In this document: one piece after another, positions 1 through 64,000 of the stretch
How positions within the stretch are numbered: the first letter of the stretch is position 1
How the letters are laid out: each line of letters starts with the position of its first letter
Sequence record: MT446422.1
DNA: 64,000 nucleotides
Reading direction: 5' to 3' (one strand)
Source: Escherichia virus TH57
Translations under genes and position numbers: made by a program
The notes under the pieces: generated by a model
The model's database searches: none
What the model was told of the DNA's origin: nothing
The model's input: only the letters and a program-made list of their open reading frames with translations

Positions 1-80
1 ATCTGGAAGAATTTGCTAATCGATTTGATGAGAAAGAAAACGAATTAATAGCTTATGTGAATACGCTTTAAGAAGGTGAT

Positions 81-653
81 ATGGCGAGTTTAATTTATCA
101 TTACGCAGCAATGAATGCAGGCAAAACAGCTTCATTGCTGACTGCAGCTTATTCCTATAAAGAGCGTGGAATGAGTGTGCTTTTGCTAAAGCCTGTTATT
201 GATAATCGGGACTCGGAATCTGAAATTAAATCACGTATTGGTATTAGTCAGGAAGCAAACCTGGTAACGGCCGACATGAACCTGTTTGAATTCTATAAAT
301 GGGCCGAGTCTCAAAAGGATATCCATTGTGTCCTGGTCGATGAAGCTCAATTTTTGTTACCAGAGCAAATTGACCAGTTAGCTCAAGTGGTTGATAATTA
401 CAATATCCCCGTTATGTGTTACGGGCTAAGAACAGATTTTCGGGGTCAGTTATTTCCCGGTTCAGCCAGACTTCTGGCTATTTCGGATAAACTGGTTGAA
501 TTAAAGGGCGTCTGCCATTGCGGCCGGAAAGCAACCATGACCGCTCGAGTAATCGACGGTGCTGCTGTAAAGGACGGCGAGCAAGTATTGGTCGGTGGGA
601 ATGAATCGTACGTATCTTTATGCAGGAAACATTGGCTCGAATTGACAAGCTGA
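81..653 (+). CDS. tk: thymidine kinase
   Basis: 190 aa, P-loop NAGKT, strong match to recalled T4 Tk; followed by rI as in T4. Confidence 0.9.
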   Translation: MASLIYHYAAMNAGKTASLLTAAYSYKERGMSVLLLKPVIDNRDSESEIKSRIGISQEANLVTADMNLFEFYKWAESQKDIHCVLVDEAQFLLPEQIDQLAQVVDNYNIPVMCYGLRTDFRGQLFPGSARLLAISDKLVELKGVCHCGRKATMTARVIDGAAVKDGEQVLVGGNESYVSLCRKHWLELTS

Positions 654-660
654 GGTCCTT

Positions 661-936
661 ATGATATATAAGATTTGGACGTATATCTCTATTTTTGTTA
701 TTGCTGGAATTGCATTTATCCCCACACAAACAGATAGCGAGAGATATGAAAGGGAAATTGAAATAGTAGCAAGCACGTATCATTCTGTTAATAAAGAATG
801 CCCGAATAAAAATGGAATAAATTTACAAAAAGCACATTATATGCTGACTGTTACTAGTCCGGTGCAAAGAATATGGGTTGATAGCCATTTTTCTGATTTA
901 TTTGCAATATATTGTTTCAAGTTTAAAAGATTATAA
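661..936 (+). CDS. hypothetical small membrane protein (rI.1 position)
   Basis: 91-aa ORF with N-terminal hydrophobic segment, 8 nt after tk stop. Confidence 0.5.
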   Translation: MIYKIWTYISIFVIAGIAFIPTQTDSERYEREIEIVASTYHSVNKECPNKNGINLQKAHYMLTVTSPVQRIWVDSHFSDLFAIYCFKFKRL

Positions 937-1010
937 ATACAGTTACTAACTAGTATTCCGCTATGTTAAGGCTGCAAAGCGTAATCATGACCAACAATAA
1001 GGAGTCCTTT

Positions 1011-1304
1011 ATGGACCTTATTCGAGGACTTTCTCTAAGTCTATTACTAATGGGCTGTTTAGGCCCAAATCTGTCCTCTGCTACAGATGGTAAATTTACA
1101 CAGTATGCAGATAGTGCGATGCAAATCTATTCGCAATTCAAAGAACCTAGCGTCGAGCAGTCCGAACAATTTTGGGCTTTTATTAAAACCGAATGGAACA
1201 ATAAGAGTCAATGTGTAAATGAAATCACATGTCAAATTGATGGCCGTGCTGCTGCAGTCGAATACGCTAAATTAATGAAGGTAAAATTGGAAGATGAAAT
1301 TTGA
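1011..1304 (+). CDS. rI: lysis inhibition regulator rI
   Basis: 97 aa from internal ATG with AAGGAG SD; signal-anchor N-terminus; C-terminal half resembles T4 RI. Confidence 0.75.
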   Translation: MDLIRGLSLSLLLMGCLGPNLSSATDGKFTQYADSAMQIYSQFKEPSVEQSEQFWAFIKTEWNNKSQCVNEITCQIDGRAAAVEYAKLMKVKLEDEI

Positions 1305-1677
1305 TGATTTCGTAACGGGTCGTGGGTCTGAGGTGGATTCATATATTGGGTGGTTGTTAGTCTCTTTGGCTTATTTTAAATCCGCCCATCTTGAAACCAA
1401 AAGTTACGCCCGCCATAAAGCTTATGATTTCTACTTCACAGAAATCCAAGGTCCACTCGACCAGTTCAGTGAGCAATGGTTAGGTTACAGCGGGAAACAA
1501 TACAAAGCTGCATTACCGTCCGCCTCGGACTTGCCGAAAGATACAATTTTGTTTTTAGATGAAATGATTAAAAGCTCGGAAAGAGTCTATAAAGTTGTAC
1601 CCAAGGCTATTCAATCGACTCTGGACGATATCGTTGGAGTTTTCTTTCAGACTAAGTATCTGTTAACATTAGAGTAA
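1294..1677 (+). CDS. hypothetical protein (rI.-1 position)
   Basis: 127-aa ORF overlapping rI stop; synteny. Confidence 0.55.
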   Translation: MKFDDFVTGRGSEVDSYIGWLLVSLAYFKSAHLETKSYARHKAYDFYFTEIQGPLDQFSEQWLGYSGKQYKAALPSASDLPKDTILFLDEMIKSSERVYKVVPKAIQSTLDDIVGVFFQTKYLLTLE

Positions 1678-1682
1678 TTCAA

Positions 1683-1712
1683 AAGGTCTGCCTTCGGGTG
1701 GACCTTTTTTCA
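1683..1712 (+). terminator. rho-independent terminator-like hairpin with T-run
   Basis: GC hairpin with TTCG core followed by TTTTTT. Confidence 0.5.
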
Positions 1713-1720
1713 TTTAGGGG

Positions 1721-1778
1721 GTTTACATCCTCATCAAAAGGGTGTACTATTATCCCATCAACTACTGAGGAGAACACA
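1721..1778 (+). promoter_or_regulatory. early promoter cassette, CATCAACTACTGA leader type
   Basis: -35 GTTTAC, 18-bp spacer, -10 TACTAT, conserved leader TATCCCATCAACTACTGAGGAG, then ATG. Confidence 0.55.
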
Positions 1779-1982
1779 ATGAGAATTAAAAATATCAAGA
1801 TTGATGCAGTTAATACTGGTGATGAGGTTGTTATCTATCTTAATGATTATGCAATCTTTATGGACAGTGCCACTGATGAAGAAATGGTTGAACTCTTACA
1901 GAAAGCTCCATTTGAACTGTGTGAAGAAGATGCTACCCATCTTTCATCAGCAATTTTCTCATTATCATATGTGGTGGAATAA
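1779..1982 (+). CDS. hypothetical protein
   Basis: 67-aa ORF from ATG directly after the conserved leader with GAGGAG SD. Confidence 0.5.
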   Translation: MRIKNIKIDAVNTGDEVVIYLNDYAIFMDSATDEEMVELLQKAPFELCEEDATHLSSAIFSLSYVVE

Positions 1983-2218
1983 TGAAACTTACAAATACCA
2001 TGGTTTCATTGGAATATGAAACCAATAATCATATTCTTGAAATTAAGATATTTGATGACGGAAGCATATTTGCTGATTACCGCGGATATAGAATTCGCCT
2101 GGAAAAGGAACAGCTTAAAGATGTTGAGCTTTTTAAAGAAACATTAAAAAGTTGTGGGTGTAAACTGAAAAATACTCAAGTCCAAGAATTAATTTCTACC
2201 ATCAACAAATACTGGTGA
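1982..2218 (+). CDS. hypothetical protein
   Basis: 78-aa ORF, start overlaps preceding stop. Confidence 0.5.
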   Translation: MKLTNTMVSLEYETNNHILEIKIFDDGSIFADYRGYRIRLEKEQLKDVELFKETLKSCGCKLKNTQVQELISTINKYW

Positions 2219-2222
2219 TATT

Positions 2223-2405
2223 ATGTTAACTACTGAACAAATTGAAAAAATTATTAAACTCGCCTGGCATATTGAAAATGCATCTAATGACCTGGCAGTG
2301 GAATTATGTGAAGGCTATTCATATTCTGGAATAGAACAGTGTAAGCGTGATTTGAATAGTTCTAAAGCTAATTTGGTTGAATATCTGAATGGGTTGAAAG
2401 CATAA
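2223..2405 (+). CDS. hypothetical protein
   Basis: 60-aa ORF in operon tiling. Confidence 0.45.
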   Translation: MLTTEQIEKIIKLAWHIENASNDLAVELCEGYSYSGIEQCKRDLNSSKANLVEYLNGLKA

Positions 2406-2662
2406 TGGCTGTTGGATTTGCAAAAGATGGCGCTGAACAGTTAGAGATGGAAGCGGTTGTACAAGCCGCTATCACCCATGCGAGAGCACAGGTTGCAGTT
2501 GAAAGGGAGTCTGCTGAATTCTGTTTTGACTGCGACGAAAAAATTCCTGAAGCGCGGAGACAAGCGATTAAGGGTGTGATATATTGTGTTGGTTGTCAAT
2601 CAATGCATGATGAAATTTTTAAACGTGAGCCACGAAACTGTTGGCACAGGAGCATGAGATGA
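2405..2662 (+). CDS. DksA/TraR-family C4 zinc-finger protein
   Basis: 85 aa; C-F-D-C ... C-V-G-C with intervening IPEARRQA fits the DksA/TraR C4 signature. Confidence 0.6.
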   Translation: MAVGFAKDGAEQLEMEAVVQAAITHARAQVAVERESAEFCFDCDEKIPEARRQAIKGVIYCVGCQSMHDEIFKREPRNCWHRSMR

Positions 2663-2753
2663 TTTACTATCTTGAACCTTGGGCTTGGTTAATAATGGCT
2701 GTAGGGCCTGTTTTAATTGGTTTATTCTTTTCATGGTTAGCGAGGAAACTGTA

Positions 2754-2969
2754 ATGTTATATGACCCTAGTGGTAATTCTGAAAATGGTGTGATTGTTCT
2801 GGAGCCTGAGCATCCAGTTGGTGACGTATACCGCCCGGTTGAAGTGTGCGAATGTAATTTTGTTAAAGGTAATACTGGTGGTATTTCCATTGAGCAAGAT
2901 GATGATGTTATTTACCTGGATGCAAGCCAAGTAGAAGCGCTTTATAGTATTTTAAAACACAACCGGTGA
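2754..2969 (+). CDS. hypothetical protein
   Basis: 71 aa from ATG with GAGGAA SD; track ORF 2679 begins at an upstream TTG. Confidence 0.45.
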   Translation: MLYDPSGNSENGVIVLEPEHPVGDVYRPVEVCECNFVKGNTGGISIEQDDDVIYLDASQVEALYSILKHNR

Positions 2970-3167
2970 TTTATGAAAACTAAAGAAAAGCATTTAAAGC
3001 TTGAAGAGCTTATCGAGGCCTTATGCAGGTACAGTTGCTAGATTCGAAACAGCATTTTGTCACCAATACTCGGTTGATGATTGTACTAGGCTTTCTAAAG
3101 AAGAAGATAATGCCCTTAAAGAATTGCTAAATTTTATTAAACAAAATGTGAAATGAGGAAATAGAAA

Positions 3168-3728
3168 ATGATTATTGAAACGACTGAATTGTTTGGCGAA
3201 CTGACCGCTGAAGTAGTTAATAACGCAATTGAGCTTTGTCAAGAAGACGATAAAATCGTACTGACTATCGCTGATATTAAACCGCTTTATGATTTAATGG
3301 TTTTGGATAGACACGATTATCTTAATGGTCGTGCTAGTGCTCCTATTGATATCAATGATGATATGTATGCCTATATCTATAAAAATGAAGCTGGGTTTAA
3401 TCTGGAAAATGGTATTGAATGTCTGAGCATCAGCGATTCTGATAAATTCTTTGATTGTATTTTCAAACTCTTTCAGGAAGAATGTAAACCAGAAGTTGAA
3501 TGGAAAGTCCCAGGACAAGACGCACTGATTCGTTCTAGCGAAACGTTTGAAGGCGATGAAGAGGAATTAGATTATAACACTGAACTGACTGTGCATCAAC
3601 ATAACGGCCGTGACTTGTTGTCCATTGTCCAAAGACATGACGGCGAAAGTGAAGTAGTATTTACTAAGGACGAGCTAAAAGTTTTAGTCTCTTATCTGAA
3701 CTCTGTTATCCCAACTATGAACGCTTAA
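3168..3728 (+). CDS. hypothetical acidic protein
   Basis: 186-aa ORF with GAGGAAA SD, D/E-rich. Confidence 0.55.
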   Translation: MIIETTELFGELTAEVVNNAIELCQEDDKIVLTIADIKPLYDLMVLDRHDYLNGRASAPIDINDDMYAYIYKNEAGFNLENGIECLSISDSDKFFDCIFKLFQEECKPEVEWKVPGQDALIRSSETFEGDEEELDYNTELTVHQHNGRDLLSIVQRHDGESEVVFTKDELKVLVSYLNSVIPTMNA

Positions 3729-3738
3729 GGAAAATATT

Positions 3739-4191
3739 ATGATTATCAATACAAACTCATGGCACGCTCGTTTCCACGACCGTTTTTATGACCGCCATTC
3801 TCGACCACACTCTTTGTGTGCTTACTTTTGGAAAATTGTATGGGCCTGCTTTATTTGTTCTGTGCTTGCAGGTAGTACAATCTTCGCCTTATCTGCTGCA
3901 GGTGCTGGTATATTGGAGCAGTTCTTTGTATTAAGTATTCCTGTTGGTTTAGGGTTAGGGTTTATTTTAGGACTAGCTACAGTAGCTCTTATTCTGGCTG
4001 TAGCATTTGGTTTAATGTACGGTCTAATGAATTTATGGTCCTGGTACGATTTACATAAAGAAGAAAAAGAATGGAAACGTATTCAAGCTGAGCGTGAAGG
4101 CCGAGAAACTAAAGAAAACGTTTTCATTCAATATATCAAAGCTCGTAAATCTAAGATGTGTCCGGTAATCCATTTTGAGGCGAAGAAATGA
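3739..4191 (+). CDS. hypothetical membrane protein
   Basis: 150 aa, two long hydrophobic segments, basic C-terminus. Confidence 0.55.
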   Translation: MIINTNSWHARFHDRFYDRHSRPHSLCAYFWKIVWACFICSVLAGSTIFALSAAGAGILEQFFVLSIPVGLGLGFILGLATVALILAVAFGLMYGLMNLWSWYDLHKEEKEWKRIQAEREGRETKENVFIQYIKARKSKMCPVIHFEAKK

Positions 4192-5198
4192 GAACAGTTA
4201 TGAAAGGCTACTTCGGTAGCCATCTTTATGGAACAAGTACTCCTGAATCTGATGTCGATTTTAAGGAAATCTTTGTTCCACACCCACGTGATATTCTGTT
4301 AGGTACGGCTATGAACCATACCAACTTGAACACGAATAATACGGCATCCAAAAACACTAAAGACGATGTTGACCACGAGCTTTATAGTCTGAAATATTTC
4401 TTTAAACTGGCGGCTGAAGGCGAAACTGTTGCTCTGGACATGATTCACACTCCGGCTAACCTGGTAGTCAAATCCGATTTACCAGATGTATGGAAATTTA
4501 TCCAAGACAACCGTTCACGGTTCTATACAACTAACATGAAAGCCTATTTGGGGTATGTCCGTAAGCAAGCTTCAAAATATGGTGTTAAAGGTTCTAGACT
4601 GGCTGCTCTGCGTGGTGTACTGGCAATTGTTAACCAGATTCCTGAACAGTGGGTCGATTATCAAGAAGATGGTTCTGTTAAACAGCGTCGAACTAAGGTA
4701 GAAGATATTAAGCACCGACTCCCTGAAAACGAGTTCTGTGAATGGGTATTTCATAACCATGAGAAAACAGGTCCTCAAACGTTCTATACTGTCCTCGGTC
4801 GTAAATACCAAACCACTTTGTCGTTAATCGAGCTTAAGCAATCTCTGAATAAGCTTGATTCTGAATATGGTGAACGTGCTCGCAAGGCCGAAGCCAATGA
4901 AGGTATTGACTGGAAAGCTCTGAGCCACGCTTATCGTGCTGGATATCAGTTGAAGGAAATTTATATGACCGGTGACCTTCAATATCCTTTACGAACAGCC
5001 CCATTTATCCTTGAAATCAAACAAGGCCTACACGCTTTTAAAGATGTACAAGCTGAACTTGAAGCAATCGTCGATGAAGTCGAAACCAATGCCATCTGGG
5101 CGGCCAAGAACGGCATGCCAGACAAGGTAGACATGAAGTTCTGGGACAAGTTTGTTGAAGAGGTATATCTTGACAACCACAATTCCTATTATTGTTAA
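4188..5198 (+). CDS. putative nucleotidyltransferase-fold protein
   Basis: 336 aa; N-terminal GSHLYG...SDVDF resembles the minimal NTase motif; ATGA overlap with upstream ORF. Confidence 0.45.
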   Translation: MRTVMKGYFGSHLYGTSTPESDVDFKEIFVPHPRDILLGTAMNHTNLNTNNTASKNTKDDVDHELYSLKYFFKLAAEGETVALDMIHTPANLVVKSDLPDVWKFIQDNRSRFYTTNMKAYLGYVRKQASKYGVKGSRLAALRGVLAIVNQIPEQWVDYQEDGSVKQRRTKVEDIKHRLPENEFCEWVFHNHEKTGPQTFYTVLGRKYQTTLSLIELKQSLNKLDSEYGERARKAEANEGIDWKALSHAYRAGYQLKEIYMTGDLQYPLRTAPFILEIKQGLHAFKDVQAELEAIVDEVETNAIWAAKNGMPDKVDMKFWDKFVEEVYLDNHNSYYC

Positions 5199-5203
5199 AT
5201 TCT

Positions 5204-5229
5204 AAGGACCCTTCGGGGTCCTTTTTTTA
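5204..5229 (+). terminator. rho-independent terminator
   Basis: GGACCC-TTCG-GGGTCC hairpin followed by TTTTTTT. Confidence 0.75.
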
Positions 5230-5242
5230 TTTTAAAAAGTAG

Positions 5243-5311
5243 TGTACGACCAGATGGTTATGAGGCATAATGATTCCATACTGAGTTACCAAATAAAAAC
5301 TGGAGAATAAA
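5243..5311 (+). promoter_or_regulatory. early promoter cassette, CCATACTGAGTTACC leader type
   Basis: AAAAAGTAGTGTAC -35 region, 17-bp spacer, CATAAT, conserved leader GATTCCATACTGAGTTACCAAA..CTGGAGAATAAA ATG. Confidence 0.6.
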
Positions 5312-5518
5312 ATGTTAGAATTAATCAAAGCTGCTGGTGAAAAAGGTCTGATGGTTAACACTCGTGACCCTGAACAACGTCAAGCATTTGGTGAGTTAAA
5401 AGCCAAAGGTCTGGTTAAAGCATCCCTTGGTATTGGCAATGCTTTGCGTGTGACTTTGACCCCTGCAGGTAAAGCAATGTTCTTCCCTAAACCATTACCA
5501 AAACGTCGTCGCAAGTGA
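5312..5518 (+). CDS. hypothetical small basic protein
   Basis: 68 aa, C-terminal KRRRK, directly after promoter cassette. Confidence 0.5.
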   Translation: MLELIKAAGEKGLMVNTRDPEQRQAFGELKAKGLVKASLGIGNALRVTLTPAGKAMFFPKPLPKRRRK

Positions 5519-5524
5519 GGAATT

Positions 5525-5827
5525 ATGAAAAAGTATGAAATTGACATGATTGATGCATGTCTTAAATCTGCTGACCATTTTAAGTTGAAAATGCACAAGT
5601 TAAGAGGAATGGTCAAAACTCCAGAAGAGAAGAAACGTTATGCTCTGAAGGAGAAATGTAAAGCTCTTATCATGATGGATAAGTTGCAAATAGTCGCCGC
5701 AGAAGCTCACAGGACACGTAAAGCTGAGGCCCTTAGTGTTTATATGGCAGAACAGCTACAGCGCGCACAGCAAGCCGTTAAGAGCGCGTGGTTCAGTGGT
5801 GAAAATACTGAAAGAACTTTTAATTAA
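5525..5827 (+). CDS. hypothetical protein
   Basis: 100-aa ORF with GAGG SD. Confidence 0.5.
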   Translation: MKKYEIDMIDACLKSADHFKLKMHKLRGMVKTPEEKKRYALKEKCKALIMMDKLQIVAAEAHRTRKAEALSVYMAEQLQRAQQAVKSAWFSGENTERTFN

Positions 5828-5829
5828 AT

Positions 5830-5896
5830 GTGTACATAGTATGGGGATAGCCGTATAATGTTCCCATACTGAGTTACCAAATAACTGGAGAATAAA
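5830..5896 (+). promoter_or_regulatory. early promoter cassette, CCATACTGAGTTACC leader type
   Basis: GTGTAC, 18 bp, TATAAT, then TTCCCATACTGAGTTACCAAATAACTGGAGAATAAA ATG. Confidence 0.6.
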
Positions 5897-6421
5897 ATGG
5901 AAGCCAAATCAATCTTTAATCTGATTAATTACAATAATGGTAATTTTAAATCAGAAGCACAAAGTAAGTTCTTTAATGATGTTGCTTGTGTGGGTGAGAT
6001 TACAGTATCAGGTGGTCAGACTTATAAAAACGCCTGGAACTGGATTGTGACTGTTGATTCAGTTGGTATTGTTGATGTATATAAAAACACCAATAAAAAT
6101 CGCTCCTTGTTCTGGTCAAGAGAGACTAATGCTGAGTATCAGGCAACAAGAGCAAAGAAAAATATGCCTACTGAATCTGATGTACAGAACATCAAATCAG
6201 ATATCCAATATTATGATGGTCTGATTGCTGAACAACAAGCGGTGCTTGATAAGTTCAATGAAATCAAAGCATGTAAAGAGATTCCTGAATTCATGCGGGA
6301 ATCGGTTAATGAACAATACAATCTCACTTCAGAGCGTATTGAAACCTATACCAAACAAAGAGCAGAGCGCCAGGTACTCCTTCAGAAGTTTGAAGAGCGT
6401 TTAAAGACGGTTCACGCATAA
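5897..6421 (+). CDS. hypothetical protein
   Basis: 174-aa ORF after promoter cassette. Confidence 0.55.
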   Translation: MEAKSIFNLINYNNGNFKSEAQSKFFNDVACVGEITVSGGQTYKNAWNWIVTVDSVGIVDVYKNTNKNRSLFWSRETNAEYQATRAKKNMPTESDVQNIKSDIQYYDGLIAEQQAVLDKFNEIKACKEIPEFMRESVNEQYNLTSERIETYTKQRAERQVLLQKFEERLKTVHA

Positions 6422-6423
6422 AC

Positions 6424-6447
6424 GCTTTATACCAAGGATGGTATAAT
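6424..6447 (+). promoter_or_regulatory. putative middle-type promoter
   Basis: GCTTTAT MotA-box-like element about 12 bp upstream of TGGTATAAT. Confidence 0.4.
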
Positions 6448-6484
6448 GGTTCTGACCTTTGATTAATCTATTGAGGAAATTATT

Positions 6485-7333
6485 ATGTCACAAGCAATTA
6501 ATGAAATTCGTTCTGAAGTTAAAAAAGTTGTTAAATTCGGGCGTATTCCAAGCACTAAAGATGTGGTTTTAAATGTTCTATATATGATGTGGAATAAGTT
6601 CAATGTTTGTACTAATTCCGCTGAATTCACTAAAATCTTTGAAAAGACCAACGGTCTTCTTACATTAGAAGACCGAGTCATGAAATCTCTTCATCGTTCA
6701 GGTATGTTGTCTCGTGCTAATGCCAAAATTATTCTTAAAAAATATAACAAAGGTTACGACCTTTATGGTCGTGCGATTAGCACCATGACGTTTGATGAAG
6801 TGGTTAAAGACCTTTGGAAAAACCAGCGCCGTTTATTGGCATTAGGTGCTCGTTTAGCAAGCGGTCAAGATAAACAAATGACCTTTAAAACCAATAATTC
6901 TTTAGATTATAAACTATTTAATGTTATTAAAGGTCAAAATGAAGGCGAATACAGTATTTCTTCTTTTAGTGGATGTCAATACGAAAACTGGAAATTCCAC
7001 CTCCGTTTGGCTTTGTCTGAACTCGAATGTCACGGGGTTCTTACCTTTTATGATGTTAAAACTGGAGGCGTCCAGCGTATTAAATTATGTCAAATTAAAG
7101 ACCGAGTTGAAGTCGAGAGCCCCATTGAACAAGCTCCTAAAATGGAACCTGTTCCAGTGCGAAGCAATGAAAAATATTCAGAGCAAATTGAGCTTTTCAC
7201 TAAACAGATTGAAGAGCTCAACATCACCATCCAGCAGCAAGATGATGAAATTTTCCGTCTGTCGGGACTGAACAATGCAGCGAAAGCCGAACGTCAAAAA
7301 CTGATGAACGTTATTGAATTGCTTAAGGATTAA
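6485..7333 (+). CDS. hypothetical protein with C-terminal coiled-coil
   Basis: 282 aa; C-terminal ~45 aa heptad-like (QIEELNITIQQQDDEIFRL...). Confidence 0.55.
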   Translation: MSQAINEIRSEVKKVVKFGRIPSTKDVVLNVLYMMWNKFNVCTNSAEFTKIFEKTNGLLTLEDRVMKSLHRSGMLSRANAKIILKKYNKGYDLYGRAISTMTFDEVVKDLWKNQRRLLALGARLASGQDKQMTFKTNNSLDYKLFNVIKGQNEGEYSISSFSGCQYENWKFHLRLALSELECHGVLTFYDVKTGGVQRIKLCQIKDRVEVESPIEQAPKMEPVPVRSNEKYSEQIELFTKQIEELNITIQQQDDEIFRLSGLNNAAKAERQKLMNVIELLKD

Positions 7334-7334
7334 T

Positions 7335-7550
7335 ATGACCATTTTGATTATCAGTATTATTTTTGGTTATCTTTTGACGGGATTTATTACTACCCTGTTG
7401 CTCCACAAGTTTGATAGTCCCTACGAAAGTGGGGACGAGTATGATGCGGTGTTCACAACATTTTGCTGGCCTATATTCTGGGTAGTCGCTGTTATAATGT
7501 GTGTGACCTGGCCTTTTGCTAAACTCTATGAAAAATTACTTGGAATATGA
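7335..7550 (+). CDS. hypothetical small membrane protein (CWP-motif family)
   Basis: 71 aa from ATG right after upstream stop; two TM segments; CWPIFWVV motif shared with 10288..10455. Confidence 0.5.
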   Translation: MTILIISIIFGYLLTGFITTLLLHKFDSPYESGDEYDAVFTTFCWPIFWVVAVIMCVTWPFAKLYEKLLGI

Positions 7551-7551
7551 T

Positions 7552-8439
7552 ATGAACATTAAAACACGTAAAGAATATTCTCGATTTGAACAGCGTGAAG
7601 GTCGTGCGACTCGTCTTATCGCGATGAATTCTCTGGTTAACTTTGGCAAAATTAAATCAGGTTCTGCCACCCAGGGGTATGGACAACGTATTGTAAGAAT
7701 TAACTCTCTGAATGATTACTGCCGCCGCCCGGCGTTTTTGTTTGGTGCCACAGTTCGTAAGAGCATCAAGGAAATCCTGGCTGCTGGGCTTCGTATTCGT
7801 AAAGCTCCGGTTAACATCAAGAACTATAATTTCAATTCTAGTAACTTGATTATCAATATCAAGAATGATGGTGTGCAGATTAAGTTCAAGCCAACTACTA
7901 AAGGCGATGTTGCCCTTTGTGATACCTTTAAAGAGGTTATGGGTATTGCTCTGTTTTATATGCGTCATGCTGTTGAAGCATACACGTTTGAAGAAGATAC
8001 AAATTATATCCATCAAACAGAAAAATTCCTTAAAACTATAACCATTGATATTAAATTAACTAAAGAATATCTTTTGTCTTATGCTCCTTATCAAGAGAAA
8101 AATGAACCAGAAGAGAAAAAGGAATCAGAAATGGAACGTATCCCTACTGCATCATATGGCCCAGCATTTGCAGGTCAGTATAAAACACAACCTATTTCAC
8201 CACCGGACGTTAAAAATATGTACAAATGGAACGTCCAGCCATCCAGCTCTCTTGGAATCTTTAACCCATCAATGAAACCTATTGAGAGCCATCATGCTGA
8301 TGCTATCCAGGAATCAGTCAACCGCTTAAACGGTCTGATTGAAGATGAGAAAAAGGGTATTCAGGACGTCCTGAATCGCATCAAGAACATGGAAAAACAA
8401 CGCAATAAATTGCAAGCTGCAATCAAAGCATTAAAATAA
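7552..8439 (+). CDS. hypothetical protein with C-terminal coiled-coil
   Basis: 296 aa from in-frame ATG just after upstream stop; C-terminal heptad-like tail. Confidence 0.5.
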   Translation: MNIKTRKEYSRFEQREGRATRLIAMNSLVNFGKIKSGSATQGYGQRIVRINSLNDYCRRPAFLFGATVRKSIKEILAAGLRIRKAPVNIKNYNFNSSNLIINIKNDGVQIKFKPTTKGDVALCDTFKEVMGIALFYMRHAVEAYTFEEDTNYIHQTEKFLKTITIDIKLTKEYLLSYAPYQEKNEPEEKKESEMERIPTASYGPAFAGQYKTQPISPPDVKNMYKWNVQPSSSLGIFNPSMKPIESHHADAIQESVNRLNGLIEDEKKGIQDVLNRIKNMEKQRNKLQAAIKALK

Positions 8440-8440
8440 T

Positions 8441-8470
8441 GTTTACTTCCAAGGATGGAGGGAGTATAAT
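8441..8470 (+). promoter_or_regulatory. early sigma70-type promoter
   Basis: GTTTAC, 18 bp, TATAAT. Confidence 0.5.
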
Positions 8471-8496
8471 GAATTCCTACTTTTGAGGAGAACACT

Positions 8497-9489
8497 ATGA
8501 CACGTAATGAATATATCCGGGCCTTTAACACCACTATCGATGCAAAAGTAAAACCATTAATAGGTGAATCGGCTATCCTTTCGATTATCAATTTCTGGTT
8601 AAATCAGATTGACGCATCGATTGTTGCATCCGGTCGTTTTAAGAAAGACATCATGACTATTGCGAGTCGTGCTGGTAATGATGATATCAAGAAAACTTTT
8701 AAAGGTTCCCGAGTCCTGGCATACCTGGTTAATAAAGACCTTCTTAATAAGTTTGGTGTTGAATCCAGACGTGGTAAAGGTACAATTGGGTATCATTGGT
8801 TTGGTGATGTTGAAAAATACTACCTTGATACGCAAGGCTATACTGTTTCTGAATTCGCAAATTGTTGGGCTCGTGAATTCAGAGATAACAAAATGTCTAT
8901 CATCAAATCAGCGACAAAAATGATGGGTGGTGATTTTCGCACTATCTCCCATTTGGCTGAGCACATGATAAATGTTAAAGATTCTGGTGAAAACCAGGTA
9001 ATTATTGCAGTTAAGTATGAATTCTTTACGCCAGTGGCTACCCCAGAAAATGTCAAAAAGTATCTTGATGTTGCATGTGTTCTTACTCATCAGCTGCAGT
9101 GTGCCCTTAACTATATGCGTACTGTTGAAAAAATTAAAGTAGACCCTATCACCAGTACTCATGGTTGGAAGGGTTATAAAATTGTGGTAACATTACGCAA
9201 AGTTAAATGTGCAAAGCAACCAACTGTTGCAGAAATCCATAAAAAGAAAAGTGAGGAAATTATGAATGCACCGCAAGAAGTTACCACCCTTGAAGACCTG
9301 ATTGATAATCTGAATAATGAACCAGTGAAACAAAAAGCGCCTGAAATTGTTGCCCTGGAAACAGCGTATAATGAAGCTCTTGTTATTAATAAAAAGGCAA
9401 CTGAAGATTATACAAAAGCCAAGCGACTTTGGGAAGAATCAACCAATCGTCTGGATAAACTGGAACAGGCTCTGGAGCTGCTGAAATGA
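8497..9489 (+). CDS. hypothetical protein with C-terminal coiled-coil
   Basis: 330-aa ORF, GAGGAG SD; C-terminal heptad-like tail. Confidence 0.55.
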   Translation: MTRNEYIRAFNTTIDAKVKPLIGESAILSIINFWLNQIDASIVASGRFKKDIMTIASRAGNDDIKKTFKGSRVLAYLVNKDLLNKFGVESRRGKGTIGYHWFGDVEKYYLDTQGYTVSEFANCWAREFRDNKMSIIKSATKMMGGDFRTISHLAEHMINVKDSGENQVIIAVKYEFFTPVATPENVKKYLDVACVLTHQLQCALNYMRTVEKIKVDPITSTHGWKGYKIVVTLRKVKCAKQPTVAEIHKKKSEEIMNAPQEVTTLEDLIDNLNNEPVKQKAPEIVALETAYNEALVINKKATEDYTKAKRLWEESTNRLDKLEQALELLK

Positions 9490-9803
9490 AAAATCGTTTA
9501 AGAGAAGATATTGCTGCGGCCTCTAATACAGATTTATTGAAATTTATTAAAGAAGCCGAGCTCGATGAAGTTAAATTGAATGGAAAAATTCATGGCTGTG
9601 ATGATTATAGCCGAGATATTCCTGATTGGAATGCTATTATTAAAATTGTCGAACGTCGTGAAAAAGCTTCTAAGAACGTTCCTAACTGTCCTATGTGTGG
9701 AACTGAACAAGTCCAGTTGATTCAATGGCGACATAATCCGCTTCAGTATAAATGTCGCATGTGTAAACACAAATTTGAGCGAGATGAAAATGGCAAAGCG
9801 TAA
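9486..9803 (+). CDS. hypothetical zinc-ribbon protein
   Basis: 105 aa; C-terminal CPMCG...CRMC. Confidence 0.5.
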
Positions 9804-10035
9804 AGAATATGTTGAGACCGCCGAAAGGGTGGTCCGTGAATTAACTCTGGCCTATTATAAAGAACACGGCAAATTTCCGGATAGTTATTCGGTATTGAAA
9901 TCTGCTTTAACTCGTTCATATAATAATATCCTTACTGAAGTGCATGATATCAGAAATGCGCACCTTAAAGAAACCGGAACAGAGCTTGACCGCTCTGAAG
10001 TATTCAAACAAGTATTAGGAATTCAAGATGTTTAA
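9775..10035 (+). CDS. hypothetical protein (nrdC.1 position)
   Basis: 86-aa ORF; true start may be a downstream in-frame ATG. Confidence 0.45.
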
Positions 10036-10291
10036 AGTATATGGCTATGATTCAAACATTCATCGTTGTGTTTTCTGCGACAATGCAAAACGTCTACTTG
10101 ACGTTAAAAAACAGCCTTACGAATTCATCAACGTGATGCCTGAAAAAGGTGTGTTTGATGATGAGAAGATTGCTCAACTCCTGGCTGCACTTGGTCGCGA
10201 ATCCCAAATTGGTTTGACTATGCCACAAGTGTTTGCTCCTGACGGAAGTCATATTGGTGGCTTCGACCAACTGCGAGAATATTTCAAATGA
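10028..10291 (+). CDS. nrdC: thioredoxin/glutaredoxin NrdC
   Basis: 87 aa, CVFC active site, near-identical to recalled T4 NrdC. Confidence 0.9.
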
Positions 10292-10455
10292 TTGAATTAA
10301 TGTTGGGTGTTTTGTATCTTATCATTGGTATTGGTTATGCTAAGACCCTAGCTAAATTAGATGATTTCGGTGCAGGTGACTTTTGCTGGTGGCTGACGTC
10401 TATGATTTGTTGGCCTTTATTTCTGGTTGGTGCTTCATTCTGGAACTTTAAATGA
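10288..10455 (+). CDS. hypothetical small membrane protein (CWP-motif family)
   Basis: 55 aa, ATGA overlap with nrdC stop; CWPLFLVG motif; not in ORF track (below 60 aa). Confidence 0.4.
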   Translation: MIELMLGVLYLIIGIGYAKTLAKLDDFGAGDFCWWLTSMICWPLFLVGASFWNFK

Positions 10456-10477
10456 TTGACGAATTTATGGTGGAATT

Positions 10478-10786
10478 ATGATTGGATTAAATGAACAGAC
10501 TATTTTTCTAGGTGATGGTACCGAAGATGACCTAGAATATAAACTCTATGAATACATGGTAGCCCTGGCGAAAGAAGAAGGTATTGACTTTGCTGTGGCT
10601 AATCCATATGGCGAGAACACCGTTGTAATCGGTGGCACTGCTTATGAAGTCCAATGGCAATACGTTGGGCTTGAATCTGAAGAATATGAAGAAGATAAGC
10701 ATGGCGATTGGCATCCGGTTGGTCCTTGGTATTGGGACGACGGTGAGCCTGATTTTGAAGTATCAAGCTATTGGAGTGACCAATGA
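10478..10786 (+). CDS. hypothetical acidic protein
   Basis: 102-aa ORF. Confidence 0.5.
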   Translation: MIGLNEQTIFLGDGTEDDLEYKLYEYMVALAKEEGIDFAVANPYGENTVVIGGTAYEVQWQYVGLESEEYEEDKHGDWHPVGPWYWDDGEPDFEVSSYWSDQ

Positions 10787-11103
10787 CTATTGAAAATGAA
10801 TTAGATGTTGATGCTGTTTTAAGCGAAATCATTGAAGACCATGATGCGTTTACCGAATCATACGAGTTTGAATTTTCGGACTACCTGGTTCCGGTTGAAT
10901 TAGGCGAATGGACACAAACCGGCAAATACCAATATCGCCAGGCAATTTATTTCAGCAAAAAACATAATGTGCATGTGGCTGTAAACGAAACTCGTACCGG
11001 CTCTTATCATACCGATTGGGACTATATGGTCCCGACTGTTGAACTGGTTAAGCTCCAAGAACGTGTCGTAACCCAAACTATCAGAGAATGGATTACGCTA
11101 TAA
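10783..11103 (+). CDS. hypothetical protein
   Basis: 106-aa ORF, ATGA overlap. Confidence 0.5.
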   Translation: MTIENELDVDAVLSEIIEDHDAFTESYEFEFSDYLVPVELGEWTQTGKYQYRQAIYFSKKHNVHVAVNETRTGSYHTDWDYMVPTVELVKLQERVVTQTIREWITL

Positions 11104-11220
11104 AACCATGGTATACCGCTCGATGGGAAACTGTCGAGCCAGAGGAACCTGTTTACAACGATTCCGAAATAGATTATAATGAACCTTCAAACAATGATTT
11201 AATCGATATGGAGTTTGGAT

Positions 11221-11394
11221 ATGAGTACCAAAATTGAAGTTGGCCGCCACAAAGGTCGTTTAATTGAACATTCACTTTACGAATTGTCGGATTCTCGTAA
11301 GTTACCCGATGAAGAATCTGCTTTAATTTTTGCCGCGGCGGATTATATCCATTGGCTTGAAGCACAACTTCGCTTTTCTGATGAGGTCTTTTAA
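11221..11394 (+). CDS. hypothetical small protein
   Basis: 57-aa ORF whose stop overlaps the next ATG; not in track. Confidence 0.35.
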   Translation: MSTKIEVGRHKGRLIEHSLYELSDSRKLPDEESALIFAAADYIHWLEAQLRFSDEVF

Positions 11395-11663
11395 TGTTTT
11401 TAGAAATTGTTAATATTCATGCTGCTCAATCAGGTTTTATGAAAGAGCTTCAAGACGCAGGATTTAAAAATGGCGATGTTATCCAGGCGTTAAGACAACG
11501 TTTTGACCCTGATGTTGAATGTAATGTTTGGGACGTTGTTGAAACAGATGAATACCTTTTTGATACCATAGAAATTGAAGGGTCATGGACTTGTATCACT
11601 GAGTATATGATAATTGATAATGGTAACGTTGAATGCCATTATCCTTGTTTTAGGATTGTTTAA
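11394..11663 (+). CDS. hypothetical protein
   Basis: 89-aa ORF. Confidence 0.5.
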   Translation: MFLEIVNIHAAQSGFMKELQDAGFKNGDVIQALRQRFDPDVECNVWDVVETDEYLFDTIEIEGSWTCITEYMIIDNGNVECHYPCFRIV

Positions 11664-11839
11664 TGAAAACTAAATTAGTCTATACTGAAAAGTTAAATGG
11701 TGCCAAGGTCTGGAAACTTCTTATCAAAGGAAGTCCTACTGACCAGTTTATGGCCACCTGTGTGGGATTGTATACTCGCCCTACCAAAAAGATGATTCGT
11801 CAATTTAAACGGTTGCATCGCTCGTTCTATAATATTTAA
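11663..11839 (+). CDS. hypothetical small protein
   Basis: 58-aa ORF, TAATG overlap with upstream gene; not in track. Confidence 0.4.
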   Translation: MKTKLVYTEKLNGAKVWKLLIKGSPTDQFMATCVGLYTRPTKKMIRQFKRLHRSFYNI

Positions 11840-11844
11840 TAAAT

Positions 11845-11869
11845 ACCCTTATCTAATAATGGTAAGGGT
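11845..11869 (+). promoter_or_regulatory. 5' UTR hairpin sequestering the gene 49 ribosome-binding site
   Basis: 7-bp stem ACCCTTA/TAAGGGT with 11-nt loop; the AAGGG SD lies in the 3' arm 6 nt before the ATG. Confidence 0.5.
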
Positions 11870-11874
11870 TTATT

Positions 11875-12348
11875 ATGTTGTTGACTGGCAAATTATACAA
11901 AGAAGAAAAACAAAAACTTTATGATGCACAAGCTGGTAAGTGTCCAATTTGCCACCGTGATTTGGACTCTGATGTTCAGGCCAACCATCTTGACCATGAC
12001 CACGAATTGAACGGGCCAAAAGCCGGTAAGGTTCGCGGGTTACTATGCAATCTGTGCAATGGAACAGAAGGGCAAATGAAGCATAAGTTCAGCCGTTCGG
12101 GTCTGAAAGGTCGTGATGTTGACTACCTGGAATGGTTGGAGAGTTTGCTTGTCTATCTGAAATCTGATTATACCGAAAACAATATTCACCCCAATTTTGT
12201 AACAGACAAAGCCAAAGAGTTTGGCCGCCTGGGGAAAGAAGAAATGATTCGGGAAATGCTTTTGAATGGTATGACTTATAATGAATCTGACACCAAAACA
12301 CAATTAATGGCTTCATTTAAGAAGCAGCTTAGAAAGAGTTTAAAATGA
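11875..12348 (+). CDS. 49: endonuclease VII, Holliday junction resolvase
   Basis: 157 aa, near-identical to recalled T4 gp49 including Zn-binding cysteines. Confidence 0.92.
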   Translation: MLLTGKLYKEEKQKLYDAQAGKCPICHRDLDSDVQANHLDHDHELNGPKAGKVRGLLCNLCNGTEGQMKHKFSRSGLKGRDVDYLEWLESLLVYLKSDYTENNIHPNFVTDKAKEFGRLGKEEMIREMLLNGMTYNESDTKTQLMASFKKQLRKSLK

Positions 12349-14162
12349 CAATTGAAAACGAAATTGAAGGATTGATTCATAAAACTAATAAAGACCTTTT
12401 AAACGAGAATGCTAATAAAGATTCTCGTGTTTTTCCAACTCAACGTGACCTTATGGCTGGTATTGTATCTAAACACATTGCCAAAAATATGGTCGCGTCT
12501 TTTATTATGAAAGCACATGAAAGCGGAATTATTCATTTCCATGATATTGATTATTCCCCTGCTCTTCCATTTACTAATTGCTGTTTAGTAGATTTAAAAG
12601 GAATGCTTGAGAACGGATTTAAGCTTGGTAACGCACAGATTGAAACTCCTAAATCAATTGGTGTTGCTACTGCAATTATGGCACAAATTACTGCACAGGT
12701 TGCTTCTCACCAATATGGTGGAACGACTTTTGCTAATGTAGACAAAGTATTTTCTCCTTATGTTAAACGTACATACGCAAAACATATTGAAGACGCAGAA
12801 AAATGGCAAATCACTGATGCATTGAATTATGCCCAATCTAAAACAGAAAAAGACGTATACGATGCATTCCAAGCTTATGAATACGAAGTAAATACTCTCT
12901 TTAGTTCAAACGGACAAACGCCTTTTGTAACCATTACATTTGGTACGGGAACTGACTGGACTGAACGAATGATTCAGAAAGCAATTCTGAAAAATCGTAT
13001 CAAAGGTCTTGGTCGCGATGGGATAACTCCTATTTTCCCTAAACTTGTTATGTTCGTTGAAGAAGGTGTTAATCTTTATAAAGACGACCCGAACTATGAT
13101 ATTAAGCAGCTTGCTCTAGAGTGTGCAAGCAAAAGAATGTATCCTGATATTATTTCAGTTAAGAATAATAAAGCTATCACCGGTTCATCTATTCCTGTTT
13201 CTCCAATGGGTTGCCGTAGTTTCTTGAGCGTATGGAAAGATTCGACTGGTAATGAAATTCTTGATGGACGTAATAATCTTGGCGTTGTAACACTGAATCT
13301 TCCTCGTATTGCATTAGATTCTTATATTGGAACACAGTTCAATGAACAGAAATTTATCGAATTGTTTAATGAGCGAATGGATTTATGTTTTGAAGCATTG
13401 ATGTGCAGAATTAGTTCCTTAAAAGGAATTAAAGCGACTGTTGCTCCTATTCTTTACCAAGAAGGTGCGTTCGGGGTTCGTCTTAAACCTGATGATGATA
13501 TAATTGAGTTATTTAAAAACGGTAGAAGTTCAGTGTCTTTGGGATACATTGGTATTCACGAATTGAATATTCTTGTCGGTCGTGATATTGGGCAGGAAAT
13601 TTTAACTAAAATGAATGCTCGTCTTAAGCAGTGGACCGAAAGAACCGGTTTTGCTTTTAGCTTGTATTCTACTCCCGCTGAAAACCTTTGTTATCGATTC
13701 TGTAAACTTGATACTGAAAAATATGGAAGTGTAAAAGATGTTACCGATAAAGGATGGTACACTAACAGTTTCCATGTTTCAGTAGAAGAAAATATTACTC
13801 CGTTTGAAAAGATTTCTCGCGAAGCACCATATCATTTCATTGCGACAGGTGGTCACATTTCTTATGTTGAACTTCCTGATATGAAAAATAACTTAAAAGG
13901 TCTTGAGGCTGTATGGGATTATGCTGCACAACATTTAGATTATTTTGGTGTTAATATGCCAGTAGATAAATGTTTTACGTGTGGAAGTACCCATGAGATG
14001 ACTCCTACTGAAAACGGATTTGTTTGTTCTATTTGTGGAGAAACTGACCCTAAAAAGATGAACACAATAAGAAGAACATGCGGCTATCTTGGAAACCCGA
14101 ACGAACGCGGATTTAATCTCGGCAAAAATAAAGAAATCATGCATAGGGTTAAACACCAATGA
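12345..14162 (+). CDS. nrdD: anaerobic ribonucleoside-triphosphate reductase
   Basis: 605 aa uninterrupted; C-terminal CxxC Zn site; T4 NrdD-like. Confidence 0.92.
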   Translation: MTIENEIEGLIHKTNKDLLNENANKDSRVFPTQRDLMAGIVSKHIAKNMVASFIMKAHESGIIHFHDIDYSPALPFTNCCLVDLKGMLENGFKLGNAQIETPKSIGVATAIMAQITAQVASHQYGGTTFANVDKVFSPYVKRTYAKHIEDAEKWQITDALNYAQSKTEKDVYDAFQAYEYEVNTLFSSNGQTPFVTITFGTGTDWTERMIQKAILKNRIKGLGRDGITPIFPKLVMFVEEGVNLYKDDPNYDIKQLALECASKRMYPDIISVKNNKAITGSSIPVSPMGCRSFLSVWKDSTGNEILDGRNNLGVVTLNLPRIALDSYIGTQFNEQKFIELFNERMDLCFEALMCRISSLKGIKATVAPILYQEGAFGVRLKPDDDIIELFKNGRSSVSLGYIGIHELNILVGRDIGQEILTKMNARLKQWTERTGFAFSLYSTPAENLCYRFCKLDTEKYGSVKDVTDKGWYTNSFHVSVEENITPFEKISREAPYHFIATGGHISYVELPDMKNNLKGLEAVWDYAAQHLDYFGVNMPVDKCFTCGSTHEMTPTENGFVCSICGETDPKKMNTIRRTCGYLGNPNERGFNLGKNKEIMHRVKHQ

Positions 14163-14629
14163 ATTACGATAGAATATATCCTTGCGATTTTATTAATGGT
14201 CCTGGCTGCAGGGCCGTTCTTTTCGTTACAGGTTGTTTGCATAAATGCGAAGGGTGTTATAATAAATCAACATGGAATGCTAGAAATGGTGTTCCATTCA
14301 CTGGTGAAACACTAGAACAATTAATTGAATGTTTGAATAATGATTATATAGAAGGATTGACTATAACTGGAGGAGACCCTCTCTATCCCGATAACCGAGA
14401 TGTTATTCACTCTGTGGTTCAAACTATTAAAAATCTTTATCCCAATAAAAGCATTTGGTTGTGGACCGGATATAAGTTTGAAGATATTAAACAACTAGAA
14501 ATGCTTAAATATGTTGATGTTATTATTGATGGGAAGTATGAGAAAAATCTTCCGACCAAAAAACTGTGGCGAGGGTCAGATAATCAGCGACTTTGGTCAA
14601 ATACCGATGGGGTGTGGAAACATGATTAA
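14159..14629 (+). CDS. nrdG: anaerobic RNR activating protein (radical SAM)
   Basis: 156 aa; CxxxCxxC cluster motif near N-terminus; ATGA overlap with nrdD. Confidence 0.9.
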   Translation: MNYDRIYPCDFINGPGCRAVLFVTGCLHKCEGCYNKSTWNARNGVPFTGETLEQLIECLNNDYIEGLTITGGDPLYPDNRDVIHSVVQTIKNLYPNKSIWLWTGYKFEDIKQLEMLKYVDVIIDGKYEKNLPTKKLWRGSDNQRLWSNTDGVWKHD

Positions 14630-14743
14630 ATTTAATTATATTATGGACACTATAAATGATATGATTTTTCATTTTGGTCCAGAATTTTATTCGCAGTATA
14701 GTTTAGTGTTTATCAATGCTTGGTTAATCAATTAAGGGTAAAT

Positions 14744-14959
14744 ATGAATAAATTTCGTAATGCTACAGCAGATATTCTGGCAAACATAACGCTTGTGTTG
14801 TTCATCGTTTGTCTGCTTATTCTGGCTATCCCGTTTGGTTTACTGTTTGTTATCATCGGTTGGTTAAGCACCAATCCTGGCCTAGAAAGCTCTGAATTCA
14901 ACAAACGAATCCAGGCTATTCATAGTACCATTGCAAAAATGATGAAGGTGAAAGAATGA
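14744..14959 (+). CDS. hypothetical membrane protein
   Basis: 71 aa from ATG with AAGGG SD; one long TM segment. Confidence 0.45.
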   Translation: MNKFRNATADILANITLVLFIVCLLILAIPFGLLFVIIGWLSTNPGLESSEFNKRIQAIHSTIAKMMKVKE

Positions 14960-15255
14960 AACGTTTTGAAGAATATGTAGCTACTAATTGGACCGCGTGG
15001 GACAAATTCGGTGATGAATGGTACTTCCACGACTGTGACCTGGACCCGAAATTCTTTGCTGATAAAGAAGAAGACCTTAAAGATATCTATGCTCTATCTG
15101 AGATTCATGGAATCAAACCGACGGTTTATTTCTCTTTCAATGACACAGGTTTCCTTATTCAGGTTTATGTCCCGTATGCAACCGCCAGCGATGAAGAAGT
15201 TATTAAAACCTGGAACTACCAAGGAGTGATTTCCTGTGGGCCAAAACTCGACTAA
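14956..15255 (+). CDS. hypothetical protein
   Basis: 99-aa ORF, ATGA overlap. Confidence 0.5.
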   Translation: MKRFEEYVATNWTAWDKFGDEWYFHDCDLDPKFFADKEEDLKDIYALSEIHGIKPTVYFSFNDTGFLIQVYVPYATASDEEVIKTWNYQGVISCGPKLD

Positions 15256-15553
15256 GATTGAAATTTATGGTATCCCCGAAGAAGTCGGTCGATGCCCTGG
15301 TTGTATGCACGTAAGGAGCCTTCTGGGCTCCTTAAACCTTCCTTATACATTCTATTCAGTCCTTAACAAACAAGGCTCTGAAATCGCTTATGACAGGCCT
15401 TTAATCATGTCTTTGGCTAAGCGTGCTGGATATCCTACCCTTAACATTCGTTACCCAGTGATTTTTGTCAATGATGAAAAAATGACAAATATTCCTGCCT
15501 TTAAAACAAAACTGATATCCCTGGGGTACGACCAGGACTTAATTGAAGATTAA
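15236..15553 (+). CDS. glutaredoxin-like protein (nrdH-like)
   Basis: 105 aa from GTG with AAGGAG SD; CPGC dithiol motif; position matches T4 nrdH. Confidence 0.5.
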   Translation: MGQNSTKIEIYGIPEEVGRCPGCMHVRSLLGSLNLPYTFYSVLNKQGSEIAYDRPLIMSLAKRAGYPTLNIRYPVIFVNDEKMTNIPAFKTKLISLGYDQDLIED

Positions 15554-15620
15554 AAAGGGGTGTACAAGCCCCTTTGAACGGTGTATCATTATCCCATCAA
15601 CTACTGATGAGGAAAACAAA
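15554..15620 (+). promoter_or_regulatory. early promoter cassette with stem-loop, CATCAACTACTGA leader type
   Basis: AAAGGGG/CCCCTTT hairpin enclosing GTGTAC, then TATCAT and ATCCCATCAACTACTGATGAGGAAAACAAA ATG. Confidence 0.55.
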
Positions 15621-15803
15621 ATGGTTATTGAAGATAAAGAAATTAAACTTGACCATTATTATTCTGTAAATGGTTATCCTATACAAGTAACCAAAGTGAC
15701 TGACCAAGATGTATGGTATCGTCCTTTGAAATGGCCAGACGCTCCGTTGATGGTGTGCGACCGTAGCTTGTTCAATACAGTTGCGAAAGGACCTAAATTA
15801 TGA
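15621..15803 (+). CDS. hypothetical protein
   Basis: 60 aa from ATG right after conserved leader. Confidence 0.5.
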   Translation: MVIEDKEIKLDHYYSVNGYPIQVTKVTDQDVWYRPLKWPDAPLMVCDRSLFNTVAKGPKL

Positions 15804-16054
15804 GCCTGAAATTACACTCAATGAAAAATATCATTACCCTTAATCTGGATGATGAGCGCCTGATTTTTCTCACCGTCACTGATAAGAATATTGAAATTGC
15901 AAATGGTCCTAAGACTTATTGTTGCCCAGTGAAGAATTGGAAACATGTAACCTTTTTGACCCTGGGTGAACGCCTGAAAGACCTTAAGTTGGATTTGGAT
16001 GTCAAAGATATCCAGTACATTAAAAATCTTATTGGATACAAACTGTTGAGGTAA
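15800..16054 (+). CDS. hypothetical protein
   Basis: 84-aa ORF, ATGA overlap. Confidence 0.5.
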   Translation: MSLKLHSMKNIITLNLDDERLIFLTVTDKNIEIANGPKTYCCPVKNWKHVTFLTLGERLKDLKLDLDVKDIQYIKNLIGYKLLR

Positions 16055-16056
16055 CT

Positions 16057-16350
16057 ATGGGTAAAACTATCCGTCGTAAAGAATTGTCTGTAAAAGATTT
16101 TTATTATTCCGGACGTCGTAAAGCACCAGACGGTGTAAGTCAGGAACAAGTTGAAGAAAATATTTTCCGTTCAGACAAATGGAAGCGTATGCGTGGCGTT
16201 GATTCAGAAGTCAAGAATGAAATGAATCGTCAACTGCGCAAAGAAGTTCGCCAGTTGAAAAAAGATGTATACGTTGAGGATGATTTTGATTATAATACTT
16301 CTCACCGTGTTGCAAAGCGTAAATCAAATGAATGTTATCGTTACAGTTGA
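16057..16350 (+). CDS. hypothetical basic protein
   Basis: 97 aa, K/R-rich. Confidence 0.5.
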   Translation: MGKTIRRKELSVKDFYYSGRRKAPDGVSQEQVEENIFRSDKWKRMRGVDSEVKNEMNRQLRKEVRQLKKDVYVEDDFDYNTSHRVAKRKSNECYRYS

Positions 16351-16357
16351 GGAAAAT

Positions 16358-16489
16358 ATGAATATCAAACGTATGCTTTTTAAACAAGGGTTATACACTT
16401 TAAATTCTGCTCCAAAAGGCGATACAACCAAGTGGTCAGTAAATGACTGGATTGAATTTATTGATGAAAACGGTAACTGGAAAATTTAA
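16358..16489 (+). CDS. hypothetical small protein
   Basis: 43 aa from ATG with GAGGAAAA SD. Confidence 0.35.
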   Translation: MNIKRMLFKQGLYTLNSAPKGDTTKWSVNDWIEFIDENGNWKI

Positions 16490-16687
16490 ATGAACCCTGA
16501 ATCTAAATTATCACAGCGAATTGCTGAAGCTCGTCGCCAGTTTTTTGAAAATATGATAGCTCAAGGTATCGATGACGAAGTTTTTCTAAACTGGTTTTGG
16601 AATCACAAGTATTCAAGTTGTTCAGGAGCGATATTCATATCAGCCGCAATGATGTATGAAGGCTGGAAAGCGGCTAAAGCGCAATAA
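16490..16687 (+). CDS. hypothetical protein
   Basis: 65-aa ORF. Confidence 0.45.
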   Translation: MNPESKLSQRIAEARRQFFENMIAQGIDDEVFLNWFWNHKYSSCSGAIFISAAMMYEGWKAAKAQ

Positions 16688-16694
16688 AAACCAA

Positions 16695-16759
16695 CGGGGT
16701 CATGGTATAATGACCCTAGGATAATAAAATTTTAATTTAATGAGACTGAGGAATATATC
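16695..16759 (+). promoter_or_regulatory. early promoter with inverted repeat flanking -10
   Basis: GGGTCAT-GGTATAAT-GACCC. Confidence 0.45.
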
Positions 16760-17086
16760 ATGACTGCATCTATCACTAACATCATCGCTAATTTCGCATT
16801 TACTAAAGTTAACACTCTGATGAAATCTGGTTTTGTTACTCCTGAGATTCTGGACCAGTGGGAAGGCGATGTACAGAAACTGATTATTGCAGAAGGTCAG
16901 ACAATGGGTAAAGCGCGTATTCGTGAAAGCCTTGTCCAGTATATCCTGAATGAATTTGATGTAGTAGCGTTTGGTTTACCGCTTCTGCGTGAAAACAAAG
17001 AAGTTTCTGATAAAGCTATCAAGCGTATGAAGTCCCAACGCAAGAAGGGGTTTGTTGACCTGAAAATTGTTAAGGGTGCAAAATGA
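16760..17086 (+). CDS. hypothetical protein
   Basis: 108-aa ORF with GAGG SD. Confidence 0.5.
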   Translation: MTASITNIIANFAFTKVNTLMKSGFVTPEILDQWEGDVQKLIIAEGQTMGKARIRESLVQYILNEFDVVAFGLPLLRENKEVSDKAIKRMKSQRKKGFVDLKIVKGAK

Positions 17087-17346
17087 TGTGCCCTGCTATT
17101 GAATTACCTGAAGGTGTTGCGGTAATAGTATCCTACAAACATACGTATGCTAATGGAATTCGCCGAGCTCATAAAATTAGTCACGGTTACTATTTACAAA
17201 GGACTTTAAATTATTTCATTTCAATGGGATATGAATTCAGAATCTATCCTATGTGTACTAAAACCAAGTACACTAAAATCGATGCTTGGGAAGCTTGGGC
17301 GGAAGGCATGACATTAGACGAATTCCTGGACTACTTAAATGATTAA
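17083..17346 (+). CDS. hypothetical protein
   Basis: 87-aa ORF. Confidence 0.5.
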   Translation: MMCPAIELPEGVAVIVSYKHTYANGIRRAHKISHGYYLQRTLNYFISMGYEFRIYPMCTKTKYTKIDAWEAWAEGMTLDEFLDYLND

Positions 17347-17605
17347 AATAAAACTCTCTAATTACGATAAAAACCTGGAAATGATTACTATGAAAGAAGA
17401 ACTCCTGAATGATGTCCGCTTGACGGGTTATGCAGTTCAATTTAATGATGTTGGTGTCCTCCAGATTGAAGGCGACCACTTTATTATTGAATATGAATTC
17501 CATCAGTATTGGTTGTATGCCAAAGATGAAGTAGGTGGGATTGATTATGTTGACCAGTTTGATAAGCTTGACGATGTTTTAGAAGCTGCCCAGATGGTTT
17601 ACTGA
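17339..17605 (+). CDS. hypothetical protein
   Basis: 88-aa ORF; start uncertain (alternative ATGs at 17381 and 17390). Confidence 0.45.
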   Translation: MIKIKLSNYDKNLEMITMKEELLNDVRLTGYAVQFNDVGVLQIEGDHFIIEYEFHQYWLYAKDEVGGIDYVDQFDKLDDVLEAAQMVY

Positions 17606-17871
17606 TGCACATCAATCATACAATGATATCCGTCCAGGACCTGGGAACGTTTTGGGTGGATGAATTTATGAAAATAACATTCTTCCCGCATGCAGAAGGG
17701 TATGGCTCTTGGGAGTCTCATATCGGTATGCTGAATGAAGGACAATACCGCAACGAGCATGACCGTTTGATGGAATTCATTAGCGATGCCGAGGTTATTC
17801 CTTATATTGACATCCATGAATTTAAGGCAATTATGGAGAAGGTCTTTCAGGCTTACTGTTTACTTCGCTAA
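17605..17871 (+). CDS. hypothetical protein
   Basis: 88-aa ORF, ATGA overlap. Confidence 0.5.
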   Translation: MHINHTMISVQDLGTFWVDEFMKITFFPHAEGYGSWESHIGMLNEGQYRNEHDRLMEFISDAEVIPYIDIHEFKAIMEKVFQAYCLLR

Positions 17872-17896
17872 TGCTTTGTATTAAGGATGATATAAT
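17872..17896 (+). promoter_or_regulatory. middle (MotA-dependent) type promoter upstream of gene 55
   Basis: ATGCTTTG MotA-box-like element, 12-13 bp, TATAAT. Confidence 0.5.
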
Positions 17897-17919
17897 ATTC
17901 ATATACTAAGTGAGGCGAT

Positions 17920-18477
17920 ATGAACGAAATTAAATTAACCAAGAATAACTATGTAAATAATAAAGAGCTTTTGAAAGCTATTTCGGAGTGGAAACAGAAG
18001 CTGAATGCGAACACCGACCCGAACAAAATTATTCGCCAGAACGATGTTATTGGTCTGGCGATTATGCTTATAGCCGAAGGTCTTAGCAAACGTTTCAACT
18101 TCTCCGGATATACCCAATCCTGGAAGCAAGAAATGATAGCAGACGGAATTGAGGCCGCAATAAAAGGTCTTCATAACTTCGACGAAACAAAATACGATAA
18201 TCCACATGCTTACATAACAATGGCTTGCTTCAATGCTTTCGTTCAGCGTATCAAAAAAGAACGTAAAGAAATGGCAAAGAAATATAGCTACTTCGTCCAT
18301 AACGTATATGATTCACGTGACGACGATATGGTGGCTCTGGCTGATGAAACATTTATCCAGGACATCTACGACAAAATGACACAGTACGAATCCTCTTTAG
18401 TTAAAGCGCCAGGGTCTGATAAGAGCGCCAAAGATAAAGAAGGTGATTTGGATTTTTTATATGGAACATCAATTTGA
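17920..18477 (+). CDS. 55: late-transcription sigma factor gp55
   Basis: 185 aa; long stretches identical to recalled T4 gp55. Confidence 0.92.
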
Positions 18478-18694
18478 TATTACCGATTTTTTAGATAAAA
18501 TCGAGGAAGACTTTACTGCGCTCCCATATTTCATTAAACTTTATCTGCGAGACATAAAAGGTCTTCCAATTGATATCGACCCTTTAAACGTCCGGAATCT
18601 GGAATTTACTTCACCGGATAATAACGTTGATTACCGTTATCATGTGGATAATGCTAATCTATATTTTACAATTGAGTTAACTCCCAAGGATTAA
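18461..18694 (+). CDS. hypothetical protein (55.1 position)
   Basis: 77 aa from internal ATG; start uncertain. Confidence 0.4.
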
Positions 18695-18695
18695 T

Positions 18696-19007
18696 ATGCA
18701 AGCTCCAGATATTTCTCAACTGACCGATAAGCAGATTGAAGAAGCACAGGAACGTCTCGAAGAAGCGAACGCACTCGAAGCGCAGAGTCAAGCAGCAAAG
18801 ATTCTGAAAAAGAATGCTCGTGAAATTGCACGACTGAATAAGCATGCTCAAGGGGCAGTGCTGGAAAACAATTTTGAAGCATACAAATATGCTTTAGTTA
18901 AACTGCGTGGAATTTACCGCCAACCAGTTACGGAAGACCTGATTAAGTTGATGTGGGAAACTACTCGCAAACAAATTTGGGAAATCGTAAATGGCATTAG
19001 TAAATAA
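18696..19007 (+). CDS. hypothetical protein
   Basis: 103-aa helical ORF. Confidence 0.5.
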   Translation: MQAPDISQLTDKQIEEAQERLEEANALEAQSQAAKILKKNAREIARLNKHAQGAVLENNFEAYKYALVKLRGIYRQPVTEDLIKLMWETTRKQIWEIVNGISK

Positions 19008-19194
19008 ACCTTTTAAACGGCTTCTTGTTGGAGCCGCTTTCAGACTTCGCTCATACGGTAATATCTGTATCAAGCAGACCGAAACCGAATATAAAATGGT
19101 TGGTCAGTATTCTGATGGTATTTTTCAGATTGAGCCTGTGGCCAAGGTTTGGGTGGATTCACACCAACTTAAGAAATGGTGGCAACGATGGTAG
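18991..19194 (+). CDS. hypothetical protein
   Basis: 67-aa ORF. Confidence 0.4.
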   Translation: MALVNKPFKRLLVGAAFRLRSYGNICIKQTETEYKMVGQYSDGIFQIEPVAKVWVDSHQLKKWWQRW

Positions 19195-19284
19195 GATTTT
19201 ATGAAAGCGGATGTAACGAAGACGAACATCCGGATTTTTAAGCTTATGAACGACGAATAAGAAAAAGTTTAAGAGGTTTTATGA

Positions 19285-19458
19285 ATGACGAATTCGACGG
19301 ATTTTGATAAGATTAAATCTGGCAAAAATGAGATGATACTTCAATTTGAAGCCGCTCGTATTAAAGCAGAAAATGAAGGCACTATTACCCATAAGAAAAT
19401 CAAGTTCAAGTCTAATCGCGAACCTCTGTATGGTGTATTAATTGGAAAGGAAGCCTAG
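19285..19458 (+). CDS. hypothetical small protein
   Basis: 57 aa, AAGAGG SD, terminator overlaps its end; not in track. Confidence 0.35.
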   Translation: MTNSTDFDKIKSGKNEMILQFEAARIKAENEGTITHKKIKFKSNREPLYGVLIGKEA

Positions 19459-19470
19459 TGCTTCCTTTTT
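19446..19470 (+). terminator. rho-independent terminator
   Basis: AAAGGAAGC-CTAGT-GCTTCCTTT followed by TT. Confidence 0.65.
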
Positions 19471-19493
19471 GCTTTATATTCGGGATGATAAAA
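19466..19493 (+). promoter_or_regulatory. middle-type promoter upstream of 47
   Basis: TTTGCTTTAT MotA-box-like element, then GATAAAAT. Confidence 0.4.
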
Positions 19494-19514
19494 TGAACCA
19501 ACTGAGGAGAACAT

Positions 19515-19658
19515 ATGGAATTATTTTTAGGATATGTTGTGTTATTCATGGCATTCTACACATTCACACGAGCTTGTTGGATAGGATTCTTTTCTACTCC
19601 TGACGGGTTCATTTCAATAATTTTATTTTGCACTGCGATAACGGCGCTTGGCTTATGA
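19515..19658 (+). CDS. hypothetical small membrane protein
   Basis: 47 aa, GAGGAGAA SD, ATGA overlap with gene 47; not in track. Confidence 0.4.
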   Translation: MELFLGYVVLFMAFYTFTRACWIGFFSTPDGFISIILFCTAITALGL

Positions 19659-20674
19659 AAATTTTAAATTTAGGTGATTGGCACTTGGGTGTCAAAGCTG
19701 ACGACCCATGGGCTCAAAACATTCAACGTGATGGTATTTTACAGGCGATTGCATATTCCAAAGCGAATGGAATTAAAGTTTGGATTCAATATGGTGATAT
19801 TTTTGACGTCCGTAAGGCCGTAACGCATAAGACAATGGAATTCAGCCGCGAGATTATGGAACTCCTTCGTGAAGCAGGAATTACTATGCACACGATAGTC
19901 GGGAACCATGACATGAATCTGAAGAATAAGATTCATCCTAATGCTATCACCGAACTCCTGAATAAGTATGACCATGTTAAAATCTACGACAAGCCAACGA
20001 CTGTTGATTTTGACGGTTGTCAGATTGATATGATTCCATGGATGTGTGACGAGAACGCGACTGACATTCATCAACACATCAAAACTTCTGGTGCCGAATA
20101 TTGCATCGGTCACTGGGAATTAACCGGGTTTTATTTCTATAAAGGATTGAAATCCCACGGGCTTGAGCCTGATTTCCTTAAGAAGTACAAGCAAGTTTGG
20201 TCTGGGCACTTCCATACCATTTCAGAAGCTGCGAACGTTAAGTACATAGGAACGCCATGGACATTAACAGCAGGTGATGAGAATGACCCGCGCGGATTCT
20301 GGGAATTTGATACAGAAACCGAAGAGATGAAATTTATTCCGAATGAAACCACCTGGCATCGGAAGATTTTTTATCCAAACGAAACTATTAACTACGACGA
20401 CTTCAAAGACTTATCAGTCCGTGTTATTGTAGAAAAAGTCGATAAAGACCTGACCAAGTTCGAATCTGAATTAGAAAAGCGTGTACATGAATTGCGTGTT
20501 GTCAATAAGGTTGATAACAGTGTTGATACGACTGACTCCGAAGAAGAGTTAGACATAAAACGCTTAACTGATATGATGGCAGAATATATTGATGCATTAC
20601 CTGACACCAATGAGAAAGAATCAAAAGCTCTTAAAGCATTGGCCAACAAATTATATCTTGAGGTGCAACCGTGA
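19655..20674 (+). CDS. 47: recombination endonuclease subunit gp47 (Mre11/SbcD-like)
   Basis: 339 aa from MKILNLGDWHLG; phosphoesterase motifs GDxHLG, GDxFD, GNHD. Confidence 0.9.
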   Translation: MKILNLGDWHLGVKADDPWAQNIQRDGILQAIAYSKANGIKVWIQYGDIFDVRKAVTHKTMEFSREIMELLREAGITMHTIVGNHDMNLKNKIHPNAITELLNKYDHVKIYDKPTTVDFDGCQIDMIPWMCDENATDIHQHIKTSGAEYCIGHWELTGFYFYKGLKSHGLEPDFLKKYKQVWSGHFHTISEAANVKYIGTPWTLTAGDENDPRGFWEFDTETEEMKFIPNETTWHRKIFYPNETINYDDFKDLSVRVIVEKVDKDLTKFESELEKRVHELRVVNKVDNSVDTTDSEEELDIKRLTDMMAEYIDALPDTNEKESKALKALANKLYLEVQP

Positions 20675-20934
20675 GACTTTATGATTTTAATGAAGCGGGG
20701 CTTGAACATATCCGCGAATGTGATGTGGTTGACGACGATAATCAACCGAATACTATTAAGTATTGGTTTGAAGCTATCACTGACCGGGAAACCGGTCAAC
20801 TTATCAAAGTCTATGTAGTCACCGATTGGGCCGTAGAATTTAGTTTTAATGTAATGGAAGATGATACTCCAGAAACATTAATTCATATGGCTGAATCATG
20901 CATCAAGGATGCTTATAATGATGAAAATGTATAA
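20671..20934 (+). CDS. hypothetical protein
   Basis: 87-aa ORF, ATGA overlap. Confidence 0.5.
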   Translation: MRLYDFNEAGLEHIRECDVVDDDNQPNTIKYWFEAITDRETGQLIKVYVVTDWAVEFSFNVMEDDTPETLIHMAESCIKDAYNDENV

Positions 20935-21133
20935 ACATGATTTTCATATTGGCGATGGCTGGTTCGGTAATGTAGAATGGGACGTGGATGGTTCTTGGTA
21001 TACCGGAACTATGTATGTCACTTCTGAATATTCTGAAGGTGTTTCATGGGTCATGGAACTTGACGACGTGTTTGCTTCTTCCGAAGAAATGCTAGAATAT
21101 GCTGAACAAACAATTCGTGAGAACAATACATGA
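20927..21133 (+). CDS. hypothetical protein
   Basis: 68 aa from in-frame ATG; start uncertain (track gives 20909). Confidence 0.4.
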   Translation: MYKHDFHIGDGWFGNVEWDVDGSWYTGTMYVTSEYSEGVSWVMELDDVFASSEEMLEYAEQTIRENNT

Positions 21134-22812
21134 AAACGTTTAAGCTTAAGAAAGTTATCTATAAAAATATTATGTCGGTTGGTGCTCAACCGATTACTGT
21201 TGAACTGGATAAAGTCCAGAAAACTCTTGTAACTGGCAAGAATGGCGCAGGGAAATCTACGTTCCTTGAAGCGGTTACCTTTGCTATGTTCGGTAAGCCT
21301 TTCCGTGATGTAAAGAAAGGTCAGCTGATTAACTCGAGCAACAAAAAAGATATGCTCGTTGAATTGTGGATGGAATATGATGGAAAAGAATACTATATCA
21401 AACGCGGGCAAAAACCCAATGTTTTTGAAATCTCTTGTGGCGGTAAACGTCTTGATGAATCTGCCAGCAGTAAAGACTTCCAAGCGGAATTTGAACAGCT
21501 TATCGGAATGTCATACGCAAGCTTCAAACAAATTGTCGTACTCGGCACAGCTGGATATACCCCTTTTATGGGCCTATCCACTCCTGCCAGAAGAAAGCTT
21601 GTCGAAGACCTTTTAGAGGTTTCTGTACTGGCCGATATGGATAAGCTGAACAAATCTCTTATCCGCGAAGTCAATAGCCAAATCCAGGTGATGGATGTAC
21701 AGCATGACGGTATCGTTCAACAGATTAAAATCTATCAGGACAACGAAGACCGTCAAAGAAAATTGTCAGGCGATAATCTGTTGCGACTGCAAACGATGTA
21801 TGATGAACTTGCCACAGAAGCACGTGGAATCAAGGCAACTATCGAAGAAGCAACGACAAGACTGACCGAGATAATCTTGGGAGAAGACCCTGAGCACGAA
21901 CTCACAAAGTTAAAGCAGGAATCATTCCTGATTAAATCGAAGATTGACGATTATCGAAAGGTTGTTGGTCTGTACGAGAAAGGTGGTTGTTGTCAGACCT
22001 GTGCCAGTCAGTTGCATCCAGGAGACCCTATTGTCGCCAGGATTGAGTCAAAGATTGAAGAATGTAATGCATCGGCTGATAAGCATAAAGCTCGCCAGAA
22101 TGCTGTTCAGGAGCAATTTGATGCGTATACCAAGGCAAGACAAAACCAGCGTACAATAGCTCAAGACATTCAAACTAAGAAACAAACCTTAGTCCAGACT
22201 GTCGAAAAAGCTAAAAAGGTTAAAGCATTAATCGAGCAAGCCAAGTCAGAATTCATTGACCATGCAGCAGACATTAAAATGCTTCAAGACCAGCTTGATA
22301 AAATAGTCAAACAGAAATCTGACCTTGTGATGGAAAAATATCAACGTGGTATCCTAACGGATATGTTGAAAGATTCTGGTATCAAGGGCGCGATTATTAA
22401 GAAATATATTCCTATCTTTAATAAGCAGATAAACGCTTATCTTAAAGTTATGGAAGCTGATTATAGCTTTACGTTAGATGAAGAGTTCAACGAAACGATT
22501 AAATCTCGTGGACGTGAAGACTTTAGCTATGCATCATTTAGCCAGGGTGAAAAAGCTCGTATAGATATTGCATTGCTGTTTACATGGCGCGATATTGCTG
22601 CGAAAGTATCTGGTGTTAATATTAACACATTGATTCTGGATGAAGTTTTTGACTCGGCCACTGATGTAGAGGGTGTTAAAGCAATTGCTACCATCCTGAA
22701 CAAATTGGAAGACACCAACATTTTTATTATCAGTCACCGAGACCATGACCCGGAAGCATACGGGCAACATCTCCAGATGAAAAAAGTTGGTCGATTCACC
22801 GTTATGGAATAA
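21130..22812 (+). CDS. 46: recombination endonuclease subunit gp46 (Rad50/SbcC-like)
   Basis: 560 aa; Walker A GKNGAGKST; CxxC zinc hook; strong match to recalled T4 gp46. Confidence 0.92.
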   Translation: MKTFKLKKVIYKNIMSVGAQPITVELDKVQKTLVTGKNGAGKSTFLEAVTFAMFGKPFRDVKKGQLINSSNKKDMLVELWMEYDGKEYYIKRGQKPNVFEISCGGKRLDESASSKDFQAEFEQLIGMSYASFKQIVVLGTAGYTPFMGLSTPARRKLVEDLLEVSVLADMDKLNKSLIREVNSQIQVMDVQHDGIVQQIKIYQDNEDRQRKLSGDNLLRLQTMYDELATEARGIKATIEEATTRLTEIILGEDPEHELTKLKQESFLIKSKIDDYRKVVGLYEKGGCCQTCASQLHPGDPIVARIESKIEECNASADKHKARQNAVQEQFDAYTKARQNQRTIAQDIQTKKQTLVQTVEKAKKVKALIEQAKSEFIDHAADIKMLQDQLDKIVKQKSDLVMEKYQRGILTDMLKDSGIKGAIIKKYIPIFNKQINAYLKVMEADYSFTLDEEFNETIKSRGREDFSYASFSQGEKARIDIALLFTWRDIAAKVSGVNINTLILDEVFDSATDVEGVKAIATILNKLEDTNIFIISHRDHDPEAYGQHLQMKKVGRFTVME

Positions 22813-22836
22813 TGCTTTAAACAAGGATGTTATAAT
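22811..22836 (+). promoter_or_regulatory. middle-type promoter
   Basis: AATGCTTTAA MotA-box-like element, 12 bp, TATAAT. Confidence 0.5.
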
Positions 22837-22846
22837 AGAGGCTATT

Positions 22847-23038
22847 ATGGCTGACTTCTTAACCGGGCAGCATTTACTGGCTGTCCCTGAAATTAAACGG
22901 TATGTGTTAGTTAATACCTTTTCGAAAGATGAACACCTTGTCACTGAACGTGACTTGCAAAACGCTTTCGGTGAAGAATATGTTAAAATAATCGCGAACA
23001 GACACAATGCCTGGTTCGCATATGAATACTTTGATTAA
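22847..23038 (+). CDS. hypothetical protein (45.2 position)
   Basis: 63 aa from ATG after middle promoter. Confidence 0.4.
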   Translation: MADFLTGQHLLAVPEIKRYVLVNTFSKDEHLVTERDLQNAFGEEYVKIIANRHNAWFAYEYFD

Positions 23039-23062
23039 TTGATAATGAATAGAGAGAATATT

Positions 23063-23470
23063 ATGAACAACGTAACTGCTAAAGATATCCAAGTTAAAAC
23101 CATCCGCACTGACGCTAACCCGCATAACCAAAACCGTGTGCGCAAATCCTGGGTTCTGGCCTGTGATGAAGCATCTGCTACCCGTCTGCAGTCTCTGCCG
23201 CAAGAAATTAAATTCATGCTGTACGGTGTGATTGATACTGATGTATCTGATAAGTGGATTGAACTGATGCGTAATCACTACAACGATTCACTGGCTGCTG
23301 GTGCTAAACTGGTTATCGACCGTGATGGTTCCGAACGTCTTGAAGATGATTATTGTGTTAACTCGGACGACCATCTGGTGCAAGCCGGTTCTATTATTGC
23401 TGCGCAACTTCCAGAGTATATTGAATCTCTTCCGGAAGCTATCCGCAAACAAATGGCAGTTGTTGCTTAA
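23063..23470 (+). CDS. rpbA: RNA polymerase-binding protein RpbA (positional)
   Basis: 135 aa from ATG after GAGAGAA SD; position between 46 and 45 as in T4. Confidence 0.55.
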   Translation: MNNVTAKDIQVKTIRTDANPHNQNRVRKSWVLACDEASATRLQSLPQEIKFMLYGVIDTDVSDKWIELMRNHYNDSLAAGAKLVIDRDGSERLEDDYCVNSDDHLVQAGSIIAAQLPEYIESLPEAIRKQMAVVA

Positions 23471-23500
23471 TTAATTTTGATTTGAATAAAAGGTAATTAA

Positions 23501-24196
23501 ATGAAATTCTCTAAAGACACTATCGCAGTTCTGAAAAACTTCACCTCCATCTACTCTGGCATTATGCTTAAGCCAGGTAATACCATCCTGACCCGTTCTG
23601 TAACTGGAGCGTCATATGGCGAAGCCGAAATCAATGATACAATTGACTTTGAAGCTGCGATTTATGACCTGAACGGCTTCTTAAGTATCCTGGGCCTGGT
23701 AACTGACCAAGCTGAAGTATCTCTGGCTGAAGATGCATCGAATATCATTATCAAAGACCAACGTTCAACGATTCACTGGCCTGCAGCAGACCCGAGCACT
23801 ATCGTGTTCCCTGCTAAGAAGATTCCTTTCCCGGTAGCTAAGGTTATCTTCGACCTGAAAGGCAGTGACCTGCAGCAGCTTCTGCGTGTGGCTGGTGGTT
23901 TGTCTCTGGATACTTTTGCAATCACCAACAAAGACGGTAAGATTGTTATCCATGGTTATAACCAGCTCGAAGATAAAGAATTAGCGCGTCCATTGTATTC
24001 CCTGGTGTGTGGTGATTACGAAGGTGATGCAGCGTTTAAATTTATCATTAACAAACTGAACATGAAAATGATTCCGGCTGATTACCGTGTTATGCTTTGG
24101 GCAAAAGATGATAAATTTGCTACGAAGTTTGAAGGTACACAAGCAAGCTATGTGATTGCAATGGAACAAGGCTCTAGCCACGAATTCCAAGATTAA
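23501..24196 (+). CDS. 45: sliding clamp gp45
   Basis: 231 aa; extensive identity to recalled T4 gp45. Confidence 0.93.
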   Translation: MKFSKDTIAVLKNFTSIYSGIMLKPGNTILTRSVTGASYGEAEINDTIDFEAAIYDLNGFLSILGLVTDQAEVSLAEDASNIIIKDQRSTIHWPAADPSTIVFPAKKIPFPVAKVIFDLKGSDLQQLLRVAGGLSLDTFAITNKDGKIVIHGYNQLEDKELARPLYSLVCGDYEGDAAFKFIINKLNMKMIPADYRVMLWAKDDKFATKFEGTQASYVIAMEQGSSHEFQD

Positions 24197-24254
24197 TAAA
24201 TGGGGCTTCGGCCCCATGGAGTACAAAGTAGAAACTAATATGAGGAAAATAATA

Positions 24255-25232
24255 ATGGCAACAGTAATTAACGGTCTAACAGTCAACGAATCCGACTTCA
24301 TGTGGGAACAAAAATACCGCCCAGGCACATTATCAGAGTGTATTCTGCCGGCTCATGATAAAGAAACGTTAGAGGCGATTGTTAAAAAAGGTTTGATTCC
24401 TAACTTGATTCTGGTCAGTAGTTCCCCTGGCACCGGTAAGACAACAGTTGCGAAAGCTATGTGTGCGGATACGAATTCTGATATGTTGTTTGTTAACGGC
24501 TCCGATTGTCGAATTGACTTTGTGCGTAATGAATTGACTCGCTTTGCATCATCCAAATCAATCGAAGGGCGCCGTAAGGTAATCGTTATCGATGAGTTTG
24601 ACCGTGCAGGTCTGGCAGAATCCCAGCGACATCTTCGTAGTTTCATGGAAGCTTATTCGAGCAACTGTTCAATCATTATGACCGCGAACAACATCGATGG
24701 TATCATCACTCCATTGCAGTCCCGTTGCCGTGTGATTAAATTCGGTGAGTCAACCGATGAAGACCGTACCTCCATGCTTAAACAGATGATTCATCGTTCA
24801 GTGGCTATCTGTAAGAACGAAGGTGTTGAAATCGAAGACCTGAAAGTTGTTGCTGCCCTGGTTAAGCATAACTTCCCGGACTTGCGTAAGACAATTAACG
24901 AGCTTGACCGTTACTCTGCGAAGGGTGTTATCGATTCTGGTATCTTAAGTATCGTGACAAATAATCGCACTCCAATCGATGATGTGATTGATGCCCTTAA
25001 GGACCGTAACTTTAAAGTTCTCCGTGGCCTGGCACCGAAATTTGCAAATGATTATTCAAACTTCATTGCCAAGCTCGCTGATGAAATGTACGGCAAACTG
25101 ACTGGTGCAAGCATCATCCGTATGTATGAGATTGTGGGTGAGAACAATCAGTATCACGGGCTGGCAGCGAACACCGAAGTTCACTTGACTTATCTGTTTG
25201 CTCAACTGGCTGGGGAAATGAAATGGCTGTAA
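24255..25232 (+). CDS. 44: clamp loader large subunit gp44
   Basis: 325 aa from ATG with GAGGAAAA SD; Walker A SPGTGKTT; track ORF extends upstream in frame. Confidence 0.9.
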   Translation: MATVINGLTVNESDFMWEQKYRPGTLSECILPAHDKETLEAIVKKGLIPNLILVSSSPGTGKTTVAKAMCADTNSDMLFVNGSDCRIDFVRNELTRFASSKSIEGRRKVIVIDEFDRAGLAESQRHLRSFMEAYSSNCSIIMTANNIDGIITPLQSRCRVIKFGESTDEDRTSMLKQMIHRSVAICKNEGVEIEDLKVVAALVKHNFPDLRKTINELDRYSAKGVIDSGILSIVTNNRTPIDDVIDALKDRNFKVLRGLAPKFANDYSNFIAKLADEMYGKLTGASIIRMYEIVGENNQYHGLAANTEVHLTYLFAQLAGEMKWL

Positions 25233-25801
25233 GTCTCTTTGATGATGACGTTCAATTAAACGAACATGAGGTTGCGTGGAAATCACGTGACTTTAACAAA
25301 ATTCAGGAATTGTCCGATTCATACAAAGAGAAAGCAGAAAATGAATTGTTCGCGATTCTTAATGACATAACCGTTAGCAAAAAACCACGGAACCTGATTC
25401 AATCGGAAAACTACAATAAATTCTGGTTGGAAAACGCATTGAGCCAACATGTCGATTGCATTATGCAGGTGAACGTGATGAACTTAATCGGTTCCGGGTT
25501 AACAGACCAACAGCATTATAATTATTTGCTGCATGCGGTTCCACAAGGCAAACGTTATGGTAAATGGGCAAAGGCTGAGCCGGATGCGGTCAACGTCCAG
25601 CTTGTGTTAAAGCTTTTAATGAAATATTATACAATTAATGCAGATGATGCTTTGATGTATATGGAAACATTGAAAGTCAAAGGTAGTCTTAAAGATGTTT
25701 TGAAAAAGACAAAAGGTCTGGTAACGGATGAATTCTTAAAGACCGTTACCAGTAATGTGAAAGAACAAAAAGAAATTAAAAAACAAATATTGGAATGGTA
25801 A
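25223..25801 (+). CDS. 62: clamp loader small subunit gp62
   Basis: 192 aa, overlaps gene 44 end; synteny. Confidence 0.85.
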   Translation: MAVSLFDDDVQLNEHEVAWKSRDFNKIQELSDSYKEKAENELFAILNDITVSKKPRNLIQSENYNKFWLENALSQHVDCIMQVNVMNLIGSGLTDQQHYNYLLHAVPQGKRYGKWAKAEPDAVNVQLVLKLLMKYYTINADDALMYMETLKVKGSLKDVLKKTKGLVTDEFLKTVTSNVKEQKEIKKQILEW

Positions 25802-25802
25802 A

Positions 25803-26171
25803 ATGATTGAAATTACATTAAAGCAACCTGAAGACTTCCTGAAAGTTAAAGAAACTCTGACCCGTATGGGCATCGCAAATAATAAAGACCGTGTGCTGTA
25901 CCAGAGCTGCCACATCCTCCAGAAGCAAGGTCGTTACTATATTGTTCACTTCAAAGAAATGCTGCGTATGGATGGTCGCCAGGTAGATATTGATGGTGAA
26001 GACTATCAGCGCCGTGATTCCATTGCTCAACTGCTCGAAGACTGGGGCTTAATCACTATCAAAGAAGAAGAGCATAATGAATTGTTCGCAGTAACAAACA
26101 ACTTCCGTGTTATCTCCTTTAAACAAAAAGACGACTGGAAGCTCGTAGCCAAATATACAATTGGTAATTGA
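25803..26171 (+). CDS. regA: translational repressor RegA
   Basis: 122 aa, near-identical to recalled T4 RegA. Confidence 0.92.
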   Translation: MIEITLKQPEDFLKVKETLTRMGIANNKDRVLYQSCHILQKQGRYYIVHFKEMLRMDGRQVDIDGEDYQRRDSIAQLLEDWGLITIKEEEHNELFAVTNNFRVISFKQKDDWKLVAKYTIGN

Positions 26172-26172
26172 T

Positions 26173-26388
26173 ATGAAGCATGAAATTGAAACATGCGAAC
26201 GCCTTAAAGAAATATATGGACTTTCCCCAACTCAAACTATTTTTGACCTTTCCGAAGAACTTCAAATAGAATTTCAAAAGGAACTCAAGAAATTATTGCA
26301 TCCTGGGCAGAGAGTCTTCCAGGCTATGGTTAGAACTAAAGATGAAAAGGGGAATCCGACCATCGAACGTCGTACAATAGAAATTTAA
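26173..26388 (+). CDS. hypothetical protein
   Basis: 71 aa between regA and the gene 43 control region; start uncertain. Confidence 0.4.
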   Translation: MKHEIETCERLKEIYGLSPTQTIFDLSEELQIEFQKELKKLLHPGQRVFQAMVRTKDEKGNPTIERRTIEI

Positions 26389-26391
26389 AGC

Positions 26392-26413
26392 AAAGGGACT
26401 TCGGTCCCTTTTG
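26392..26413 (+). terminator. rho-independent terminator
   Basis: AGGGAC-TTCG-GTCCCT followed by TTT. Confidence 0.65.
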
Positions 26414-26416
26414 TAG

Positions 26417-26473
26417 TATAATAGCGTCAAGTCATAAAACAAAAGTCAATCACTCGACTATAAAGGAAACCAA
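26417..26473 (+). promoter_or_regulatory. gene 43 promoter and putative translational operator hairpin
   Basis: TATAAT at 26417-26422; hairpin AGTC-AATCACTC-GACT (26444-26459) then AUAAAGGAAACCAA AUG, like the T4 gp43 operator layout. Confidence 0.4.
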
Positions 26474-29188
26474 ATGCAAGAATTTTATTTAACTATCGAA
26501 CAAATCGGTGACAATCTGCTTGAACGATACATTGACAAGAACGGTCATGAACGTGTTCGTGAAATCCCTTATGCTCCATGCTTGTTTATGCATGCCCGTG
26601 AAGACCAGGCTGCAAAGTATACAGACATCTATAATAAAGGTTGTGTGAAAAAAGAATTCGATTCCATGCGTGATGCATCCCAGTGGATGAAGCGAATGAA
26701 TGACATGGGTCTCGAAGCTATGGGTATGGATGACTTTAAACTCGCATACTTGTCCGACCGTTACCCGCACGAAATCAAATACGATTCAAGTAAAATCCGT
26801 GTGGCTAACTTCGATATCGAGGTGACATCTCCTGATGGGTTCCCTGAGCCGTCTGAAGCACGTCACCCTATTGATGCCCTGACGCACTATGATTCGGTAG
26901 ACGATAAATTCTATGTCTTTGACCTTTTGAGCTCACCATACGCCACTGTGGAGCAATGGTCTATCGATATTGCTGCTAAGCTGCAAGAAGATGGCGGCGA
27001 TGAAGTCCCCGAAGAAATCCTGGAAAAAATTGTTTATATGGCCTTCGATTCAGAAGAAGAAATGCTCCAGCAGTATTTGGTATTCTGGAACGAGAAAACT
27101 CCGGTTATGTTGACTGGTTGGAACATCGAGAAGTTTGATATTCCATATATCTACAACCGCCTTAAAAATGTGTTTGGTGAAGCTACGGCAAAACGTCTGA
27201 GTCCACATCGTCGTACAAAAGTTAAGGTCATTAACAACGGATTCGGTGAAGAACAAGAAATCATTCAGATTCTGGGTATCTCTGTTCTGGATTATCTGGA
27301 CCTGTATAAAAAGTTCAGCTTCACAAACCAACCATCTTATTCGTTGGATTATGTTGCAGAATCTGAGCTGGGTGTTGGTAAACTCCCGTATGATGGTCCG
27401 ATTTCTAAACTGCGTGAATCAAATCACCAACGGTATATTTCTTATAACATCATCGACGTTTATCGTGTTGTGCAGATTGACCGTAAGCGACAGTTTATTA
27501 ACCTAAGCCAGTCAATGGGTTATTATGCAAAAATGCAGATTCAGTCTGTATTCAGCCCAATCAAAACTTGGGATGCGATTATCTTTAACAGCCTGAAGAC
27601 GCAAAACAAAGTCATTCCGGAAACCAAATCGCATGTTCGCCAATCGTTCCCTGGTGCATTTGTTAAGGAACCGATTCCGAACGCATACAAATACGTTATG
27701 AGCTGTGACTTAACATCTCTGTATCCGAGCATCATCCGACAGATTAACATCAGTCCAGAAACGATTGCCGGGTCATTTGCACCTGCGCCGATGTACGAAT
27801 ACATTGCAGGAACTGCTGACCGTCCATCTGATACATTTAGTTGTGCTCCAAACGGTATGATGTATTTTAAAGATGTTGCGGGTATTATTCCGACAGAAGT
27901 CACCAAGGTGTTTAATCAGCGTAAAGAACACAAAGGCTATATGCTTGCGGCTCAACGTAATGGTGAACTGATTAAGGAAGCTCTGCGTAATCCAGGAACT
28001 GGTACAACCGAGCCTGAAGTTGATTATCGTTATGACTTTGATGACAATATGAAAACAACCTTGCATGGTCTGAATCAAACAGTCCTGAATGGTATGTTGT
28101 ACAAAGCGCAGATGGAAGAAGTTGCTGGTATGACCGCACAGATTAACCGTAAACTGCTTATCAACAGTTGTTATGGTGCTCTGGGTAATATCTGGTTCCG
28201 TTACTTTGACCTGCGAAATGCAACCGCGATTACATCTTTCGGGCAACTTGCATTGCAGTGGATTGAGCGTAAAGTTAACGAATATTTTGATAGTGTTTGT
28301 GGTACAAGTGGTGAAACATATGTATTCTATGGCGATACTGACTCCATTTATATCCAGTGCGATAACCTGATTAAAAAGGTTGGTGGCGAATCTAAATTCC
28401 GCGATACAAACCACCTGGTTGACTTCATGGACAAGTTTGCGAAAGACCGTCTGGAACCAGCAATCGATAAAGCTTTCCGTGAACTAGCTGAATACATGAA
28501 CAACAAACAGCACCTTATGTTTATGGACCGTGAAGCGATTGCATGTCCTCCACTTGGTTCTAAAGGTGTTGGTGGATTCTGGACGGCGAAGAAGCGTTAT
28601 GCTCTGAACGTGTACGATATGGAAGGCACACGATATGCTGTTCCGAAACTGAAAATCATGGGTCTGGAAACTCAAAAGTCGAGCACACCAAAAGCATGTC
28701 AGAAAGCTCTGAAAGAATGTATCCGCCGTATGTTGCAAGAAGGTGAAGAATCTCTGCAGACGTACTTCAAGGAATTCAACAAGGAATTTAATGAGCTTAA
28801 TTACATGACCATCGCAGGTGTATCATCGGTTAACAACATCCAGAAATATAATGAGGGTGGTTTCCCTGGATTTAAGTGTCCGGCTCATATCAAAGGCGTG
28901 CTTGCTTACATGCGTGCAACCAAAGGGCTGAAGACTGTTCCACAAATCATGGAAGGGGAAAAGGTGTATGTGCTTCCTCTTAAAGTTGGTAACCCGTTTG
29001 GCGAAACCGTGATTGCGTGGCCATCAGGGATTGAACTCCCGATTGAAATTCGTGACCAAGTCTTGCAGTGGATGGACTACAACACACTGTTCCAGAAGAC
29101 TTTTGTTAAGCCATTGACAGGGTTCTCTGAAGCAGCTAAGGTTGATTACGAGAAAAAAGCATCTCTTTTTGATATGTTTGACTTTTAA
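26474..29188 (+). CDS. 43: DNA polymerase gp43 (family B)
   Basis: 904 aa, uninterrupted; exonuclease and polymerase motifs (FDIE, YGDTDS). Confidence 0.95.
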   Translation: MQEFYLTIEQIGDNLLERYIDKNGHERVREIPYAPCLFMHAREDQAAKYTDIYNKGCVKKEFDSMRDASQWMKRMNDMGLEAMGMDDFKLAYLSDRYPHEIKYDSSKIRVANFDIEVTSPDGFPEPSEARHPIDALTHYDSVDDKFYVFDLLSSPYATVEQWSIDIAAKLQEDGGDEVPEEILEKIVYMAFDSEEEMLQQYLVFWNEKTPVMLTGWNIEKFDIPYIYNRLKNVFGEATAKRLSPHRRTKVKVINNGFGEEQEIIQILGISVLDYLDLYKKFSFTNQPSYSLDYVAESELGVGKLPYDGPISKLRESNHQRYISYNIIDVYRVVQIDRKRQFINLSQSMGYYAKMQIQSVFSPIKTWDAIIFNSLKTQNKVIPETKSHVRQSFPGAFVKEPIPNAYKYVMSCDLTSLYPSIIRQINISPETIAGSFAPAPMYEYIAGTADRPSDTFSCAPNGMMYFKDVAGIIPTEVTKVFNQRKEHKGYMLAAQRNGELIKEALRNPGTGTTEPEVDYRYDFDDNMKTTLHGLNQTVLNGMLYKAQMEEVAGMTAQINRKLLINSCYGALGNIWFRYFDLRNATAITSFGQLALQWIERKVNEYFDSVCGTSGETYVFYGDTDSIYIQCDNLIKKVGGESKFRDTNHLVDFMDKFAKDRLEPAIDKAFRELAEYMNNKQHLMFMDREAIACPPLGSKGVGGFWTAKKRYALNVYDMEGTRYAVPKLKIMGLETQKSSTPKACQKALKECIRRMLQEGEESLQTYFKEFNKEFNELNYMTIAGVSSVNNIQKYNEGGFPGFKCPAHIKGVLAYMRATKGLKTVPQIMEGEKVYVLPLKVGNPFGETVIAWPSGIELPIEIRDQVLQWMDYNTLFQKTFVKPLTGFSEAAKVDYEKKASLFDMFDF

Positions 29189-29190
29189 GT

Positions 29191-29257
29191 GTTTACAACG
29201 GCAAAGGACTGCCGTATGATTACTCCATCAACTGATGAATAACTTAAGGATATTAAA
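29191..29257 (+). promoter_or_regulatory. early promoter, CATCAAC leader type, upstream of imm
   Basis: GTTTAC, 18 bp, TATGAT, TACTCCATCAACTGATG leader. Confidence 0.5.
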
Positions 29258-29500
29258 ATGGAAACATTAATTGCGGGTACTGTTGTTCTGGGTGCTGGCT
29301 CTTTCTTCCTGGCTGCACTGGCATATTTTCTGCCGTGGATTATCGCACTACTGCGAGGAACCAAAAGTAATTGCGGAATCTTCTTTGTTAACCTCCTGTT
29401 AGGTTGGACAATGGTCGGATGGTTTATTGCATTTATCTGGGCACTCGTTGCTGAGCGTAAATCAAACGCACAAGTAATTATCATCAAGGAAACCAAATGA
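29258..29500 (+). CDS. imm: superinfection immunity protein Imm
   Basis: 80-aa two-TM protein with YFLPWIIA motif; downstream of 43 as in T4. Confidence 0.8.
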   Translation: METLIAGTVVLGAGSFFLAALAYFLPWIIALLRGTKSNCGIFFVNLLLGWTMVGWFIAFIWALVAERKSNAQVIIIKETK

Positions 29501-29640
29501 AGATAATTACAATTATTATACTGATTGCATTTTTTAGTATGTCAATCTATTGGGCAATAATGACTCCGCATATGATTCCAACTTTAATTTTGGGTTGGGT
29601 ATTTTTGGGGCTCCAAGCTCGCTATGAATGTTTTAATTGA
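29497..29640 (+). CDS. hypothetical small membrane protein (imm.1 position)
   Basis: 47 aa, ATGA overlap with imm; not in track. Confidence 0.4.
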   Translation: MKIITIIILIAFFSMSIYWAIMTPHMIPTLILGWVFLGLQARYECFN

Positions 29641-29650
29641 GGAAAATACA

Positions 29651-30154
29651 ATGAAAAAGTTAGCTATCGCAGCTGTTATGCTGCTATCTGGTTGTGCTTA
29701 CCAGGGCGATGTAGTTAATGTCAGTGAAATTGGTAAAGCGCGAATTGCTGCAGACCGTCAGGTGCATAATGGTTCCTTTGATTTCAAAGGTGGTACTGGA
29801 CTTATCTACAAACGCGACAACAATCAATGTGGAAACAACTGCGCAAAATATGCTCAACAAGAAATTGAGTACAAACGCGAGCAAGCTGCAAAGCATGACG
29901 AAATCATTGCCAAGCTGGAAGCAGAAACTAAGCGACAAAATGACTTGGATACTGTTAACCAGATTTCACAGGTCTGCATGTCATACATCAATATGCAGAT
30001 AAACATCATGCGCGCGGAAGCTTATCAGGCAGCGGAGACGGGTTCTCCAAAAGCCAATGAGTATCGCGATATGTATCAGCGGTCTGCTCAAAATCGTCTG
30101 AGCTATATTAATAAATGTGTGGCTAAAGAGAAAGCCCGCCAAGGTATTAACTAA
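29651..30154 (+). CDS. hypothetical lipoprotein
   Basis: 167 aa from ATG with GAGGAAAA SD; signal peptide plus lipobox LSGC; sits where T4 has 42 and beta-gt. Confidence 0.55.
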   Translation: MKKLAIAAVMLLSGCAYQGDVVNVSEIGKARIAADRQVHNGSFDFKGGTGLIYKRDNNQCGNNCAKYAQQEIEYKREQAAKHDEIIAKLEAETKRQNDLDTVNQISQVCMSYINMQINIMRAEAYQAAETGSPKANEYRDMYQRSAQNRLSYINKCVAKEKARQGIN

Positions 30155-30177
30155 CATTAATTGCTCTAAAAATACAG

Positions 30178-30186
30178 TGATATAAT
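30178..30186 (+). promoter_or_regulatory. extended -10 promoter element upstream of uvsX
   Basis: TGATATAAT. Confidence 0.35.
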
Positions 30187-30239
30187 TATCCTATCTTAAA
30201 CCTGTGAGAAAAATATAATGGTGCCTATGGAAAAAATGA

Positions 30240-31418
30240 ATGTCTATTGCAGATTTGAAATCCCGTTTGATTAAAGCTTCTACATCCAAAATGACTGCGA
30301 CTCTTACTAAGTCCAAGTTTTTTAATGATAAAGATGTAGTTCGTACAAAAATCCCGATGCTGAACATTGCAATCAGCGGTGCACTAGATGGTGGTATGCA
30401 GTCAGGTTTGACTATTTTTGCTGGTCCGTCAAAACACTTTAAATCCAATATGGGTTTAACGATGGTCTCTGCATATATGAACAAATACCCCGAAGCAATC
30501 TGTTTGTTCTATGATTCAGAATTTGGTATCACAGAAGCCTATCTGCGTGCAATGAAAGTAGACCCGGAGCGTGTTATCCACACACCAATCCAGTCGGTTG
30601 AACAATTGAAAGTTGATATGGTTAACCAGCTTGAAGCAATTGAGCGTGGTGAAAAAGTCATTATCTTTATTGACTCAATCGGTAACATGGCGTCAAAAAA
30701 AGAAACAGAAGATGCGATGAACGAAAAAGTCGTTGGCGATATGACTCGTGCTAAATCCCTGAAATCTCTGTTCCGTATTGTTACCCCATATTTTAGTATC
30801 AAGGATATTCCTTGTGTCGCGGTTAACCATACAATCGAGACGATTGAGATGTATAGCAAAACCGTTATGACCGGTGGTACAGGTGTTATGTATTCTGCGG
30901 ACACCGTATTCATTATCGGCAAACGCCAGATTAAAGAAACTGGTAAAGAACTTGAAGGTTTCCAATTTGTTCTGAATGCCGAAAAATCTCGTATGGTCAA
31001 AGAGAAAAGTAAATTCTTCATTGATGTAAAATTCGATGGTGGTATTGACCCGTATTCTGGCCTGCTTGATATGGCAATGGAAATCGGATTTGTAGTGAAA
31101 CCGAAAGTTGGTTGGTATAACCGTGAATATCTTGATGTTGAGACCGGTGAAATGGTCCGCGAAGAAAAATCATGGCGTGCAAAAGATACTAACTGTACTG
31201 AATTCTGGGGCCCGTTGTTTAAGCACGAACCTTTCCGTGACGCAATCAAACGCCATTACCAACTGGGTGCAATCGATAGCAATGCTGTTGTTGATGCCGA
31301 AGTTGATGCGCTTATTGCCTCCAAGGTTGAAAAATACTCTGCCCCTGAAGGTAAGGCAAAACCATCTGCGGCAGATATCGAAAACGATTTAGATATGATG
31401 GAAGACCTTGATGAATGA
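30240..31418 (+). CDS. uvsX: recombinase UvsX (RecA-like)
   Basis: 392 aa; Walker A GPSKHFKS; high identity to recalled T4 UvsX. Confidence 0.95.
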   Translation: MSIADLKSRLIKASTSKMTATLTKSKFFNDKDVVRTKIPMLNIAISGALDGGMQSGLTIFAGPSKHFKSNMGLTMVSAYMNKYPEAICLFYDSEFGITEAYLRAMKVDPERVIHTPIQSVEQLKVDMVNQLEAIERGEKVIIFIDSIGNMASKKETEDAMNEKVVGDMTRAKSLKSLFRIVTPYFSIKDIPCVAVNHTIETIEMYSKTVMTGGTGVMYSADTVFIIGKRQIKETGKELEGFQFVLNAEKSRMVKEKSKFFIDVKFDGGIDPYSGLLDMAMEIGFVVKPKVGWYNREYLDVETGEMVREEKSWRAKDTNCTEFWGPLFKHEPFRDAIKRHYQLGAIDSNAVVDAEVDALIASKVEKYSAPEGKAKPSAADIENDLDMMEDLDE

Positions 31419-31752
31419 TATCGATTTATCTGATTTAGATAATTTCGAGAAAGATGCGGAGGGAGCTAAGGCTCCTTCTGTGCCTTACTACGAAAAAAGT
31501 TTGGAGATTATCCGGCAATCCATGGGAACCGTACGACAGGAAATTCTGTTATCACTCCCTGATGGGTCCAATCACATTGTGTACGTAACCGGAATTAAAA
31601 TTGAACCATCTGGAAAAGTTTCCGTTGATTTCGGCACCCCTTCTGAAGACCGCAAAGCGGAGCTTGCAGTGCATGTAGAAAAGTGTGTTACAATGCAAAT
31701 ACAAGATGAAATTGATAAGATTAAAATGAAAAAGAGGTGGTGGAAGTGGTAG
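31408..31752 (+). CDS. 40: gp40-like protein (positional)
   Basis: 114-aa ORF between uvsX and 41 as in T4. Confidence 0.5.
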   Translation: MMNDIDLSDLDNFEKDAEGAKAPSVPYYEKSLEIIRQSMGTVRQEILLSLPDGSNHIVYVTGIKIEPSGKVSVDFGTPSEDRKAELAVHVEKCVTMQIQDEIDKIKMKKRWWKW

Positions 31753-33176
31753 AAACTATTTTATCCCAGCTACTCTTTAACAAGGAATATTTTGTTAAAG
31801 TCTGGCCATATCTTAATAACACATATTTTGAAAAGGGTCCAGCAAAGACCCTTTTTAATACGATTAACGAACACGTAAAAGAATATCAAGCGGTACCAAC
31901 TAAGACTGCACTTGATATCGCGCTCGACAGTTCTGACCTTTCTGAAGTCGAATATGAAGGCACAAAGAAACTCTTAGGAGTCCTGGCCGATACTCCAGAA
32001 GACCAGGAATGGTTGGTCAAAGAAACCGAGAAGTATGTACAGAAGTCTGCGATGTTCAATGCCACATCCAGGATTATCGAAATCCAGAGTAATGCCGAAC
32101 TTCCAAAAGATAAACGTGATAAACGAATCCCAGATATTGGGGCTATCCCTGACATCATGCGCGATGCATTGTCCATCTGTTTTGACTCTGCTCTGGGGCA
32201 TGACTGGTTAAACGATTACGAAGCTCGATTCCAGACTTATCTGAACAAATCGAAGAAGGTTCCGTTCCGTATTAACATCCTGAATAAAATCACGAAGGGT
32301 GGAGTTGAGTACGGCACAGAGAACGTTTTACTGGCCGGGACAAACGTCGGCAAATCCCTTGGACTTTGTTCGTTAGCGGCTGACTATCTTCAGACTGGTC
32401 ATAACGTGCTTTATATAAGCATGGAAATGGCTGAAGAAGTATGTGCCAAACGTATTGATGCCAACTTGTTGGATGTATCTCTGGATGATATTGATGAAGG
32501 TCATGTGTCATGGGCAGAATACAAAAGTAAGATGGAAAAATGGCGTGCTTCCGGGACTCTCGGGACTCTGAAGATAAAACAATATCCAACTGGGGGCGCG
32601 CATGCGGATACCTTCCGTGCATTACTGAACGAGTACAAACTGAAGCAAGGATTTGTACCGGATGTGATTATTGTTGACTACCTGGCAATCTGCGCAAGCT
32701 CAAGACTGAAAACGTTTACCGAAAACAGTTACGGCCTGATTAAGATGGTTGCAGAAGAACTTCGTGGTCTGGCGGTCGAGAAAAATGTGGTCCTGTGGAC
32801 TGCAGCACAGACAACCAGGGGCGCAAACGTTGCAGCTGAGATTGACATGGCTGACATCGCAGAATCCTTTGGTATTGCTCACACGGCTGACTTTATGTTG
32901 GGTGTTGTTGAGACCGAAGAATTCGCTCAAATGGGACTGCAGTTAATCAAACAGCTTAAGTCTCGTTATGGCGATAAGAACTACTATAATAAATTCAAGA
33001 TGGGTGTTAAGAAAGGTAATCAACGCTGGTATGAGGTTGATGATGATTCAGCTCCTAAACAAGGCCCTACGGTGAAAGAAGCCACTGGTGAGATGAATCG
33101 TCAGGCTGAAATGAATAGACAAACCAGGGTCAACAGGAGCGACCTGGATGACCTTGCCGCTCAAATGAAATTTTAA
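31746..33176 (+). CDS. 41: replicative DNA helicase gp41
   Basis: 476 aa from GTG with GAGGTGG SD, N-terminus aligns with T4 gp41; Walker A GTNVGKS. Confidence 0.9.
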   Translation: MVETILSQLLFNKEYFVKVWPYLNNTYFEKGPAKTLFNTINEHVKEYQAVPTKTALDIALDSSDLSEVEYEGTKKLLGVLADTPEDQEWLVKETEKYVQKSAMFNATSRIIEIQSNAELPKDKRDKRIPDIGAIPDIMRDALSICFDSALGHDWLNDYEARFQTYLNKSKKVPFRINILNKITKGGVEYGTENVLLAGTNVGKSLGLCSLAADYLQTGHNVLYISMEMAEEVCAKRIDANLLDVSLDDIDEGHVSWAEYKSKMEKWRASGTLGTLKIKQYPTGGAHADTFRALLNEYKLKQGFVPDVIIVDYLAICASSRLKTFTENSYGLIKMVAEELRGLAVEKNVVLWTAAQTTRGANVAAEIDMADIAESFGIAHTADFMLGVVETEEFAQMGLQLIKQLKSRYGDKNYYNKFKMGVKKGNQRWYEVDDDSAPKQGPTVKEATGEMNRQAEMNRQTRVNRSDLDDLAAQMKF

Positions 33177-33184
33177 AATATTTT

Positions 33185-33209
33185 AAAAGGGGCTTACAGC
33201 CCCTTTTTC
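33185..33209 (+). terminator. rho-independent terminator
   Basis: GGGGC-TTACA-GCCCC followed by TTTTT. Confidence 0.7.
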
Positions 33210-33215
33210 TTATGT

Positions 33216-33247
33216 TATAATGACCCTATCAACTACTGGAGAATAAA
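33216..33247 (+). promoter_or_regulatory. early promoter cassette, CATCAACTACTG leader type
   Basis: TATAAT, then GACCCTATCAACTACTGGAGAATAAA ATG. Confidence 0.55.
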
Positions 33248-33565
33248 ATGAAAACTATTGATTGCAAAGCGGAATACAAAGTTTATTATCATGGCTCAAG
33301 CTCTAATGCTGGAATCCAAAATATGCTTTGCCCTCCTGATGCAACTGGTGTTCTGTCAGAAGTTGGGCGCAAGAAAAATTTAGGGCGTGTGTTTTTTACT
33401 GAAGATATTGGTTTGGCCCGTATCTATGCAGGAAGAGCAGCTCGCTCGTATGGAGGAGAACCCCGTCTTTATCGTGTGATTGCACCTGTTGACGTGGTTT
33501 GTTTAAATGATACTAAAGGTGCTACAGTTTATCACGCTGACTGGGCCTTCTGTGAGGAAATCTAA
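33248..33565 (+). CDS. hypothetical protein
   Basis: 105-aa ORF directly behind a terminator-promoter cassette, between 41 and dmd. Confidence 0.5.
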   Translation: MKTIDCKAEYKVYYHGSSSNAGIQNMLCPPDATGVLSEVGRKKNLGRVFFTEDIGLARIYAGRAARSYGGEPRLYRVIAPVDVVCLNDTKGATVYHADWAFCEEI

Positions 33566-33778
33566 ATGTATAAATTAGAGAACGTAGTGTTTATTGGTTG
33601 GTTTGAAAATGGTAATATGTTTACCAAAGAAACTGCACTAGATGTTAGCGACCAAAATATGATTGAATGGGTCACAGTGCAGTATGCAGAAGTGAATAAT
33701 GCGCTGGTGAAAGCCTTTGTTAATGACAATAAAGTTTTTGAATATGATTATCGTATCCACTTATCTGAGGAAATCTAA
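33566..33778 (+). CDS. dmd: Dmd antitoxin (inhibitor of RnlA/LsoA-type toxins)
   Basis: 70 aa; VVFIGWFENGNMFTKE...YAEVNNALVKAFVNDNKV closely matches recalled T4 Dmd; position downstream of 41. Confidence 0.75.
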   Translation: MYKLENVVFIGWFENGNMFTKETALDVSDQNMIEWVTVQYAEVNNALVKAFVNDNKVFEYDYRIHLSEEI

Positions 33779-34120
33779 ATGGCTTTTAATCCAGAAGACC
33801 GCGTAAAAGTAACAATCAAAGTGAGTGCTGTTGGTGTACCATCTTTTGAACGTTCTAGCATGTTCCACCCAGCAGGTATTCACTGGTATGTCCAGAAGAC
33901 TGCTGATAACTATAATGCACTGGTTGAAGCTTTTGTTGATGACAAGCTAATTCATAAAGTAGACATGCGTAAGGGTACTGCATTGCGTAATCTGATTTTG
34001 ACCGTTGAAGCTCAACTGGTAAATGAAGAAATCTGCCTTACTGATATTGAAGCAGCTCTTCATATTGCGCGTGCTGAATATTACAACTTGACTGGTTTTT
34101 CAGTTGAAGGCGAAAAATAA
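33779..34120 (+). CDS. Dmd-like paralog
   Basis: 113 aa; shares the NALVEAFVDDKLI core with the adjacent Dmd. Confidence 0.5.
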   Translation: MAFNPEDRVKVTIKVSAVGVPSFERSSMFHPAGIHWYVQKTADNYNALVEAFVDDKLIHKVDMRKGTALRNLILTVEAQLVNEEICLTDIEAALHIARAEYYNLTGFSVEGEK

Positions 34121-34178
34121 GTGTACAACAAAGGGATAATGCTGTATATTATCCCTATCAACTACTGAGGAGATTGAA
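34121..34178 (+). promoter_or_regulatory. early promoter cassette with inverted repeat, CATCAACTACTGA leader type
   Basis: GTGTAC; AGGGATAAT...ATTATCCCT inverted repeat around -10; TATCAACTACTGAGGAG leader. Confidence 0.55.
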
Positions 34179-34472
34179 ATGAAAAAGTTATTAATTGCAG
34201 CAATTCTTACCGTAGCATCATGTGGTACAGCTCCAGTTACTGCTGGGCTTGATAAAGACCTTTGTGAGTGGTCTATGACCGCTGACCAGACTGATGTTGA
34301 ACATCAGATTTATGCTGATATCATGAACATAACTAAACGTGACCGTCCTGATATGGTTAAAGAAGTGTCTGACCAACTGGCTTCTGGTGACGTTATGCAG
34401 TATAACTATGTTCTGTATTGCGATGCTTCATTCGACAACAGCAAAATTGTTCAATGGGTTACAGGTGAATAA
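34179..34472 (+). CDS. sp: spackle-like periplasmic protein Sp
   Basis: 97 aa, signal peptide with lipobox-like VASC; size and position match T4 sp; CEWSMTADQT motif. Confidence 0.6.
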   Translation: MKKLLIAAILTVASCGTAPVTAGLDKDLCEWSMTADQTDVEHQIYADIMNITKRDRPDMVKEVSDQLASGDVMQYNYVLYCDASFDNSKIVQWVTGE

Positions 34473-34473
34473 A

Positions 34474-34911
34474 ATGATTAACAGAAATTTGGTTATCAAA
34501 AAACTTCGCTGTAAAAATCCAAATGCGCAAGCATACAGAGTGTTTTGGAGCGACGAGATTCAATATCTGGGTTATTTTCTTGTTGACAGTGATAATAGAA
34601 TTACGTTTGCTCATAAGCTTCTTAACAAAGAATTAAACCATTGGCAAGAACTTATTGCAGTCAAGTCTAAATTATTTTCATGCAATGCAATGCACCAATT
34701 GGTTTATTTTTTCGCTGATGGTATTCCTGACAAGGTTGAGTTTGAAGGGTTTGAATTTAAAGACATCAATCCAGACAATGAATTGAATAATGATGTTGTT
34801 AATATGGGTATCCCTGGTAAGTACATCAAAAACAGTCTTTTGAAAATTCTGGAAAATCCTGTTTATTCAGTTGACGACCAAATTTTTAATGCCTTTATGA
34901 AGCGAGATTAA
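34474..34911 (+). CDS. hypothetical protein (61.2 position)
   Basis: 145 aa from in-frame ATG after sp stop; C-terminus DDQIFNAFMKRD. Confidence 0.5.
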   Translation: MINRNLVIKKLRCKNPNAQAYRVFWSDEIQYLGYFLVDSDNRITFAHKLLNKELNHWQELIAVKSKLFSCNAMHQLVYFFADGIPDKVEFEGFEFKDINPDNELNNDVVNMGIPGKYIKNSLLKILENPVYSVDDQIFNAFMKRD

Positions 34912-34912
34912 T

Positions 34913-35269
34913 ATGAGTTATTATAATTTTCTGAATTTTGAACTGGCCAGCAATAATGATGGTAATGCTCGTTATGAATTTCGTGAGCCTCGGTTTAATC
35001 AGGCGATTGGTTATATTATCGTTAAAGATGATGTTATCATAAAGGCTCGCTCATTTATGGTAATGGATGGACCTTATGAAGATACTCGTGGATACCCATT
35101 TGATAAAAAGAATGTGCGCGATTGCGCAATCTGGATAACTGGGAACCCTGAAATTGGGGTCATGATATCTACTGAAGCGAATGACATTCTGGAAGGGGTA
35201 GCCAAAGCTCAAGAACCGCCTACTGATATTGATGACCAGATTTTTAATGCCTTCATGAAGCGAGGTTAA
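34913..35269 (+). CDS. hypothetical protein (61.1 position)
   Basis: 118-aa ORF; C-terminus DDQIFNAFMKRG repeats the upstream gene tail. Confidence 0.5.
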   Translation: MSYYNFLNFELASNNDGNARYEFREPRFNQAIGYIIVKDDVIIKARSFMVMDGPYEDTRGYPFDKKNVRDCAIWITGNPEIGVMISTEANDILEGVAKAQEPPTDIDDQIFNAFMKRG

Positions 35270-35270
35270 T

Positions 35271-35492
35271 ATGTTTGTTTTGACCCAATTCTCTAAAGCA
35301 ATATATAGTTACTCTTGCCAGTGGGAAGTCTTTATTGATACTCCTTCGCCTAAGTATGGTGTTTTTGGACGAGTAACTACTCAAGCTTATGTTGCACGAC
35401 CGACTAAACGTCAGATTCGTAAACTTAAAAAGGCACATCGTCAATTGATTAAAAGAAGGGAACAATATGAGTGCAATGTGTACGGGCTCTAA
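35271..35492 (+). CDS. hypothetical basic protein
   Basis: 73-aa ORF. Confidence 0.45.
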   Translation: MFVLTQFSKAIYSYSCQWEVFIDTPSPKYGVFGRVTTQAYVARPTKRQIRKLKKAHRQLIKRREQYECNVYGL

Positions 35493-35658
35493 GATTTCGG
35501 TCTTCCAGATTTTTGAAGAATATGAAATCGTGTCGCAAGACCAAGAAGCAATCCATGTTATCGCTGATGATGGTGTTACCTGGATTATTCCGTTGTATCA
35601 TGAAGACACTTATGAAGTGACTGATGCAAATGGTGATAAAGCTATCTTCGTTGTATAA
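35467..35658 (+). CDS. hypothetical protein
   Basis: 63-aa ORF. Confidence 0.45.
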   Translation: MSAMCTGSKISVFQIFEEYEIVSQDQEAIHVIADDGVTWIIPLYHEDTYEVTDANGDKAIFVV

Positions 35659-35661
35659 ATA
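35654..35661 (+). promoter_or_regulatory. late promoter TATAAATA
   Basis: exact TATAAATA 17 nt upstream of the 35678 ATG. Confidence 0.5.
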
Positions 35662-35677
35662 GCGGAAAGGGGGTGTT

Positions 35678-35845
35678 ATGAAAACATTCAAAGATTTTAT
35701 AAACGAAGATATGGTTGCCGGTGATGCAGGTGGAAACCCAACTAATATCGCAACAGGTACCACTTCCGGGGCAGTTGTCAATAAAGGCCCTGAACAAATC
35801 CCATCAAAAAAGCGTAAGAACAAAGACGATAAACCTACAGTATAA
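35678..35845 (+). CDS. hypothetical small protein, possibly late-expressed
   Basis: 55 aa, AAAGGGGG SD, K/R-rich tail, followed by GGTCCC-CC-GGGACC hairpin; not in track. Confidence 0.4.
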   Translation: MKTFKDFINEDMVAGDAGGNPTNIATGTTSGAVVNKGPEQIPSKKRKNKDDKPTV

Positions 35846-35877
35846 TGGTCCCCCGGGACCATTGAAATGAGGAAACT

Positions 35878-36906
35878 ATGTCATATATTGATAAAGAATT
35901 TGCGGTCAGAGCTTTATCGTATCAACCACGTTATAGAGAAGTCACCGGGAGCACATTTAAAGCAAACTGTCGTTGTAAGGTTTGCGGGGACTCCCAGAAA
36001 GATTCACATAAGGCTCGATTCTGGGCGTATACCAATCCGTCTGATGGTGCGGTTTACGTGAAATGTTTTAACTGTGACTACTCCACGCATATAAGCAAAT
36101 ACATAAAAGAGTTTGAGCCGGATTTGCACCGGGAATATATGGTTGAGAAGTACAAGGAAAATGCCTTCGGTCGACAACGTAATGAAGTTGCAGAAACTCC
36201 GAAAGAACCAGAAAAAACTCCGGTTATTGAAGAGCTTGCTTTTTGCGAAAGAATCGATACTTTACCAGAAGCACATCCGATAGTTAAGTATGTGAAAAGT
36301 CGGTGTATTCCGAGCAATGTTTGGAACCGGTTATGGTTTACAAACAAATGGCCTGCATTAGTTAACTCCGTTAATCCTGGGACGTATAAGAATGAAACGA
36401 ATGAACCACGCTTGGTTATTCCTATCTTCAACGGCAAAAAAGAAATCGAATCTTTCCAAGGACGAGCTCTTCGCAAAGATGCACCACAAAAATATATCAC
36501 AATCAAAGCTCACCCAGAAGCTTCCAAAGTCTATGGCGTAGACAAGATTGATGAGCGCAAGCGCGTGTGGGTAATGGAAGGTCCGATTGATAGTTTGTTT
36601 ATCCCTAACAGCATTGCGATAACCGGTGGAACATTAGCATTGGAAGCCGTTCCTTATGCTGAAACCCGAGTATGGGTAATGGACAACGAGCCAAGACATC
36701 CGGATACGATTAAACGTATGAAGAAACTCGTTGAAGCTGGCGAAGCTGTTATGTTCTGGGACAATGCACCATGGCATACGAAAGACATAAATGAGATGGT
36801 TAAATCGGAGGGTGCAACCCCTGAACAAATCGAATCATATATGGCCGATAACGTTGCTCAAGGGCTGATGGCGAGAATGCGACTTTCGAAGTACGCAAAA
36901 GTTTAG
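35878..36906 (+). CDS. 61: DNA primase gp61
   Basis: 342 aa; N-terminal zinc ribbon CRCKVCGDS...CFNC; same length as T4 gp61. Confidence 0.9.
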   Translation: MSYIDKEFAVRALSYQPRYREVTGSTFKANCRCKVCGDSQKDSHKARFWAYTNPSDGAVYVKCFNCDYSTHISKYIKEFEPDLHREYMVEKYKENAFGRQRNEVAETPKEPEKTPVIEELAFCERIDTLPEAHPIVKYVKSRCIPSNVWNRLWFTNKWPALVNSVNPGTYKNETNEPRLVIPIFNGKKEIESFQGRALRKDAPQKYITIKAHPEASKVYGVDKIDERKRVWVMEGPIDSLFIPNSIAITGGTLALEAVPYAETRVWVMDNEPRHPDTIKRMKKLVEAGEAVMFWDNAPWHTKDINEMVKSEGATPEQIESYMADNVAQGLMARMRLSKYAKV

Positions 36907-37014
36907 GAAGGGATTCCGGTAAAGTAACCGATGATGGAATGGATATGTTCCATTGTGACCTGAGGTAAGTGTACCCCTTGTGATGCAGCGATAGGCATAA
37001 CCAGTAAGTTCTAC

Positions 37015-37212
37015 CTATATAAGGCCGATTAATGCCAGTGAAACATCTACAACTGATTCGAGTGCGATGACTGGCAATATAACGCCATGTGCCAATGCAA
37101 CAGGGGCAACAATGAAATTCCAGAGTAGAACTAAACAGAGTATCGAAAGGACTAGAATCGTTCGCTTACGACTGCCTTTGATGGCTTGAATTAGACTAGA
37201 TAGTTTTAGCAT
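37015..37212 (-). CDS. hypothetical small membrane protein on opposite strand
   Basis: 65 aa from ATG with AAAGGAGG SD; two hydrophobic segments; only minus-strand ORF with a strong RBS inside the early block. Confidence 0.5.
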   Translation of the reverse strand: MLKLSSLIQAIKGSRKRTILVLSILCLVLLWNFIVAPVALAHGVILPVIALESVVDVSLALIGLI

Positions 37213-37296
37213 ATATCCTCCTTTCTTGTATTTATGCTTCAAACCAATATGATATAATTAACATACAAACAACATGAATTGATAAGGAAAAATATA

Positions 37297-37815
37297 ATGG
37301 CTCATTTTAATGAATGTTCACAACTGATTGCTGGTGTTGACAAAGCTGAAGAAGCTTATGACAATGCAATTATCGAAGGCACTGACCCGCTGCAGATTAT
37401 GCTTGATATGCAGAAATCATTGCAGGTCCGTTTGGCTACTGAAAAACCAGAATACAACTCACATCCAGACGAATTGGCTACCGCCGGCGATGTTGTTGCA
37501 TGGCTTCGTAACCAGAAAGATTATGTTGATGATGAATTCCGTGAACTTCTAACTTCTCTCGGTGGTATGTCTAATGGCGAGAAAGCTGCATCTAGTGTAT
37601 GGAAGCCTTGGAAAGCCCAACATGCTGAATTCCGTAATCGTCGTATTGATGAGTTGTCTCCTGAAGACCAGCTCGAAATTAAATTTGAGATGATTGACAT
37701 CCTGCACTTTGTTCTGAACATGTTCCATGGTCTTGGCCTGTCGGCAGAAGAAATCTTTAAATTGTATTACCTGAAAAATGCTGAAAACTTTGCTCGTCAA
37801 GACCGAGGTTATTAA
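37297..37815 (+). CDS. 56: dCTPase-dUTPase gp56
   Basis: 172 aa from MAHFNEC; strong match to recalled T4 gp56. Confidence 0.9.
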   Translation: MAHFNECSQLIAGVDKAEEAYDNAIIEGTDPLQIMLDMQKSLQVRLATEKPEYNSHPDELATAGDVVAWLRNQKDYVDDEFRELLTSLGGMSNGEKAASSVWKPWKAQHAEFRNRRIDELSPEDQLEIKFEMIDILHFVLNMFHGLGLSAEEIFKLYYLKNAENFARQDRGY

Positions 37816-38096
37816 TGGCTCGTTTAAATAAACGACAGCTTAAGAAAGCTCGTAAGAAGCATATTAATGATATAATTGAAAACGCTAATGTTGAAATCTT
37901 TGTAGAACTTTTAGCCAATCAACTAAAAAATTTATCTAAACAAGAAATTGCTATGAATACTGAAAATGCTAAAAATGTAATCGAAACTCATAATGTTTTT
38001 GCCCAAGCTACTGCTGAATACATTGCTAATCCTACTGCTGAAAATCTAGCTAAAATGACCGAAGCCAATAAAGCAGTCCAAGCCGCCAAATTGTAA
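37815..38096 (+). CDS. hypothetical protein
   Basis: 93-aa helical basic ORF, ATGA-type overlap. Confidence 0.5.
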   Translation: MARLNKRQLKKARKKHINDIIENANVEIFVELLANQLKNLSKQEIAMNTENAKNVIETHNVFAQATAEYIANPTAENLAKMTEANKAVQAAKL

Positions 38097-38098
38097 GT

Positions 38099-38106
38099 TA
38101 TAAATA
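38099..38106 (+). promoter_or_regulatory. late promoter TATAAATA upstream of soc
   Basis: exact TATAAATA about 30 nt upstream of soc ATG; soc is a late gene in T4. Confidence 0.6.
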
Positions 38107-38137
38107 CACCTGTAATTAAACATCAAAGGAGTTTATT

Positions 38138-38371
38138 ATGGGTGGTTTCGTTAATATCAAAACCTTCACGCATGCAGCTGGTGAAGGTAAAGAAGTTAAA
38201 GGTACTGAGGTTTCAGTTCCATTTGAAATCTATTCTGATGCGCATCGTATTGCTAATGCTCATTATCAGACTTTCCCTTCGGCCGTTGCAGCCTATTCTA
38301 CCGTAGTGACTGATGCTGCTGACTGGAAGACCAAGAACGAGGCAATGTTTACGCCGACCGATATTGTTTAA
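38138..38371 (+). CDS. soc: small outer capsid protein Soc
   Basis: 77 aa; VNIKTF...YSDAHRIANAHYQTFPS matches recalled T4 Soc. Confidence 0.85.
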   Translation: MGGFVNIKTFTHAAGEGKEVKGTEVSVPFEIYSDAHRIANAHYQTFPSAVAAYSTVVTDAADWKTKNEAMFTPTDIV

Positions 38372-38375
38372 TTAT

Positions 38376-38401
38376 AGGGAACCTTCGGGTTCCCTTTTTG
38401 C
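38376..38401 (+). terminator. rho-independent terminator
   Basis: GGGAACC-TTCG-GGTTCCC followed by TTTTT. Confidence 0.75.
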
Positions 38402-38422
38402 TTTTAATAGAAGCGGTATAAT
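38397..38422 (+). promoter_or_regulatory. middle-type promoter
   Basis: TTTGCTTTT MotA-box-like element, 11 bp, TATAAT. Confidence 0.45.
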
Positions 38423-38447
38423 TATTTCAATTACAGAGGAGAATACT

Positions 38448-38645
38448 ATGTTAAACCGTTGGATTAAACCAAATAAAGCTTTAGATGAAATTATTGCTCA
38501 TGATGTCCATTTTAAGTACGGATTGGGTGTGTTTGATGAGGTTATCGTACATTCATTCATGATGCATGACGATGACTCTTTAGAATTCAATATTGAAATC
38601 CGTTATGATGATGGTCAAGTTGAATTTAAACGAGGTTTCCTATGA
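38448..38645 (+). CDS. hypothetical protein
   Basis: 65 aa from ATG with GAGGAGAA SD. Confidence 0.45.
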   Translation: MLNRWIKPNKALDEIIAHDVHFKYGLGVFDEVIVHSFMMHDDDSLEFNIEIRYDDGQVEFKRGFL

Positions 38646-39001
38646 TTAGTTGGCTCAAGAATTTGTTCAAGACCAAACCAAACGAGGGTGTGGTTCCGGT
38701 TAGCCTGCCGGATGTTAAGCTAAGAGAATATGTTTACATGGGTGACGGCATGATGGAAGAAGTTCGTCGACGTCCAGAAAAAGCCGGTAATGTCGGGCCA
38801 GGTGCATTACCATTGAATTCGAAAAAGTTAAAAGAGCATCTGGATTCAAGACGTCCTGCAAACCATATTAATACCACTCCAGTTATCGATACTACTTCGA
38901 TTGTGGTTACGGCCGCTGCAGTCAGTTCCTGGACCGGTGATTCGTCTTATTCCTCCTATGATTCGGGAAGCTGTGATTCGTCTTCCAGCTCGTGTGATTA
39001 A
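38642..39001 (+). CDS. hypothetical protein with Ser-rich C-terminus
   Basis: 119 aa; tail SSYSSYDSGSCDSSSSSCD. Confidence 0.5.
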   Translation: MISWLKNLFKTKPNEGVVPVSLPDVKLREYVYMGDGMMEEVRRRPEKAGNVGPGALPLNSKKLKEHLDSRRPANHINTTPVIDTTSIVVTAAAVSSWTGDSSYSSYDSGSCDSSSSSCD

Positions 39002-39196
39002 ATGAGAATTACAAGTTGGCTTAAAGATTGGTTGGTTACTCCAGGGATTGATGATTCCTGGGTGGCCAGAGCCGAGGAAGAAATGCAACGCGAAGCCGAA
39101 GAATGGGCTGTTAACGGGCTTAAAGCCATGCAGGAAAAGAAGACTGAACGAGCAGCGCTTAAACTGATGCGTGATATCTACGGAGATAAATCATGA
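39002..39196 (+). CDS. hypothetical protein
   Basis: 64-aa ORF. Confidence 0.45.
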
Positions 39197-39342
39197 CACA
39201 AGAAGATGCTGAACGCCGAGCAAAAGAAGCACTGGATTTGCTTTTGAAAATTGGCAGTAAAATGATGGAAGAAAACGAAAAGTACATCAAGGAAAATAAA
39301 GTTCCTGATGGTCCATTAGTCGGTAAGAGGAAAACATTATGA
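39193..39342 (+). CDS. hypothetical small protein
   Basis: 49 aa, ATGA overlaps on both sides; not in track. Confidence 0.35.
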
Positions 39343-39827
39343 AAGTATATGAATTAGAATTCTATGTCCGTGATTCGGCAGGTCAAACACGACCTTACGA
39401 TGCTACCGCATGCCTTATCATGGTTTACAATGGCATGGATTCGGTTACTGAGTTAGAAACAAAATTAATGAACCTGACGATGCCAGAAAATGTCATGATG
39501 AAGGTATTTCATAACAAAAACGTTAATGTGGCTGAAGGGTGTCCGTTTACTGTTTCTGAAGCTCTGCACATCAAAGGCTATCGTCACCCGGACCCTTATG
39601 CAGAAGGTACTGCGGATATTTTCTATAAAGATACCGATAGAATTTCAGAAGAACGCCTTAAAGGTCGCACATATCTGATTTCCACTACCGACGACCTTGC
39701 TGAAGTTGAACGTCAGATTTGGAAGCACTTTGATATTGGCTTACGCTTTACTTTAACAGAAGAAGCTATTCAAGATACTAAAATGCGTGCTCATATGTAT
39801 GGTTACGGTCCGATTGGTGGTTACTAA
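39339..39827 (+). CDS. hypothetical protein (possible mrh by position)
   Basis: 162-aa ORF upstream of the modB/modA-like pair. Confidence 0.5.
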
Positions 39828-40006
39828 TGGATTTATTTGAACTTTTTGAAGAGCCTAAAGCTCATACGGAAGCCCGTGTGGACCTAGTTGACGAACTTGA
39901 TGCGATTATACAGAAGCACGGTTTTAGTCTCCCAATGGAAGTTCTACGCGACCTGGCCTCATATTACGACGACCCACCTCCATGGGCACCATGGGTGAAA
40001 CAATGA
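39827..40006 (+). CDS. hypothetical small acidic protein
   Basis: 59 aa; not in track. Confidence 0.35.
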   Translation: MDLFELFEEPKAHTEARVDLVDELDAIIQKHGFSLPMEVLRDLASYYDDPPPWAPWVKQ

Positions 40007-40236
40007 ACTGGTTAACAAATATCCCCACATCGGCACTGGATATCGACCGTAAACATGCTCATAAGGAAATTGAGCAACAAAAAATTAATCGTTTACAAAG
40101 GCTTAAGACTGAATCCGAGACAATTAAAGTCAAACGCCCGACAGAATCGAAAAGTTCTTACTCATCATATCAATCTCCGATTGGCATGGCCGTAGACATT
40201 GCAGTCTTTGGCACCCCACTTGGAGTATTTAAGTAG
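40003..40236 (+). CDS. hypothetical protein
   Basis: 77 aa from in-frame ATG; contains SSYSSY. Confidence 0.45.
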   Translation: MNWLTNIPTSALDIDRKHAHKEIEQQKINRLQRLKTESETIKVKRPTESKSSYSSYQSPIGMAVDIAVFGTPLGVFK

Positions 40237-40292
40237 TTTACTTACTCCCCTCCTAATGACATAATGGTCTTTCTTACAACAGAGAGGCCATT

Positions 40293-40853
40293 ATGAACAT
40301 CATCAAATCTGATACCGAACCCAACCAGTTAAAATTTAGTGAAATGGAGATAGCTTCATTATTTGAGTGCCGTACAGCAAAGGTTGATAAGACCTTGCAT
40401 TCAAATGTCAACTCAATCATCAAGTCAAGGTTATCTATACCCGATACAGTCTTGTATCGTGGGGTAACCCAGCAAGAGATTGATTTATTAGATGAAGCAA
40501 AAGAATCAATGCAACCTTTTGAATTTGGAAGGATAACCTCCTTTACAGAAGACTATGGTATTGCCAGGGATTTTGCTGCAATGGAATATGTATCAAGGAC
40601 TATCATCAGATTGAATCATACAAAAGCTTTTTGTTACCATGATGCGATGCGCAAAATTGCGCTTGATGTTCCACTGGAATTCTTCAATACTGCTTCTGGT
40701 TCCGAACAGGCGGCAACGTTAAGACGTGAAGAATATATGGACATGATTGATTCTGAGCTTGAATGGTTTGTTCCAGCTGACCAGAAATTCGTGATAGTTG
40801 ATGCTGGATTTGTTGGTGATTATTATGTTCTTGACTGTGTACAAGAGCAATAA
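40293..40853 (+). CDS. modB: ADP-ribosyltransferase, ModB-like
   Basis: 186 aa; R (LYRG), S-x-T (TSFTED) and E-x-E (SELEWF) motifs; synteny with srd and dda. Confidence 0.6.
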   Translation: MNIIKSDTEPNQLKFSEMEIASLFECRTAKVDKTLHSNVNSIIKSRLSIPDTVLYRGVTQQEIDLLDEAKESMQPFEFGRITSFTEDYGIARDFAAMEYVSRTIIRLNHTKAFCYHDAMRKIALDVPLEFFNTASGSEQAATLRREEYMDMIDSELEWFVPADQKFVIVDAGFVGDYYVLDCVQEQ

Positions 40854-40897
40854 GACACGTTAATATGTTCCTATCAACTACTGATGAGGATAATAAA
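40837..40897 (+). promoter_or_regulatory. early promoter cassette, CATCAACTACTGA leader type
   Basis: GTGTAC inside the upstream gene's 3' end, 18 bp, TAATAT, CTATCAACTACTGATGAGGA leader. Confidence 0.5.
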
Positions 40898-41512
40898 ATG
40901 CTGTACACTGATGATGTTTTGAATGGAATTATTGACACTGCTGCTTCTAGTGAGTCTTTTCGTGACCAATGTCAAGCGGAGATTGATGCTCTTTATACAG
41001 ATGAAGAGCAATCGGTACTCTGGCAGTGTATGGAAAATAAACCCGACTTGATTCAAGAAGACTTAACCAGGATTATCCGCAACAATCTGAATACTGCACC
41101 GCCTGCGGCATTGTTCCGTGGTATATCAAAGAAAACTATGGAATACCTGGAAGATTTAAGATATGTTGGTGCGACAATTGAGTTCAACCGTGTAATGAGT
41201 TTTTCCAGGGACTGGCAGGTTGCAAGAAATTTTGCATCATACAGTTTCTATGGCACAAGGAACATTTTCTGTATAAACAATGCACCATATGCGTATAACT
41301 ATCAGGAAGCAATCTTCAAAATGATTTGCGGTGCTCCTCCTGAAGAGTTCAATGGTGCATATCCAGAAGCAACCAGGAAGTCAAACTTGCACCTGGTTAA
41401 TGATGAAGATGAGTTTATGTTTCCCGCTGGGACTACGCTCCGCGTAGACTTGATTGAAACACACCCATTGAATAACCTGTATACTGTTTGGCATTTAACT
41501 GTTTTGAACTAA
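40898..41512 (+). CDS. modA: ADP-ribosyltransferase, ModA-like
   Basis: 204 aa; R (LFRG), S-x-S (MSFSRD), E-x-E (DEDEFMF). Confidence 0.6.
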   Translation: MLYTDDVLNGIIDTAASSESFRDQCQAEIDALYTDEEQSVLWQCMENKPDLIQEDLTRIIRNNLNTAPPAALFRGISKKTMEYLEDLRYVGATIEFNRVMSFSRDWQVARNFASYSFYGTRNIFCINNAPYAYNYQEAIFKMICGAPPEEFNGAYPEATRKSNLHLVNDEDEFMFPAGTTLRVDLIETHPLNNLYTVWHLTVLN

Positions 41513-41572
41513 CCAAAGACCTTAGAACCATTATACACAGTAAAAATAAAAGCGTTAAAGGTGAAAAAGTAG

Positions 41573-41645
41573 TGTACATAAAAGATGAATAGTATATAAT
41601 GATTCCGTACTGAGTTATTCACGTCCGTAAGATGAGAAAAATATC
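41573..41645 (+). promoter_or_regulatory. early promoter cassette, CCATACTGAGTTA leader variant
   Basis: AAAAAGTAGTGTAC, TATAAT, GATTCCGTACTGAGTTATTC leader. Confidence 0.55.
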
Positions 41646-42392
41646 ATGACTTTATCAAAAACCAAAACACTGAAAGTTAAACGTCGTCTGGAACACACTC
41701 AAGCTTCTGCTAAACGTCGTGGTAAGGACTTTAACCTGGATTTCAATTACCTGGTTAACATTCTTGACCAAAAAGTTTGTGCTTATTCTGGTGAAGCATT
41801 TAATAACTCTGTTGAAGACGAGAAGTTATCATTAGAACGTTTTAACAATGATATTGGTTATATCAAGGGTAATGTTATTCCTGTTAAAAAGAAATACAAC
41901 ACCATGCGTTCTGATTGGTCCCTGGATGAGCTTAAACAACGTCGTGATGATGTTGCTGTAAAAATTGCTCGCCCGTCCGCCAAGAAGATTGAAAAGTTAA
42001 ATCTGACTTCAGAGAAATGGGAACAGATTAAAAAGGCATATAACCATATAAAGAACATTCAGCACAAACGTGAGAATCGCGTTAAGCATTATGCTCAAAT
42101 GAGTAAATCAGAACAGTCCAAAGAAAACCAATTAAAAATGGTTGCTTTGAAGGCTCGCATTGATGGTTCCCGTGTTGCGGAAGGTCATGAGCTTACTAAA
42201 TTGAATGTTTTGCTCAAAGGCAATGACTGGAAAGTTACCAAGAAATTAACTGATGCTGAAACGCTTTTTGATTGCTATGATAAAATCATTCAAGGTCTTG
42301 AGCGTTTTGAGAAGATTGGTTTTATTGGTAAATTAAAACTGAAACGTGGTTTGCCTTTGAACGCGTCAATTTTTAAACTGATTAGAGGTTAA
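41646..42392 (+). CDS. srd: Srd-like protein (positional)
   Basis: 248 aa basic helical protein; position next to dda.1 and dda; size matches T4 Srd. Confidence 0.5.
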   Translation: MTLSKTKTLKVKRRLEHTQASAKRRGKDFNLDFNYLVNILDQKVCAYSGEAFNNSVEDEKLSLERFNNDIGYIKGNVIPVKKKYNTMRSDWSLDELKQRRDDVAVKIARPSAKKIEKLNLTSEKWEQIKKAYNHIKNIQHKRENRVKHYAQMSKSEQSKENQLKMVALKARIDGSRVAEGHELTKLNVLLKGNDWKVTKKLTDAETLFDCYDKIIQGLERFEKIGFIGKLKLKRGLPLNASIFKLIRG

Positions 42393-42393
42393 T

Positions 42394-42693
42394 GTGATGT
42401 ACTACGCATATGTGCTGGTCCACAAAGATAAAGATGGTTTTGAACACCCATTGGAGTATGATGGAAAGGTGACCTTATACACCACAAAAGCTGGCGCAGA
42501 TTATGAACTTGCCAACTATTCATATACTACAAACCGCTATTTACGCATGGGACGTATTGAAACACGGTATATTCCCAGGAAGTGGTGGTTTGATAAGCGT
42601 GAAACAAAAACTGTTTTTCCTACTGAAGAACGCGCACGAGAATTGAAATTAGTTTTAGATACTTTATATGTTAAGCGAGTAAAATTGGCATGA
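42394..42693 (+). CDS. hypothetical protein (dda.1 position)
   Basis: 99-aa ORF. Confidence 0.5.
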   Translation: MMYYAYVLVHKDKDGFEHPLEYDGKVTLYTTKAGADYELANYSYTTNRYLRMGRIETRYIPRKWWFDKRETKTVFPTEERARELKLVLDTLYVKRVKLA

Positions 42694-44018
42694 TTAAATT
42701 TGAAGACTTGAACACAGGACAAAAAGAAGCTTTTGATTATATCACTGAAGCTATTCAGCGACGTTCAGGGGAATGTATCACTCTGAATGGCCCAGCTGGC
42801 ACAGGTAAGACCACTCTGACAAAATTTGTCATTGACCACTTAGTGCGTAATGGAGTTATGGGAATTGTGCTCGCTGCACCAACTCACCAGGCGAAAAAAG
42901 TTTTATCTAAATTGTCTGGTCAAACAGCGAATACAATCCATAGTATCCTGAAGATTAACCCGACCACATATGAAGACCAAAACGTTTTTGAACAGCGCGA
43001 AATGCCTGACATGTCAAAATGTAATGTTCTGGTTTGTGATGAAGCAAGTATGTATGACGGGTCTCTGTTTAAGATTATTCTTAACTCTGTTCCCGAATGG
43101 TGTACTATTCTTGGGATTGGTGATATGCACCAGCTGCAGCCAGTTGACCCAGGAAGCACACAACAAAAGATAAGCCCATTCTTTACGCATCCTAAGTTCA
43201 AACAGATTCATCTGACTGAGGTCATGCGAAGTAATGCTCCTATCATTGAAGTGGCGACAGAAATTCGCAATGGTGGTTGGTTCCGTGACTGCATGTATGA
43301 AGGCCATGGCGTGCAAGGTTTCACCTCACAAACCGCTTTAAAGGATTTCATGATAAACTATTTCAGTATTGTAAAAGATGCTGATATGTTGATGGAAAAC
43401 AGGATGTATGCATACACGAATAAATCAGTTGAAAAACTGAACAATATTATTCGTCGCAAGCTATATGAAACGGACAAAGCATTTTTACCGTATGAAGTCC
43501 TGGTTATGCAAGAGCCACACATGAAAGAGCTGGAATTTGAAGGTAAGAAATTCAGCGAAATTATTTTTAACAATGGTCAGTTAGTTCGCATCAAGGATTG
43601 CAAATACACTTCCACCATTCTCCGCTGTAAAGGCGAATCGCACCAGTTAGTGATTAATTACTGGGACCTGGAAGTTGAGTCAATTGATGAAGATGAAGAA
43701 TATCAGGTTGACCGCATTAAAGTTTTACCAGAAGACCAGCAACCAAAATTCCAGGCATATCTGGCGAAAGTTGCTGACACATACAAACAGATGAAAGCCG
43801 CTGGTAAACGTCCAGAGTGGAAAGACTTCTGGAAAGCGCGCAGGACCTTCTTGAAAGTTCGTGCTCTTCCGGTCAGTACAATCCATAAGGCACAGGGCGT
43901 TTCAGTGGACAAAGCATTCATCTATACTCCATGCATCCATATGGCCGAAGCTTCATTAGCGAGCCAGTTGGCTTATGTAGGAATCACACGAGCGAGGTAC
44001 GACGCATATTATGTATAA
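42690..44018 (+). CDS. dda: DNA helicase Dda (SF1B)
   Basis: 442 aa; Walker A GPAGTGKTT; extensive identity to recalled T4 Dda. Confidence 0.93.
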   Translation: MIKFEDLNTGQKEAFDYITEAIQRRSGECITLNGPAGTGKTTLTKFVIDHLVRNGVMGIVLAAPTHQAKKVLSKLSGQTANTIHSILKINPTTYEDQNVFEQREMPDMSKCNVLVCDEASMYDGSLFKIILNSVPEWCTILGIGDMHQLQPVDPGSTQQKISPFFTHPKFKQIHLTEVMRSNAPIIEVATEIRNGGWFRDCMYEGHGVQGFTSQTALKDFMINYFSIVKDADMLMENRMYAYTNKSVEKLNNIIRRKLYETDKAFLPYEVLVMQEPHMKELEFEGKKFSEIIFNNGQLVRIKDCKYTSTILRCKGESHQLVINYWDLEVESIDEDEEYQVDRIKVLPEDQQPKFQAYLAKVADTYKQMKAAGKRPEWKDFWKARRTFLKVRALPVSTIHKAQGVSVDKAFIYTPCIHMAEASLASQLAYVGITRARYDAYYV

Positions 44019-44256
44019 GGTACATAAAGAAGATTTAGATAATCTTATCTATGGTATTCAGGACGCGGTTGAATTTTTCGAAGATAATCCAACTATCGTC
44101 GTGCAGGGTAATTACGTTTTGCTGGAACTGAATCTTATTCGGAAACGTATGGCCGCGATTGAATATTTTAACAATGAAGAGCCAGGGATTTTTATCTCCG
44201 ACTATGTTGCTGGTGAAATTCAGAAATTAAAAGAGATGTGCGATGGTTGCTGGTGA
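44011..44256 (+). CDS. hypothetical protein
   Basis: 81-aa ORF whose last 17 codons run into the 40-bp tandem duplication. Confidence 0.45.
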   Translation: MYKVHKEDLDNLIYGIQDAVEFFEDNPTIVVQGNYVLLELNLIRKRMAAIEYFNNEEPGIFISDYVAGEIQKLKEMCDGCW

Positions 44257-44285
44257 AATTCAAAAATTAAAAGAGATGTGCGATG
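44206..44285 (+). repeat. 40-bp direct tandem duplication (2 copies, 1 mismatch)
   Basis: GTTGCTGGTGAAATTCAGAAATTAAAAGAGATGTGCGATG at 44206-44245 and again at 44246-44285 with G to A at unit position 18. Confidence 0.9.
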
Positions 44286-44966
44286 ATTGATGCTATTATT
44301 GACTTTGAAACTCTAGGAAACGGCTCGAAGGGAGCCGTTATTGACCTGGCTCTGATTACATTCGAATCTGACCCTGCTATTGTGGAATCATTCGAAACTC
44401 TGGTTAATCGCGGCAAACGTATTAAGTTCAGCCTCGAATACCAAAAAGGTAAGCGGTTGTTCGACACAACAACCATGGGTTGGTGGAAAAAACAATCACC
44501 AGAAGCTCGTGTTAACCTGACTCCTTCTGCGCATGATGTTGATACTCTGACCGGTATCCAACAGGCGATTGACTATCTGAATGGCAATGGAATTAACAAA
44601 TACGAAAGCCTTATGTGGTGCCGTGGAATGTCTTTTGACTTCCCGTTGTTTGTCGACCTTATCCGCGACCTACAGCGCAATGAGGGGATTCCTGAGCGTG
44701 AATTGAATACCTACGGTCTGGAGCCGGTTGTATTCTGGAATCAGCGAGATATCAGGACAGCCATCGAAGCCTTATCACTCGTCCGTAAGATGTGTGAAAC
44801 CCCATTACCGAAAGGGACTTTAGATGGATTTGTGGCGCACGATTCGGTACATGACTGCGCGAAAGATATTTTGATGTTGAAGTACGCCCAACGCTATGCT
44901 CTTGGTTTGGATGAAGTTCCTTCCGAAGAAGATGCAGACCCGTTATCTTTACCGAAAAAACGATAA
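44283..44966 (+). CDS. dexA: exonuclease A DexA
   Basis: 227 aa; DFET exonuclease motif; strong match to recalled T4 DexA. Confidence 0.9.
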   Translation: MIDAIIDFETLGNGSKGAVIDLALITFESDPAIVESFETLVNRGKRIKFSLEYQKGKRLFDTTTMGWWKKQSPEARVNLTPSAHDVDTLTGIQQAIDYLNGNGINKYESLMWCRGMSFDFPLFVDLIRDLQRNEGIPERELNTYGLEPVVFWNQRDIRTAIEALSLVRKMCETPLPKGTLDGFVAHDSVHDCAKDILMLKYAQRYALGLDEVPSEEDADPLSLPKKR

Positions 44967-44973
44967 AAAGTAG

Positions 44974-45033
44974 TGTACAAGGCCAATAGAAAGAGACATA
45001 ATCATCTCATCAACTACTGATGAGGATAACAAA
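44974..45033 (+). promoter_or_regulatory. early promoter cassette, CATCAACTACTGA leader type
   Basis: AAAAAGTAGTGTAC, CATAAT, CATCTCATCAACTACTGATGAGGA. Confidence 0.55.
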
Positions 45034-45291
45034 ATGATTACTTCTTTTGAAATTGGCCAACAATATGAAATGTCTGCTCTTCAAGCTGCTGAAGCAGGTC
45101 TGACTAAAGCGTTTGAATGTGCATTTGCAAATATTCGTGGTAAAATCTTTACTGTCAATAAAATTGCGGTATATGATAAAGAAACAGACATGAACAAAGG
45201 CATCTACCTGAACGTGTCAAATGCAAAAGGCCGTCGTGAAATTATGGTTGTACAACCTAATCAACTGGCGATGTTCAATAAGGTTGCATAA
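45034..45291 (+). CDS. hypothetical protein
   Basis: 85-aa ORF after promoter cassette. Confidence 0.5.
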   Translation: MITSFEIGQQYEMSALQAAEAGLTKAFECAFANIRGKIFTVNKIAVYDKETDMNKGIYLNVSNAKGRREIMVVQPNQLAMFNKVA

Positions 45292-46046
45292 TGAAACCAG
45301 AATTTATTGACTTTGATGTTGTAAGCACTTATGTGTGTCCAATTAAACCATTAAAACTTGAGAAACAAAATATGACTATTGAAATTAACAAAACTTATCA
45401 ACTGATTGAACCTATTATTCAAAACGCAGCTATGATTTCTGGGTATAATACTTTGACTGATGCTTTAGGTGAAGGTGAATTTGTTGTTGAAACTTTTGTA
45501 AAAAGTAACTGGTTTGATAAAGCATATATTTTGCATGCCCGTCGTCTGGATACTAATGAAGTGGAAAAAATTATGGTTTATGAAGCTGAGATTGAACTTT
45601 TCAAAGAAGTTGAAGAAACTCCTATCAAAGTTGGTAAAACATATCAGCTTATTGAAGATGGTAGTCAGTTTGATAATGCTATCGCACTGCATGCAGGCTG
45701 GCGTGTGCTGAAAGGTATTTTTGGCTTTGCTCCATTTACCGTTGAAACAGTTAAGTACCACAATCACTTAAATATCTTTGAATTTACTGCAATTAATGAA
45801 TCAGGTGACAATCTTGAAGCTATCCTTTATCCGCGTGAATCTGTACTGTTGGAAGAAGTTAACGAACTGGGTGACCCTATTGACTTGTTATGTAAACCAG
45901 TTCAAATCAAACGCCCATTTAACAGTTCCATTTGTGGTTGGGTAACAGACCAGTGGATTGAAGATGGGGTTGAACTCCTGAACGTCGTCCATGCTGGTGA
46001 ATTTACTGTTGTCCCACGTTCCATGGTTGTTCAAATTTTTAATTAA
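45291..46046 (+). CDS. MotB-like paralog with internal duplication
   Basis: 251 aa; two KTYQLIE-containing segments; C-terminal region similar to the next ORF. Confidence 0.5.
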   Translation: MKPEFIDFDVVSTYVCPIKPLKLEKQNMTIEINKTYQLIEPIIQNAAMISGYNTLTDALGEGEFVVETFVKSNWFDKAYILHARRLDTNEVEKIMVYEAEIELFKEVEETPIKVGKTYQLIEDGSQFDNAIALHAGWRVLKGIFGFAPFTVETVKYHNHLNIFEFTAINESGDNLEAILYPRESVLLEEVNELGDPIDLLCKPVQIKRPFNSSICGWVTDQWIEDGVELLNVVHAGEFTVVPRSMVVQIFN

Positions 46047-46052
46047 GTTTAG

Positions 46053-46123
46053 TGTACAAACTCTTGGGGTCGGAGTATAATGACCCCACTGGAGAATAAA
46101 CTTATTAACCAAGAGAGAAAATT
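46053..46123 (+). promoter_or_regulatory. early promoter cassette with inverted repeat around -10
   Basis: GTGTAC; GGGGTC-GGAGTATAAT-GACCCC; CACTGGAGAATAAA leader. Confidence 0.55.
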
Positions 46124-46615
46124 ATGAAAGTTGAAGCTGGTGATATTGTACGTGTTTCTAAAGAATCTCGTTCCAAAGCTGCTGGTCGTTTTGTTGAGGT
46201 TGTGGGTCTTCGCACTAATTTAGCAGGTGGAATTAAAGAAGTTAAAGTGCGCATCATTCCTAAAAATGGTCAGACTGAAACTCAATTGGCTTATGTGCAT
46301 CCTAAATTCCTGGAATCAACCGAATTTACTGGGTACATCGCTCCTGTGGCCGAAGAAGTTGAAACTATTGACCAGTCTCATGTTGGGGTTGATTTTAAAT
46401 GGAAATTGGGCAAAGGTGTCTTTTTTGTTTCACCTAAACCGTTTGAATATAATTGTCAGTATGGTCCGACTTATGAAACCACTAGCATGTCTGGTTATAT
46501 CACAGACCAATGGGTTGAAGAAGGTGTCAAACTGTATAATATCGTGTTCCTTGGAACCTTTAAGGTTGTTCCTGAGAGCTTTATTGTCGAGTATGCTGAT
46601 ATTCATTTTGCCTAA
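46124..46615 (+). CDS. motB: MotB-like protein (positional)
   Basis: 163 aa; position between dexA and 39; size as T4 MotB. Confidence 0.5.
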   Translation: MKVEAGDIVRVSKESRSKAAGRFVEVVGLRTNLAGGIKEVKVRIIPKNGQTETQLAYVHPKFLESTEFTGYIAPVAEEVETIDQSHVGVDFKWKLGKGVFFVSPKPFEYNCQYGPTYETTSMSGYITDQWVEEGVKLYNIVFLGTFKVVPESFIVEYADIHFA

Positions 46616-46662
46616 ATTATAAAAATGATAGGGTAATTTGCCCTATCAATGAGGAGAATATT

Positions 46663-46887
46663 ATGTTTAATGAAGATTGTGTGACCACTTCCCTGACTGC
46701 TGAAGAGTTTTGGGATACTGCTGAAAGTGATAAAGTGATTGTGAAGAAAAACATCAATGAATTTCTTTGCACCACTGATATCATTTATGTGTATGCAGAC
46801 AAAGACGCAGAACTACCTAGCTATGCGTTGTTCCGTGAAGAATCAGAAGATGGTACAGATTTTTGGAAGGAGATTTATAATGTCTAA
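46663..46887 (+). CDS. hypothetical acidic protein
   Basis: 74-aa ORF with GAGGAGAA SD. Confidence 0.5.
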   Translation: MFNEDCVTTSLTAEEFWDTAESDKVIVKKNINEFLCTTDIIYVYADKDAELPSYALFREESEDGTDFWKEIYNV

Positions 46888-47239
46888 ATTTGAAACTGAT
46901 AAGTGGTATTATTTTAAAGATAATGTTGCTGAAAGCAGATTCCGTTTGTTATGCACAGATAATGATAATATAGCCAATGCTATAATCAATGGCGAGGGAT
47001 TTAGACCAGTCAGAATTGAAGATGGTGATGTGTGTAAAATGGAATTATCAACTGGTGAATTTGTGAGCCTATTCATAAAGGAAGATGAATTCCGTTTCTT
47101 TGAAGAAGAAAAAGATGACGGCGATGAAGAAACTGAAGCTCCAGAAATCACTGCATTCCCATTGACTAAAATCACCATTAGTAATAATGAAGAAGCCTGG
47201 TCAGTTTTCCAGATGTTGAAAGCACACTTTAAGGAATAA
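46880..47239 (+). CDS. hypothetical acidic protein
   Basis: 119 aa from in-frame ATG with GGAAGGAG SD. Confidence 0.5.
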   Translation: MSKFETDKWYYFKDNVAESRFRLLCTDNDNIANAIINGEGFRPVRIEDGDVCKMELSTGEFVSLFIKEDEFRFFEEEKDDGDEETEAPEITAFPLTKITISNNEEAWSVFQMLKAHFKE

Positions 47240-47246
47240 TTTAGAG

Positions 47247-47420
47247 ATGCCACTTTATGATTACAAATGCCAATCTGAAGACTGCGCAAAAGAATACGAA
47301 AAAATCAAGAAAATCTCTGAAAGAGATAATGATGTTTGTCCTGATTGTCATCGGCTGGCTGTTCGGCTAGTCTCGGCCCCCAAACATGTTAATGGTGGGG
47401 TTTACGACCTGCTTAAATGA
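47247..47420 (+). CDS. FmdB-family zinc-ribbon protein
   Basis: 57 aa; MPLYDYKC..C ... CPDC fits the FmdB pattern; not in track. Confidence 0.5.
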   Translation: MPLYDYKCQSEDCAKEYEKIKKISERDNDVCPDCHRLAVRLVSAPKHVNGGVYDLLK

Positions 47421-47426
47421 GGAAAT

Positions 47427-47687
47427 ATGAAATATATTAATCGTTCTATTGCCGCGCTGGTTTTGGCAGTTTCATTGACTGGTTGTACTGATGCAGATAA
47501 TGCTGTTCGCGTATTAGATGCAAACGGCTATGAGCAAATCCAAATCACCGGATATAACTGGTTTGGATGCTCTAAAGATGATTTCCAGCATACTGGTTTT
47601 ACAGCAGTGGGTTCAACTGGTAAGAAAGTTGAAGGAACTGTTTGTTCTGGATTGTTGTTCAAGAATTCAACCATCCGATTTGAATAA
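47427..47687 (+). CDS. hypothetical lipoprotein
   Basis: 86 aa; signal peptide plus lipobox LTGC. Confidence 0.55.
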   Translation: MKYINRSIAALVLAVSLTGCTDADNAVRVLDANGYEQIQITGYNWFGCSKDDFQHTGFTAVGSTGKKVEGTVCSGLLFKNSTIRFE

Positions 47688-47705
47688 GGCCTTCGGGCCT
47701 TTTTG
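47686..47705 (+). terminator. rho-independent terminator
   Basis: AGGCC-TTCG-GGCCT followed by TTTT. Confidence 0.7.
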
Positions 47706-47728
47706 CTTTAAAATATGTGACTTATAAT
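47702..47728 (+). promoter_or_regulatory. middle-type promoter upstream of gene 39
   Basis: TTTGCTTTA MotA-box-like element, 12 bp, TATAAT. Confidence 0.5.
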
Positions 47729-47750
47729 ACCTCCATACACAAGAGGAAAG

Positions 47751-49583
47751 ATGATGATTAATAATGAAATTAAAGTACTCTCGGACGTCGAGCATATCAA
47801 AAAACGTTCCGGGATGTATATTGGTTCCAGTTCAAATGAAGCGCATGAGCGATTCTTGTTTGGTGAATATAAGTCCGTAAGCTATGTTCCTGGTATTGTA
47901 AAACTGATTGATGAAATTATTGATAACTCTGTTGATGAAGCAATTCGCACCAGTTTTAAATTTGCCAATAAAATTGATGTCCAAATTAAAGATAATCAGA
48001 TTTCGGTTTCTGATAATGGCCGTGGTATTCCACAGGCAATGGTTACAGACCAAAACGGTGAACAAATCCCTGGCCCTGTTGCAGCATGGACTATTCCAAA
48101 AGCAGGTGGCAACTTCGGCGATGATGCTGAACGTAAAACTGGCGGGATGAATGGCGTCGGGTCTTCTCTGACCAATATTTTCTCCGTATTGTTCACCGGG
48201 ATTACCGCTGATGGGGCGAACGAAATTACTGTTAACTGCTCCAACGGTATGGAAAACAAATGTTGGTCGACTAAGAAATCAAAGGGTAAAGGTACGACTG
48301 TTATATTTATTCCAGATTTTAGTCACTTTGAAGAAAATAGTCTGTCCCAGATTTATCTGGATATTACATTGGACCGTCTGCAGACTCTTGCTGTTGTTTA
48401 TCCGGATATTCAGTTCACCTTTAATGGTAAAAAGGTTGATGGCAACTTCAAGAAGTTCTCCAAGCAATTCGGAACCGAAGTTGTTATTCAGGAAACTGAT
48501 ACAGTATCGATGGCCTTTACGACCAGCCCAGACGGTTTCCGTCAGTTGACTTATGTCAACAACATTCATACAAAGAATGGCGGACACCACGTTGAATGTG
48601 TTATGGATGATATCTGTGAACACCTTCAGCCGGCGATTAAGCGCAAATATAAAGGCATTGAGGTGACCAAGGCACGAGTTAAAGAATGTCTCACCATGCT
48701 TATGTTCATCCGCGATATGAGCAACATGCGATTTGATTCCCAAACCAAGGAGCGATTGACTTCTCCGGCTGGTGAAATCCGAAATCACATTAAGATTGAT
48801 GCTAAGAAAATCGCGCAAGCTATTCTGAAAAATGAACCGCTGATTATGCCGATTGTTGAAGCTGCATTAGCCCGTAAATTGGCTGCAGAGAAAGCAGCAG
48901 AGACTAAGGCAAATAAGAAAGCTTCAAAGGCCAAGGTACAAAAGCATATCAAGGCCAACGAATGGGGCAATGATAAGTTGGAAACGACTCTATTCCTGAC
49001 CGAAGGGGATTCTGCAACTGGCCCATTTATCAAGGTTCGCGACCGTGAATTGCAGGGTGCTTATCCATTACGGGGCAAGTTTAAAAACACATGGGGCCTG
49101 AAAGCTATTGACGTTATGAAGAACGCTGAAGCCTTTGATGTGTGTGCAATTACTGGATTAACGATTGGACAACCGGCCGAGAATATGAATTACCGAAACA
49201 TTGCTATCATGACAGATGCGGATGTGGATGGTGTCGGTAGTATCTATCCATCGTTATTGGCGTTTTTCAGTAACTGGCCAGAGCTGTTCCATGAAGGACG
49301 AATTCGCTTTGTGAAAACTCCTGTTATTATTGCGCAGCTCAAAGATAAACAAGAATGGTTCTATTCTCTTCCTGACTATGAAGAAGCTAAGGATAAACTT
49401 CCGAAGCACACCATCCGATACATCAAGGGACTTGGTTCTCTGGAAGATGCCGAGTACAAACGCGTATTGCTCGAACCGGTATTCGAAGTTGTTCAATTGC
49501 CTGACAACTGGAAAGAACTGTTTGAAATGTTATTCGGTAAAGATTCCCAGCAGCGCAAAGATTGGATGAATGCGACGCTATAA
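47751..49583 (+). CDS. 39: DNA topoisomerase II large subunit gp39 (ATPase), unsplit
   Basis: 610 aa continuous ORF covering the region that T4 splits into genes 39 and 60. Confidence 0.92.
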   Translation: MMINNEIKVLSDVEHIKKRSGMYIGSSSNEAHERFLFGEYKSVSYVPGIVKLIDEIIDNSVDEAIRTSFKFANKIDVQIKDNQISVSDNGRGIPQAMVTDQNGEQIPGPVAAWTIPKAGGNFGDDAERKTGGMNGVGSSLTNIFSVLFTGITADGANEITVNCSNGMENKCWSTKKSKGKGTTVIFIPDFSHFEENSLSQIYLDITLDRLQTLAVVYPDIQFTFNGKKVDGNFKKFSKQFGTEVVIQETDTVSMAFTTSPDGFRQLTYVNNIHTKNGGHHVECVMDDICEHLQPAIKRKYKGIEVTKARVKECLTMLMFIRDMSNMRFDSQTKERLTSPAGEIRNHIKIDAKKIAQAILKNEPLIMPIVEAALARKLAAEKAAETKANKKASKAKVQKHIKANEWGNDKLETTLFLTEGDSATGPFIKVRDRELQGAYPLRGKFKNTWGLKAIDVMKNAEAFDVCAITGLTIGQPAENMNYRNIAIMTDADVDGVGSIYPSLLAFFSNWPELFHEGRIRFVKTPVIIAQLKDKQEWFYSLPDYEEAKDKLPKHTIRYIKGLGSLEDAEYKRVLLEPVFEVVQLPDNWKELFEMLFGKDSQQRKDWMNATL

Positions 49584-49586
49584 ATA
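49579..49586 (+). promoter_or_regulatory. late promoter TATAAATA overlapping the gene 39 stop
   Basis: exact TATAAATA. Confidence 0.45.
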
Positions 49587-49591
49587 GATGT

Positions 49592-49607
49592 GGGAGAATA
49601 TTCTCCC
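49592..49607 (+). repeat. perfect 16-bp palindrome
   Basis: GGGAGAATATTCTCCC between the late promoter and the next ATG. Confidence 0.9.
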
Positions 49608-49623
49608 GCTACTAGGAGACAAT

Positions 49624-49776
49624 ATGACTAAATACTGGATTACACTCGCTACCGGTGAATATGGTTTTCTCTGGGCAGAGAAAAAGCCTTTGTTTGCAGA
49701 ATTTGTAACAATCACGTGCGAAACCTGGGAAGGTGAAACTTTCATGGCGTATGGTCAAGTCTATAAAGTAGAATAA
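49624..49776 (+). CDS. hypothetical small protein
   Basis: 50 aa from ATG with AGGAGA SD; followed by terminator. Confidence 0.4.
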   Translation: MTKYWITLATGEYGFLWAEKKPLFAEFVTITCETWEGETFMAYGQVYKVE

Positions 49777-49780
49777 AATT

Positions 49781-49806
49781 TGGTCTCCTTCGGGAGACCT
49801 TTTTAT
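49781..49806 (+). terminator. rho-independent terminator
   Basis: GGTCTCC-TTCG-GGAGACC followed by TTTTT. Confidence 0.75.
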
Positions 49807-49854
49807 TATGTACAAGCCACAAAAATTGTGTTAAGATGTCTTTGAGGTGAAAAT

Positions 49855-50139
49855 ATGATTATGTCTGACGGAAGTTTAGTTAATCTGCAAAATGTTGCAC
49901 GGTGTATTATGGAAGCAGGTCTAAGGAAGGTGCAGGGGCTCCCAGATAACGACAGGAAGCGAAGTTACTTGTTAGCTGTAAGAACAACAGCCATGAGCAT
50001 TAAGGCTGGCCAGAAGGTCCCTGAGGAGCGAATTGAAGCACTCCTTGCATTGATATACCATGACCAAGAACATAAAGCTACCATGCGTAGTATGAGAAAA
50101 ATATTACAGGAGATTGGAAATGACGAACTTCAAAGTTAA
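49855..50139 (+). CDS. hypothetical protein
   Basis: 94-aa ORF. Confidence 0.5.
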   Translation: MIMSDGSLVNLQNVARCIMEAGLRKVQGLPDNDRKRSYLLAVRTTAMSIKAGQKVPEERIEALLALIYHDQEHKATMRSMRKILQEIGNDELQS

Positions 50140-50323
50140 TATGGAACTGTTTGATAAGGCTATCCATAAAGAGTACCGTGTTATCCAACGATTTTTTGAT
50201 ATAAGAGAAGCTGAAGAGTTTAAAGAACGCTTCAAAGAAATCCGTATTAAAATAGCTTCTGACGCCGCAACAAAGGATGAACTTCTTGAAGTTGCAGAAT
50301 TAATCAAACGTAACATAAAGTGA
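50114..50323 (+). CDS. hypothetical protein (rIIA.1 position)
   Basis: 69-aa ORF; start uncertain. Confidence 0.45.
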   Translation: MEMTNFKVNMELFDKAIHKEYRVIQRFFDIREAEEFKERFKEIRIKIASDAATKDELLEVAELIKRNIK

Positions 50324-50330
50324 GAAAAAC

Positions 50331-52565
50331 ATGATTTTAGAAACTGAAAAGGAAACAATCCTTGGTAATGGTGCCAAGGCATCAGCATTCACAATCCAGG
50401 CATCTCCAAAGGTGTTTAAGATTCTGACCAGCGACCTTTATACAAACAAGGTGCGCGCGGTTGTTCGTGAGCTGATTACCAATATGATTGATGCTCATAT
50501 GCTCAATGGTTGTCAGGATAAATTCATTGTGCAAGCTCCTGGTGAACTGGACCCACGTTTTGTATGTCGTGACTTTGGTCCGGGTATGAGTGATTTCCAG
50601 ATTCGTGGTGATGAAAATACTCCAGGTCTGTATAACAGTTTCTTTGCATCATCCAAGGCTGAATCCAACGATTTTATTGGTGGCTTTGGCCTGGGTTCTA
50701 AATCTCCGTTCAGTTATACCGAGACGTTTAGCCTGATTTCATATCATGATGGTCAAGTTAACGGTTATGTCGCTTATATGGATGGCGATGGCCCACAGAT
50801 TAAGCCAACCTTTAGCGAACCAATGAAACCTGGTGACCGCACAGGGATTGAAGTTGTTGTCCCGGTTGATAGTAATGATTTTGGTAAGTTCCGCTACGAG
50901 ATTGCGTATATCATGCGTCCATTTGCTGGACTGGCTGAAGTGCAAGGCGTAGGCGAAATTAATTACTTCCCAGAATTTGATGATTATTATGCTCCAGCGC
51001 GTATTGATTATAGCAGCCCAGAACGTTATGGACTTTATGCAATTTACGGCGGTATTGTTTATCCGATTGGTGACGGTTATACAAAGAAAACCTGGATGAC
51101 TGCCAAAAATGATGTTGTCTTTATTAAGTTCCCGATGGGTTCGTTGGATATTGCACCTTCTCGCGAAGCATTATCACTGGACAAACGTACGGTCGCAAAT
51201 ATCGTTGAACGTATTGAATCGCTTGATAAGAAGGTCATGGAAGATGATTGTAAGAAATGGCAGGAATCAGAATGTATCCGCCATACGTATCGCGAATTGC
51301 AGAGTCTGAGTTATGAAGCTCGTAATTTTCTGAAAGCTCGTAATGCTGAAACGAAATTTACAAAATCACAATTGACTTTTAACCAGATGTACGAAATGTT
51401 CGAGCTGGACAAAGACCTTATTAATGCCGGGGTTGTCTATGATATCTATAGCACCACCCGTCTGAAACGTCTGCGTAACTCAAGCTCGAACACGAATACT
51501 GCAAGCCTGACAAGCATGTTTGGTATTCATAATGATACCTTGAATATTGTTATTGACGATGCTAAAGGGCGAATTGCGATGATTCGTGGTATCAGTTCAA
51601 TGCTGTATGACACCAGCGCGAAAGCCAAAAAGCTCAAAGCATCTGGTAAAGTTCCGACTGTGCAGGGTAGTAGTCTATTGTTCGTTGACCCAACCAGCGA
51701 AATTCAAACACGTCTGATGGTTCAACTTCAAGAACGATTTAAAGGCGATACAGTTAATATCTATCGTACGTCTGAACTGACCGCCCTTGTAAAAGACTGG
51801 ATTCCGGTTGCGGACCCGAAAGAGCGTGTTAAGTCAAAGACTCCATCGGTGATTCGTTGGACTAAAACCAATGGTCGATGGCAGGCTGTTGAAGAATTTA
51901 CATGCGCTGCTGATGCAGAGGAAATCGATGGTTATGCTGTATTCATTAACCGTAGCAACATTTCCCCGTTGAATCAGGATTATGGCGTCACGAACTTCGG
52001 GACCCAGACATTGTGCAAACTGGCAAACCTGTTGGAAATCAATGAATTCTGTGTTATTCGTCCACAGCTTCAGAAAAAGGTTACCAAGCTGGCGCAGTGT
52101 GATTGTCTGATTGAAGCTGCAGTCAATCGTTATGTGGAATTGATTGATTCAGTTGATGCGGACCAGTACATTGCCGCTTCAAGCCGTTCGCGTTATTATA
52201 TTCCTATCCTGTCTGAATATGCAGAACTGAATTTTATGTTCAAGTATTTTTATGCAAAAGATGTTCAGAAAGATGTGAACACTGACTATGCCGAACTAAT
52301 GCAGTTCAATAAGTTCTTTGCTTATAACGCATATAACAGTGGAACAGTTGATAAGACCATGCAGGAAACTCTGGTCCTTTGTAATAAGATTTATGACGAC
52401 CTGACCAAAAACGCTTCGGTAACAAGCGATAAAATGGTTTTTGAATTTGAAAAGAATCACCCGATTGTTTCACACTTTTTATATAACCGTAACGCCATGT
52501 CAACTGAACAAGTACAGAACGTTGCTCAAATCATGAAGGCCGTGGAAGCGGCCAATAAGGAATAA
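50331..52565 (+). CDS. rIIA: rIIA protein
   Basis: 744 aa; N-terminal region matches recalled T4 rIIA. Confidence 0.93.
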   Translation: MILETEKETILGNGAKASAFTIQASPKVFKILTSDLYTNKVRAVVRELITNMIDAHMLNGCQDKFIVQAPGELDPRFVCRDFGPGMSDFQIRGDENTPGLYNSFFASSKAESNDFIGGFGLGSKSPFSYTETFSLISYHDGQVNGYVAYMDGDGPQIKPTFSEPMKPGDRTGIEVVVPVDSNDFGKFRYEIAYIMRPFAGLAEVQGVGEINYFPEFDDYYAPARIDYSSPERYGLYAIYGGIVYPIGDGYTKKTWMTAKNDVVFIKFPMGSLDIAPSREALSLDKRTVANIVERIESLDKKVMEDDCKKWQESECIRHTYRELQSLSYEARNFLKARNAETKFTKSQLTFNQMYEMFELDKDLINAGVVYDIYSTTRLKRLRNSSSNTNTASLTSMFGIHNDTLNIVIDDAKGRIAMIRGISSMLYDTSAKAKKLKASGKVPTVQGSSLLFVDPTSEIQTRLMVQLQERFKGDTVNIYRTSELTALVKDWIPVADPKERVKSKTPSVIRWTKTNGRWQAVEEFTCAADAEEIDGYAVFINRSNISPLNQDYGVTNFGTQTLCKLANLLEINEFCVIRPQLQKKVTKLAQCDCLIEAAVNRYVELIDSVDADQYIAASSRSRYYIPILSEYAELNFMFKYFYAKDVQKDVNTDYAELMQFNKFFAYNAYNSGTVDKTMQETLVLCNKIYDDLTKNASVTSDKMVFEFEKNHPIVSHFLYNRNAMSTEQVQNVAQIMKAVEAANKE

Positions 52566-52566
52566 T

Positions 52567-53541
52567 ATGTTTAATATTAAAGCTTTATCCAAATTTGACC
52601 AAAACCAGGTAGTTTCTCTTTATAAAACTGGTAATTATACCCAACAGGAACTAGCAGATAATTTCGGTGTATCGGTTGACACCATTCGCCGTGTTTTGAA
52701 AAATGATAAAGAATCAAAATTATCTAAAACCATTTCTGCATCACTGAAAGCAGCTGTTGGTGTGGCGATTAATGCTCCGGTGACAGTAACGGTTGAAGTC
52801 CCGGTTGTTGAAGATACAATCGGCGGGAGCCGCCCGGAAATCGTATGGAATGCATCAAGCAAATTCGTTTCCATCACCGAAGGTCGTACGGTCTGGAACG
52901 CAACAAAAGACCATAAACACTTTAATGATATTATTCAGGCATTGATTGAATCTCGTTTTGATGATGCTATCGAGTTTATCTCAATCAAAGCTGCAGTACA
53001 AAAATATGTGAAAGGCGATGTGCGTATTGAAGGTGGTAGTTTGTTCTATCAGGGAATTGAACTGCGCTCTGGCCTGGTTACTCGTATCATTGATTCAATG
53101 CAAAATGGCGAAGACTTTGAATTCTATCTGCCGTTCCTTGAGAATCTCCTTGAGAACCCGAGTGAGAAAGCTGTACAGCGTTTGTTTGACTTCCTGGTTG
53201 CAAACGATATCGAAATCACCGAAGATGGCCATTTCATCGCCTGGAAAATGGTTCGTTCAACCTACAAAGATTGCCACTCAAACACATTCGACAACAGCCC
53301 TGGCCAATATGTTAAAATGCCGCGCTCTCGTGTGAATGACAATGACGAACAGACCTGTTCAACTGGGCTGCACGTTTGTTCTAAAGGTTATATCGGAAGT
53401 GGCTTTGGTCATGGTGATGGGCGCATCGTATCCTGTAAAGTTCACCCGCGCGATGTTGTAAGCATCCCGGTGGATTATAATGATTCCAAAATGAGGGTAT
53501 GTGGTTATCTGGTCCTTGATGATGTAACTGAACAATTCTAA
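52567..53541 (+). CDS. rIIB: rIIB protein
   Basis: 324 aa immediately downstream of rIIA. Confidence 0.85.
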   Translation: MFNIKALSKFDQNQVVSLYKTGNYTQQELADNFGVSVDTIRRVLKNDKESKLSKTISASLKAAVGVAINAPVTVTVEVPVVEDTIGGSRPEIVWNASSKFVSITEGRTVWNATKDHKHFNDIIQALIESRFDDAIEFISIKAAVQKYVKGDVRIEGGSLFYQGIELRSGLVTRIIDSMQNGEDFEFYLPFLENLLENPSEKAVQRLFDFLVANDIEITEDGHFIAWKMVRSTYKDCHSNTFDNSPGQYVKMPRSRVNDNDEQTCSTGLHVCSKGYIGSGFGHGDGRIVSCKVHPRDVVSIPVDYNDSKMRVCGYLVLDDVTEQF

Positions 53542-53574
53542 ATGAATCGGGGCTTCGGCCCCTAATGAGGCTTT

Positions 53575-53772
53575 ATGTTAGGTTTCCAAGCACGTGTAGT
53601 TGAAGAATATGACCAGCTGGTTTTGAAAATCAATGCTCTTGAAGAATTTATTAAGGGCGGTGTTTTTGAAACTCTCGATGCTCGTCAACAAGGTCTTTTG
53701 ATTGCCCAGTTAGATGCAATGGGTGCTTATGCTCATGTACTGGCAATTCGTATCTCTTATTTTGGTGAATAA
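53575..53772 (+). CDS. hypothetical protein
   Basis: 65-aa ORF. Confidence 0.45.
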   Translation: MLGFQARVVEEYDQLVLKINALEEFIKGGVFETLDARQQGLLIAQLDAMGAYAHVLAIRISYFGE

Positions 53773-53775
53773 ATT

Positions 53776-54045
53776 ATGATTAAGCATTTCAATGTGTCAG
53801 ACCGTGACATCAAAGTTTCAAATCTCCGGGGTCACCATTACGCAGGAATAGTTTACTGTGGCAAGCTCATCAAGCATGAAGGTGATGTTCACTATGGCTG
53901 GTTGGAATGTGATGAAGTAGTTGTTGGGGAATTCCCTGACCCGGATTCTGATACATTTGATGCTAATGACCGTTTGTATTATGGCGAGCTTCATATCCGG
54001 GGAATCGTCGGTATCGATGAGGTAAAAGATGATTCAGAAGAGTAA
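53776..54045 (+). CDS. hypothetical protein
   Basis: 89-aa ORF. Confidence 0.5.
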   Translation: MIKHFNVSDRDIKVSNLRGHHYAGIVYCGKLIKHEGDVHYGWLECDEVVVGEFPDPDSDTFDANDRLYYGELHIRGIVGIDEVKDDSEE

Positions 54046-54622
54046 AACATGGGAGCATCTGAAAAAGATGCCCTCCTTTCTTTATACAAAGGAAGACTTA
54101 ACACCTGAATCCCTACAAAAGATTGTAGACACGGCCAGGTATTCATTGCGTAAAGACCCAGGTCAAGACCGTGAGCAAGTCATGCAAAGATGTATGGTGG
54201 CTACAATGGCAGAACAAGCTATTGCTAAATGGACCTCCGGCTTTTTATGCGGCGGTGATGAAGATTACGATAATCCTTATTCCTTTGCATTTGATGTAGT
54301 TTCGAAGGAAGGGGTAAGAATCGAAGTCAAGACCCACCAGTCTGGTTCCAAATGGATATCCGTGCATACTGGTAGTCAGGGCGATTATCCACATGGTTAC
54401 GGGATTAATCTTGGTCCTTTTATGCAACACAAGCTTGCTGACCTTATGATTATGTTTAATGTAAAAGAGACTATCAAAGGTTATAGATTTAAACCAAAAT
54501 TCCTTGCTGGGCCTGGGGCTTTTGTTCCTGAGTCCGGTCTTGTGCAGAAGTCACAAGGGGATGGCTGGTACCTCCGTTCTTGTTCAGAAGAAAAATTCCC
54601 CTATCACCGGTTTACAAGCTGA
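54029..54622 (+). CDS. hypothetical protein (possibly denB-like by position)
   Basis: 197-aa ORF between rIIB and ndd; no motif recognised. Confidence 0.45.
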   Translation: MIQKSKTWEHLKKMPSFLYTKEDLTPESLQKIVDTARYSLRKDPGQDREQVMQRCMVATMAEQAIAKWTSGFLCGGDEDYDNPYSFAFDVVSKEGVRIEVKTHQSGSKWISVHTGSQGDYPHGYGINLGPFMQHKLADLMIMFNVKETIKGYRFKPKFLAGPGAFVPESGLVQKSQGDGWYLRSCSEEKFPYHRFTS

Positions 54623-54669
54623 ACCAACCATGTAATAATGTCCTCACACCAACAAATGAGGACATTATC

Positions 54670-54945
54670 ATGGACCACGTTACTACTCACAACATTAAAC
54701 AAATTCTTATTCAAGCACTCAAAAACAACAACATCAATTTTCCAACCCATGAAATTTTTGATGTGGTATTCAACGAAGTCCAGGGTCAAGTTGCATATTA
54801 TGACGTTATCGTTTATCTTTCAGAATTTGAAGTCTACCACCTGACTGAAATCGCTTTCTATCTCTATCGTGGAACAGCAGATTTTACTGGTGTCGTGAAT
54901 GCAGTTGGCGCATATAAAGAAGTTAAAGAACAAATGCACAATTAA
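54670..54945 (+). CDS. hypothetical protein
   Basis: 91 aa from in-frame ATG. Confidence 0.45.
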   Translation: MDHVTTHNIKQILIQALKNNNINFPTHEIFDVVFNEVQGQVAYYDVIVYLSEFEVYHLTEIAFYLYRGTADFTGVVNAVGAYKEVKEQMHN

Positions 54946-54955
54946 TTAAAAAGTA

Positions 54956-55019
54956 GTGTACATCAGTATGGAGTCTATGTATAATGATTCCATACTGAGT
55001 TACCAAACTGGAGAATAAA
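54956..55019 (+). promoter_or_regulatory. early promoter cassette, CCATACTGAGTTACC leader type
   Basis: AAAAAGTAGTGTAC, 18 bp, TATAAT, GATTCCATACTGAGTTACCAAACTGGAGAATAAA ATG; AGTATGGA...TCCATACT inverted repeat around -10. Confidence 0.6.
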
Positions 55020-55175
55020 ATGAAACCTGCTCAATATGCAATGACTTTATACCTTGAAGTTAATGGCGATATTACTGAATTTTTTAAATTAATGCAACAG
55101 CGTGGAAAAAGTTTTGCAGTTACTGAGCGTCAATTTTACGCTTGCCGTAAAAATACATACAATCGTTATGCATGA
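55020..55175 (+). CDS. hypothetical small protein
   Basis: 51 aa directly after conserved leader; not in track. Confidence 0.4.
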   Translation: MKPAQYAMTLYLEVNGDITEFFKLMQQRGKSFAVTERQFYACRKNTYNRYA

Positions 55176-55185
55176 GGAAAATAAA

Positions 55186-55452
55186 ATGGATATTAAATTA
55201 TACTACGCCAAACACAAAGTTACAGGTATGGTTGTTGCCGCTATGTATGATGCGTCAGGTGATGGTGATGATGTTACCACAGAATTGTCTCTTTCTGATT
55301 GTAAATTTCTTCGTCCATTGATTGCATCAAAGGAAGATTTGGAAAAGCTTATTGATGGAAAACTGGATAATGTTGATGGCATAGATATTCTTTATGACCT
55401 TCGCACCGCATTGCACAGGGGTCTGATTGAAATAAAAGAGGTGATATTTTGA
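55186..55452 (+). CDS. hypothetical protein
   Basis: 88 aa from ATG with GAGGAAAA SD. Confidence 0.45.
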   Translation: MDIKLYYAKHKVTGMVVAAMYDASGDGDDVTTELSLSDCKFLRPLIASKEDLEKLIDGKLDNVDGIDILYDLRTALHRGLIEIKEVIF

Positions 55453-55542
55453 GCAGCAAAACCTGGTGTCTTATCTGGATGCTGTGTATCCCAGTAATTT
55501 GCGTTTGTTTTAGTTTATTATTAATGAAACTTGCATAAAAGA

Positions 55543-55597
55543 GTGTACATCTCCGGTGGTTGTAGTATAATGAACCTATCAACTACTGGAGATGATT
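55543..55597 (+). promoter_or_regulatory. early promoter cassette, CATCAACTACTG leader type
   Basis: GTGTAC, 17 bp, TATAAT, GAACCTATCAACTACTGGAGATGATT ATG. Confidence 0.55.
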
Positions 55598-55714
55598 ATG
55601 AAAAAGTTACTTAAAGCCATTTGGAACATGTTTGTATTGTTTGTTGTCCTGAGCATTTTCCCAATTGTTTTTATGATTGACCATGTGCGCGTTTACTTTA
55701 ACTATTTCTTTTGA
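55598..55714 (+). CDS. hypothetical small membrane protein
   Basis: 38 aa, one TM segment; not in track. Confidence 0.35.
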   Translation: MKKLLKAIWNMFVLFVVLSIFPIVFMIDHVRVYFNYFF

Positions 55715-55724
55715 GGATAATATT

Positions 55725-55931
55725 ATGAATTACAATTCACAATTTCAGAAATCCAATCGTCGCTTTGACTTTATGTTCAAGTTTATTGTGGCGATGATTA
55801 TCCTGATTTTCATTGGTGCCATTGCAATGATTAGTTTCCAGCTCTGGATTGCTGCTGAAGTGTTCACACAAATCCAGGATAATGGTTTGAAGTCTGTTGT
55901 TGATGTAATTTGGAATGGAGCTAAGCAATGA
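55725..55931 (+). CDS. hypothetical membrane protein
   Basis: 68 aa from ATG with GAGGATAA SD. Confidence 0.45.
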   Translation: MNYNSQFQKSNRRFDFMFKFIVAMIILIFIGAIAMISFQLWIAAEVFTQIQDNGLKSVVDVIWNGAKQ

Positions 55932-56173
55932 AACTTTTTAAAGACATTGCAGTTGGTGAAAAATTTGTCCTGGGTAATGGTCAACAACTGATTCGCATTT
56001 CGCCTTTAATGGATAACAGCGAGCGCCCCGTGCGCACTGAAAACTGTTTGGATTATCCTTTTTATCAGAAGCGTTTTGCAATTGAAAATAATACTGAGTG
56101 CTTCACAGTTGATGAACTGATGGAATCATCAGAAGAAGTTGACTTGTGGGATGGCGCAGTAGACCCTGAATAA
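55928..56173 (+). CDS. hypothetical protein
   Basis: 81-aa ORF, ATGA overlap. Confidence 0.5.
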   Translation: MKLFKDIAVGEKFVLGNGQQLIRISPLMDNSERPVRTENCLDYPFYQKRFAIENNTECFTVDELMESSEEVDLWDGAVDPE

Positions 56174-56188
56174 ATTGAGGAAATCATT

Positions 56189-56530
56189 ATGTCTAAATTA
56201 TTTTTTGGTAATGCCAATGTTATGTTCTTTAAGAACCTTAGTCTCCAAGATGCAGCTTTATGTAATCAAGGGCAGATTCCAGGGTTACATTTAAAAACTG
56301 TAATGAGCACAGATTTTGTTTTTGTTCAAGACCCTGATACAGGTTTTTACAGATTTATTAAATTCCGTATGTGCATGGACCCCGACTATCGCAATGCTTA
56401 CTATGTAAGTTATGAAAATGTTATTAAAGAATTACGTAATACCTATGGATATGCTTTGATAAACCTGAATAAGGTGTATAACGCTACTTGTTACACCCCC
56501 GAATTTATTTTAGAACAACTTCAAAAATAG
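56189..56530 (+). CDS. hypothetical protein
   Basis: 113-aa ORF with GAGGAAA SD. Confidence 0.5.
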   Translation: MSKLFFGNANVMFFKNLSLQDAALCNQGQIPGLHLKTVMSTDFVFVQDPDTGFYRFIKFRMCMDPDYRNAYYVSYENVIKELRNTYGYALINLNKVYNATCYTPEFILEQLQK

Positions 56531-56603
56531 TGTACAAACTCATGGGGTCAGAGTATAATGACCCCACTGGAGCACAAAACTTTAACTTACTGAGGAAATT
56601 AAT
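56530..56603 (+). promoter_or_regulatory. early promoter cassette with inverted repeat around -10
   Basis: GTGTAC; GGGGTCA-GAGTATAAT-GACCCC; CACTGGAGCACAAAAC leader. Confidence 0.55.
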
Positions 56604-57053
56604 ATGACTACTTACATGACCCGTCGTGACGTACTGAATGCTGGCGCTACCACTGTTGCTCACATCCATAATGGCAATTATGTTGTAGGGCGTCCAACTA
56701 AAGAAGCTATCACCCAACCAGGTTTTTATTTCGTGGTTAAAGGTGAAGGCGAATCACGTATTGTTGCTGCACGTTTTTACGTTGGTAACCAACGTTCACA
56801 ACAAGGGTTTGACACTGTATTAAGTCACATCCGCAAACAGCGTTCACAACTGTCGCGCACAATGGCGAACAATGGTGTTATCTATGAAGTCCTGTTTGTT
56901 CCAGTTTCTAAAATGAAACCTTTGACAACTGGTTATGGTAAAGGTCAAATTGCGATGGCGTTCACACGCTCACATAGTTCTGATTGTCAGACCCTTTCAG
57001 AAATGAATCGCATGCTTGCTGATAACTTTAAATTCATTTTGCAGAGCTATTAA
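56604..57053 (+). CDS. ndd: nucleoid disruption protein Ndd
   Basis: 149 aa; [14 protein letters not shown]...[12 protein letters not shown]...[11 protein letters not shown] matches recalled T4 Ndd. Confidence 0.9.
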
Positions 57054-57054
57054 T

Positions 57055-57135
57055 ATGAGTAATTTCCATAATGAACATGTGATGCAATGGCATCGTCATA
57101 ATCTGAAATTAACCGGCGTCTTTGGGCGCCCTTGA
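57055..57135 (+). CDS. stp: Stp peptide (PrrC anticodon-nuclease activator)
   Basis: 26 aa [26 protein letters not shown], near-identical to recalled T4 Stp; not in track. Confidence 0.8.
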
Positions 57136-57142
57136 GGAAAAT

Positions 57143-57298
57143 ATGAATAAATTTGTTTATAGTGTAGCTTTTTTCTGTTGGTCATTTGTATTTGTTGGAA
57201 CATTATTAACTGGAGAAACTTCAGTATTTTCACAGGCGATTGCTCAAGGTACCGTAGCGGTTTTATCACTATTTAAATTATTGGATAAAAATGATTAA
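57143..57298 (+). CDS. ac: Ac-like small membrane protein (positional)
   Basis: 51 aa, membrane; position between stp and 52; same length as T4 Ac; not in track. Confidence 0.5.
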   Translation: MNKFVYSVAFFCWSFVFVGTLLTGETSVFSQAIAQGTVAVLSLFKLLDKND

Positions 57299-57431
57299 GA
57301 AAATCTTGGGCTACTCATTAGCCCTTGCTACCTTATTGGTGGCGCTGTATTATGGAGTTGTATTTGCATTAGTGCAGGTTGTGCTTTTTATTTCTGATGC
57401 TATAATGGCAGTACATTCGTTAATCTGGTAA
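57291..57431 (+). CDS. hypothetical small membrane protein (52.1 position)
   Basis: 46 aa; not in track. Confidence 0.4.
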   Translation: MIKKILGYSLALATLLVALYYGVVFALVQVVLFISDAIMAVHSLIW

Positions 57432-57439
57432 GGTGATAT

Positions 57440-58819
57440 ATGTCTGACGTTTTAAGTATGATGTCCAAACAGTTCAGTGATTCCATGGGGTCCCTTAACC
57501 CACGCAGTCTAAAAGACATTATTGATGTGGAAGCATTGTCATATGCTATCTACACTGTGGAAGGTCGTGCCATCCCAAACATGATTGATGGTTTTAAACC
57601 AGTTCACAGATTTGTTATGGCGAGAGCATTAGACCTGGCTCGTGGCGATAAGAATAAATTCCATAAGGTTGCCTCCATTGCAGGTGGCGTAGCTGATTAT
57701 GGTTATCACCATGGCGAAGCATCAGCGGAAGAAGCAACTTCTGGTCTGGTCGCAACATATAAAAATGAATACCCCATGTTTGATGGGCAAGGCAACTTTG
57801 GTTCCAGAATGGTGCCAGAAGCATCATCAGCTCGTTATGTATTCGCAAGGGTTTCAAAGAACTTTTATAACTTGTTTAAGGATACAGAATATGCTCCGGT
57901 CCATCCTGATGAAGAACATAAGCCTCCTGCTTTTTATCTTCCTGTTATTCCTACTGTATTACTTAACGCCACTTCTGGGATTGCTGTTGGCTTCGCTACT
58001 GATATTCTTCCTCATTCGTTCCAGGACGTCAAGGAAGCTGTTAAAGCTATCGTGGAAGGTCGTGAGCCGGTTGCTCCGAAAGTAAAATATCCAGAATTCC
58101 GTGGTGAAGTTGTTGAGCTGGAAGAGCCTGGTAAGTATGAGCTTCATGGCACGTACAAAATGACTTCCAGGACTCAAATGGAAATTACTGAAATCCCGGT
58201 CCAATGGAACCTGGAAAAGTATACAAGTAAAATCCTGGACCCACTGGAAGAGAAAGGTTTTATCACCTGGAAAGATAACTGTGGCGAGCATGGTTTTGGG
58301 TTTAAGATTAAATTCCGTAAGGAATACAAGCTGGATGGCACTGAAGAAGAAAATCATGAGAAAATCATGAAAGACTTTGGTCTGATTGAGAAGCTCTCCC
58401 AGAACTTAACTGTACTTAATCACAAAGGCAAATTGGCTGAATACACCAACACGCTTGACCTGATTCGCGATTTCGTTGATGTCCGTAAGACTTATGTCCA
58501 AGTGCGAATTGACAGTAAGATTAAAGAAACTGAAGCCGCGTTTAAACTGGCCCGAGCAAAAGTCTTCTTTATTAAAGAAGTGATTGATGGTAAGGTTGTT
58601 ATCCAGGGGAAACCTCGTAAGAAGTTGATTGAGGAGCTCCAGGCGAGTGAAATATATGGCGATTATGCAGAGAAGTTAGTGGCGATGAACATCTACCATA
58701 TGACCTCTGATGAAGCCAAGAAGCTTGCAGACGAAGCAAAGGCTAAGAAAGCCGAGCATGAGTACTGGAAGACAACTGATGTTAAAACTGAATACCTTAA
58801 TGATTTGGAGGCTCTATGA
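57440..58819 (+). CDS. 52: DNA topoisomerase II medium subunit gp52 (GyrA-like)
   Basis: 459 aa; matches recalled T4 gp52. Confidence 0.9.
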   Translation: MSDVLSMMSKQFSDSMGSLNPRSLKDIIDVEALSYAIYTVEGRAIPNMIDGFKPVHRFVMARALDLARGDKNKFHKVASIAGGVADYGYHHGEASAEEATSGLVATYKNEYPMFDGQGNFGSRMVPEASSARYVFARVSKNFYNLFKDTEYAPVHPDEEHKPPAFYLPVIPTVLLNATSGIAVGFATDILPHSFQDVKEAVKAIVEGREPVAPKVKYPEFRGEVVELEEPGKYELHGTYKMTSRTQMEITEIPVQWNLEKYTSKILDPLEEKGFITWKDNCGEHGFGFKIKFRKEYKLDGTEEENHEKIMKDFGLIEKLSQNLTVLNHKGKLAEYTNTLDLIRDFVDVRKTYVQVRIDSKIKETEAAFKLARAKVFFIKEVIDGKVVIQGKPRKKLIEELQASEIYGDYAEKLVAMNIYHMTSDEAKKLADEAKAKKAEHEYWKTTDVKTEYLNDLEAL

Positions 58820-58914
58820 GTTTTGGAGTTGAGTTTGCATTGCTTTGTATTTTCGCGGCAATCGCGGGTGTGATTGTTGGTATGTTTATTGGTAATAAGA
58901 TAGATAAAGACTAG
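58816..58914 (+). CDS. hypothetical small membrane peptide
   Basis: 32 aa, ATGA overlap with gene 52 stop; not in track. Confidence 0.3.
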   Translation: MSFGVEFALLCIFAAIAGVIVGMFIGNKIDKD

Positions 58915-58936
58915 GGCCCTTCGGGGTCCTTTTTTA
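58913..58936 (+). terminator. rho-independent terminator
   Basis: GGGCCC-TTCG-GGGTCC (one mismatch) followed by TTTTTT. Confidence 0.65.
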
Positions 58937-58948
58937 TTTTAAAAAGTA

Positions 58949-59027
58949 GTGTACAAGTCCCTTGACCCGATGCATAATGATTCCATACTGAGTTACACAC
59001 TGAATCATAAAAATTTTGGAGAATAAA
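58949..59027 (+). promoter_or_regulatory. early promoter cassette, CCATACTGAGTTAC leader type
   Basis: AAAAAGTAGTGTAC, CATAAT, GATTCCATACTGAGTTACAC...GGAGAATAAA ATG. Confidence 0.55.
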
Positions 59028-59243
59028 ATGTTTACTGCACAACAGAATGAAGGTCAAGAATACATCAACGCCAAATTCAAATCTAACAAAGAAGCTTGTT
59101 ATTACTACTTTGACATGTTCAAACTGGCAAACTCTAAAGAAGAACGTAAACAAGCGATTGATGTTATTGTTTCTACTTCCCATATGAAACGTACTGTGGT
59201 ACAATCATATGCATCAAATTATATGAAATCTATTAAGGGATAA
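59028..59243 (+). CDS. hypothetical protein
   Basis: 71 aa from ATG after leader (track ORF begins at upstream TTG). Confidence 0.5.
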   Translation: MFTAQQNEGQEYINAKFKSNKEACYYYFDMFKLANSKEERKQAIDVIVSTSHMKRTVVQSYASNYMKSIKG

Positions 59244-59245
59244 TT

Positions 59246-59854
59246 GTGAACAAGTTAAATTATATCGTTAAATGCTCCCAGAACGCCTTACATGAGACTG
59301 ATGTCAATGCCCTGGTGTTTGTATACAAAAACAACTTTGTGCGTCCAGAGGTTGTTTTAAACCAGCAGAACACATCAATTGATAGTGTGCAGACATTGTT
59401 GAATAACAACTATGTTGAAGCTTCTGGTGATGGTTTGATGGTTACAGAAAAAGGTGTTGACCTTATTCTGGATGCAGCTGAACTTTGGGCAAATGAAAAT
59501 AATCCTGACCTTCTGGAAGTGAAGAAGACAAGAACAAAACGCGGTGTGACTGATGAAATGGAAGCGACTGCAGAATATATCAAAGAGCAATTGTTGTCTA
59601 TTGGTATTGACTTTAAGAGCATTTCAGAAGACCGCAGCAATCTGATTGTGAAGTTCAAGCGTGTCAAGACATTAAAACAGATTGATGTACGTCGTGATGG
59701 TCAGATTCGCGTGCATGCGTATAATACTGAACAAAAGATAGTAAAACAGTTTACAGACGTGGGATTTAGCGTTAAAGTGGGTGGATTAAATACCTACATT
59801 GACAACGTTATGTCAACTGAAAACATTCAACATGTTATTAACATCTTAAAGTGA
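59246..59854 (+). CDS. motA: middle-transcription activator MotA
   Basis: 202 aa from GTG; SGDGL and NIQHVI regions align with recalled T4 MotA; adjacent to gene 52. Confidence 0.8.
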   Translation: MNKLNYIVKCSQNALHETDVNALVFVYKNNFVRPEVVLNQQNTSIDSVQTLLNNNYVEASGDGLMVTEKGVDLILDAAELWANENNPDLLEVKKTRTKRGVTDEMEATAEYIKEQLLSIGIDFKSISEDRSNLIVKFKRVKTLKQIDVRRDGQIRVHAYNTEQKIVKQFTDVGFSVKVGGLNTYIDNVMSTENIQHVINILK

Positions 59855-59864
59855 GGAAATTGTT

Positions 59865-60041
59865 ATGAACATCTATCTGATTAAGTACCTAAAAGATGGT
59901 AAAGAACGTGATTACCAAATCCCCGCAAAAAATGAATATGATGCGTGTGTTCGCCTTGGTCAGATTCATGGTGATGACCGTGAATATCGCAATGATGTTG
60001 AAATTGAAATCCAATCTGTAACTTTGAAAGTGAGAGGCTAA
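59865..60041 (+). CDS. hypothetical small protein (motA.1 position)
   Basis: 58 aa with GAGGAAA SD; not in track. Confidence 0.4.
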   Translation: MNIYLIKYLKDGKERDYQIPAKNEYDACVRLGQIHGDDREYRNDVEIEIQSVTLKVRG

Positions 60042-60043
60042 TC

Positions 60044-60376
60044 ATGAATAAGCTGAATATTGTTAATGAATTGCGTGCTTGCGTAGAACCTACTCAAGAG
60101 GGTTGGGATGTTTGGTATCATGGCGCTTACCTTGGGACTATTGTCAAGGTCAAAGCTGGTCAGTATCTTATTCACCGCCAGGATGATGCAACAGCACCGT
60201 TTGGCGTCCGCAAGAACTTCATGGCAGCGATTGGCGCCTTTGTTCCAGCAGCATATGAAGTCTATAAAGCTGACTATAAGGAATACCAGGAATCACAACC
60301 AGTTATTCGCTCAATTGGTGTCAATAAAGCTCAACAGAAAAGTCTGTGGCAACGTGTTAAAGGTTGGTTCAAATGA
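60044..60376 (+). CDS. hypothetical protein
   Basis: 110-aa ORF. Confidence 0.5.
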   Translation: MNKLNIVNELRACVEPTQEGWDVWYHGAYLGTIVKVKAGQYLIHRQDDATAPFGVRKNFMAAIGAFVPAAYEVYKADYKEYQESQPVIRSIGVNKAQQKSLWQRVKGWFK

Positions 60377-60711
60377 TTCCTATGGAGCTAAATTGGGATG
60401 GCGAAGGTCATTCCCTTAAATTGATTGAAGAGCAACGTAACGCTTGGGATGAGCGTTGTGCCCTGGTGAATGGTATTAAGGTAATTTATAACCTTCATCT
60501 CCAAATTGATAATATTCCTCTTGAGTTTGGTATGCAGTTATCACGTTTTCTTGAGATTATTACTATAGAAAAAGTATCCATAACTTCATTTGGTGTATGT
60601 CAAACAGTTGATATCAAATTGGCTTCTTCTGATAAAGGCGAGTTGATTGGTATTGGTGATAAAATTCATGAATTCGTGAAATATAATGGTTATAAGGTGA
60701 TTATCAAATGA
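60364..60711 (+). CDS. hypothetical protein
   Basis: 115-aa ORF. Confidence 0.5.
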
Positions 60712-61196
60712 ATCCATTAAAAGGTAAAGAATTATCTTTTAAAGACCGTATGGCTTTATTGGATAAAGCTCTTTCTCGTGAGACACCTGAAAGTCTAGCG
60801 GCTAAATTACAGGCATCCGGTGACTATACAGAATATACAGAAGAAGATGTTTTAGAAGAAGTCCCAGAAATCTGTTGGCAGATTGCTCATTGGAACAACA
60901 ATGAAAAATATCAGCGACGAATTGTATGCGCTGCCAACCGCTTTAGATTAAAAGATGGCGGGACTTTGGTTATTCCTGGCGCCAGACATTATTCAAAAGA
61001 TATGGCAGAAGTGCTTGACCAGGTAAGTGATAAACTTGTATCAGACCATGTTTGTGGTGATAATCAAGGATTCATTGACCAATACAGCAATTACTGGACC
61101 CGTGAAGAAGCAATGATTATTGCGACTTATGCAAATCAAGTGCGTATTGAACGTGGTGGTAGTGAAAAAGAACTTTACTCTGAGGACCTTTACTAA
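60708..61196 (+). CDS. hypothetical protein
   Basis: 162-aa ORF, ATGA overlap. Confidence 0.5.
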
Positions 61197-61477
61197 TGAA
61201 TCTTAAACAACTCCAGATTGATGCAATCGAAGCCCATATTAACCATATTAAACGTCTGAATGTTATGCTGGAAGACAACTGGGGAACTTATGTCAACCAA
61301 CCGGCCTGGGATGCATTAGACCATGAATATATAAAGAATATTAGTTCCAAGACAATTCATGGAAATATGGAAGGCCTAAAGCCATTCTTGCGTGATATGT
61401 ATATTGCTACTAATAAAGAAATTATTGGCTCTTTGGAATATCAATTAAGGAAATTGCATGAACAATCTGGTAGCTAA
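61196..61477 (+). CDS. hypothetical protein
   Basis: 93-aa ORF. Confidence 0.5.
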   Translation: MNLKQLQIDAIEAHINHIKRLNVMLEDNWGTYVNQPAWDALDHEYIKNISSKTIHGNMEGLKPFLRDMYIATNKEIIGSLEYQLRKLHEQSGS

Positions 61478-61577
61478 ACACGATTTCAATAAGGCATCTG
61501 TCCATAAGGACAAGAAGAAAAATTTTAAAGAGTCCAATCGCAAACAGAAACATAAGGGTAAAGGCTATGATTACTAA
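61458..61577 (+). CDS. hypothetical small basic protein
   Basis: 39 aa, K-rich; overlaps neighbours; not in track. Confidence 0.25.
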   Translation: MNNLVAKHDFNKASVHKDKKKNFKESNRKQKHKGKGYDY

Positions 61578-61857
61578 ACTCCATACATATCAAGCAACTG
61601 AATTGGTTATTCTTATTGATGAGCTTTTTAAAATCCATGCTTCAGTTCCAGCCGAAATCTATGCAGAAATTCTTTGTGATTTGGATAGCAGCTTTGGCTA
61701 TATTCAACCGGAATATACAATTAGATTCTCTAGTGAACGACCTGGCTACGCTAAAGTGGTTTTTGGTCCTGGATTAGATGAAGAACAAGTATTAAGAGAA
61801 ATTCAAGAAGAAATTGATGATTTTGGTTTAGAAGATTACATCGAGGAATCACTATGA
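61567..61857 (+). CDS. hypothetical acidic protein (possible Arn-like by position)
   Basis: 96 aa, strongly acidic, two ORFs upstream of asiA where T4 encodes Arn. Confidence 0.4.
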   Translation: MITKLHTYQATELVILIDELFKIHASVPAEIYAEILCDLDSSFGYIQPEYTIRFSSERPGYAKVVFGPGLDEEQVLREIQEEIDDFGLEDYIEESL

Positions 61858-62018
61858 GTCATAACTTAGAGAACACCATCACTGGCCAACGTACACACGA
61901 ATCGACTTGCTTTGATGAATTCCTGGGAGCCGATTTTAAGTTCCAGGAACCAGTTGAACAGATGTATCAGGAATATGTTGTACAGATGGAAAATCATGTG
62001 TACAACCCAGAGGAATAA
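61854..62018 (+). CDS. hypothetical small protein (asiA.1 position)
   Basis: 54 aa, ATGA overlap; not in track. Confidence 0.35.
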   Translation: MSHNLENTITGQRTHESTCFDEFLGADFKFQEPVEQMYQEYVVQMENHVYNPEE

Positions 62019-62076
62019 TAGTACAATATCCTTACTGAATAATTGAATGTCTTATTGAATACTTGAGTAAATTAAA

Positions 62077-62352
62077 ATGACTAAATTTGAAATTGTTTCT
62101 GAAATTGTTACTATAACTTCAATTTTGATTAAAACCGACCGGGAAGATATTACGATGAAGCGTGATGTGTTTATCGCGTTTTTGAATGAGTTGGGATTAA
62201 GGAATGAGAATGGTAATGAGTTAAACAATGTATCGTTTAACAAGTTGTTTAAAAGTTTATCTGAAGATGAAATTGAACAAATCATTGAACAATTTAACGA
62301 AGGATTCGAAGATATACACCGATATCTGATGATGTATACCTCCGGATTCTAA
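62077..62352 (+). CDS. asiA: anti-sigma70 factor AsiA
   Basis: 91 aa; ITSILIK..REDI...FIAFLNE...EQFNEGFE..HRYL matches recalled T4 AsiA. Confidence 0.9.
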   Translation: MTKFEIVSEIVTITSILIKTDREDITMKRDVFIAFLNELGLRNENGNELNNVSFNKLFKSLSEDEIEQIIEQFNEGFEDIHRYLMMYTSGF

Positions 62353-63002
62353 CGTGTACGCCCGAGCGTACGACCTGCTTGCCCACACATAGCAGAAAGC
62401 CTATCAAAACTAAGGTCGGGTTTTTGCTTATACCAGTACAGCGAGACTGTACCTGCATAAACGTTTTCCAAATTAAAGAATGGGCAGCTGAACATATATT
62501 CGAAGCTGCTTTTTTTCTTTGTTGGTAAGAATACAGATTCCGTGCCGGATTCAAAATAATTACCATTAACCCCCGCCAAATATTCCGCTGAAGTTTTATC
62601 TATTGGAAACCCACCCAAGTTTTTTTCGTCGACTGTATCAGGTAATATCCCCTCATAACCCACCATATCCACGAAGTAGTTAAGGTTAGTTGGTCTAAAA
62701 GAATATATTGCTGTAAAGTCTGCCCCACTTGATGAGTGAACTATCTGGATTTGCTCGATAGCTGCAATTTTAAATCTGTTATCCTGGTCTTGCCTTATCA
62801 TTTCTGTGTACGAGGCATATGAAGCATCCCTATACGCATCTAAAATTGCATCACCTTTATACCAGATTACCGCCATTAAAAATAATAGAACAATAACTAG
62901 TACCCGGGAAAAAACAACTTTCCCGGTTGCATTATCTTTAAAAATTCTATCAAGAAGTCCAAAAAGTAGGTCGGGTATTGAGATTCCTACTTTTGGTTCC
63001 AT
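62349..63002 (-). CDS. t: holin T
   Basis: 217 aa; N-terminal LLFGLLDRIFKDNATGKV and TM segment match recalled T4 holin; stop overlaps asiA stop. Confidence 0.9.
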   Translation of the reverse strand: MEPKVGISIPDLLFGLLDRIFKDNATGKVVFSRVLVIVLLFLMAVIWYKGDAILDAYRDASYASYTEMIRQDQDNRFKIAAIEQIQIVHSSSGADFTAIYSFRPTNLNYFVDMVGYEGILPDTVDEKNLGGFPIDKTSAEYLAGVNGNYFESGTESVFLPTKKKSSFEYMFSCPFFNLENVYAGTVSLYWYKQKPDLSFDRLSAMCGQAGRTLGRTR

Positions 63003-63020
63003 ACTTTTCTCCTTTAAAGA

Positions 63021-63028
63021 TATTTATA
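63021..63028 (-). promoter_or_regulatory. late promoter TATAAATA for gene t
   Basis: TATAAATA on minus strand about 18 nt upstream of the t ATG, with AAAGGAG SD. Confidence 0.6.
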
Positions 63029-63042
63029 ATGCTTTTGCGTTA

Positions 63043-63588
63043 TTATTTTTTAAACAATCCTTTGAAGAATGATTTTTTCTCTTTCTCTGGCCAAGCCGGG
63101 AATTCACCACCAAGGTGTTCGTGTTTTTCTAAAAGAGCAAAGAAACGTTTAAGATTCTGGTGATAGAATTTTTCTTTCTTATCGGCGACTGAGGCTTCAA
63201 CCATATTACTTAATACCTGGAATTCTTTATACAAATCGTCAATTTTTCGATTACGAATTAAAACGCGTTTATAGGTTTCGTCTTCTTTCCAGCCATCGTC
63301 GGTCCACACATCAAATTCACCAGGCTCGTCAAAAGATATACCGACTGGGCTTCCTATGTCATTTATTAAGATTTCTTCTTTATTAAAAGTCCATGCACGT
63401 TTGCCTCGATGGTCTTCTTCATAAATCCAATCTTGAACGCGTTCATCAAATACAACGGCGAAACCTTCTTTAGGTTCCAATGGTTCCTTTGTGGTTGAGT
63501 GAGCCGGGAGACCAAGACCTTTAATGGGTTTATAATTTTCTTCTTTGTAAAATTCTTTTGTGTCAAAATAAAAATGATAAATTTTCAT
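63043..63588 (-). CDS. 38: tail fibre assembly protein gp38 (T4-type)
   Basis: 181 aa from MKIYHFYFDTKEFYKEENYKP, near-identical to recalled T4 gp38 (track ORF starts at upstream TTG). Confidence 0.9.
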   Translation of the reverse strand: MKIYHFYFDTKEFYKEENYKPIKGLGLPAHSTTKEPLEPKEGFAVVFDERVQDWIYEEDHRGKRAWTFNKEEILINDIGSPVGISFDEPGEFDVWTDDGWKEDETYKRVLIRNRKIDDLYKEFQVLSNMVEASVADKKEKFYHQNLKRFFALLEKHEHLGGEFPAWPEKEKKSFFKGLFKK

Positions 63589-63592
63589 ATTC

Positions 63593-63615
63593 AAAAGGGG
63601 CCGAAGCCCCCTCTC
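63593..63615 (-). terminator. terminator-like hairpin between 37 and 38
   Basis: minus-strand GGGGGC-TTCG-GCCCC followed by TTTT. Confidence 0.5.
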
Positions 63616-63616
63616 C

Positions 63617-64000
63617 TTATGCTAAACGAACGATATAGTTAAAAGCAATGTTTTTAACCGTGTTTTCTGTATTACCTGTACTATTTACAGTGATAGTATG
63701 ACCGTGCGAACCAATTGCTACCGAGTGGGTATGAGCACCAATACCTACAGTATGTGTATGGGCACCAATACCTACAGTATGCGCGTGGTTACCTGTGGTA
63801 CTTGTGGTTCCTGACCAAGAGTGGGTATGAGCACCATCATTTGATGTTTTACCAATAGAGCTACTAATACCGATAACACTGGTTGAATTAAATCCAGTCA
63901 TACCAGACGAGGCAGATACTGAATTAACACCGTCTGGAAATAACCCGTTTGGATTATTTCCACTCGAATATCTAGGACCTGAACGAGCGTGCTGGTGAGC
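63617..64000 (-). CDS. 37: long tail fibre distal subunit gp37, C-terminal part (partial)
   Basis: frame stays open to the window edge; ends NIAFNYIVRLA like T4 gp37; His-box repeats GAHTH. Confidence 0.85.
   Translation of the reverse strand, partial: AHQHARSGPRYSSGNNPNGLFPDGVNSVSASSGMTGFNSTSVIGISSSIGKTSNDGAHTHSWSGTTSTTGNHAHTVGIGAHTHTVGIGAHTHSVAIGSHGHTITVNSTGNTENTVKNIAFNYIVRLA
63735..63788 (-). repeat. 27-bp tandem repeat (2 units) encoding the gp37 His-box motif
   Basis: GCACCAATACCTACAGTATG core repeated; encodes two copies of TVGIGAHTH. Confidence 0.8.

Follow-up and report, generated by a model that had tools for sequence, protein, structure and literature searches.

Diverged tandem paralogues with constrained, coiled-coil-like tails at the nrdC.4-nrdC.6 locus of Escherichia virus TH57

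Introduction

Why should three neighbouring phage genes encode proteins of some 300 residues which seem to share little beyond the way in which they end? The question is raised by a window of 64,000 nucleotides from Escherichia virus TH57 (MT446422.1), a T4-like coliphage (Gaprivervirus, VR7-like). In this window, a first-pass annotation had described three consecutive proteins with dissimilar N-terminal domains, each closing with a heptad-like helical segment, and had suggested that a shared C-terminal oligomerisation element on three different heads would fit a set of interchangeable effectors that dock to a common partner or form hetero-oligomers. The analysis below asks what these proteins are, whether the tails and the heads have a common origin and what the family might do.

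Identity of the three genes

The three open reading frames are orthologues of T4 NrdC.6, NrdC.5 and NrdC.4:

6485..7333, + strand: NrdC.6 orthologue, 282 aa (phrog_2257, PF26899, synteny, AF2 model)
7552..8439, + strand: NrdC.5 orthologue, 295 aa from the ATG at 7552 (DUF7235, phrog_2351, BLASTP, synteny)
8497..9489, + strand: NrdC.4 orthologue, 330 aa (phrog_1435, PF26897, synteny, AF2 model)

Residues 1-282 of NrdC.6 match profile positions 1-303 of phrog_2257 (E 8.2e-121), and residues 1-330 of NrdC.4 match positions 1-334 of phrog_1435 (E 1.2e-140), while the precomputed families PF26899 and PF26897 are present on 104/104 NrdC.6 and 60/60 NrdC.4 homologues, respectively. NrdC.5 matches phrog_2351 and Pfam DUF7235 (PF23882; E 1e-113, 380 bits against a gathering cut-off of 30). 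NrdC.6 and NrdC.4 are direct orthologues of their T4 namesakes, at 46-52% and ~52% identity; for NrdC.5 the identity to the T4 protein is 28% (BLASTP, E 2e-26), some 40 N-terminal residues of T4 NrdC.5 are missing, and the family profile of 7552..8439 finds T4 NrdC.5 at E 2.9e-29. The order of the genes is identical to that of VR7 and T4: nrdC.6, annotated as such at the syntenic position in VR7, lies between nrdC.8/nrdC.7 and nrdC.5, and nrdC.4 lies between nrdC.5 and nrdC.2/nrdC.3, with nrdC.2 directly after nrdC.4 here and NrdC.3 absent from TH57. The frames at 6485..7333 and 8497..9489 are as originally described, and for NrdC.5 the start at 7552 is preferable to the mechanical starts at 7516 (TTG) or 7528 (ATG), since most homologues begin MNIKTRKEY and since this ATG is coupled to the stop of an upstream 71-aa ORF (TGAtATG).

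These genes have long been annotated as 'conserved hypothetical' in T4-type phages, and the locus per se is no discovery. In T4 all three are early and non-essential, every nrdC.x gene being dispensable. Many GenBank records call their products thioredoxin or glutaredoxin, a label which appears to have been propagated from the locus names 'NrdC.n': there are no Pfam or NCBIfam matches for thioredoxin or glutaredoxin, CxxC is absent from all three proteins, and the AF2 topology of NrdC.4 and NrdC.6 is a helical bundle plus a beta-beta-alpha-beta-beta domain instead of a thioredoxin fold. Similarly, nothing supports the label 'replication protein' carried by one database record. Scans of NCBIfam and Rfam gave no matches, the PADLOC defence-protein models returned 0 families at E <= 1 for the three proteins, and searching PDB sequences with T4 NrdC.5 and the three family profiles gave noise only, with neither a solved relative nor an NrdC.5-Dsr1 complex among the entries. 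One further feature occupies the gap between NrdC.5 and NrdC.4:

8442..8470, + strand: sigma-70-like promoter match TTTACT-17-TATAAT, 10/12 (consensus match only)

On its own this site is weak evidence, because the scan gave 21 sites where 15.8 were expected.

The C-terminal tails

The three proteins have a common architecture, in which a basic head (pI 9.3-9.6, net charge +10 to +13) is joined by a flexible linker to a heptad-repeat helix of ~50 residues at the C-terminus:

7166..7330, + strand: NrdC.6 tail, aa 228-282, ~7.5 heptads (heptad heuristic, register, conservation, AF2)
8296..8436, + strand: NrdC.5 tail, aa 249-295, ~6.5 heptads (heptad heuristic, register, conservation; sequence only)
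9340..9486, + strand: NrdC.4 tail, aa 282-330, 7 heptads (heptad heuristic, AF2, register, conservation)

The tails were scored by their best 28-residue window with a home-made heptad heuristic, which is neither COILS nor a calibrated predictor. In each protein the best window sits at the extreme C-terminus, and its score is reached by few composition-preserving shuffles (2/300 for NrdC.6, 0/300 for both NrdC.5 and NrdC.4). Among the 66 + strand ORFs of at least 100 aa, NrdC.5 ranks 1st, NrdC.4 3rd and NrdC.6 5th; the 2nd place is taken by the Rad50-like gp46 (SMC_N), which serves as a positive control. An unbroken a/d 3-4 register runs through ~7 heptads at the end of each protein. The tails noticed in the first-pass annotation are thus real and above shuffled background, if somewhat longer than its ~40 residues, at 47-55 aa, and they are indeed rich in E, K, L, I and Q (51-58%, against 34-36% in the heads).

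The registers differ in their details. NrdC.6 has a = I,I,I,I,N,R,I and d = Y,F,L,Q,L,A,L,L; NrdC.5 has a = V,I,I,I,R,I and d = I,L,E,V,M,L,L; and NrdC.4 has a = I,Y,N,Y,W,L,L and d = L,A,A,A,S,L,L. In the AF2 model of NrdC.4 (pLDDT 79.1) a helical N-domain, a beta-beta-alpha-beta-beta domain and a linker lead into a single 48-residue terminal helix (282-329). In that of NrdC.6 (pLDDT 80.5) a basic two-part head (aa 1-~205) and a disordered linker (aa ~207-226) precede two tail helices, 232-258 and 264-281, with a kink at SGLNN. In the reference sequence of T4, a frameshift affects the nrdC.6 tail. What is seen in the TH57 proteins, for NrdC.5 by sequence only, is a long helix in which the heptads, hydrophobic at a/d, follow one another without a break, and from this pattern and the monomer models of NrdC.4 and NrdC.6 we infer that the tails are coiled coils. 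The pattern resembles that of the parallel dimers of GCN4/bZIP in its beta-branched a residues, Leu at d, charged e/g positions and Asn at an a position (N263 of NrdC.6, N298 of NrdC.4), a likeness of pattern and no more. The tails depart from GCN4/bZIP in the atypical Ala/Ser-rich d layer and aromatic a residues of NrdC.4, and in the core Arg of NrdC.5 and NrdC.6. The C-terminal helix of NrdC.8 was considered as a homologue of the tails and is not supported as such (hhalign E 0.06-0.29).

The tail is also the best-conserved part of each protein. Identity among orthologues is 68% in the tail and 39% in the head for NrdC.6, 72% and 45% for NrdC.5, and 84% and 28% for the distant NrdC.4 orthologue P0212. 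By position, conservation in each family follows the order a/d (0.81-0.82) ≈ e/g (0.78-0.79) > b/c/f (0.57-0.72) >= head (0.46-0.67). Synonymous divergence is as saturated in the tails as in the heads, so that recent recombination or gene conversion is rejected as the source of this conservation; non-synonymous divergence in the tails is about half that of the heads, and it is purifying selection, stronger on the tail than on the head, that accounts for the difference. The heptad register, the long solvent-exposed helix of the models and the preferential conservation of a/d/e/g together support the view that the tail has the marks of an oligomerisation element.

Conservation within and between the paralogues is of a different order. 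Tails of orthologues are 60-95% identical within each group, whereas across paralogues they are ~25% identical except for a terminal KLxxA(I/L)xxLK-like motif; beyond the last ~14 residues they have diverged about as much as the heads.

Kinship of the heads

Pairwise BLASTP among the three TH57 proteins gives nothing significant, and it is at this level alone that the N-terminal domains are dissimilar. Kinship of the heads became apparent only with deeper family alignments and structure models, beyond the reach of BLASTP and shallow profiles. In the models, the head opens with a helical bundle at the N-terminus, followed by a beta-hairpin / long helix / beta-hairpin domain, with the order of secondary-structure elements identical in NrdC.4 and NrdC.6. 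Foldseek with the NrdC.4 model retrieves NrdC.6 of phage JS10 (E 6.6e-6, probability 1.0, 333 columns), at NrdC.4-NrdC.6 TM-scores of only 0.43-0.50 because the domains are floppy. This structural match carries the NrdC.4-NrdC.6 link, which by sequence is marginal (hhalign z = 3.2). NrdC.4/3 and NrdC.5 are connected by hhalign over 223 collinear columns (probability 77%, E 2e-5), and with heads alone the score is 40.9 against a null of 14.1 ± 2.7 (0/100 column shuffles, z = 9.8). The direct hhalign comparison of NrdC.5 with NrdC.6 is not significant (z = 1.5), so that this link is transitive only. A seven-sequence alignment shows motifs common to the family members.

Taken at the profile and structure level, NrdC.6, NrdC.5 and NrdC.4 are shown to be diverged tandem paralogues, as judged from sequence profiles and models, of one ancestral gene. 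Of the original proposal, therefore, the oligomerisation-like tail stands and the three different heads do not, these being of one predicted fold and ancestry. With homologous heads, the shared tail is explained as inherited through tandem duplication and not as a module grafted onto different heads.

Relatives in other phages

A fourth copy of the family, NrdC.3, is present in T4. The NrdC.4 profile finds it at E 5e-16 in a local search and at 1.9e-7 among 1.84 billion proteins, and T4 NrdC.3 shares with the TH57 proteins the N-terminus MKTR.(H/E)YI, the internal motifs and the coiled-coil tail. Across the 1.84 billion representatives HMMER returned 7 matches to this profile, all of T-even type, with no bridge to NrdC.5 or NrdC.6. 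At the same locus, between nrdC and nrdC.10, Acinetobacter phage Acj61 carries two tailed copies side by side, p120 and p121; the combination of head and tail is thus old. NrdC.3, NrdC.4, NrdC.5 and NrdC.6 are accordingly proposed as one superfamily with a common predicted head fold, NrdC.5-NrdC.6 by transitivity. Copy number within it varies, from four in T4 and three in TH57 to two in Acj61, and phage Pinarejo is a natural case of NrdC.6 loss.

What the family may do

One member has a reported activity. T4 nrdC.5 counters Dsr1, allowing T4 to grow again on cells that carry Dsr1 (Srikant et al. 2022, PMC9391042). Genes in the neighbourhood also act against defence systems: T4 nrdC.1 counters Septu and bas37_0203, a gene of equal size at the NrdC.8 position, counters Druantia III (both bioRxiv 10.1101/2025.11.20.689424), while gp49.2 counters OLD (PMC13096335). 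The HIDEN-SEQ study reports no anti-defence role for nrdC.3-6, and the rows examined for these genes are not significant. TH57 NrdC.5 resembles T4 NrdC.5 in its DUF7235, its flanking nrdC.6 and nrdC.4 and the tail end KQR.KL..A(I/L).AL; nevertheless, anti-Dsr1 activity is documented for the T4 protein only and, at 28% sequence identity, is not transferable to that of TH57. DSAD1, with which an SPbeta-like phage inhibits the sirtuin defence DSR2 (PMC11087589, PMC10973363), is likewise an early accessory phage protein, and the two would work alike were NrdC.5 to prevent the activation of a defence-associated sirtuin by binding to its sensor part. DSAD1 differs from NrdC.5 in target (DSR2 and not Dsr1), host and architecture, and lies outside any tandem paralogue family with coiled-coil tails.

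The most likely function of the family, in our reading, is that of self-associating host-defence antagonists with fast-evolving heads. We consider it rather probable that these tandem paralogues use the constrained tail as a homo-oligomeric coiled coil and direct their diverging heads at host immune proteins. On this account each protein would be a homo-oligomer, NrdC.5 and NrdC.6 most simply parallel dimers by the rule of beta-branched a, Leu d and Asn a; the heads would serve as binding modules for host proteins, immune sensors in particular, as reported for T4 NrdC.5; oligomerisation may add avidity towards oligomeric targets; and after duplication each copy could have specialised on its own target while retaining its own tail. 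Tails that are conserved among orthologues and diverged among paralogues fit such paralogue-specific self-association better than a shared partner. A broader version is possible, and is put forward tentatively: NrdC.3-6 may constitute, throughout the Straboviridae, an arsenal of oligomeric immune antagonists that expands in tandem, in which each head neutralises a different host immune sensor, Dsr1 in the case of T4 NrdC.5, and the tail makes the proteins effective, either by multivalent binding to oligomeric sensors or by way of the terminal motif, which would engage a common host factor.

An alternative is that the proteins, with basic helical heads and a dimerising coiled coil, bind nucleic acid, acting on host or phage DNA or RNA, for example as early regulators or as nucleoid or replication modulators, with any effect on defence being indirect. 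The basic heads fit this equally well, but it seems unlikely to us.

The original suggestion of unrelated effector heads on a common docking or oligomerisation module, serving one partner or hetero-oligomers, is distinctly improbable. It gains from the (R/K)xxKLxxA(I/L)xxLK-like motif with which all tails end, T4 NrdC.3 included, from the core a Arg found 11 residues from the end in both NrdC.5 and NrdC.6, from the adjacency and probable early co-expression, as in T4, of the three genes, and from tail surface positions that are fairly conserved (the b/c/f values above). Against this, common ancestry of the heads alone accounts for a shared tail, the divergence of paralogue tails alongside conserved orthologue tails is the pattern expected if cross-pairing is avoided, and an obligate hetero-complex would not easily tolerate the variation in copy number or the loss of NrdC.6 in Pinarejo. 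The internal proteins IPI, IPII and IPIII of T4 offer an analogy for the idea, as fast-evolving anti-defence paralogues with a short conserved terminal element. That element, however, is N-terminal, ~10 residues long and cleaved off, and is a capsid-targeting/packaging signal, whereas the NrdC tail is a C-terminal 50-residue heptad helix; moreover, packaging is not required for NrdC.5, since plasmid-expressed T4 NrdC.5 acts in trans (PMC9391042).

Finally, one could read the tails as amphipathic or low-complexity runs that arose by chance in an AT-rich genome and mean nothing in common. This reading is effectively refuted, for while K/E/I/L/Q-rich stretches are common in AT-rich phages and the scoring scheme is home-made, the scores are reached by at most 2/300 shuffles, all three tails lie at the extreme C-terminus with ~7 heptads unbroken, they are the most conserved part under saturated synonymous divergence, and the same feature recurs in T4 NrdC.3 and in p120 and p121 of Acj61.

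Significance

The genes themselves were known, and the kinship of the family and the constraint on its tails are a modest new insight. What is new is that PF26897, PF23882 and PF26899, which have been curated separately, form with NrdC.3 what we propose to be one paralogous family; that constraint is strongest, in each protein, on the putative C-terminal coiled coil; and that the family is placed in a locus where several neighbours have recently been shown to act against defence. Since the T4 version of their paralogue NrdC.5 disarms a bacterial immune protein, NrdC.4 and NrdC.6 become candidate immune-evasion genes, and the combination of paralogy, tail constraint and an anti-defence locus makes it reasonable to include NrdC.4, NrdC.6 and NrdC.3 in screens for anti-defence genes. 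Were the broader arsenal to prove true, each of these three would be a new anti-defence protein.

Gene neighbourhood and identity

Megablast with window positions 6000-10000 matched 725 phage records, all of them T4-like coliphages, with top identities of 92-94%. The nearest annotated relative of the window is Escherichia phage vB_EcoM_VR7 (genus Gaprivervirus, Straboviridae), in which the three open reading frames are annotated as nrdC.6, nrdC.5 and nrdC.4. In other words, the genes are already known, and the first-pass annotation placed their coordinates correctly; for NrdC.5 the ATG at 7552 is preferred over an upstream TTG or ATG.

Genes of the nrdC locus in the window
4188-5198, nrdC.11, RlaP-type nucleotidyltransferase
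5525-5827, nrdC.9
5897-6421, plus strand, nrdC.8 orthologue (174 aa)
6485-7333, nrdC.6 (282 aa)
7335-7550, plus strand, 71-aa hydrophobic ORF (MTILIISIIFGYLLTGF...)
7552-8439, nrdC.5 (295 aa)
8497-9489, nrdC.4 (330 aa)
9486-9803, nrdC.2
~9784-10035, nrdC.1
10028-10291, nrdC, glutaredoxin-like
11875-12348, gene 49, endonuclease VII
12345-14162, nrdD

In family scans NrdC.6 matches phrog_2257 (E 8e-121), NrdC.5 matches Pfam DUF7235 (E 1e-113) and NrdC.4 matches phrog_1435 (E 1e-140), and their homologues in a large protein database carry the precomputed families PF26899, PF23882 and PF26897, respectively. Many GenBank records label NrdC.4, NrdC.5, NrdC.6 and NrdC.2 'thioredoxin', and NrdC.4 is elsewhere a 'replication protein' (one record) or a 'coil protein' (another). 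A thioredoxin identity is ruled out for all four, which have neither the domain nor a CxxC motif, such that the name looks to have been propagated from the locus names.

Between NrdC.6 and NrdC.5 lies the 71-aa ORF, its stop codon overlapping the start region of NrdC.5 (TGAtATG). Annotations in VR7 and EAWsc9 call it a hypothetical or TM-helix protein; it belongs to no Pfam family, and T4 lacks a gene here. Separately, a family of 30-nt direct repeats (77% identity; plus strand, 7549-7578, 8485-8514 and 9781-9810) coincides exactly with the NrdC.5, NrdC.4 and NrdC.1 start codons and encodes M..(K/T)R(K/N)EY, a peptide also found in T4 NrdC.3, NrdC.4, NrdC.5 and NrdC.1. The repeats may have been left by a duplication, may reflect constraint on the translation-initiation region, or may be recombination microhomology.

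The predicted coiled-coil tails

The heptad-like tails proposed for all three proteins are real and correctly located, although slightly longer than the ~40 aa estimated. Under a home-written heptad scheme, calibrated inside the window (28-residue windows, 300 shuffles per protein), the top-scoring window of each protein is its extreme C-terminus, with a score reached by only 2/300 (NrdC.6), 0/300 (NrdC.5) and 0/300 (NrdC.4) shuffles. Among the 66 plus-strand ORFs of at least 100 aa, these rank 5th, 1st and 3rd, with the positive control, Rad50-like gp46 (SMC_N/AAA_23), 2nd. The 3-4 spacing is unbroken for ~7 heptads in every tail.

Heptad register of the tails
NrdC.6, aa 228-282: a = I,I,I,I,N,R,I; d = Y,F,L,Q,L,A,L,L
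NrdC.5, aa 249-295: a = V,I,I,I,R,I; d = I,L,E,V,M,L,L
NrdC.4, aa 282-330: a = I,Y,N,Y,W,L,L; d = L,A,A,A,S,L,L

As proposed, the tails are rich in E, K, L, I and Q (51-58%, against 34-36% in the heads). In AlphaFold2 monomer models the tail is a single helix in NrdC.4 (282-329; mean pLDDT of the model 79.1) and two helices in NrdC.6 (232-258 and 264-281; mean pLDDT 80.5), preceded in both by a low-confidence linker. The best heptad window of the NrdC.8 orthologue is also C-terminal (aa 145-172, 2/300 shuffles, rank 6/66); homology of this helix to the NrdC.4-6 tails is unsupported by hhalign (E 0.06-0.29).

Common ancestry of the heads

The heads had been described as dissimilar, which holds at the level of BLASTP, where the three proteins give no match to one another, but not at the level of profiles and structure models. 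T4 has four consecutive genes of this kind, nrdC.3 to nrdC.6, each of ~300 aa; NrdC.3 likewise ends in a heptad tail (...LRNAIEVLK) and shares the N-terminus M(K)TR.(E/H)Y with NrdC.4 and NrdC.5. A NrdC.4 profile finds NrdC.3 (E 5e-16 in the local ORF set; E 1.9e-7 among 1.84 billion representative proteins). With fuller family alignments, hhalign of the combined NrdC.4/NrdC.3 profile against NrdC.5 gives 223 collinear columns (probability 77%, E 2e-5), and with tails removed it still scores 40.9, where column shuffling gives 14.1 ± 2.7 (0/100, z = 9.8). On this profile evidence NrdC.5 would belong to the NrdC.3/4/6 family. Between heads, NrdC.4 and NrdC.6 are marginally similar (z = 3.2, 1/100 shuffles), and the NrdC.5-NrdC.6 profile comparison is not significant.

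The NrdC.4-NrdC.6 gap is closed by predicted structure. Both models have the same order of elements, that is 5-6 N-terminal helices, 2-3 helices, a beta-hairpin, a long helix and a second beta-hairpin, and end in a disordered linker and a terminal helix. A Foldseek search of BFVD with the NrdC.4 model finds, at E 4.6e-9, a protein the size of NrdC.3 and, at E 6.6e-6, 'nrdC.6 of phage JS10' (probability 1.0; 13% identity over 333 aligned columns), as well as ~315-375-aa proteins from Serratia, Erwinia and Klebsiella T4-like phages, while the NrdC.6 model finds 300-335-aa proteins from those of Enterobacter, Pectobacterium, Citrobacter and Acinetobacter. One of the latter is p121 (304 aa) of Acinetobacter phage Acj61 (subfamily Twarogvirinae), which lies adjacent to p120 (330 aa) in the nrdC to nrdC.10 interval; both have strong C-terminal heptad tails (0/100 shuffles each). 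From the profile and structure evidence, together with this tailed pair, the three ORFs are tandem paralogues of an old Straboviridae family in which the tail has been inherited together with the head.

Tail constraint and pairing

In each protein the tail is under more constraint than any other part. Orthologues with heads 35-50% identical to the window proteins have tails 67-72% identical, and in the most extreme case, an NrdC.4 relative (P0212), the values are 28% and 84%. Conservation inside the tails is 0.81-0.82 at a/d, 0.78-0.79 at e/g and 0.57-0.72 at the outward b/c/f positions (heads, 0.46-0.67), a gradient which a coiled-coil interface predicts. Recent recombination as the source of the conservation is ruled out, since synonymous differences in cross-genus pairs (proportion 0.5-0.87) are as saturated in the tails as in the heads; non-synonymous differences are about half those in the heads. 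The NrdC.5 head is remodelled between genera, as Tequatrovirus NrdC.5 (340 aa) begins with ~40 residues (N-terminal helices) that are missing from the Gaprivervirus/Dhakavirus type (285-300 aa).

It is plausible that the tail is an oligomerisation element. Two things weaken the further proposal of interchangeable effectors that dock to one partner: the heads are homologous, and the tails of different paralogues have diverged as much as the heads, a terminal (R/K)xxKLxxA(I/L)xxLK-like motif excepted. Orthologous tails, in turn, stay closely alike, a pattern that suggests paralogue-specific pairing; the paralogues may also associate with one another, or the terminal motif that they share may have a partner.

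Natural variants

A deletion has removed the NrdC.6 head from phage Pinarejo (PP925831, 3433-3646), a natural loss of a family member, leaving between nrdC.7 and nrdC.5 an unannotated tail remnant 70% identical to aa 238-281. In the T4 reference (NC_000866, ~9997-10140, minus strand) the nrdC.6 tail has slipped out of the reading frame: the protein as annotated ends in ...ELIFLFNNMMMKFSDYLD, and ...ISIQQYDDEIFRLSGLSSKAKSEREKLIKIVDLLKS* is read from another frame. Given that a second T4 annotation has an intact nrdC.6 of 891 nt, the cause is either an error in sequencing or a frameshift specific to the strain. Several genes around 5941-6912 of IMGVR_UViG_2974741249 (155 kb) have in-frame internal deletions, which could be real or an assembly artefact: its NrdC.4 has a shortened tail and its NrdC.5 (P0152) is missing ~36 head residues. 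Among the NrdC.8 copies of the locus set, one similarly lacks part of its C-terminal helix, with the same two possible causes. NrdC.4 of phage vB_EcoM_G8 (5971-7003) is broken into ORFs of 193 aa and 158 aa, either by a sequencing frameshift or because the gene is a pseudogene; the shorter piece is the best BFVD match of the NrdC.4 model.

An anti-defence island

A T4 deletion mutant does not grow on ECOR17 dsr1 cells, and its growth is rescued by plasmid expression of the 'uncharacterized early gene nrdC.5' (Srikant et al., PMC9391042); the Dsr1 TPR sensor is reported to recognise phage major capsid proteins (2026 preprint, PMC12803255). T4 NrdC.5 is, however, only 28% identical to the window protein. 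Septu is reportedly inhibited by T4 nrdC.1 and Druantia III by bas37_0203 (bioRxiv 10.1101/2025.11.20.689424), the latter identified as the NrdC.8 orthologue from its place in the gene order and its length of 528 nt, and OLD is inhibited by T6 gp49.2 (PMC13096335). Every nrdC.x gene is non-essential in T4 and Bas37. These activities, the dispensability of the genes and the natural loss of a member make the locus an anti-defence island, within which NrdC.4, NrdC.5 and NrdC.6 are newly placed as one paralogous coiled-coil-tailed family. The heads are basic (pI 9.3-9.6; median for the window, 6.3), a charge with which they may bind nucleic acid. Fast-evolving heads on a constrained oligomerisation tail would fit binders of host proteins, diversified by duplication.

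Follow-up and report, generated by a model that had tools for sequence, protein, structure and literature searches.

The window analysed here, a stretch of 64,000 nucleotides from Escherichia virus TH57 (sequence record MT446422.1), contains gene 49 within a series of tightly packed ORFs that are all encoded on the same strand, and the gene is followed by nrdD and nrdG. The encoded recombination endonuclease VII (gp49) has the Pfam domains PF02945 and PF09124, is 100% identical to the protein of Escherichia virus TH40 and about 84% identical to gp49 of T4 (tblastn), and around the gene the window shares about 97% identity with Gaprivervirus VR20. Upstream of gene 49, the gene pin, which encodes the Lon inhibitor in T4, is found in a split form: a 59-aa ORF at 11215-11394 matches residues 102-145 of Pin (Pfam Inhibitor_I24), the last 17 residues of a 58-aa ORF match residues 144-160, and an unrelated 89-aa ORF (11394-11663) separates the two pieces. 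The last approximately 50 nt of pin have been retained together with the promoter and hairpin region and with gene 49 as one block. The 3' end of the 89-aa ORF also harbours a weak terminator-like hairpin (11616-11643; 10 pairs, tail CTTGTTTTAG), which lies some 20 nt upstream of the ATG of the next ORF (11663).

The region in front of gene 49 (11838-11877) reads AATAAATACCCTTATCTAATAATGGTAAGGGTTTATTATG, and the features found in it are listed in Table 1. The initial annotation had described an SD sequence of gene 49 that is sequestered in a 7-bp stem, with a motif resembling a late promoter at the base of the hairpin, and all these elements were found at the positions given for them: the box AATAAATA was correctly placed, ACCCTTA (11845-11851) can pair along its full length with its reverse complement TAAGGGT (11863-11869), and AAGGG is part of the 3' arm, with a spacer of 6 nt to the AUG. 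The final A of the box is at the same time the first paired base of the hairpin. The TAA stop codon of the 58-aa ORF (11837-11839) shares two bases with the start of the box, and 5 nt separate its end from the stem. The RNA folding that had been suggested as a check showed that the stem is real, and that it grows from 7 to 9 bp by the additional pairs U52-G62 and C53-G61 (ViennaRNA). The core hairpin has a free energy of −11.6 kcal/mol (z −3.4), which is equalled by 1 of 200 dinucleotide shuffles. With upstream sequence included, two A/U helices (11837-11842/11870-11875 and 11829-11834/11876-11881) extend the stem and thereby also pair the AUG, and the resulting fold of 81 nt reaches −22.2 kcal/mol (z −4.9), a value that none of 200 shuffles equals. 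The 5' strands of these extension helices exist only in RNAs that were started upstream.

Table 1. Features of the gene 49 region in the analysed window.
Feature	Positions	Strand	Basis or remark
58-aa ORF (DUF7279) upstream of gene 49	11663..11839	+	last 17 aa match the T4 Pin C-terminus
5' strands of two A/U extension helices (11829-11834, 11837-11842)	11829..11842	+	folding
Late-promoter (gp55-type) box AATAAATA, A(−13) variant of TATAAATA	11838..11845	+	identical in T4
5' arm of 9-bp stem, ACCCUUAUC, anti-SD strand	11845..11853	+	folding, covariation
Predicted late transcription start, A	11851	+	−13 to −6 rule (PMC1524935), position analysis
Hairpin loop UAAUAAU, 7 nt	11854..11860	+	folding
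3' arm of stem, GGUAAGGGU, containing SD AAGGG (11864-11868)	11861..11869	+	sequence, folding
3' strands of extension helices, pairing AUG (11875-11877) and codon 2	11870..11881	+	folding
Gene 49, recombination endonuclease VII (gp49), 157 aa	11875..12348	+	Pfam, tblastn
Codon 53 of gene 49, GTT	12031..12033	+	internal GUG start in T4; no start codon here

The degree of sequestration was quantified as the opening cost, i.e., the ensemble free energy needed to make positions −14 to +3 single-stranded with 100 nt of upstream context, and this cost was compared over about 106 roughly called gene starts in the 64-kb window. The SD-to-AUG region of gene 49 requires 18.0 kcal/mol and holds rank 2 of these starts, for which the median is 5.5 and the 90th percentile 10.4 kcal/mol, and gene 49 is the only one among the 15 most sequestered starts that has a TAAATA within 60 nt upstream. 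In contrast to the 18.0 kcal/mol with 100 nt upstream, the opening cost is only 3.0 kcal/mol in an RNA that begins at 11851; such an RNA folds with −2.9 kcal/mol and an empty centroid, and the late-type leader is less structured than shuffled sequences (z +1.3 for 50 nt and +2.5 for 100 nt). At the level of sequence, the locus has two hallmarks of a T4-type switch, namely a helix that covers the translation start, the SD being paired in the 9-bp stem and the AUG by the A/U extension, and a predicted +1 inside the 5' arm, by which the late RNA would lack the 5' strand of the helix. A scan of 11500-12200 against Rfam gave sub-threshold chance matches only, and therefore no curated family covers the element.

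Three other gene starts on the plus strand (40293, 54670, and 45034) also have a strongly sequestered SD, with opening costs of 15-18.5 kcal/mol. Within the approximately 80 nt upstream of each of them, an early-type sigma-70 promoter (GTTTAC or GTGTAC, approximately 17 nt, then (C/T)ATAAT) adjoins the 5' arm of a hairpin of 10-15 bp whose 3' arm carries the SD. The logic of a promoter at the hairpin base is the same as in gene 49, but the promoters are of the early type; read-through RNA would be silent at these starts, and promoter-proximal RNA would be translatable. A further hairpin, GGGGCTTCGGCCCC with a UUCG loop, was seen in the region 24190-24218, directly 5' of an ATG at 24216 and preceded by TTAATAAAT.

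The box of T4 late promoters occupies positions −13 to −6 relative to the transcription start (PMC1524935), and the gp55-type consensus for these positions is TATAAATA. It had been noted that AATAAATA deviates from this consensus by one mismatch, and indeed 7 of the 8 positions agree, the exception being the A at −13. Position −13 is poorly conserved and is A or T in several T4-like phages (Nolan et al., PMC1524935), and a list of 50 T4 late-promoter sites contains 32 perfect ones and 9 with an A at −13, the commonest natural variant in T4 (Geiduschek and Kassavetis, PMC2988020). Since the gene 49 site of T4 itself shares this A(−13), the single mismatch should not be regarded as a weakness of the candidate promoter. 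Among the relatives, A, T, C, or G is found at −13, and the TAAATA core is invariant. Application of the −13 to −6 rule places the predicted start at A11851, which is 6 nt past the box and represents the seventh base of the 5' arm.

With both strands counted, the word WATAAATA occurs 7 times in the 64-kb window, in comparison to 12.1 ± 3.5 times in shuffled sequences, and it is thus under-represented. Six of these sites (932, 11838, 35654, 38099, 49579, and, on the minus strand, 63028) are positioned 16-71 nt 5' of an SD and a start codon on the same strand. The under-representation and the position of six of the seven sites near gene starts indicate that the motif is not a background A/T word, and its distribution is what would be expected of a real promoter word under selection. 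The seventh site, a AATAAATA at 48304-48311 on the minus strand, lies within long open frames, and no credible SD-preceded gene start was found downstream of it on its own strand. In the region 49579-49624, the consensus TATAAATA at 49579 is followed by a GGGAGAATATTCTCCC hairpin, which leaves the downstream SD (TAGGAGA) uncovered. Two additional promoter candidates close to the gene 49 hairpin were rejected. The sequence TATAATAT at 11828-11835 has three mismatches to TATAAATA and was dismissed as a second late box. A sigma-70-like site with 10 of 12 matches (TTTAAA-18-TATAAT, 11804-11833) lies just 5' of the hairpin, inside the upstream ORF, and an RNA starting from it would still carry the entire 9-bp stem. 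Its TATAAT hexamer is present in the window and in the relatives L005, L006, and L009, and the site is missing in T4 and VR20. Sigma-70-like sites occur upstream at background rate (26, with 24.1 expected by chance), and this site is probably a chance occurrence; on account of this rate, its position inside the ORF, and its absence from T4 and VR20, it was rejected as a part of the switch.

At a G+C content of about 26%, 7-bp stems and A/T-rich octamers are individually common, and one could ask whether a hairpin and an A/T-rich near-consensus word simply co-occur by chance at this position. The fold statistics (z −3.4 to −4.9, with 0 or 1 of 200 shuffles equalling the fold) and the under-representation of WATAAATA (7 versus 12.1 expected) speak against this, as do the match to a characterised T4 element and the compensatory covariation among 29 distinct sequences. 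It is because of the covariation and conservation data that we regard chance as practically excluded. These data come from 46 gp49 loci from IMG/VR and from T4, which yielded 29 distinct sequences from box to AUG. All 29 fold into an SD-containing hairpin that starts at or within the last bases of TAAATA, and they do so with differing stems, such as CCCUUAUC/GGUAAGGG, GUUCAUCU/AGGUGAAC, CUCUUAUC/GGUAAGAG, CCUCUAUA/UAUAGAGG, or GAGUCAU/AUGACUC, and with loops that vary in sequence and length. In an unfitted MAFFT alignment of the 29 sequences, there is an 8-bp helix with 91.3% of the cells paired, in 6 of its 8 pairs both partners have changed, and there are 56 compensatory cells, as compared with 18.0 ± 4.4 after column shuffling, where none of 500 shuffles reached 56. 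Pairing falls to 39-49% when the 3' partner is slid by 1-3 columns as a control, and it rises to 96.7% in a model-fitted alignment. Over the unfitted and fitted alignments, 55-56 compensatory cells stand against 16.5-18 in shuffles, which is the excess expected of a helix under selection. From these comparisons, the helix sequence appears to turn over through compensatory change. In a set of 37 sequences, the predicted +1 falls in nearly all cases on an A at a constant position of the 5' arm, and the mean opening cost is 14.8 kcal/mol for early-type RNA versus 3.9 kcal/mol for late-type RNA that begins at the predicted +1. A covariance model built from the relatives has its only match with E < 0.01 in the window at 11838-11880 (42.9 bits, E 1e-5); a second match at 932-968 (E 0.81) is not significant and was discarded.

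The promoter core follows the late consensus of the respective lineage, and the box probably tracks the gp55 specificity of that lineage. Four Aeh1-like phages carry CTAAATA at gene 49, which is the divergent late consensus that has been reported for Aeh1 (PMC1524935). A TAAATA-type box together with a hairpin over the SD or the AUG was also found in seven distant Straboviridae phages, namely PspYZU05, Miro, Henu6, AS-gz, Aeromonas 31.2, JSE, and Milchi, and the geometry differs among them. In PspYZU05, the box TATAAATA is in the loop of the hairpin, and the anti-SD arm is upstream of the box. In the Aeromonas phages AS-gz and 31.2, the arm beside TTAAATA pairs not with the SD, but with the AUG and codons 2-3. 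The geometry of the putative switch thus seems to have been re-invented at least twice, once in PspYZU05 and once in the Aeromonas phages. The sampling covered Tequatrovirus, Gaprivervirus, Aeh1-like phages, Krischvirus, Slopekvirus, Zedzedvirus, Tulanevirus, Biquartavirus, Jiangsuvirus, and a Pseudomonas phage, and in every sampled group a late-promoter core adjoins a hairpin over the SD or AUG of gp49. It is therefore likely that the gene 49 switch is a pan-Straboviridae module that has been kept through the whole history of the family, and not a peculiarity of the T-even phages. We found no published phylogenetic treatment of the gene 49 switch; the review that touches on the subject covers genes e and 25 only.

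The position of the hairpin between two genes raises the question of whether it could mainly be an intrinsic terminator or a 3'-end stabiliser of the upstream early unit, with an incidental overlap with the SD. A permissive scan for terminator-like structures indeed lists 11845-11869, with 9 pairs, of which 4 are G-C, and the tail TTATTATGTT with 5 T in 8 positions, the sequence UUUAUUAU comes right after the hairpin, and in the relatives the distance from the upstream stop codon to the hairpin is nearly always about 0-20 nt. In the record of the Escherichia phage G50 (MK327942.1, 43495-43517; L050 494-516), the homologous hairpin is even labelled as a "putative transcriptional terminator, −10.70". 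What the structure shares with a Rho-independent terminator is a stem-loop that is followed by a U-rich stretch. However, a Rho-independent terminator has a G+C-rich stem and an uninterrupted, conserved U-tract, whereas the stem here has only moderate stability and little G+C, its U-tract is interrupted as well as unconserved, and the SD of the next gene forms the 3' arm. The U-richness derives from the SD-AUG spacer and from the Met-Leu-Leu codons, and it is missing in those Aeh1-like, PS2, Klebsiella, and Aeromonas relatives that nevertheless retain the hairpin. In AS-gz and 31.2, the 3' arm consists of the AUG and codons 2-3 of gene 49, and there is no terminator geometry at all. Furthermore, the upstream gene varies (pin, nrdC, or unknown ORFs), but the hairpin always contains the SD or AUG of gp49, and it always adjoins a late-promoter box, whatever the lineage. 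A primary function in termination is therefore improbable, and we consider a terminator role, which might exist in part alongside the translational one, to be secondary at most. In the G50 record, a hairpin that sequesters the ribosome-binding site has probably been mislabelled, and because public records of relatives label the hairpin as a terminator, the finding is useful for annotation.

The proximity of the upstream stop codon could also point to translational coupling, in which ribosomes that end at 11837-11839 would open the base of the stem and pass on to the SD of gene 49, and expression of gene 49 would then track upstream translation rather than the time of infection. A terminating ribosome covers some nucleotides downstream of the stop codon, roughly on the scale of the 5 nt between stop and stem. 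As the distance is that short, ribosomes might transiently melt the stem base and thereby allow some early translation, and in nearly all relatives the upstream stop lies 0-14 nt before TAAATA. The distance from stop to stem is 2-19 nt in most relatives and 11 nt in T4; the 5 nt of the window result from the rearrangement of the upstream gene, a remnant of pin. A terminating ribosome, however, would reach no more than 3-4 of the 9 stem pairs, and coupling leaves unexplained why every lineage has an invariant late-promoter core with a +1 inside the 5' arm, and why the Aeh1-like phages have switched to CTAAATA. The T4 literature also regards the structure as inhibitory (PMC3014915). We thus consider it highly improbable that coupling is what governs gene 49 expression at this locus.

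The arrangement is best explained by the temporal switch known from T4. The T4 sequence (NC_000866, reverse strand, upstream of gene 49 at 46855) is AATAAATACCCTTATCTATTTAAGGTAAGGGTTTATTATG, and T4 and the window both carry AATAAATACCCTTATC...GGTAAGGGTTTATTATG. The box AATAAATA, the stem ACCCUUAUC/GGUAAGGGU, the SD, and the SD-AUG spacing are the same, and the box adjoins the 5' arm alike, whereas differences are confined to three loop bases and one base of codon 2. Over the stretch from the box to codon 2, the two sequences share 39 of 43 nt, and in both cases the gp49 gene is directly downstream, as would be the case for orthologous elements. On the basis of the homology to T4 and the computational analyses, the element is very probably the ortholog of the temporal translation switch of T4 gene 49. 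The initial annotation had proposed that the arrangement is conserved, and this view is strengthened by the sequence comparison, as box, stem, SD, and spacing are those of T4 and covariation extends through the family. The covariation, together with the predicted late start at A11851 in the 5' arm, supports the switch mechanism; promoter activity, start site, and differential translation in TH57 are inferred.

Early and middle transcripts would start far upstream, cross the genes from nrdC to the pin remnant, and read into gene 49. Such an RNA would hold both arms of the hairpin, the 9-bp stem would enclose the SD and the A/U extension the AUG, and we propose that 30S subunits therefore bind poorly. 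Endonuclease VII would thus be withheld as long as branched replication and recombination intermediates are still needed. Once DNA replication has begun, RNA polymerase with gp55 and gp33 would recognise AATAAATA and start at about A11851, inside the 5' arm. The late RNA would be devoid of the anti-SD strand, and we propose that its initiation region is therefore open, so that gp49 could be translated late, when packaging requires the resolution of branches. The family-wide conservation of the arrangement supports the rationale that a junction-resolving nuclease must stay off until late infection.

One aspect of the T4 system does not seem to apply to TH57. In work of Barth, Powell, Trupin and Mosig from 1988 (Genetics 120:329), T4 gene 49 was reportedly found to be transcribed early and late from different promoters. 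The first ribosome-binding site of the early RNA is said to be in a hairpin, by which early synthesis is limited to a 12-kDa product from an internal GUG, and late RNAs begun just upstream reportedly give rise to the 18-kDa enzyme. The nested T4 product has 105 residues, and its GUG is found at codon 53, preceded by AGGAAAG. As codon 53 is GTT in the window, this part of the T4 story is not transferable, and the early RNA of TH57 is therefore probably without any gp49-derived protein. Codon 53 is GTG in only 5 of 46 sequences (the window, T4, and 44 IMG/VR loci); the other forms are GTT, GTC, GTA, and ATT, and GTA is found even in some close relatives of T4. It follows that the system does not include the nested protein as a conserved element, and this 12-kDa product seems to be restricted to a few lineages.

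The mechanism as such is already known from T4, the functional bases are unchanged here, and it is thus not novel. In TH57, a textbook regulatory device of T4 has been re-identified in a close relative, which matters little for this phage by itself, and what can be added to the reviews is modest: the family-wide covariation, the lineage-matched box, and the non-conserved internal GUG. The locus can also serve as a clean positive control for the detection of promoter-in-hairpin switches from sequence only.

According to reviews, T4 gene 49 belongs with e, soc, and I-TevI to a group in which the ribosome-binding site is sequestered in early transcripts and freed in transcripts from late promoters, with the SD and/or the AUG held in a helix, and the paradigm is detailed for gene e only (PMC3014915). 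A second review, by Edgell et al., makes the same statement and cites Barth et al. (1988) for gene 49 (PMC2988022); the "39" in its text is evidently a misprint for 49. The statement of the initial annotation that the T4 hairpin blocks translation and is bypassed by a late transcript agrees with these two reviews, in which gene 49 is named (PMC3014915, PMC2988022). The leader of the T4 lysozyme gene e follows the same logic, as early transcripts fold an inhibitory helix over the translation initiation region (TIR), and late promoters within the sequence of the 5' strand give rise to an open, well-translated RNA (PMC3014915), and related phages have leaders similar to that of T4 gene e (PMC3014915). 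Gene e differs in gene and sequence, and also in having two late promoters, experimentally mapped 5' ends, and a measured 100-fold effect (McPheeters et al., 1986, via PMC3014915). The same arrangement of a late promoter just 5' of or within a hairpin is found in T4 soc, I-TevI, I-TevII, I-TevIII, and segB, and in Aeh1 mobE, where the hairpins sequester the ribosome-binding site on polycistronic early and middle RNAs (PMC2988022). The sequences and genes of this group are unrelated to gene 49, and in the case of I-TevI the hairpin has the additional role of protecting the folding of the intron (PMC3014915).

Follow-up and report, generated by a model that had tools for sequence, protein, structure and literature searches.

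A Gaprivervirus interval without the alpha-glucosyltransferase gene, and a thymidylate synthase variant that may place 5-methylcytosine in the phage DNA

In phage T4, the interval between genes 55 and 47 measures approximately 3.15 kb, and mobB (264 aa) and the alpha-glucosyltransferase gene a-gt (400 aa) are located between a-gt.2 and 47.1. RB69 (Mosigvirus) and Dhakavirus phages use arabosyl-5-hydroxycytosine, which is made by the 5-hydroxy-dCMP synthase gp48, ara-GTs and a UDP-arabinose cluster (PMC13326640). In the phages Xp12 (Xanthomonas) and PaMx74 (Pseudomonas), cytosine is completely replaced by 5-methylcytosine through a dCMP methylase homologous to thymidylate synthase (TS) and a deaminase of the Cd family. 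Phages with this base contain one TS homologue together with the Cd-family deaminase, and natural homologues with D177, among them the Xp12 enzyme, made 5mdCMP in co-expression with T4 gp1 (bioRxiv 10.1101/2024.12.05.627091). With the exchange N177D the enzyme takes dCMP instead of dUMP as its substrate and forms 5-methyl-dCMP, while L143D/E marks hydroxymethylases and D169N marks 5-hydroxy-dCMP synthases (PMC8670742; PMC13326640). The base used by Gaprivervirus is called unknown in PMC8056088 and PMC12115623, and for that reason advice on therapeutic use was withheld in both. No enzyme assay or nucleoside analysis of any Gaprivervirus was found in the searchable literature.

Restriction analysis is available for VR7, the type phage of the genus, whose DNA is described in PMC6326788 as having modified cytosines and being unglycosylated, in contrast to the glycosylated DNA of VR5 and T4. 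The legend of the restriction figure names Csp6I as the glycosylation-sensitive probe, and EcoRII and SalI as the enzymes that cytosine methylation blocks; in the same study VR7 was grown on the E. coli B strain BL21(DE3). The assay included treatment with T4 beta-GT, and the legend gives the label hydroxymethylated to the control T4147 and not to VR7 (PMC6326788). The BREX system is stated there to block VR7 like T4147 and to the same extent as VpaE1, a phage with unmodified DNA; T4 and VR5 are shielded by glycosylation, whereas VR7 is fully sensitive (PMC6326788).

The DNA analysed here, a 64-kb stretch referred to as the window, belongs to the VR7/SP18 group of Gaprivervirus and is 96.8% identical to phage TH54 over 62.4 kb. 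Complete genomes of TH54 (closest relative) and VR7 were used for whole-genome checks. An earlier note on this DNA had described an interval of about 1.2 kb between genes 55 and 47 that lacks a-gt and holds five small ORFs (77, 103, 67, 57 and 47 aa), a terminator and a MotA-box promoter. All of these points were verified. The interval spans 1177 bp (18477 is the last base of gene 55 and 19655 the first of gene 47), the sizes and number of the ORFs are exact, and both regulatory elements were recognised. A junction of 56 bp occupies the place of a-gt, and the best tblastn match of T4 alpha-GT in the window has E=2.3. The features are as follows:

17920..18477, + strand: gene 55, late sigma factor, 185 aa, left border; 80% identical to T4 gp55 over 182 aa, E=9e-97
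18461..18694, + strand: a-gt.5 homologue, 77 aa; T4 a-gt.5 tblastn E=7e-13, Pfam DUF5491 E=1.5e-12, phrog_1169
18696..19007, + strand: a-gt.4 homologue, 103 aa; T4 a-gt.4 tblastn E=7e-23, Pfam DUF2654 E=9e-25
18991..19194, + strand: a-gt.3 homologue, 67 aa; T4 a-gt.3 tblastn E=1e-13, phrog_1648 E=6e-29
19285..19458, + strand: a-gt.2 homologue, 57 aa; T4 a-gt.2 tblastn E=3e-17, Pfam DUF5486 E=3e-19
19443..19471, + strand: intrinsic-terminator-like hairpin at the a-gt.2 end; 12-pair stem, 5-nt loop, T run
19459..19514, no strand: a-gt.2/47.1 junction, 56 bp; the T4 equivalent contains mobB and a-gt, about 2.1 kb
19470..19494, + strand: middle (MotA-dependent) promoter-like site, read by eye from the sequence
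19515..19658, + strand: 47.1 homologue, 47 aa, predicted membrane protein; 78% identical to T4 gp47.1, E=8e-21, phrog_6693 E=1e-30
19655..20674, + strand: gene 47, SbcD/Mre11-like recombination nuclease subunit, 339 aa, right border; 72% identical to T4 gp47, E=6e-170, Pfam Metallophos

These features identify the interval as a conserved cluster of small Gaprivervirus genes, a-gt.5, a-gt.4, a-gt.3, a-gt.2 and 47.1. The five ORFs are 39-78% identical to their T4 counterparts (tblastn), each belongs to a separate PHROG family, and the T4 backbone with the order 55, a-gt.5 to a-gt.2, 47.1, 47, 46 is kept. As in T4, the first 17 nt of a-gt.5 lie within the end of gene 55, and 47.1 and gene 47 share an ATGA overlap. 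Gene 55 has the same label in the annotated genomes of VR7 and RZ; 47.1 is not in VR7. The regulatory elements are predicted to form a terminator and, after it, a middle promoter from which transcription resumes into 47.1-47-46. The promoter-like site consists of a MotA box (TGCTTTA, 19470-19476), a 12-bp spacer and a -10 element (TAAAAT, 19489-19494), a spacing that agrees with the T4 middle-promoter consensus, and a ribosome-binding site (GAGGAG, 19505-19510) lies upstream of 47.1. A generic sigma-70 promoter scan of the interval gave 6 matches compared to 6.7 expected from shuffled sequence, i.e. no excess. The junction was also considered as a deletion scar of a-gt, which was rejected as the sole nearby a-gt alignment (19451-19522, 24 aa) has a chance-level E value of 5.3.

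Outside Tequatrovirus, phages normally have no a-gt at this position. The gap can be seen in the VR7 and SP18 GenBank annotations of 2010-2011, and RB69-like and JS98-like phages have it as well. In RB69 the a-gt-less interval likewise runs from a-gt.5 to a-gt.2 and then to gene 47, and Dhakavirus records of the WG01 type align over the interval and lack a-gt. As RB69 is equally devoid of a-gt at this locus, the gap by itself is ordinary and already annotated.

The glycosyltransferase search was extended over the window and the complete genomes of TH54 and VR7, and homologues of alpha-gt and beta-gt were found in none of them. The earlier note had also reported beta-gt as missing, which agrees with a best tblastn match of T4 beta-GT over the 64-kb window at E=0.72. 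Gene 42, encoding dCMP hydroxymethylase, has no homologue in the window (T4 gp42, tblastn best E=0.21). Alpha-gt gave no match at E<=0.01 in complete VR7 or TH54, and the searches of both genomes for beta-gt and gene 42 were negative. The dam gene is absent from the window and from the whole VR7 and TH54 genomes. RB69 differs from these phages by an 11-gene island, p045-p055, in its uvsX-43 gap and by p003 beside rIIA; neither p003 nor p045-p055 has homologues in TH54, VR7 or the window, the one exception being p048, which matches td weakly as a paralogue. The locus that would hold gene 42 and beta-gt is empty in the window:

29258..30239, + strand: empty gene-42/beta-gt locus; ORF list, with T4 gp42, beta-GT and RB69 gp45-55 negative in tblastn
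29258-29500: imm
29497-29640: 42.1
29624-30154: lipoprotein-like ORF, 176 aa
from 30240: uvsX

The gap between imm and uvsX (29501-30239) contains only 42.1 and the 176-aa ORF, which belongs to phrog_1754 with no function assigned. These searches show a lineage without gene 42, alpha-gt, beta-gt and the RB69-type 5-hydroxycytosine-arabinose genes, which sets it apart from T4, where mobB accompanies a-gt and the interval is 3.15 kb instead of 1.18 kb. Without gene 42 the substrate for glucosylation is not made at all, and a-gt is missing from the interval because the lineage does without the hydroxymethylcytosine-glucose pathway altogether. The absence of gene 42 had been overlooked in the earlier note.

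The same note had suggested that the DNA is either not glucosylated by T4-type enzymes or is modified by enzymes encoded elsewhere, and support was obtained for both halves. The first agrees with the searches above and with the unglycosylated state, differing from T4 and from the Dhakavirus VR5, that PMC6326788 reports for VR7. For the second, the same paper states that VR7 "has modified cytosines", and a candidate enzyme is the Asn177Asp thymidylate synthase homologue described below. Glycosylating or hypermodifying enzymes of a different kind from T4 alpha-GT and beta-GT could be hidden among the hypothetical genes, as many Gaprivervirus ORFs have no assigned function and the Krischvirus phage SAP is reported to have glucosylated bases but no recognisable pathway genes (PMC13390438). 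This is considered very improbable: VR7 DNA is reported as unglycosylated with Csp6I as the probe and VR7 lacks the BREX protection that glycosylation confers on T4 and VR5 (PMC6326788), an RB69-like sugar-nucleotide biosynthesis cluster is missing, and Pfam scans revealed no glycosyltransferase domain among the large unassigned ORFs of the window or the genus-specific ORFs scanned. SAP/TB34 was set aside as an analogue because these phages lack denB and alc. Nine VR7 ORFs without T4 homologues (ORF134c, 135c, 136c, 147c, 148c, 149c, 232c, 239c and 039c) had been considered as modification enzymes and were rejected; Pfam analysis returned only DUF7275/DUF7277, T5orf172/MUG113 or nothing. ORF147c, annotated as cytidine/deoxycytidylate deaminase-like, has no deaminase domain and looks unrelated.

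Genes that act against cytosine in T4 are nevertheless retained, and the loss of gene 42 with gp56, DenB, Alc, gp1 and Cd kept is the interesting part of this genome. Three loci in the window are relevant:

37297..37815, + strand: gene 56, dCTPase/dUTPase, 172 aa; 69% identical to T4 gp56, E=5e-79, Pfam dUTPase_2
54029..54622, + strand: denB, endonuclease IV homologue, 197 aa; 47% identical to T4 DenB, E=3e-52, and 96% identical to VR7 DenB
61567..61857, + strand: Arn-like acidic ORF, 96 aa, in synteny with arn; match to phrog_3151 ('inhibitor of McrBC restriction'), E=9e-6

T4 DenB acts specifically on cytosine-containing DNA. TH54 and VR7 encode Frd, Cd, gp1, Alc, DenA and DenB; together with gp56 and DenB in the window, the T4 set of gp56, gp1, Cd, Frd, DenA, DenB and Alc is kept. 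Gapriverviruses are without every known cytosine-modifying enzyme and yet keep nucleases and a transcription blocker expected to destroy cytosine DNA; the missing a-gt is one symptom of this published open puzzle.

The td gene, the sole TS-family locus in VR7 and TH54, lies outside the 64-kb window, and the residue evidence is taken from relatives that are 94-98% identical in DNA to the window phage. Asp was found at the position of E. coli ThyA residue 177 in 8/8 aligned Gaprivervirus Td sequences (VR7, TH54, RZ, CJ20 and four cluster representatives) and in 13/13 full-length cluster members read, including VR25, VR26, UPEC01, DK-13, P479, MN01 and CJ20. Asn occupies this position in 116/116 other T-even Td sequences and also in the T4 Td crystal-structure sequence 1TIS. 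The residues R21, E58, W80, Y94, L143, C146, H147, Q165, R166, S167, D169, G173, H207 and Y209 are unchanged. The protein aligns to 1TIS in full length and is 64-69% identical to T4 Td throughout, including the C-terminus, and frd adjoins td. As the td genes of the clade are 80-100% identical in DNA with Asp177 fixed, and Asn is invariant in the 116 others, neutral drift does not account for the exchange. With Leu143 and Asp169 kept, the published rules predict a dCMP methylase and 5-methylcytosine in place of cytosine as in Xp12. From the residue pattern we infer that Td is a dCMP methyltransferase and that cytosine is replaced by 5-methylcytosine.

Ordinary unmodified cytosine DNA, as described for the RB49-like Krischvirus, would require that gp56 (as a dUTPase only), DenB and Alc have drifted in function and that Asp177 is merely tolerated. 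A gp56 homologue also occurs in Pseudotevenvirus and Krischvirus, where gene 42 is missing (table in PMC12115623); neither a glycosyltransferase nor gene 42 was found here, and BREX restricts VR7 to the same extent as unmodified VpaE1 (PMC6326788). Against this stand the modified cytosines reported for VR7 in the same study, the presence in Gaprivervirus of denB and alc, which are missing from Krischvirus and Pseudotevenvirus (PMC12115623), and the clade-fixed Asp177, a pattern that is not drift. Unmodified DNA is therefore regarded as improbable. Somewhat less improbable, though still unlikely, is that the Asp177 enzyme acts on dCMP with another product such as 5-hydroxymethyl-dCMP, so that the DNA would contain non-glucosylated hydroxymethylcytosine or another small C5 group. 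Asp177 is common to T4 gp42 and RB69 gp48, A148L and F149L lie close to the catalytic Cys with further changes at 82 and 179, and VR7 behaves towards BREX like T4147, which contains hydroxymethylcytosine. The published markers of a methyl product are in place, however, as the only TS-family gene of the genus has Leu143 instead of the Asp/Glu143 that accompanies Asp177 in the gp42 signature, and Asp169 instead of the RB69-type D169N. The enzyme also resembles T4 Td throughout, the adjoining frd needed by a DHF-producing methylase is kept, and the VR7 study included T4 beta-GT treatment and gave the hydroxymethylated label to T4147 alone.

The explanation judged probable is that the lineage has left the hydroxymethylcytosine-glucose pathway and uses Asn177Asp Td as a dCMP methyltransferase. 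It is also fairly probable, if held slightly less firmly, that the whole genus dropped hydroxymethylation and glycosylation and fully replaces cytosine with 5-methylcytosine through its own Asn177Asp Td, with gp56, DenB and Alc kept. In such a pathway the exchange of Asn177 for Asp in the resident td, with the other catalytic residues kept, would have created the dCMP methyltransferase. Hydrolysis of dCTP and dCDP by gp56 would supply dCMP, which Td(D177) would convert to 5-methyl-dCMP with the by-product dihydrofolate being recycled by Frd. Together, gp1 and host NDP kinase would then produce 5-methyl-dCTP for incorporation by the gp43 polymerase. Virion DNA would contain 5-methylcytosine instead of cytosine and be free of sugar, and only host DNA, with its cytosine, would be open to attack or silencing by DenB, DenA and Alc. 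Host ThyA, host-DNA breakdown with Tk and/or deamination of 5-methyl-dC nucleotides by Cd, as proposed for Xp12, could provide dTMP. The D177 enzyme may retain some dUMP activity or make another C5 product.

Post-replicative methylation of many sites by a DNA methyltransferase of the phage or the host, rather than replacement at the nucleotide level, is the least probable of the readings, with only a slim chance of being correct. The EcoRII and SalI results described for VR7 could in principle stem from site-specific methylation. The VR7 annotation contains no DNA methyltransferase, dam is missing, and the retained dCTPase, DenB and Alc are understandable only under complete replacement. BL21(DE3), the B strain on which VR7 was grown, is dcm-negative.

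The 5-methylcytosine reading shares with the Xp12/PaMx74 system a single TS-family gene with Asp177, a DHFR, a gene of the dCMP-deaminase family and a dNMP kinase (gene 1) able to handle 5mdCMP; a related Xanthomonas phage encodes a TS(D177)-deaminase-DHFR trio. Xp12 and PaMx74 are Mesyanzhinovviridae, whereas the phages studied here are Straboviridae in which the resident T-even Td and not a distant homologue carries the exchange, in combination with the T-even host-exclusion set of dCTPase, DenB and Alc. The Gaprivervirus deaminase gene is not beside td, and 5-methylcytosine in the DNA is only predicted here. The exchange is the same single Asn-to-Asp change as in the published N177D enzyme, with the TS active site otherwise intact, but the Gaprivervirus variant is natural and clade-fixed and adds E82Q, A148L, F149L, A179G and A182G. 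Of these, E82Q, A148L, F149L and A179G are clade-specific substitutions near the active site and may count against 5-methylcytosine.

Further observations count against this reading. McrBC, McrA and Mrr should act strongly on DNA fully substituted with 5-methylcytosine, and T4 Arn gives incomplete rescue of T4 lacking glucosylation on rgl+ hosts. K-12 MG1655 was the isolation host of RZ, and VR7 is without even the Arn-like ORF, which is present in TH54. This 96-aa ORF aligns with T4 Arn at 36% identity over 36 aa (BLASTP, E=2e-6) and is a candidate for a divergent Arn-like inhibitor of McrBC; 5-methylcytosine DNA, if true, would provide a rationale for its presence.

The Asp177 Td leads to the specific prediction of 5-methyl-dC in virion DNA. 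If this holds, Gaprivervirus would be the first member of the T4 group with a 5-methylcytosine genome, which would answer the published question of its base and add a third T4-family chemistry to hydroxymethyl-glucose and hydroxy-arabinose through a one-residue change in a housekeeping enzyme. Such phages would be predicted to be sensitive to McrBC, Mrr, MspJI-type and BREX defences and resistant to many type II enzymes, and would offer a T4-like, easily grown supply of fully 5-methylcytosine DNA. They would then obtain thymidylate from the host or by deaminating 5-methyl-dC nucleotides. At 50% clustering, Gaprivervirus Td merges into the general T-even Td cluster and the representative search added little. 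In the all-against-all search of representatives, approximately 8 of 150 neighbouring representatives carry Asp177, which indicates only that such variants exist elsewhere.

The interval between genes 55 and 47 measures 1177 bp and contains exactly five ORFs, confirming on every point the earlier note, which had described about 1.2 kb with five small ORFs, a terminator, a MotA-box promoter and no alpha-glucosyltransferase gene (a-gt). The following features define it:

17920-18477, gene 55, 80% identity to T4
19443-19471, terminator-like hairpin (12-pair stem, then a T run)
19470-19494, middle-promoter-like site directly after the hairpin: TGCTTTA (19470-19476), 12 bp, TAAAAT (19489-19494), then a GAGGAG ribosome-binding site
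19655-20674, gene 47, 72% identity to T4

The five ORFs are homologues of T4 a-gt.5, a-gt.4, a-gt.3, a-gt.2 and 47.1 (tblastn E values of 7e-13 to 7e-23; 39-78% identity). Pfam domains among them are DUF5491, DUF2654 and DUF5486, each ORF has a separate PHROG family, and the annotations of VR7 and SP18 follow the same naming. The T4 counterpart spans approximately 3.15 kb, and in it a-gt.2 is separated from 47.1 by mobB, a homing endonuclease gene, and a-gt (400 aa); this junction is 56 bp in the window. T4 alpha-GT and beta-GT used as queries gave no match above chance within the 64-kb window, which also confirms that beta-gt is missing, as the earlier note had stated. Both regulatory elements were also recovered: a T run follows the hairpin stem, and the arrangement at 19470-19494 fits the T4 middle-promoter layout. 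A generic sigma-70 promoter scan of the interval showed no enrichment over shuffled sequence.

The missing a-gt is by itself ordinary, already annotated and visible in GenBank since 2010-2011. Among the records examined, a-gt occupies the 55-47 locus only in T4 (Tequatrovirus), and its absence there is the common state. RB69 (Mosigvirus) has the same order without a-gt (55, a-gt.5, a-gt.4, a-gt.3, a-gt.2, 47), and WG01-type Dhakavirus records align at 80% identity across the interval with no additional 1.2-kb gene.

The 55-47 region is matched over most of its length by 57 phage records, the best being Escherichia virus TH54 (98.5%), followed by vB_YenM_P8, vB_EcoM_RZ, SP18, VR7, VR20, VR25 and VR26, all of the genus Gaprivervirus (Straboviridae, Tevenvirinae). 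TH54 aligns with 62.4 of the 64 kb at a mean identity of 96.8%. VR7 is collinear with the window (VR7 coordinates 52765-1, then 169285-158376), which therefore spans tk through to asiA and t in the order tk, nrdC, 49, nrdD/G, 55, 47, 46, 45, 44, 62, 43, imm, uvsX, 41, 61, 56, dda, 39, rIIA, rIIB, denB, ndd, 52, motA, asiA, t. Several local differences were observed. The anaerobic ribonucleotide reductase genes nrdD (605 aa) and nrdG (156 aa; together 12345-14629, +) are also found in TH54, and VR7 lacks this 2.4-kb segment, gene 49 there following almost directly after 55.8. Genes 47.1 (19515-19658, +) and 46.1 (20909-21133, +, Pfam DUF5487) lie in segments without a VR7 match and represent small indels inside the genus. 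Downstream of gene 41, 33184-34118 shows approximately 70% identity to VR7 versus 90-97% in the flanks, a locally hypervariable or exchanged segment amid small early genes. The motA-arn region contains a 58-aa ORF (59865-60041, +, phrog_20740) and a 115-aa ORF (60364-60711, +, phrog_14178) in segments not found in VR7.

The loss extends to the entire hydroxymethylation and glycosylation pathway. A homologue of gp42, the T4 dCMP hydroxymethylase, was not found in the window (best E=0.21), though the canonical gene 42 locus lies inside it, between these genes:

29258-29500, imm
30240-31418, uvsX

Between them stand 42.1 and a lipoprotein-like ORF of 176 aa, and nothing else. T4 carries 42, b-gt and segA at this locus. 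In RB69 it is occupied by an island of 11 genes encoding gp48, a 5-hydroxy-dCMP synthase, together with sugar-nucleotide enzymes and candidate arabinosyltransferases (PMC13326640). The whole-genome glycosyltransferase search that the note had proposed was run on VR7 and TH54 and was negative: T4 alpha-GT, beta-GT, gp42 and Dam and RB69 p003 and p045-p055 were not found in either complete genome, the sole signal being a weak paralogue match of RB69 gp48 to td, the thymidylate synthase gene. The genus-specific or unassigned ORFs scanned contained no glycosyltransferase domain.

Despite the loss of 42, a-gt and b-gt, the lineage retains the remainder of the T4 cytosine-exclusion set. Two members lie in the window, and gp1, Cd, Frd, DenA and Alc are encoded in VR7 and TH54:

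37297-37815, gene 56, gp56 dCTPase
54029-54622, denB, endonuclease IV homologue (DenB)

Beside gene 56, VR7 and T4 carry the homing endonuclease segF; the window has a 93-aa ORF instead (37815-38096, +; segment 37816-38098) with no VR7 counterpart. T4 dam, which adjoins 56 in T4, was not found in the window. In VR7 and TH54, alc adjoins a short second Alc-like ORF (77 aa, approximately 47% identity to part of Alc; VR7 NC_014792 137010-137243, L006:17711-17944), which suggests that this inhibitor of host transcription has been partly duplicated.

Two comparative papers describe Gapriverviruses as having no known enzyme for a non-canonical base, yet keeping DenB, Alc, DenA and dCTPase; both allow for an unknown base or enzyme and leave the transduction risk unjudged (PMC8056088; PMC12115623). 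Gordeeva et al. digested VR7 DNA, either treated with T4 beta-GT or untreated, using Eco32I, MboI, EcoRII, SalI and Csp6I (PMC6326788). Their conclusions are that VR5 and T4 are glycosylated, the control phage T4147 is hydroxymethylated and VR7 "has modified cytosines" in "unglycosylated DNA"; BREX, a host defence, blocks VR7 by >1e11, like T4147 (PMC6326788). These statements therefore support both alternatives offered in the earlier note: the DNA is not glucosylated, and its modification is due to something encoded elsewhere. The base is not named anywhere in the literature found on the genus.

A candidate for the modifying enzyme is Td, encoded by the single thymidylate-synthase-family gene of VR7 and TH54, which is annotated td and occupies the usual frd-td-nrdA position. 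Its active-site motif reads PFDIGSY versus PFNIASY in E. coli ThyA and T4 Td. The closest 120 database homologues and E. coli ThyA were aligned and compared at residue 177 (E. coli ThyA numbering). Asp177 occurs in VR7, TH54, RZ, CJ20 and four Gaprivervirus-clade cluster representatives, including SP18 (a cluster of 73 members) and vB_YenM_P8, and Asn177 in all other T-even Td sequences (116/116), Dhakavirus Bp7 and RB33 included. All 13 full-length cluster members read, among them VR25, VR26, UPEC01, DK-13, P479, MN01 and CJ20, have Asp177. The change is old and maintained, because the td genes of the clade are only 80-100% identical in DNA. All other catalytic or substrate-contacting residues are unchanged (R21, E58, W80, Y94, A142, L143, C146, H147, Q165, R166, S167, D169, G173, H207, Y209), and the alignment to the sequence of the T4 Td crystal structure covers the full length of the protein. 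Under the published residue code, a change of Asn177 to Asp moves the enzyme from dUMP to dCMP, with 5-methyl-dCMP as product (PMC8670742; PMC13326640), Leu143 to Asp/Glu marks hydroxymethylases and Asp169 to Asn 5-hydroxy-dCMP synthases (PMC13326640).

Residues at positions 143, 169 and 177 by alignment
T4 Td: L, D, N
T4 gp42: D, D, D
RB69 gp48: E, N, D
Gaprivervirus Td: L, D, D

By this alignment, Gaprivervirus Td has the pattern predicted for a methylase. The Asp177/Leu143/Asp169 signature was read in relatives, from which we infer it for TH57, since td lies outside the window. The clade has further substitutions of its own close to the active site (E82Q, A148L, F149L, A179G), and these could alter the product.

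Best supported, and in our view fairly probable, is a reading in which 5-methylcytosine takes the place of cytosine in the genus and is produced by the resident Asn177Asp thymidylate synthase. In such a scheme, gp56 would convert dCTP and dCDP to dCMP, Td(D177) would convert dCMP to 5-methyl-dCMP with release of dihydrofolate, recycled by Frd, and gp1 with host NDP kinase would yield 5-methyl-dCTP for incorporation into DNA by gp43. DenA, DenB and Alc would then act on host cytosine DNA only, and dTMP could be supplied by host ThyA, by host-DNA breakdown with Tk, and/or by the action of Cd on 5-methyl-dC nucleotides. Cytosine methylation is described as blocking EcoRII and SalI, and Csp6I as methylation-insensitive (PMC6326788). 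The VR7 restriction data, as given in the figure legend, fit this scheme, under which T4 beta-GT would have nothing to glucosylate. Natural Asp177 homologues of 5mC phages, Xp12 included, gave 5mdCMP when co-expressed with T4 gp1, and the proposal for these phages is that they lack a separate dTMP synthase and that their thymidine nucleotides arise through Cd-family deamination of 5-methyl-dC nucleotides (bioRxiv 10.1101/2024.12.05.627091). Xanthomonas phage MET13-T1 (L017 3968-5858) has adjacent genes for a thymidylate synthase homologue (Asp177), a dCMP deaminase and DHFR, the Xp12-like arrangement described for 5-methylcytosine phages. As Xp12 is already a known kind of 5mC system, Gaprivervirus would be an added member of it, arising by a one-residue change in another virus family. 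The prediction addresses a question already posed in print.

Counting against 5-methylcytosine is the attack by McrBC, McrA and Mrr that DNA methylated throughout would be expected to face, with which the isolation of RZ on K-12 MG1655 is at odds. One ORF bears on this point:

61567-61857, +, Arn-like acidic ORF of 96 aa, syntenic with T4 arn

Its PHROG match is "inhibitor of McrBC restriction" (E=9e-6), and it also resembles the C-terminal third of T4 Arn (E=2e-6, 36% identity); TH54 has this ORF, VR7 does not. On rgl+ hosts, T4 without glucosylation is not known to be fully rescued by Arn alone. The Arn-like ORF would become relevant if the DNA carries a non-glycosylated 5-substituted cytosine.
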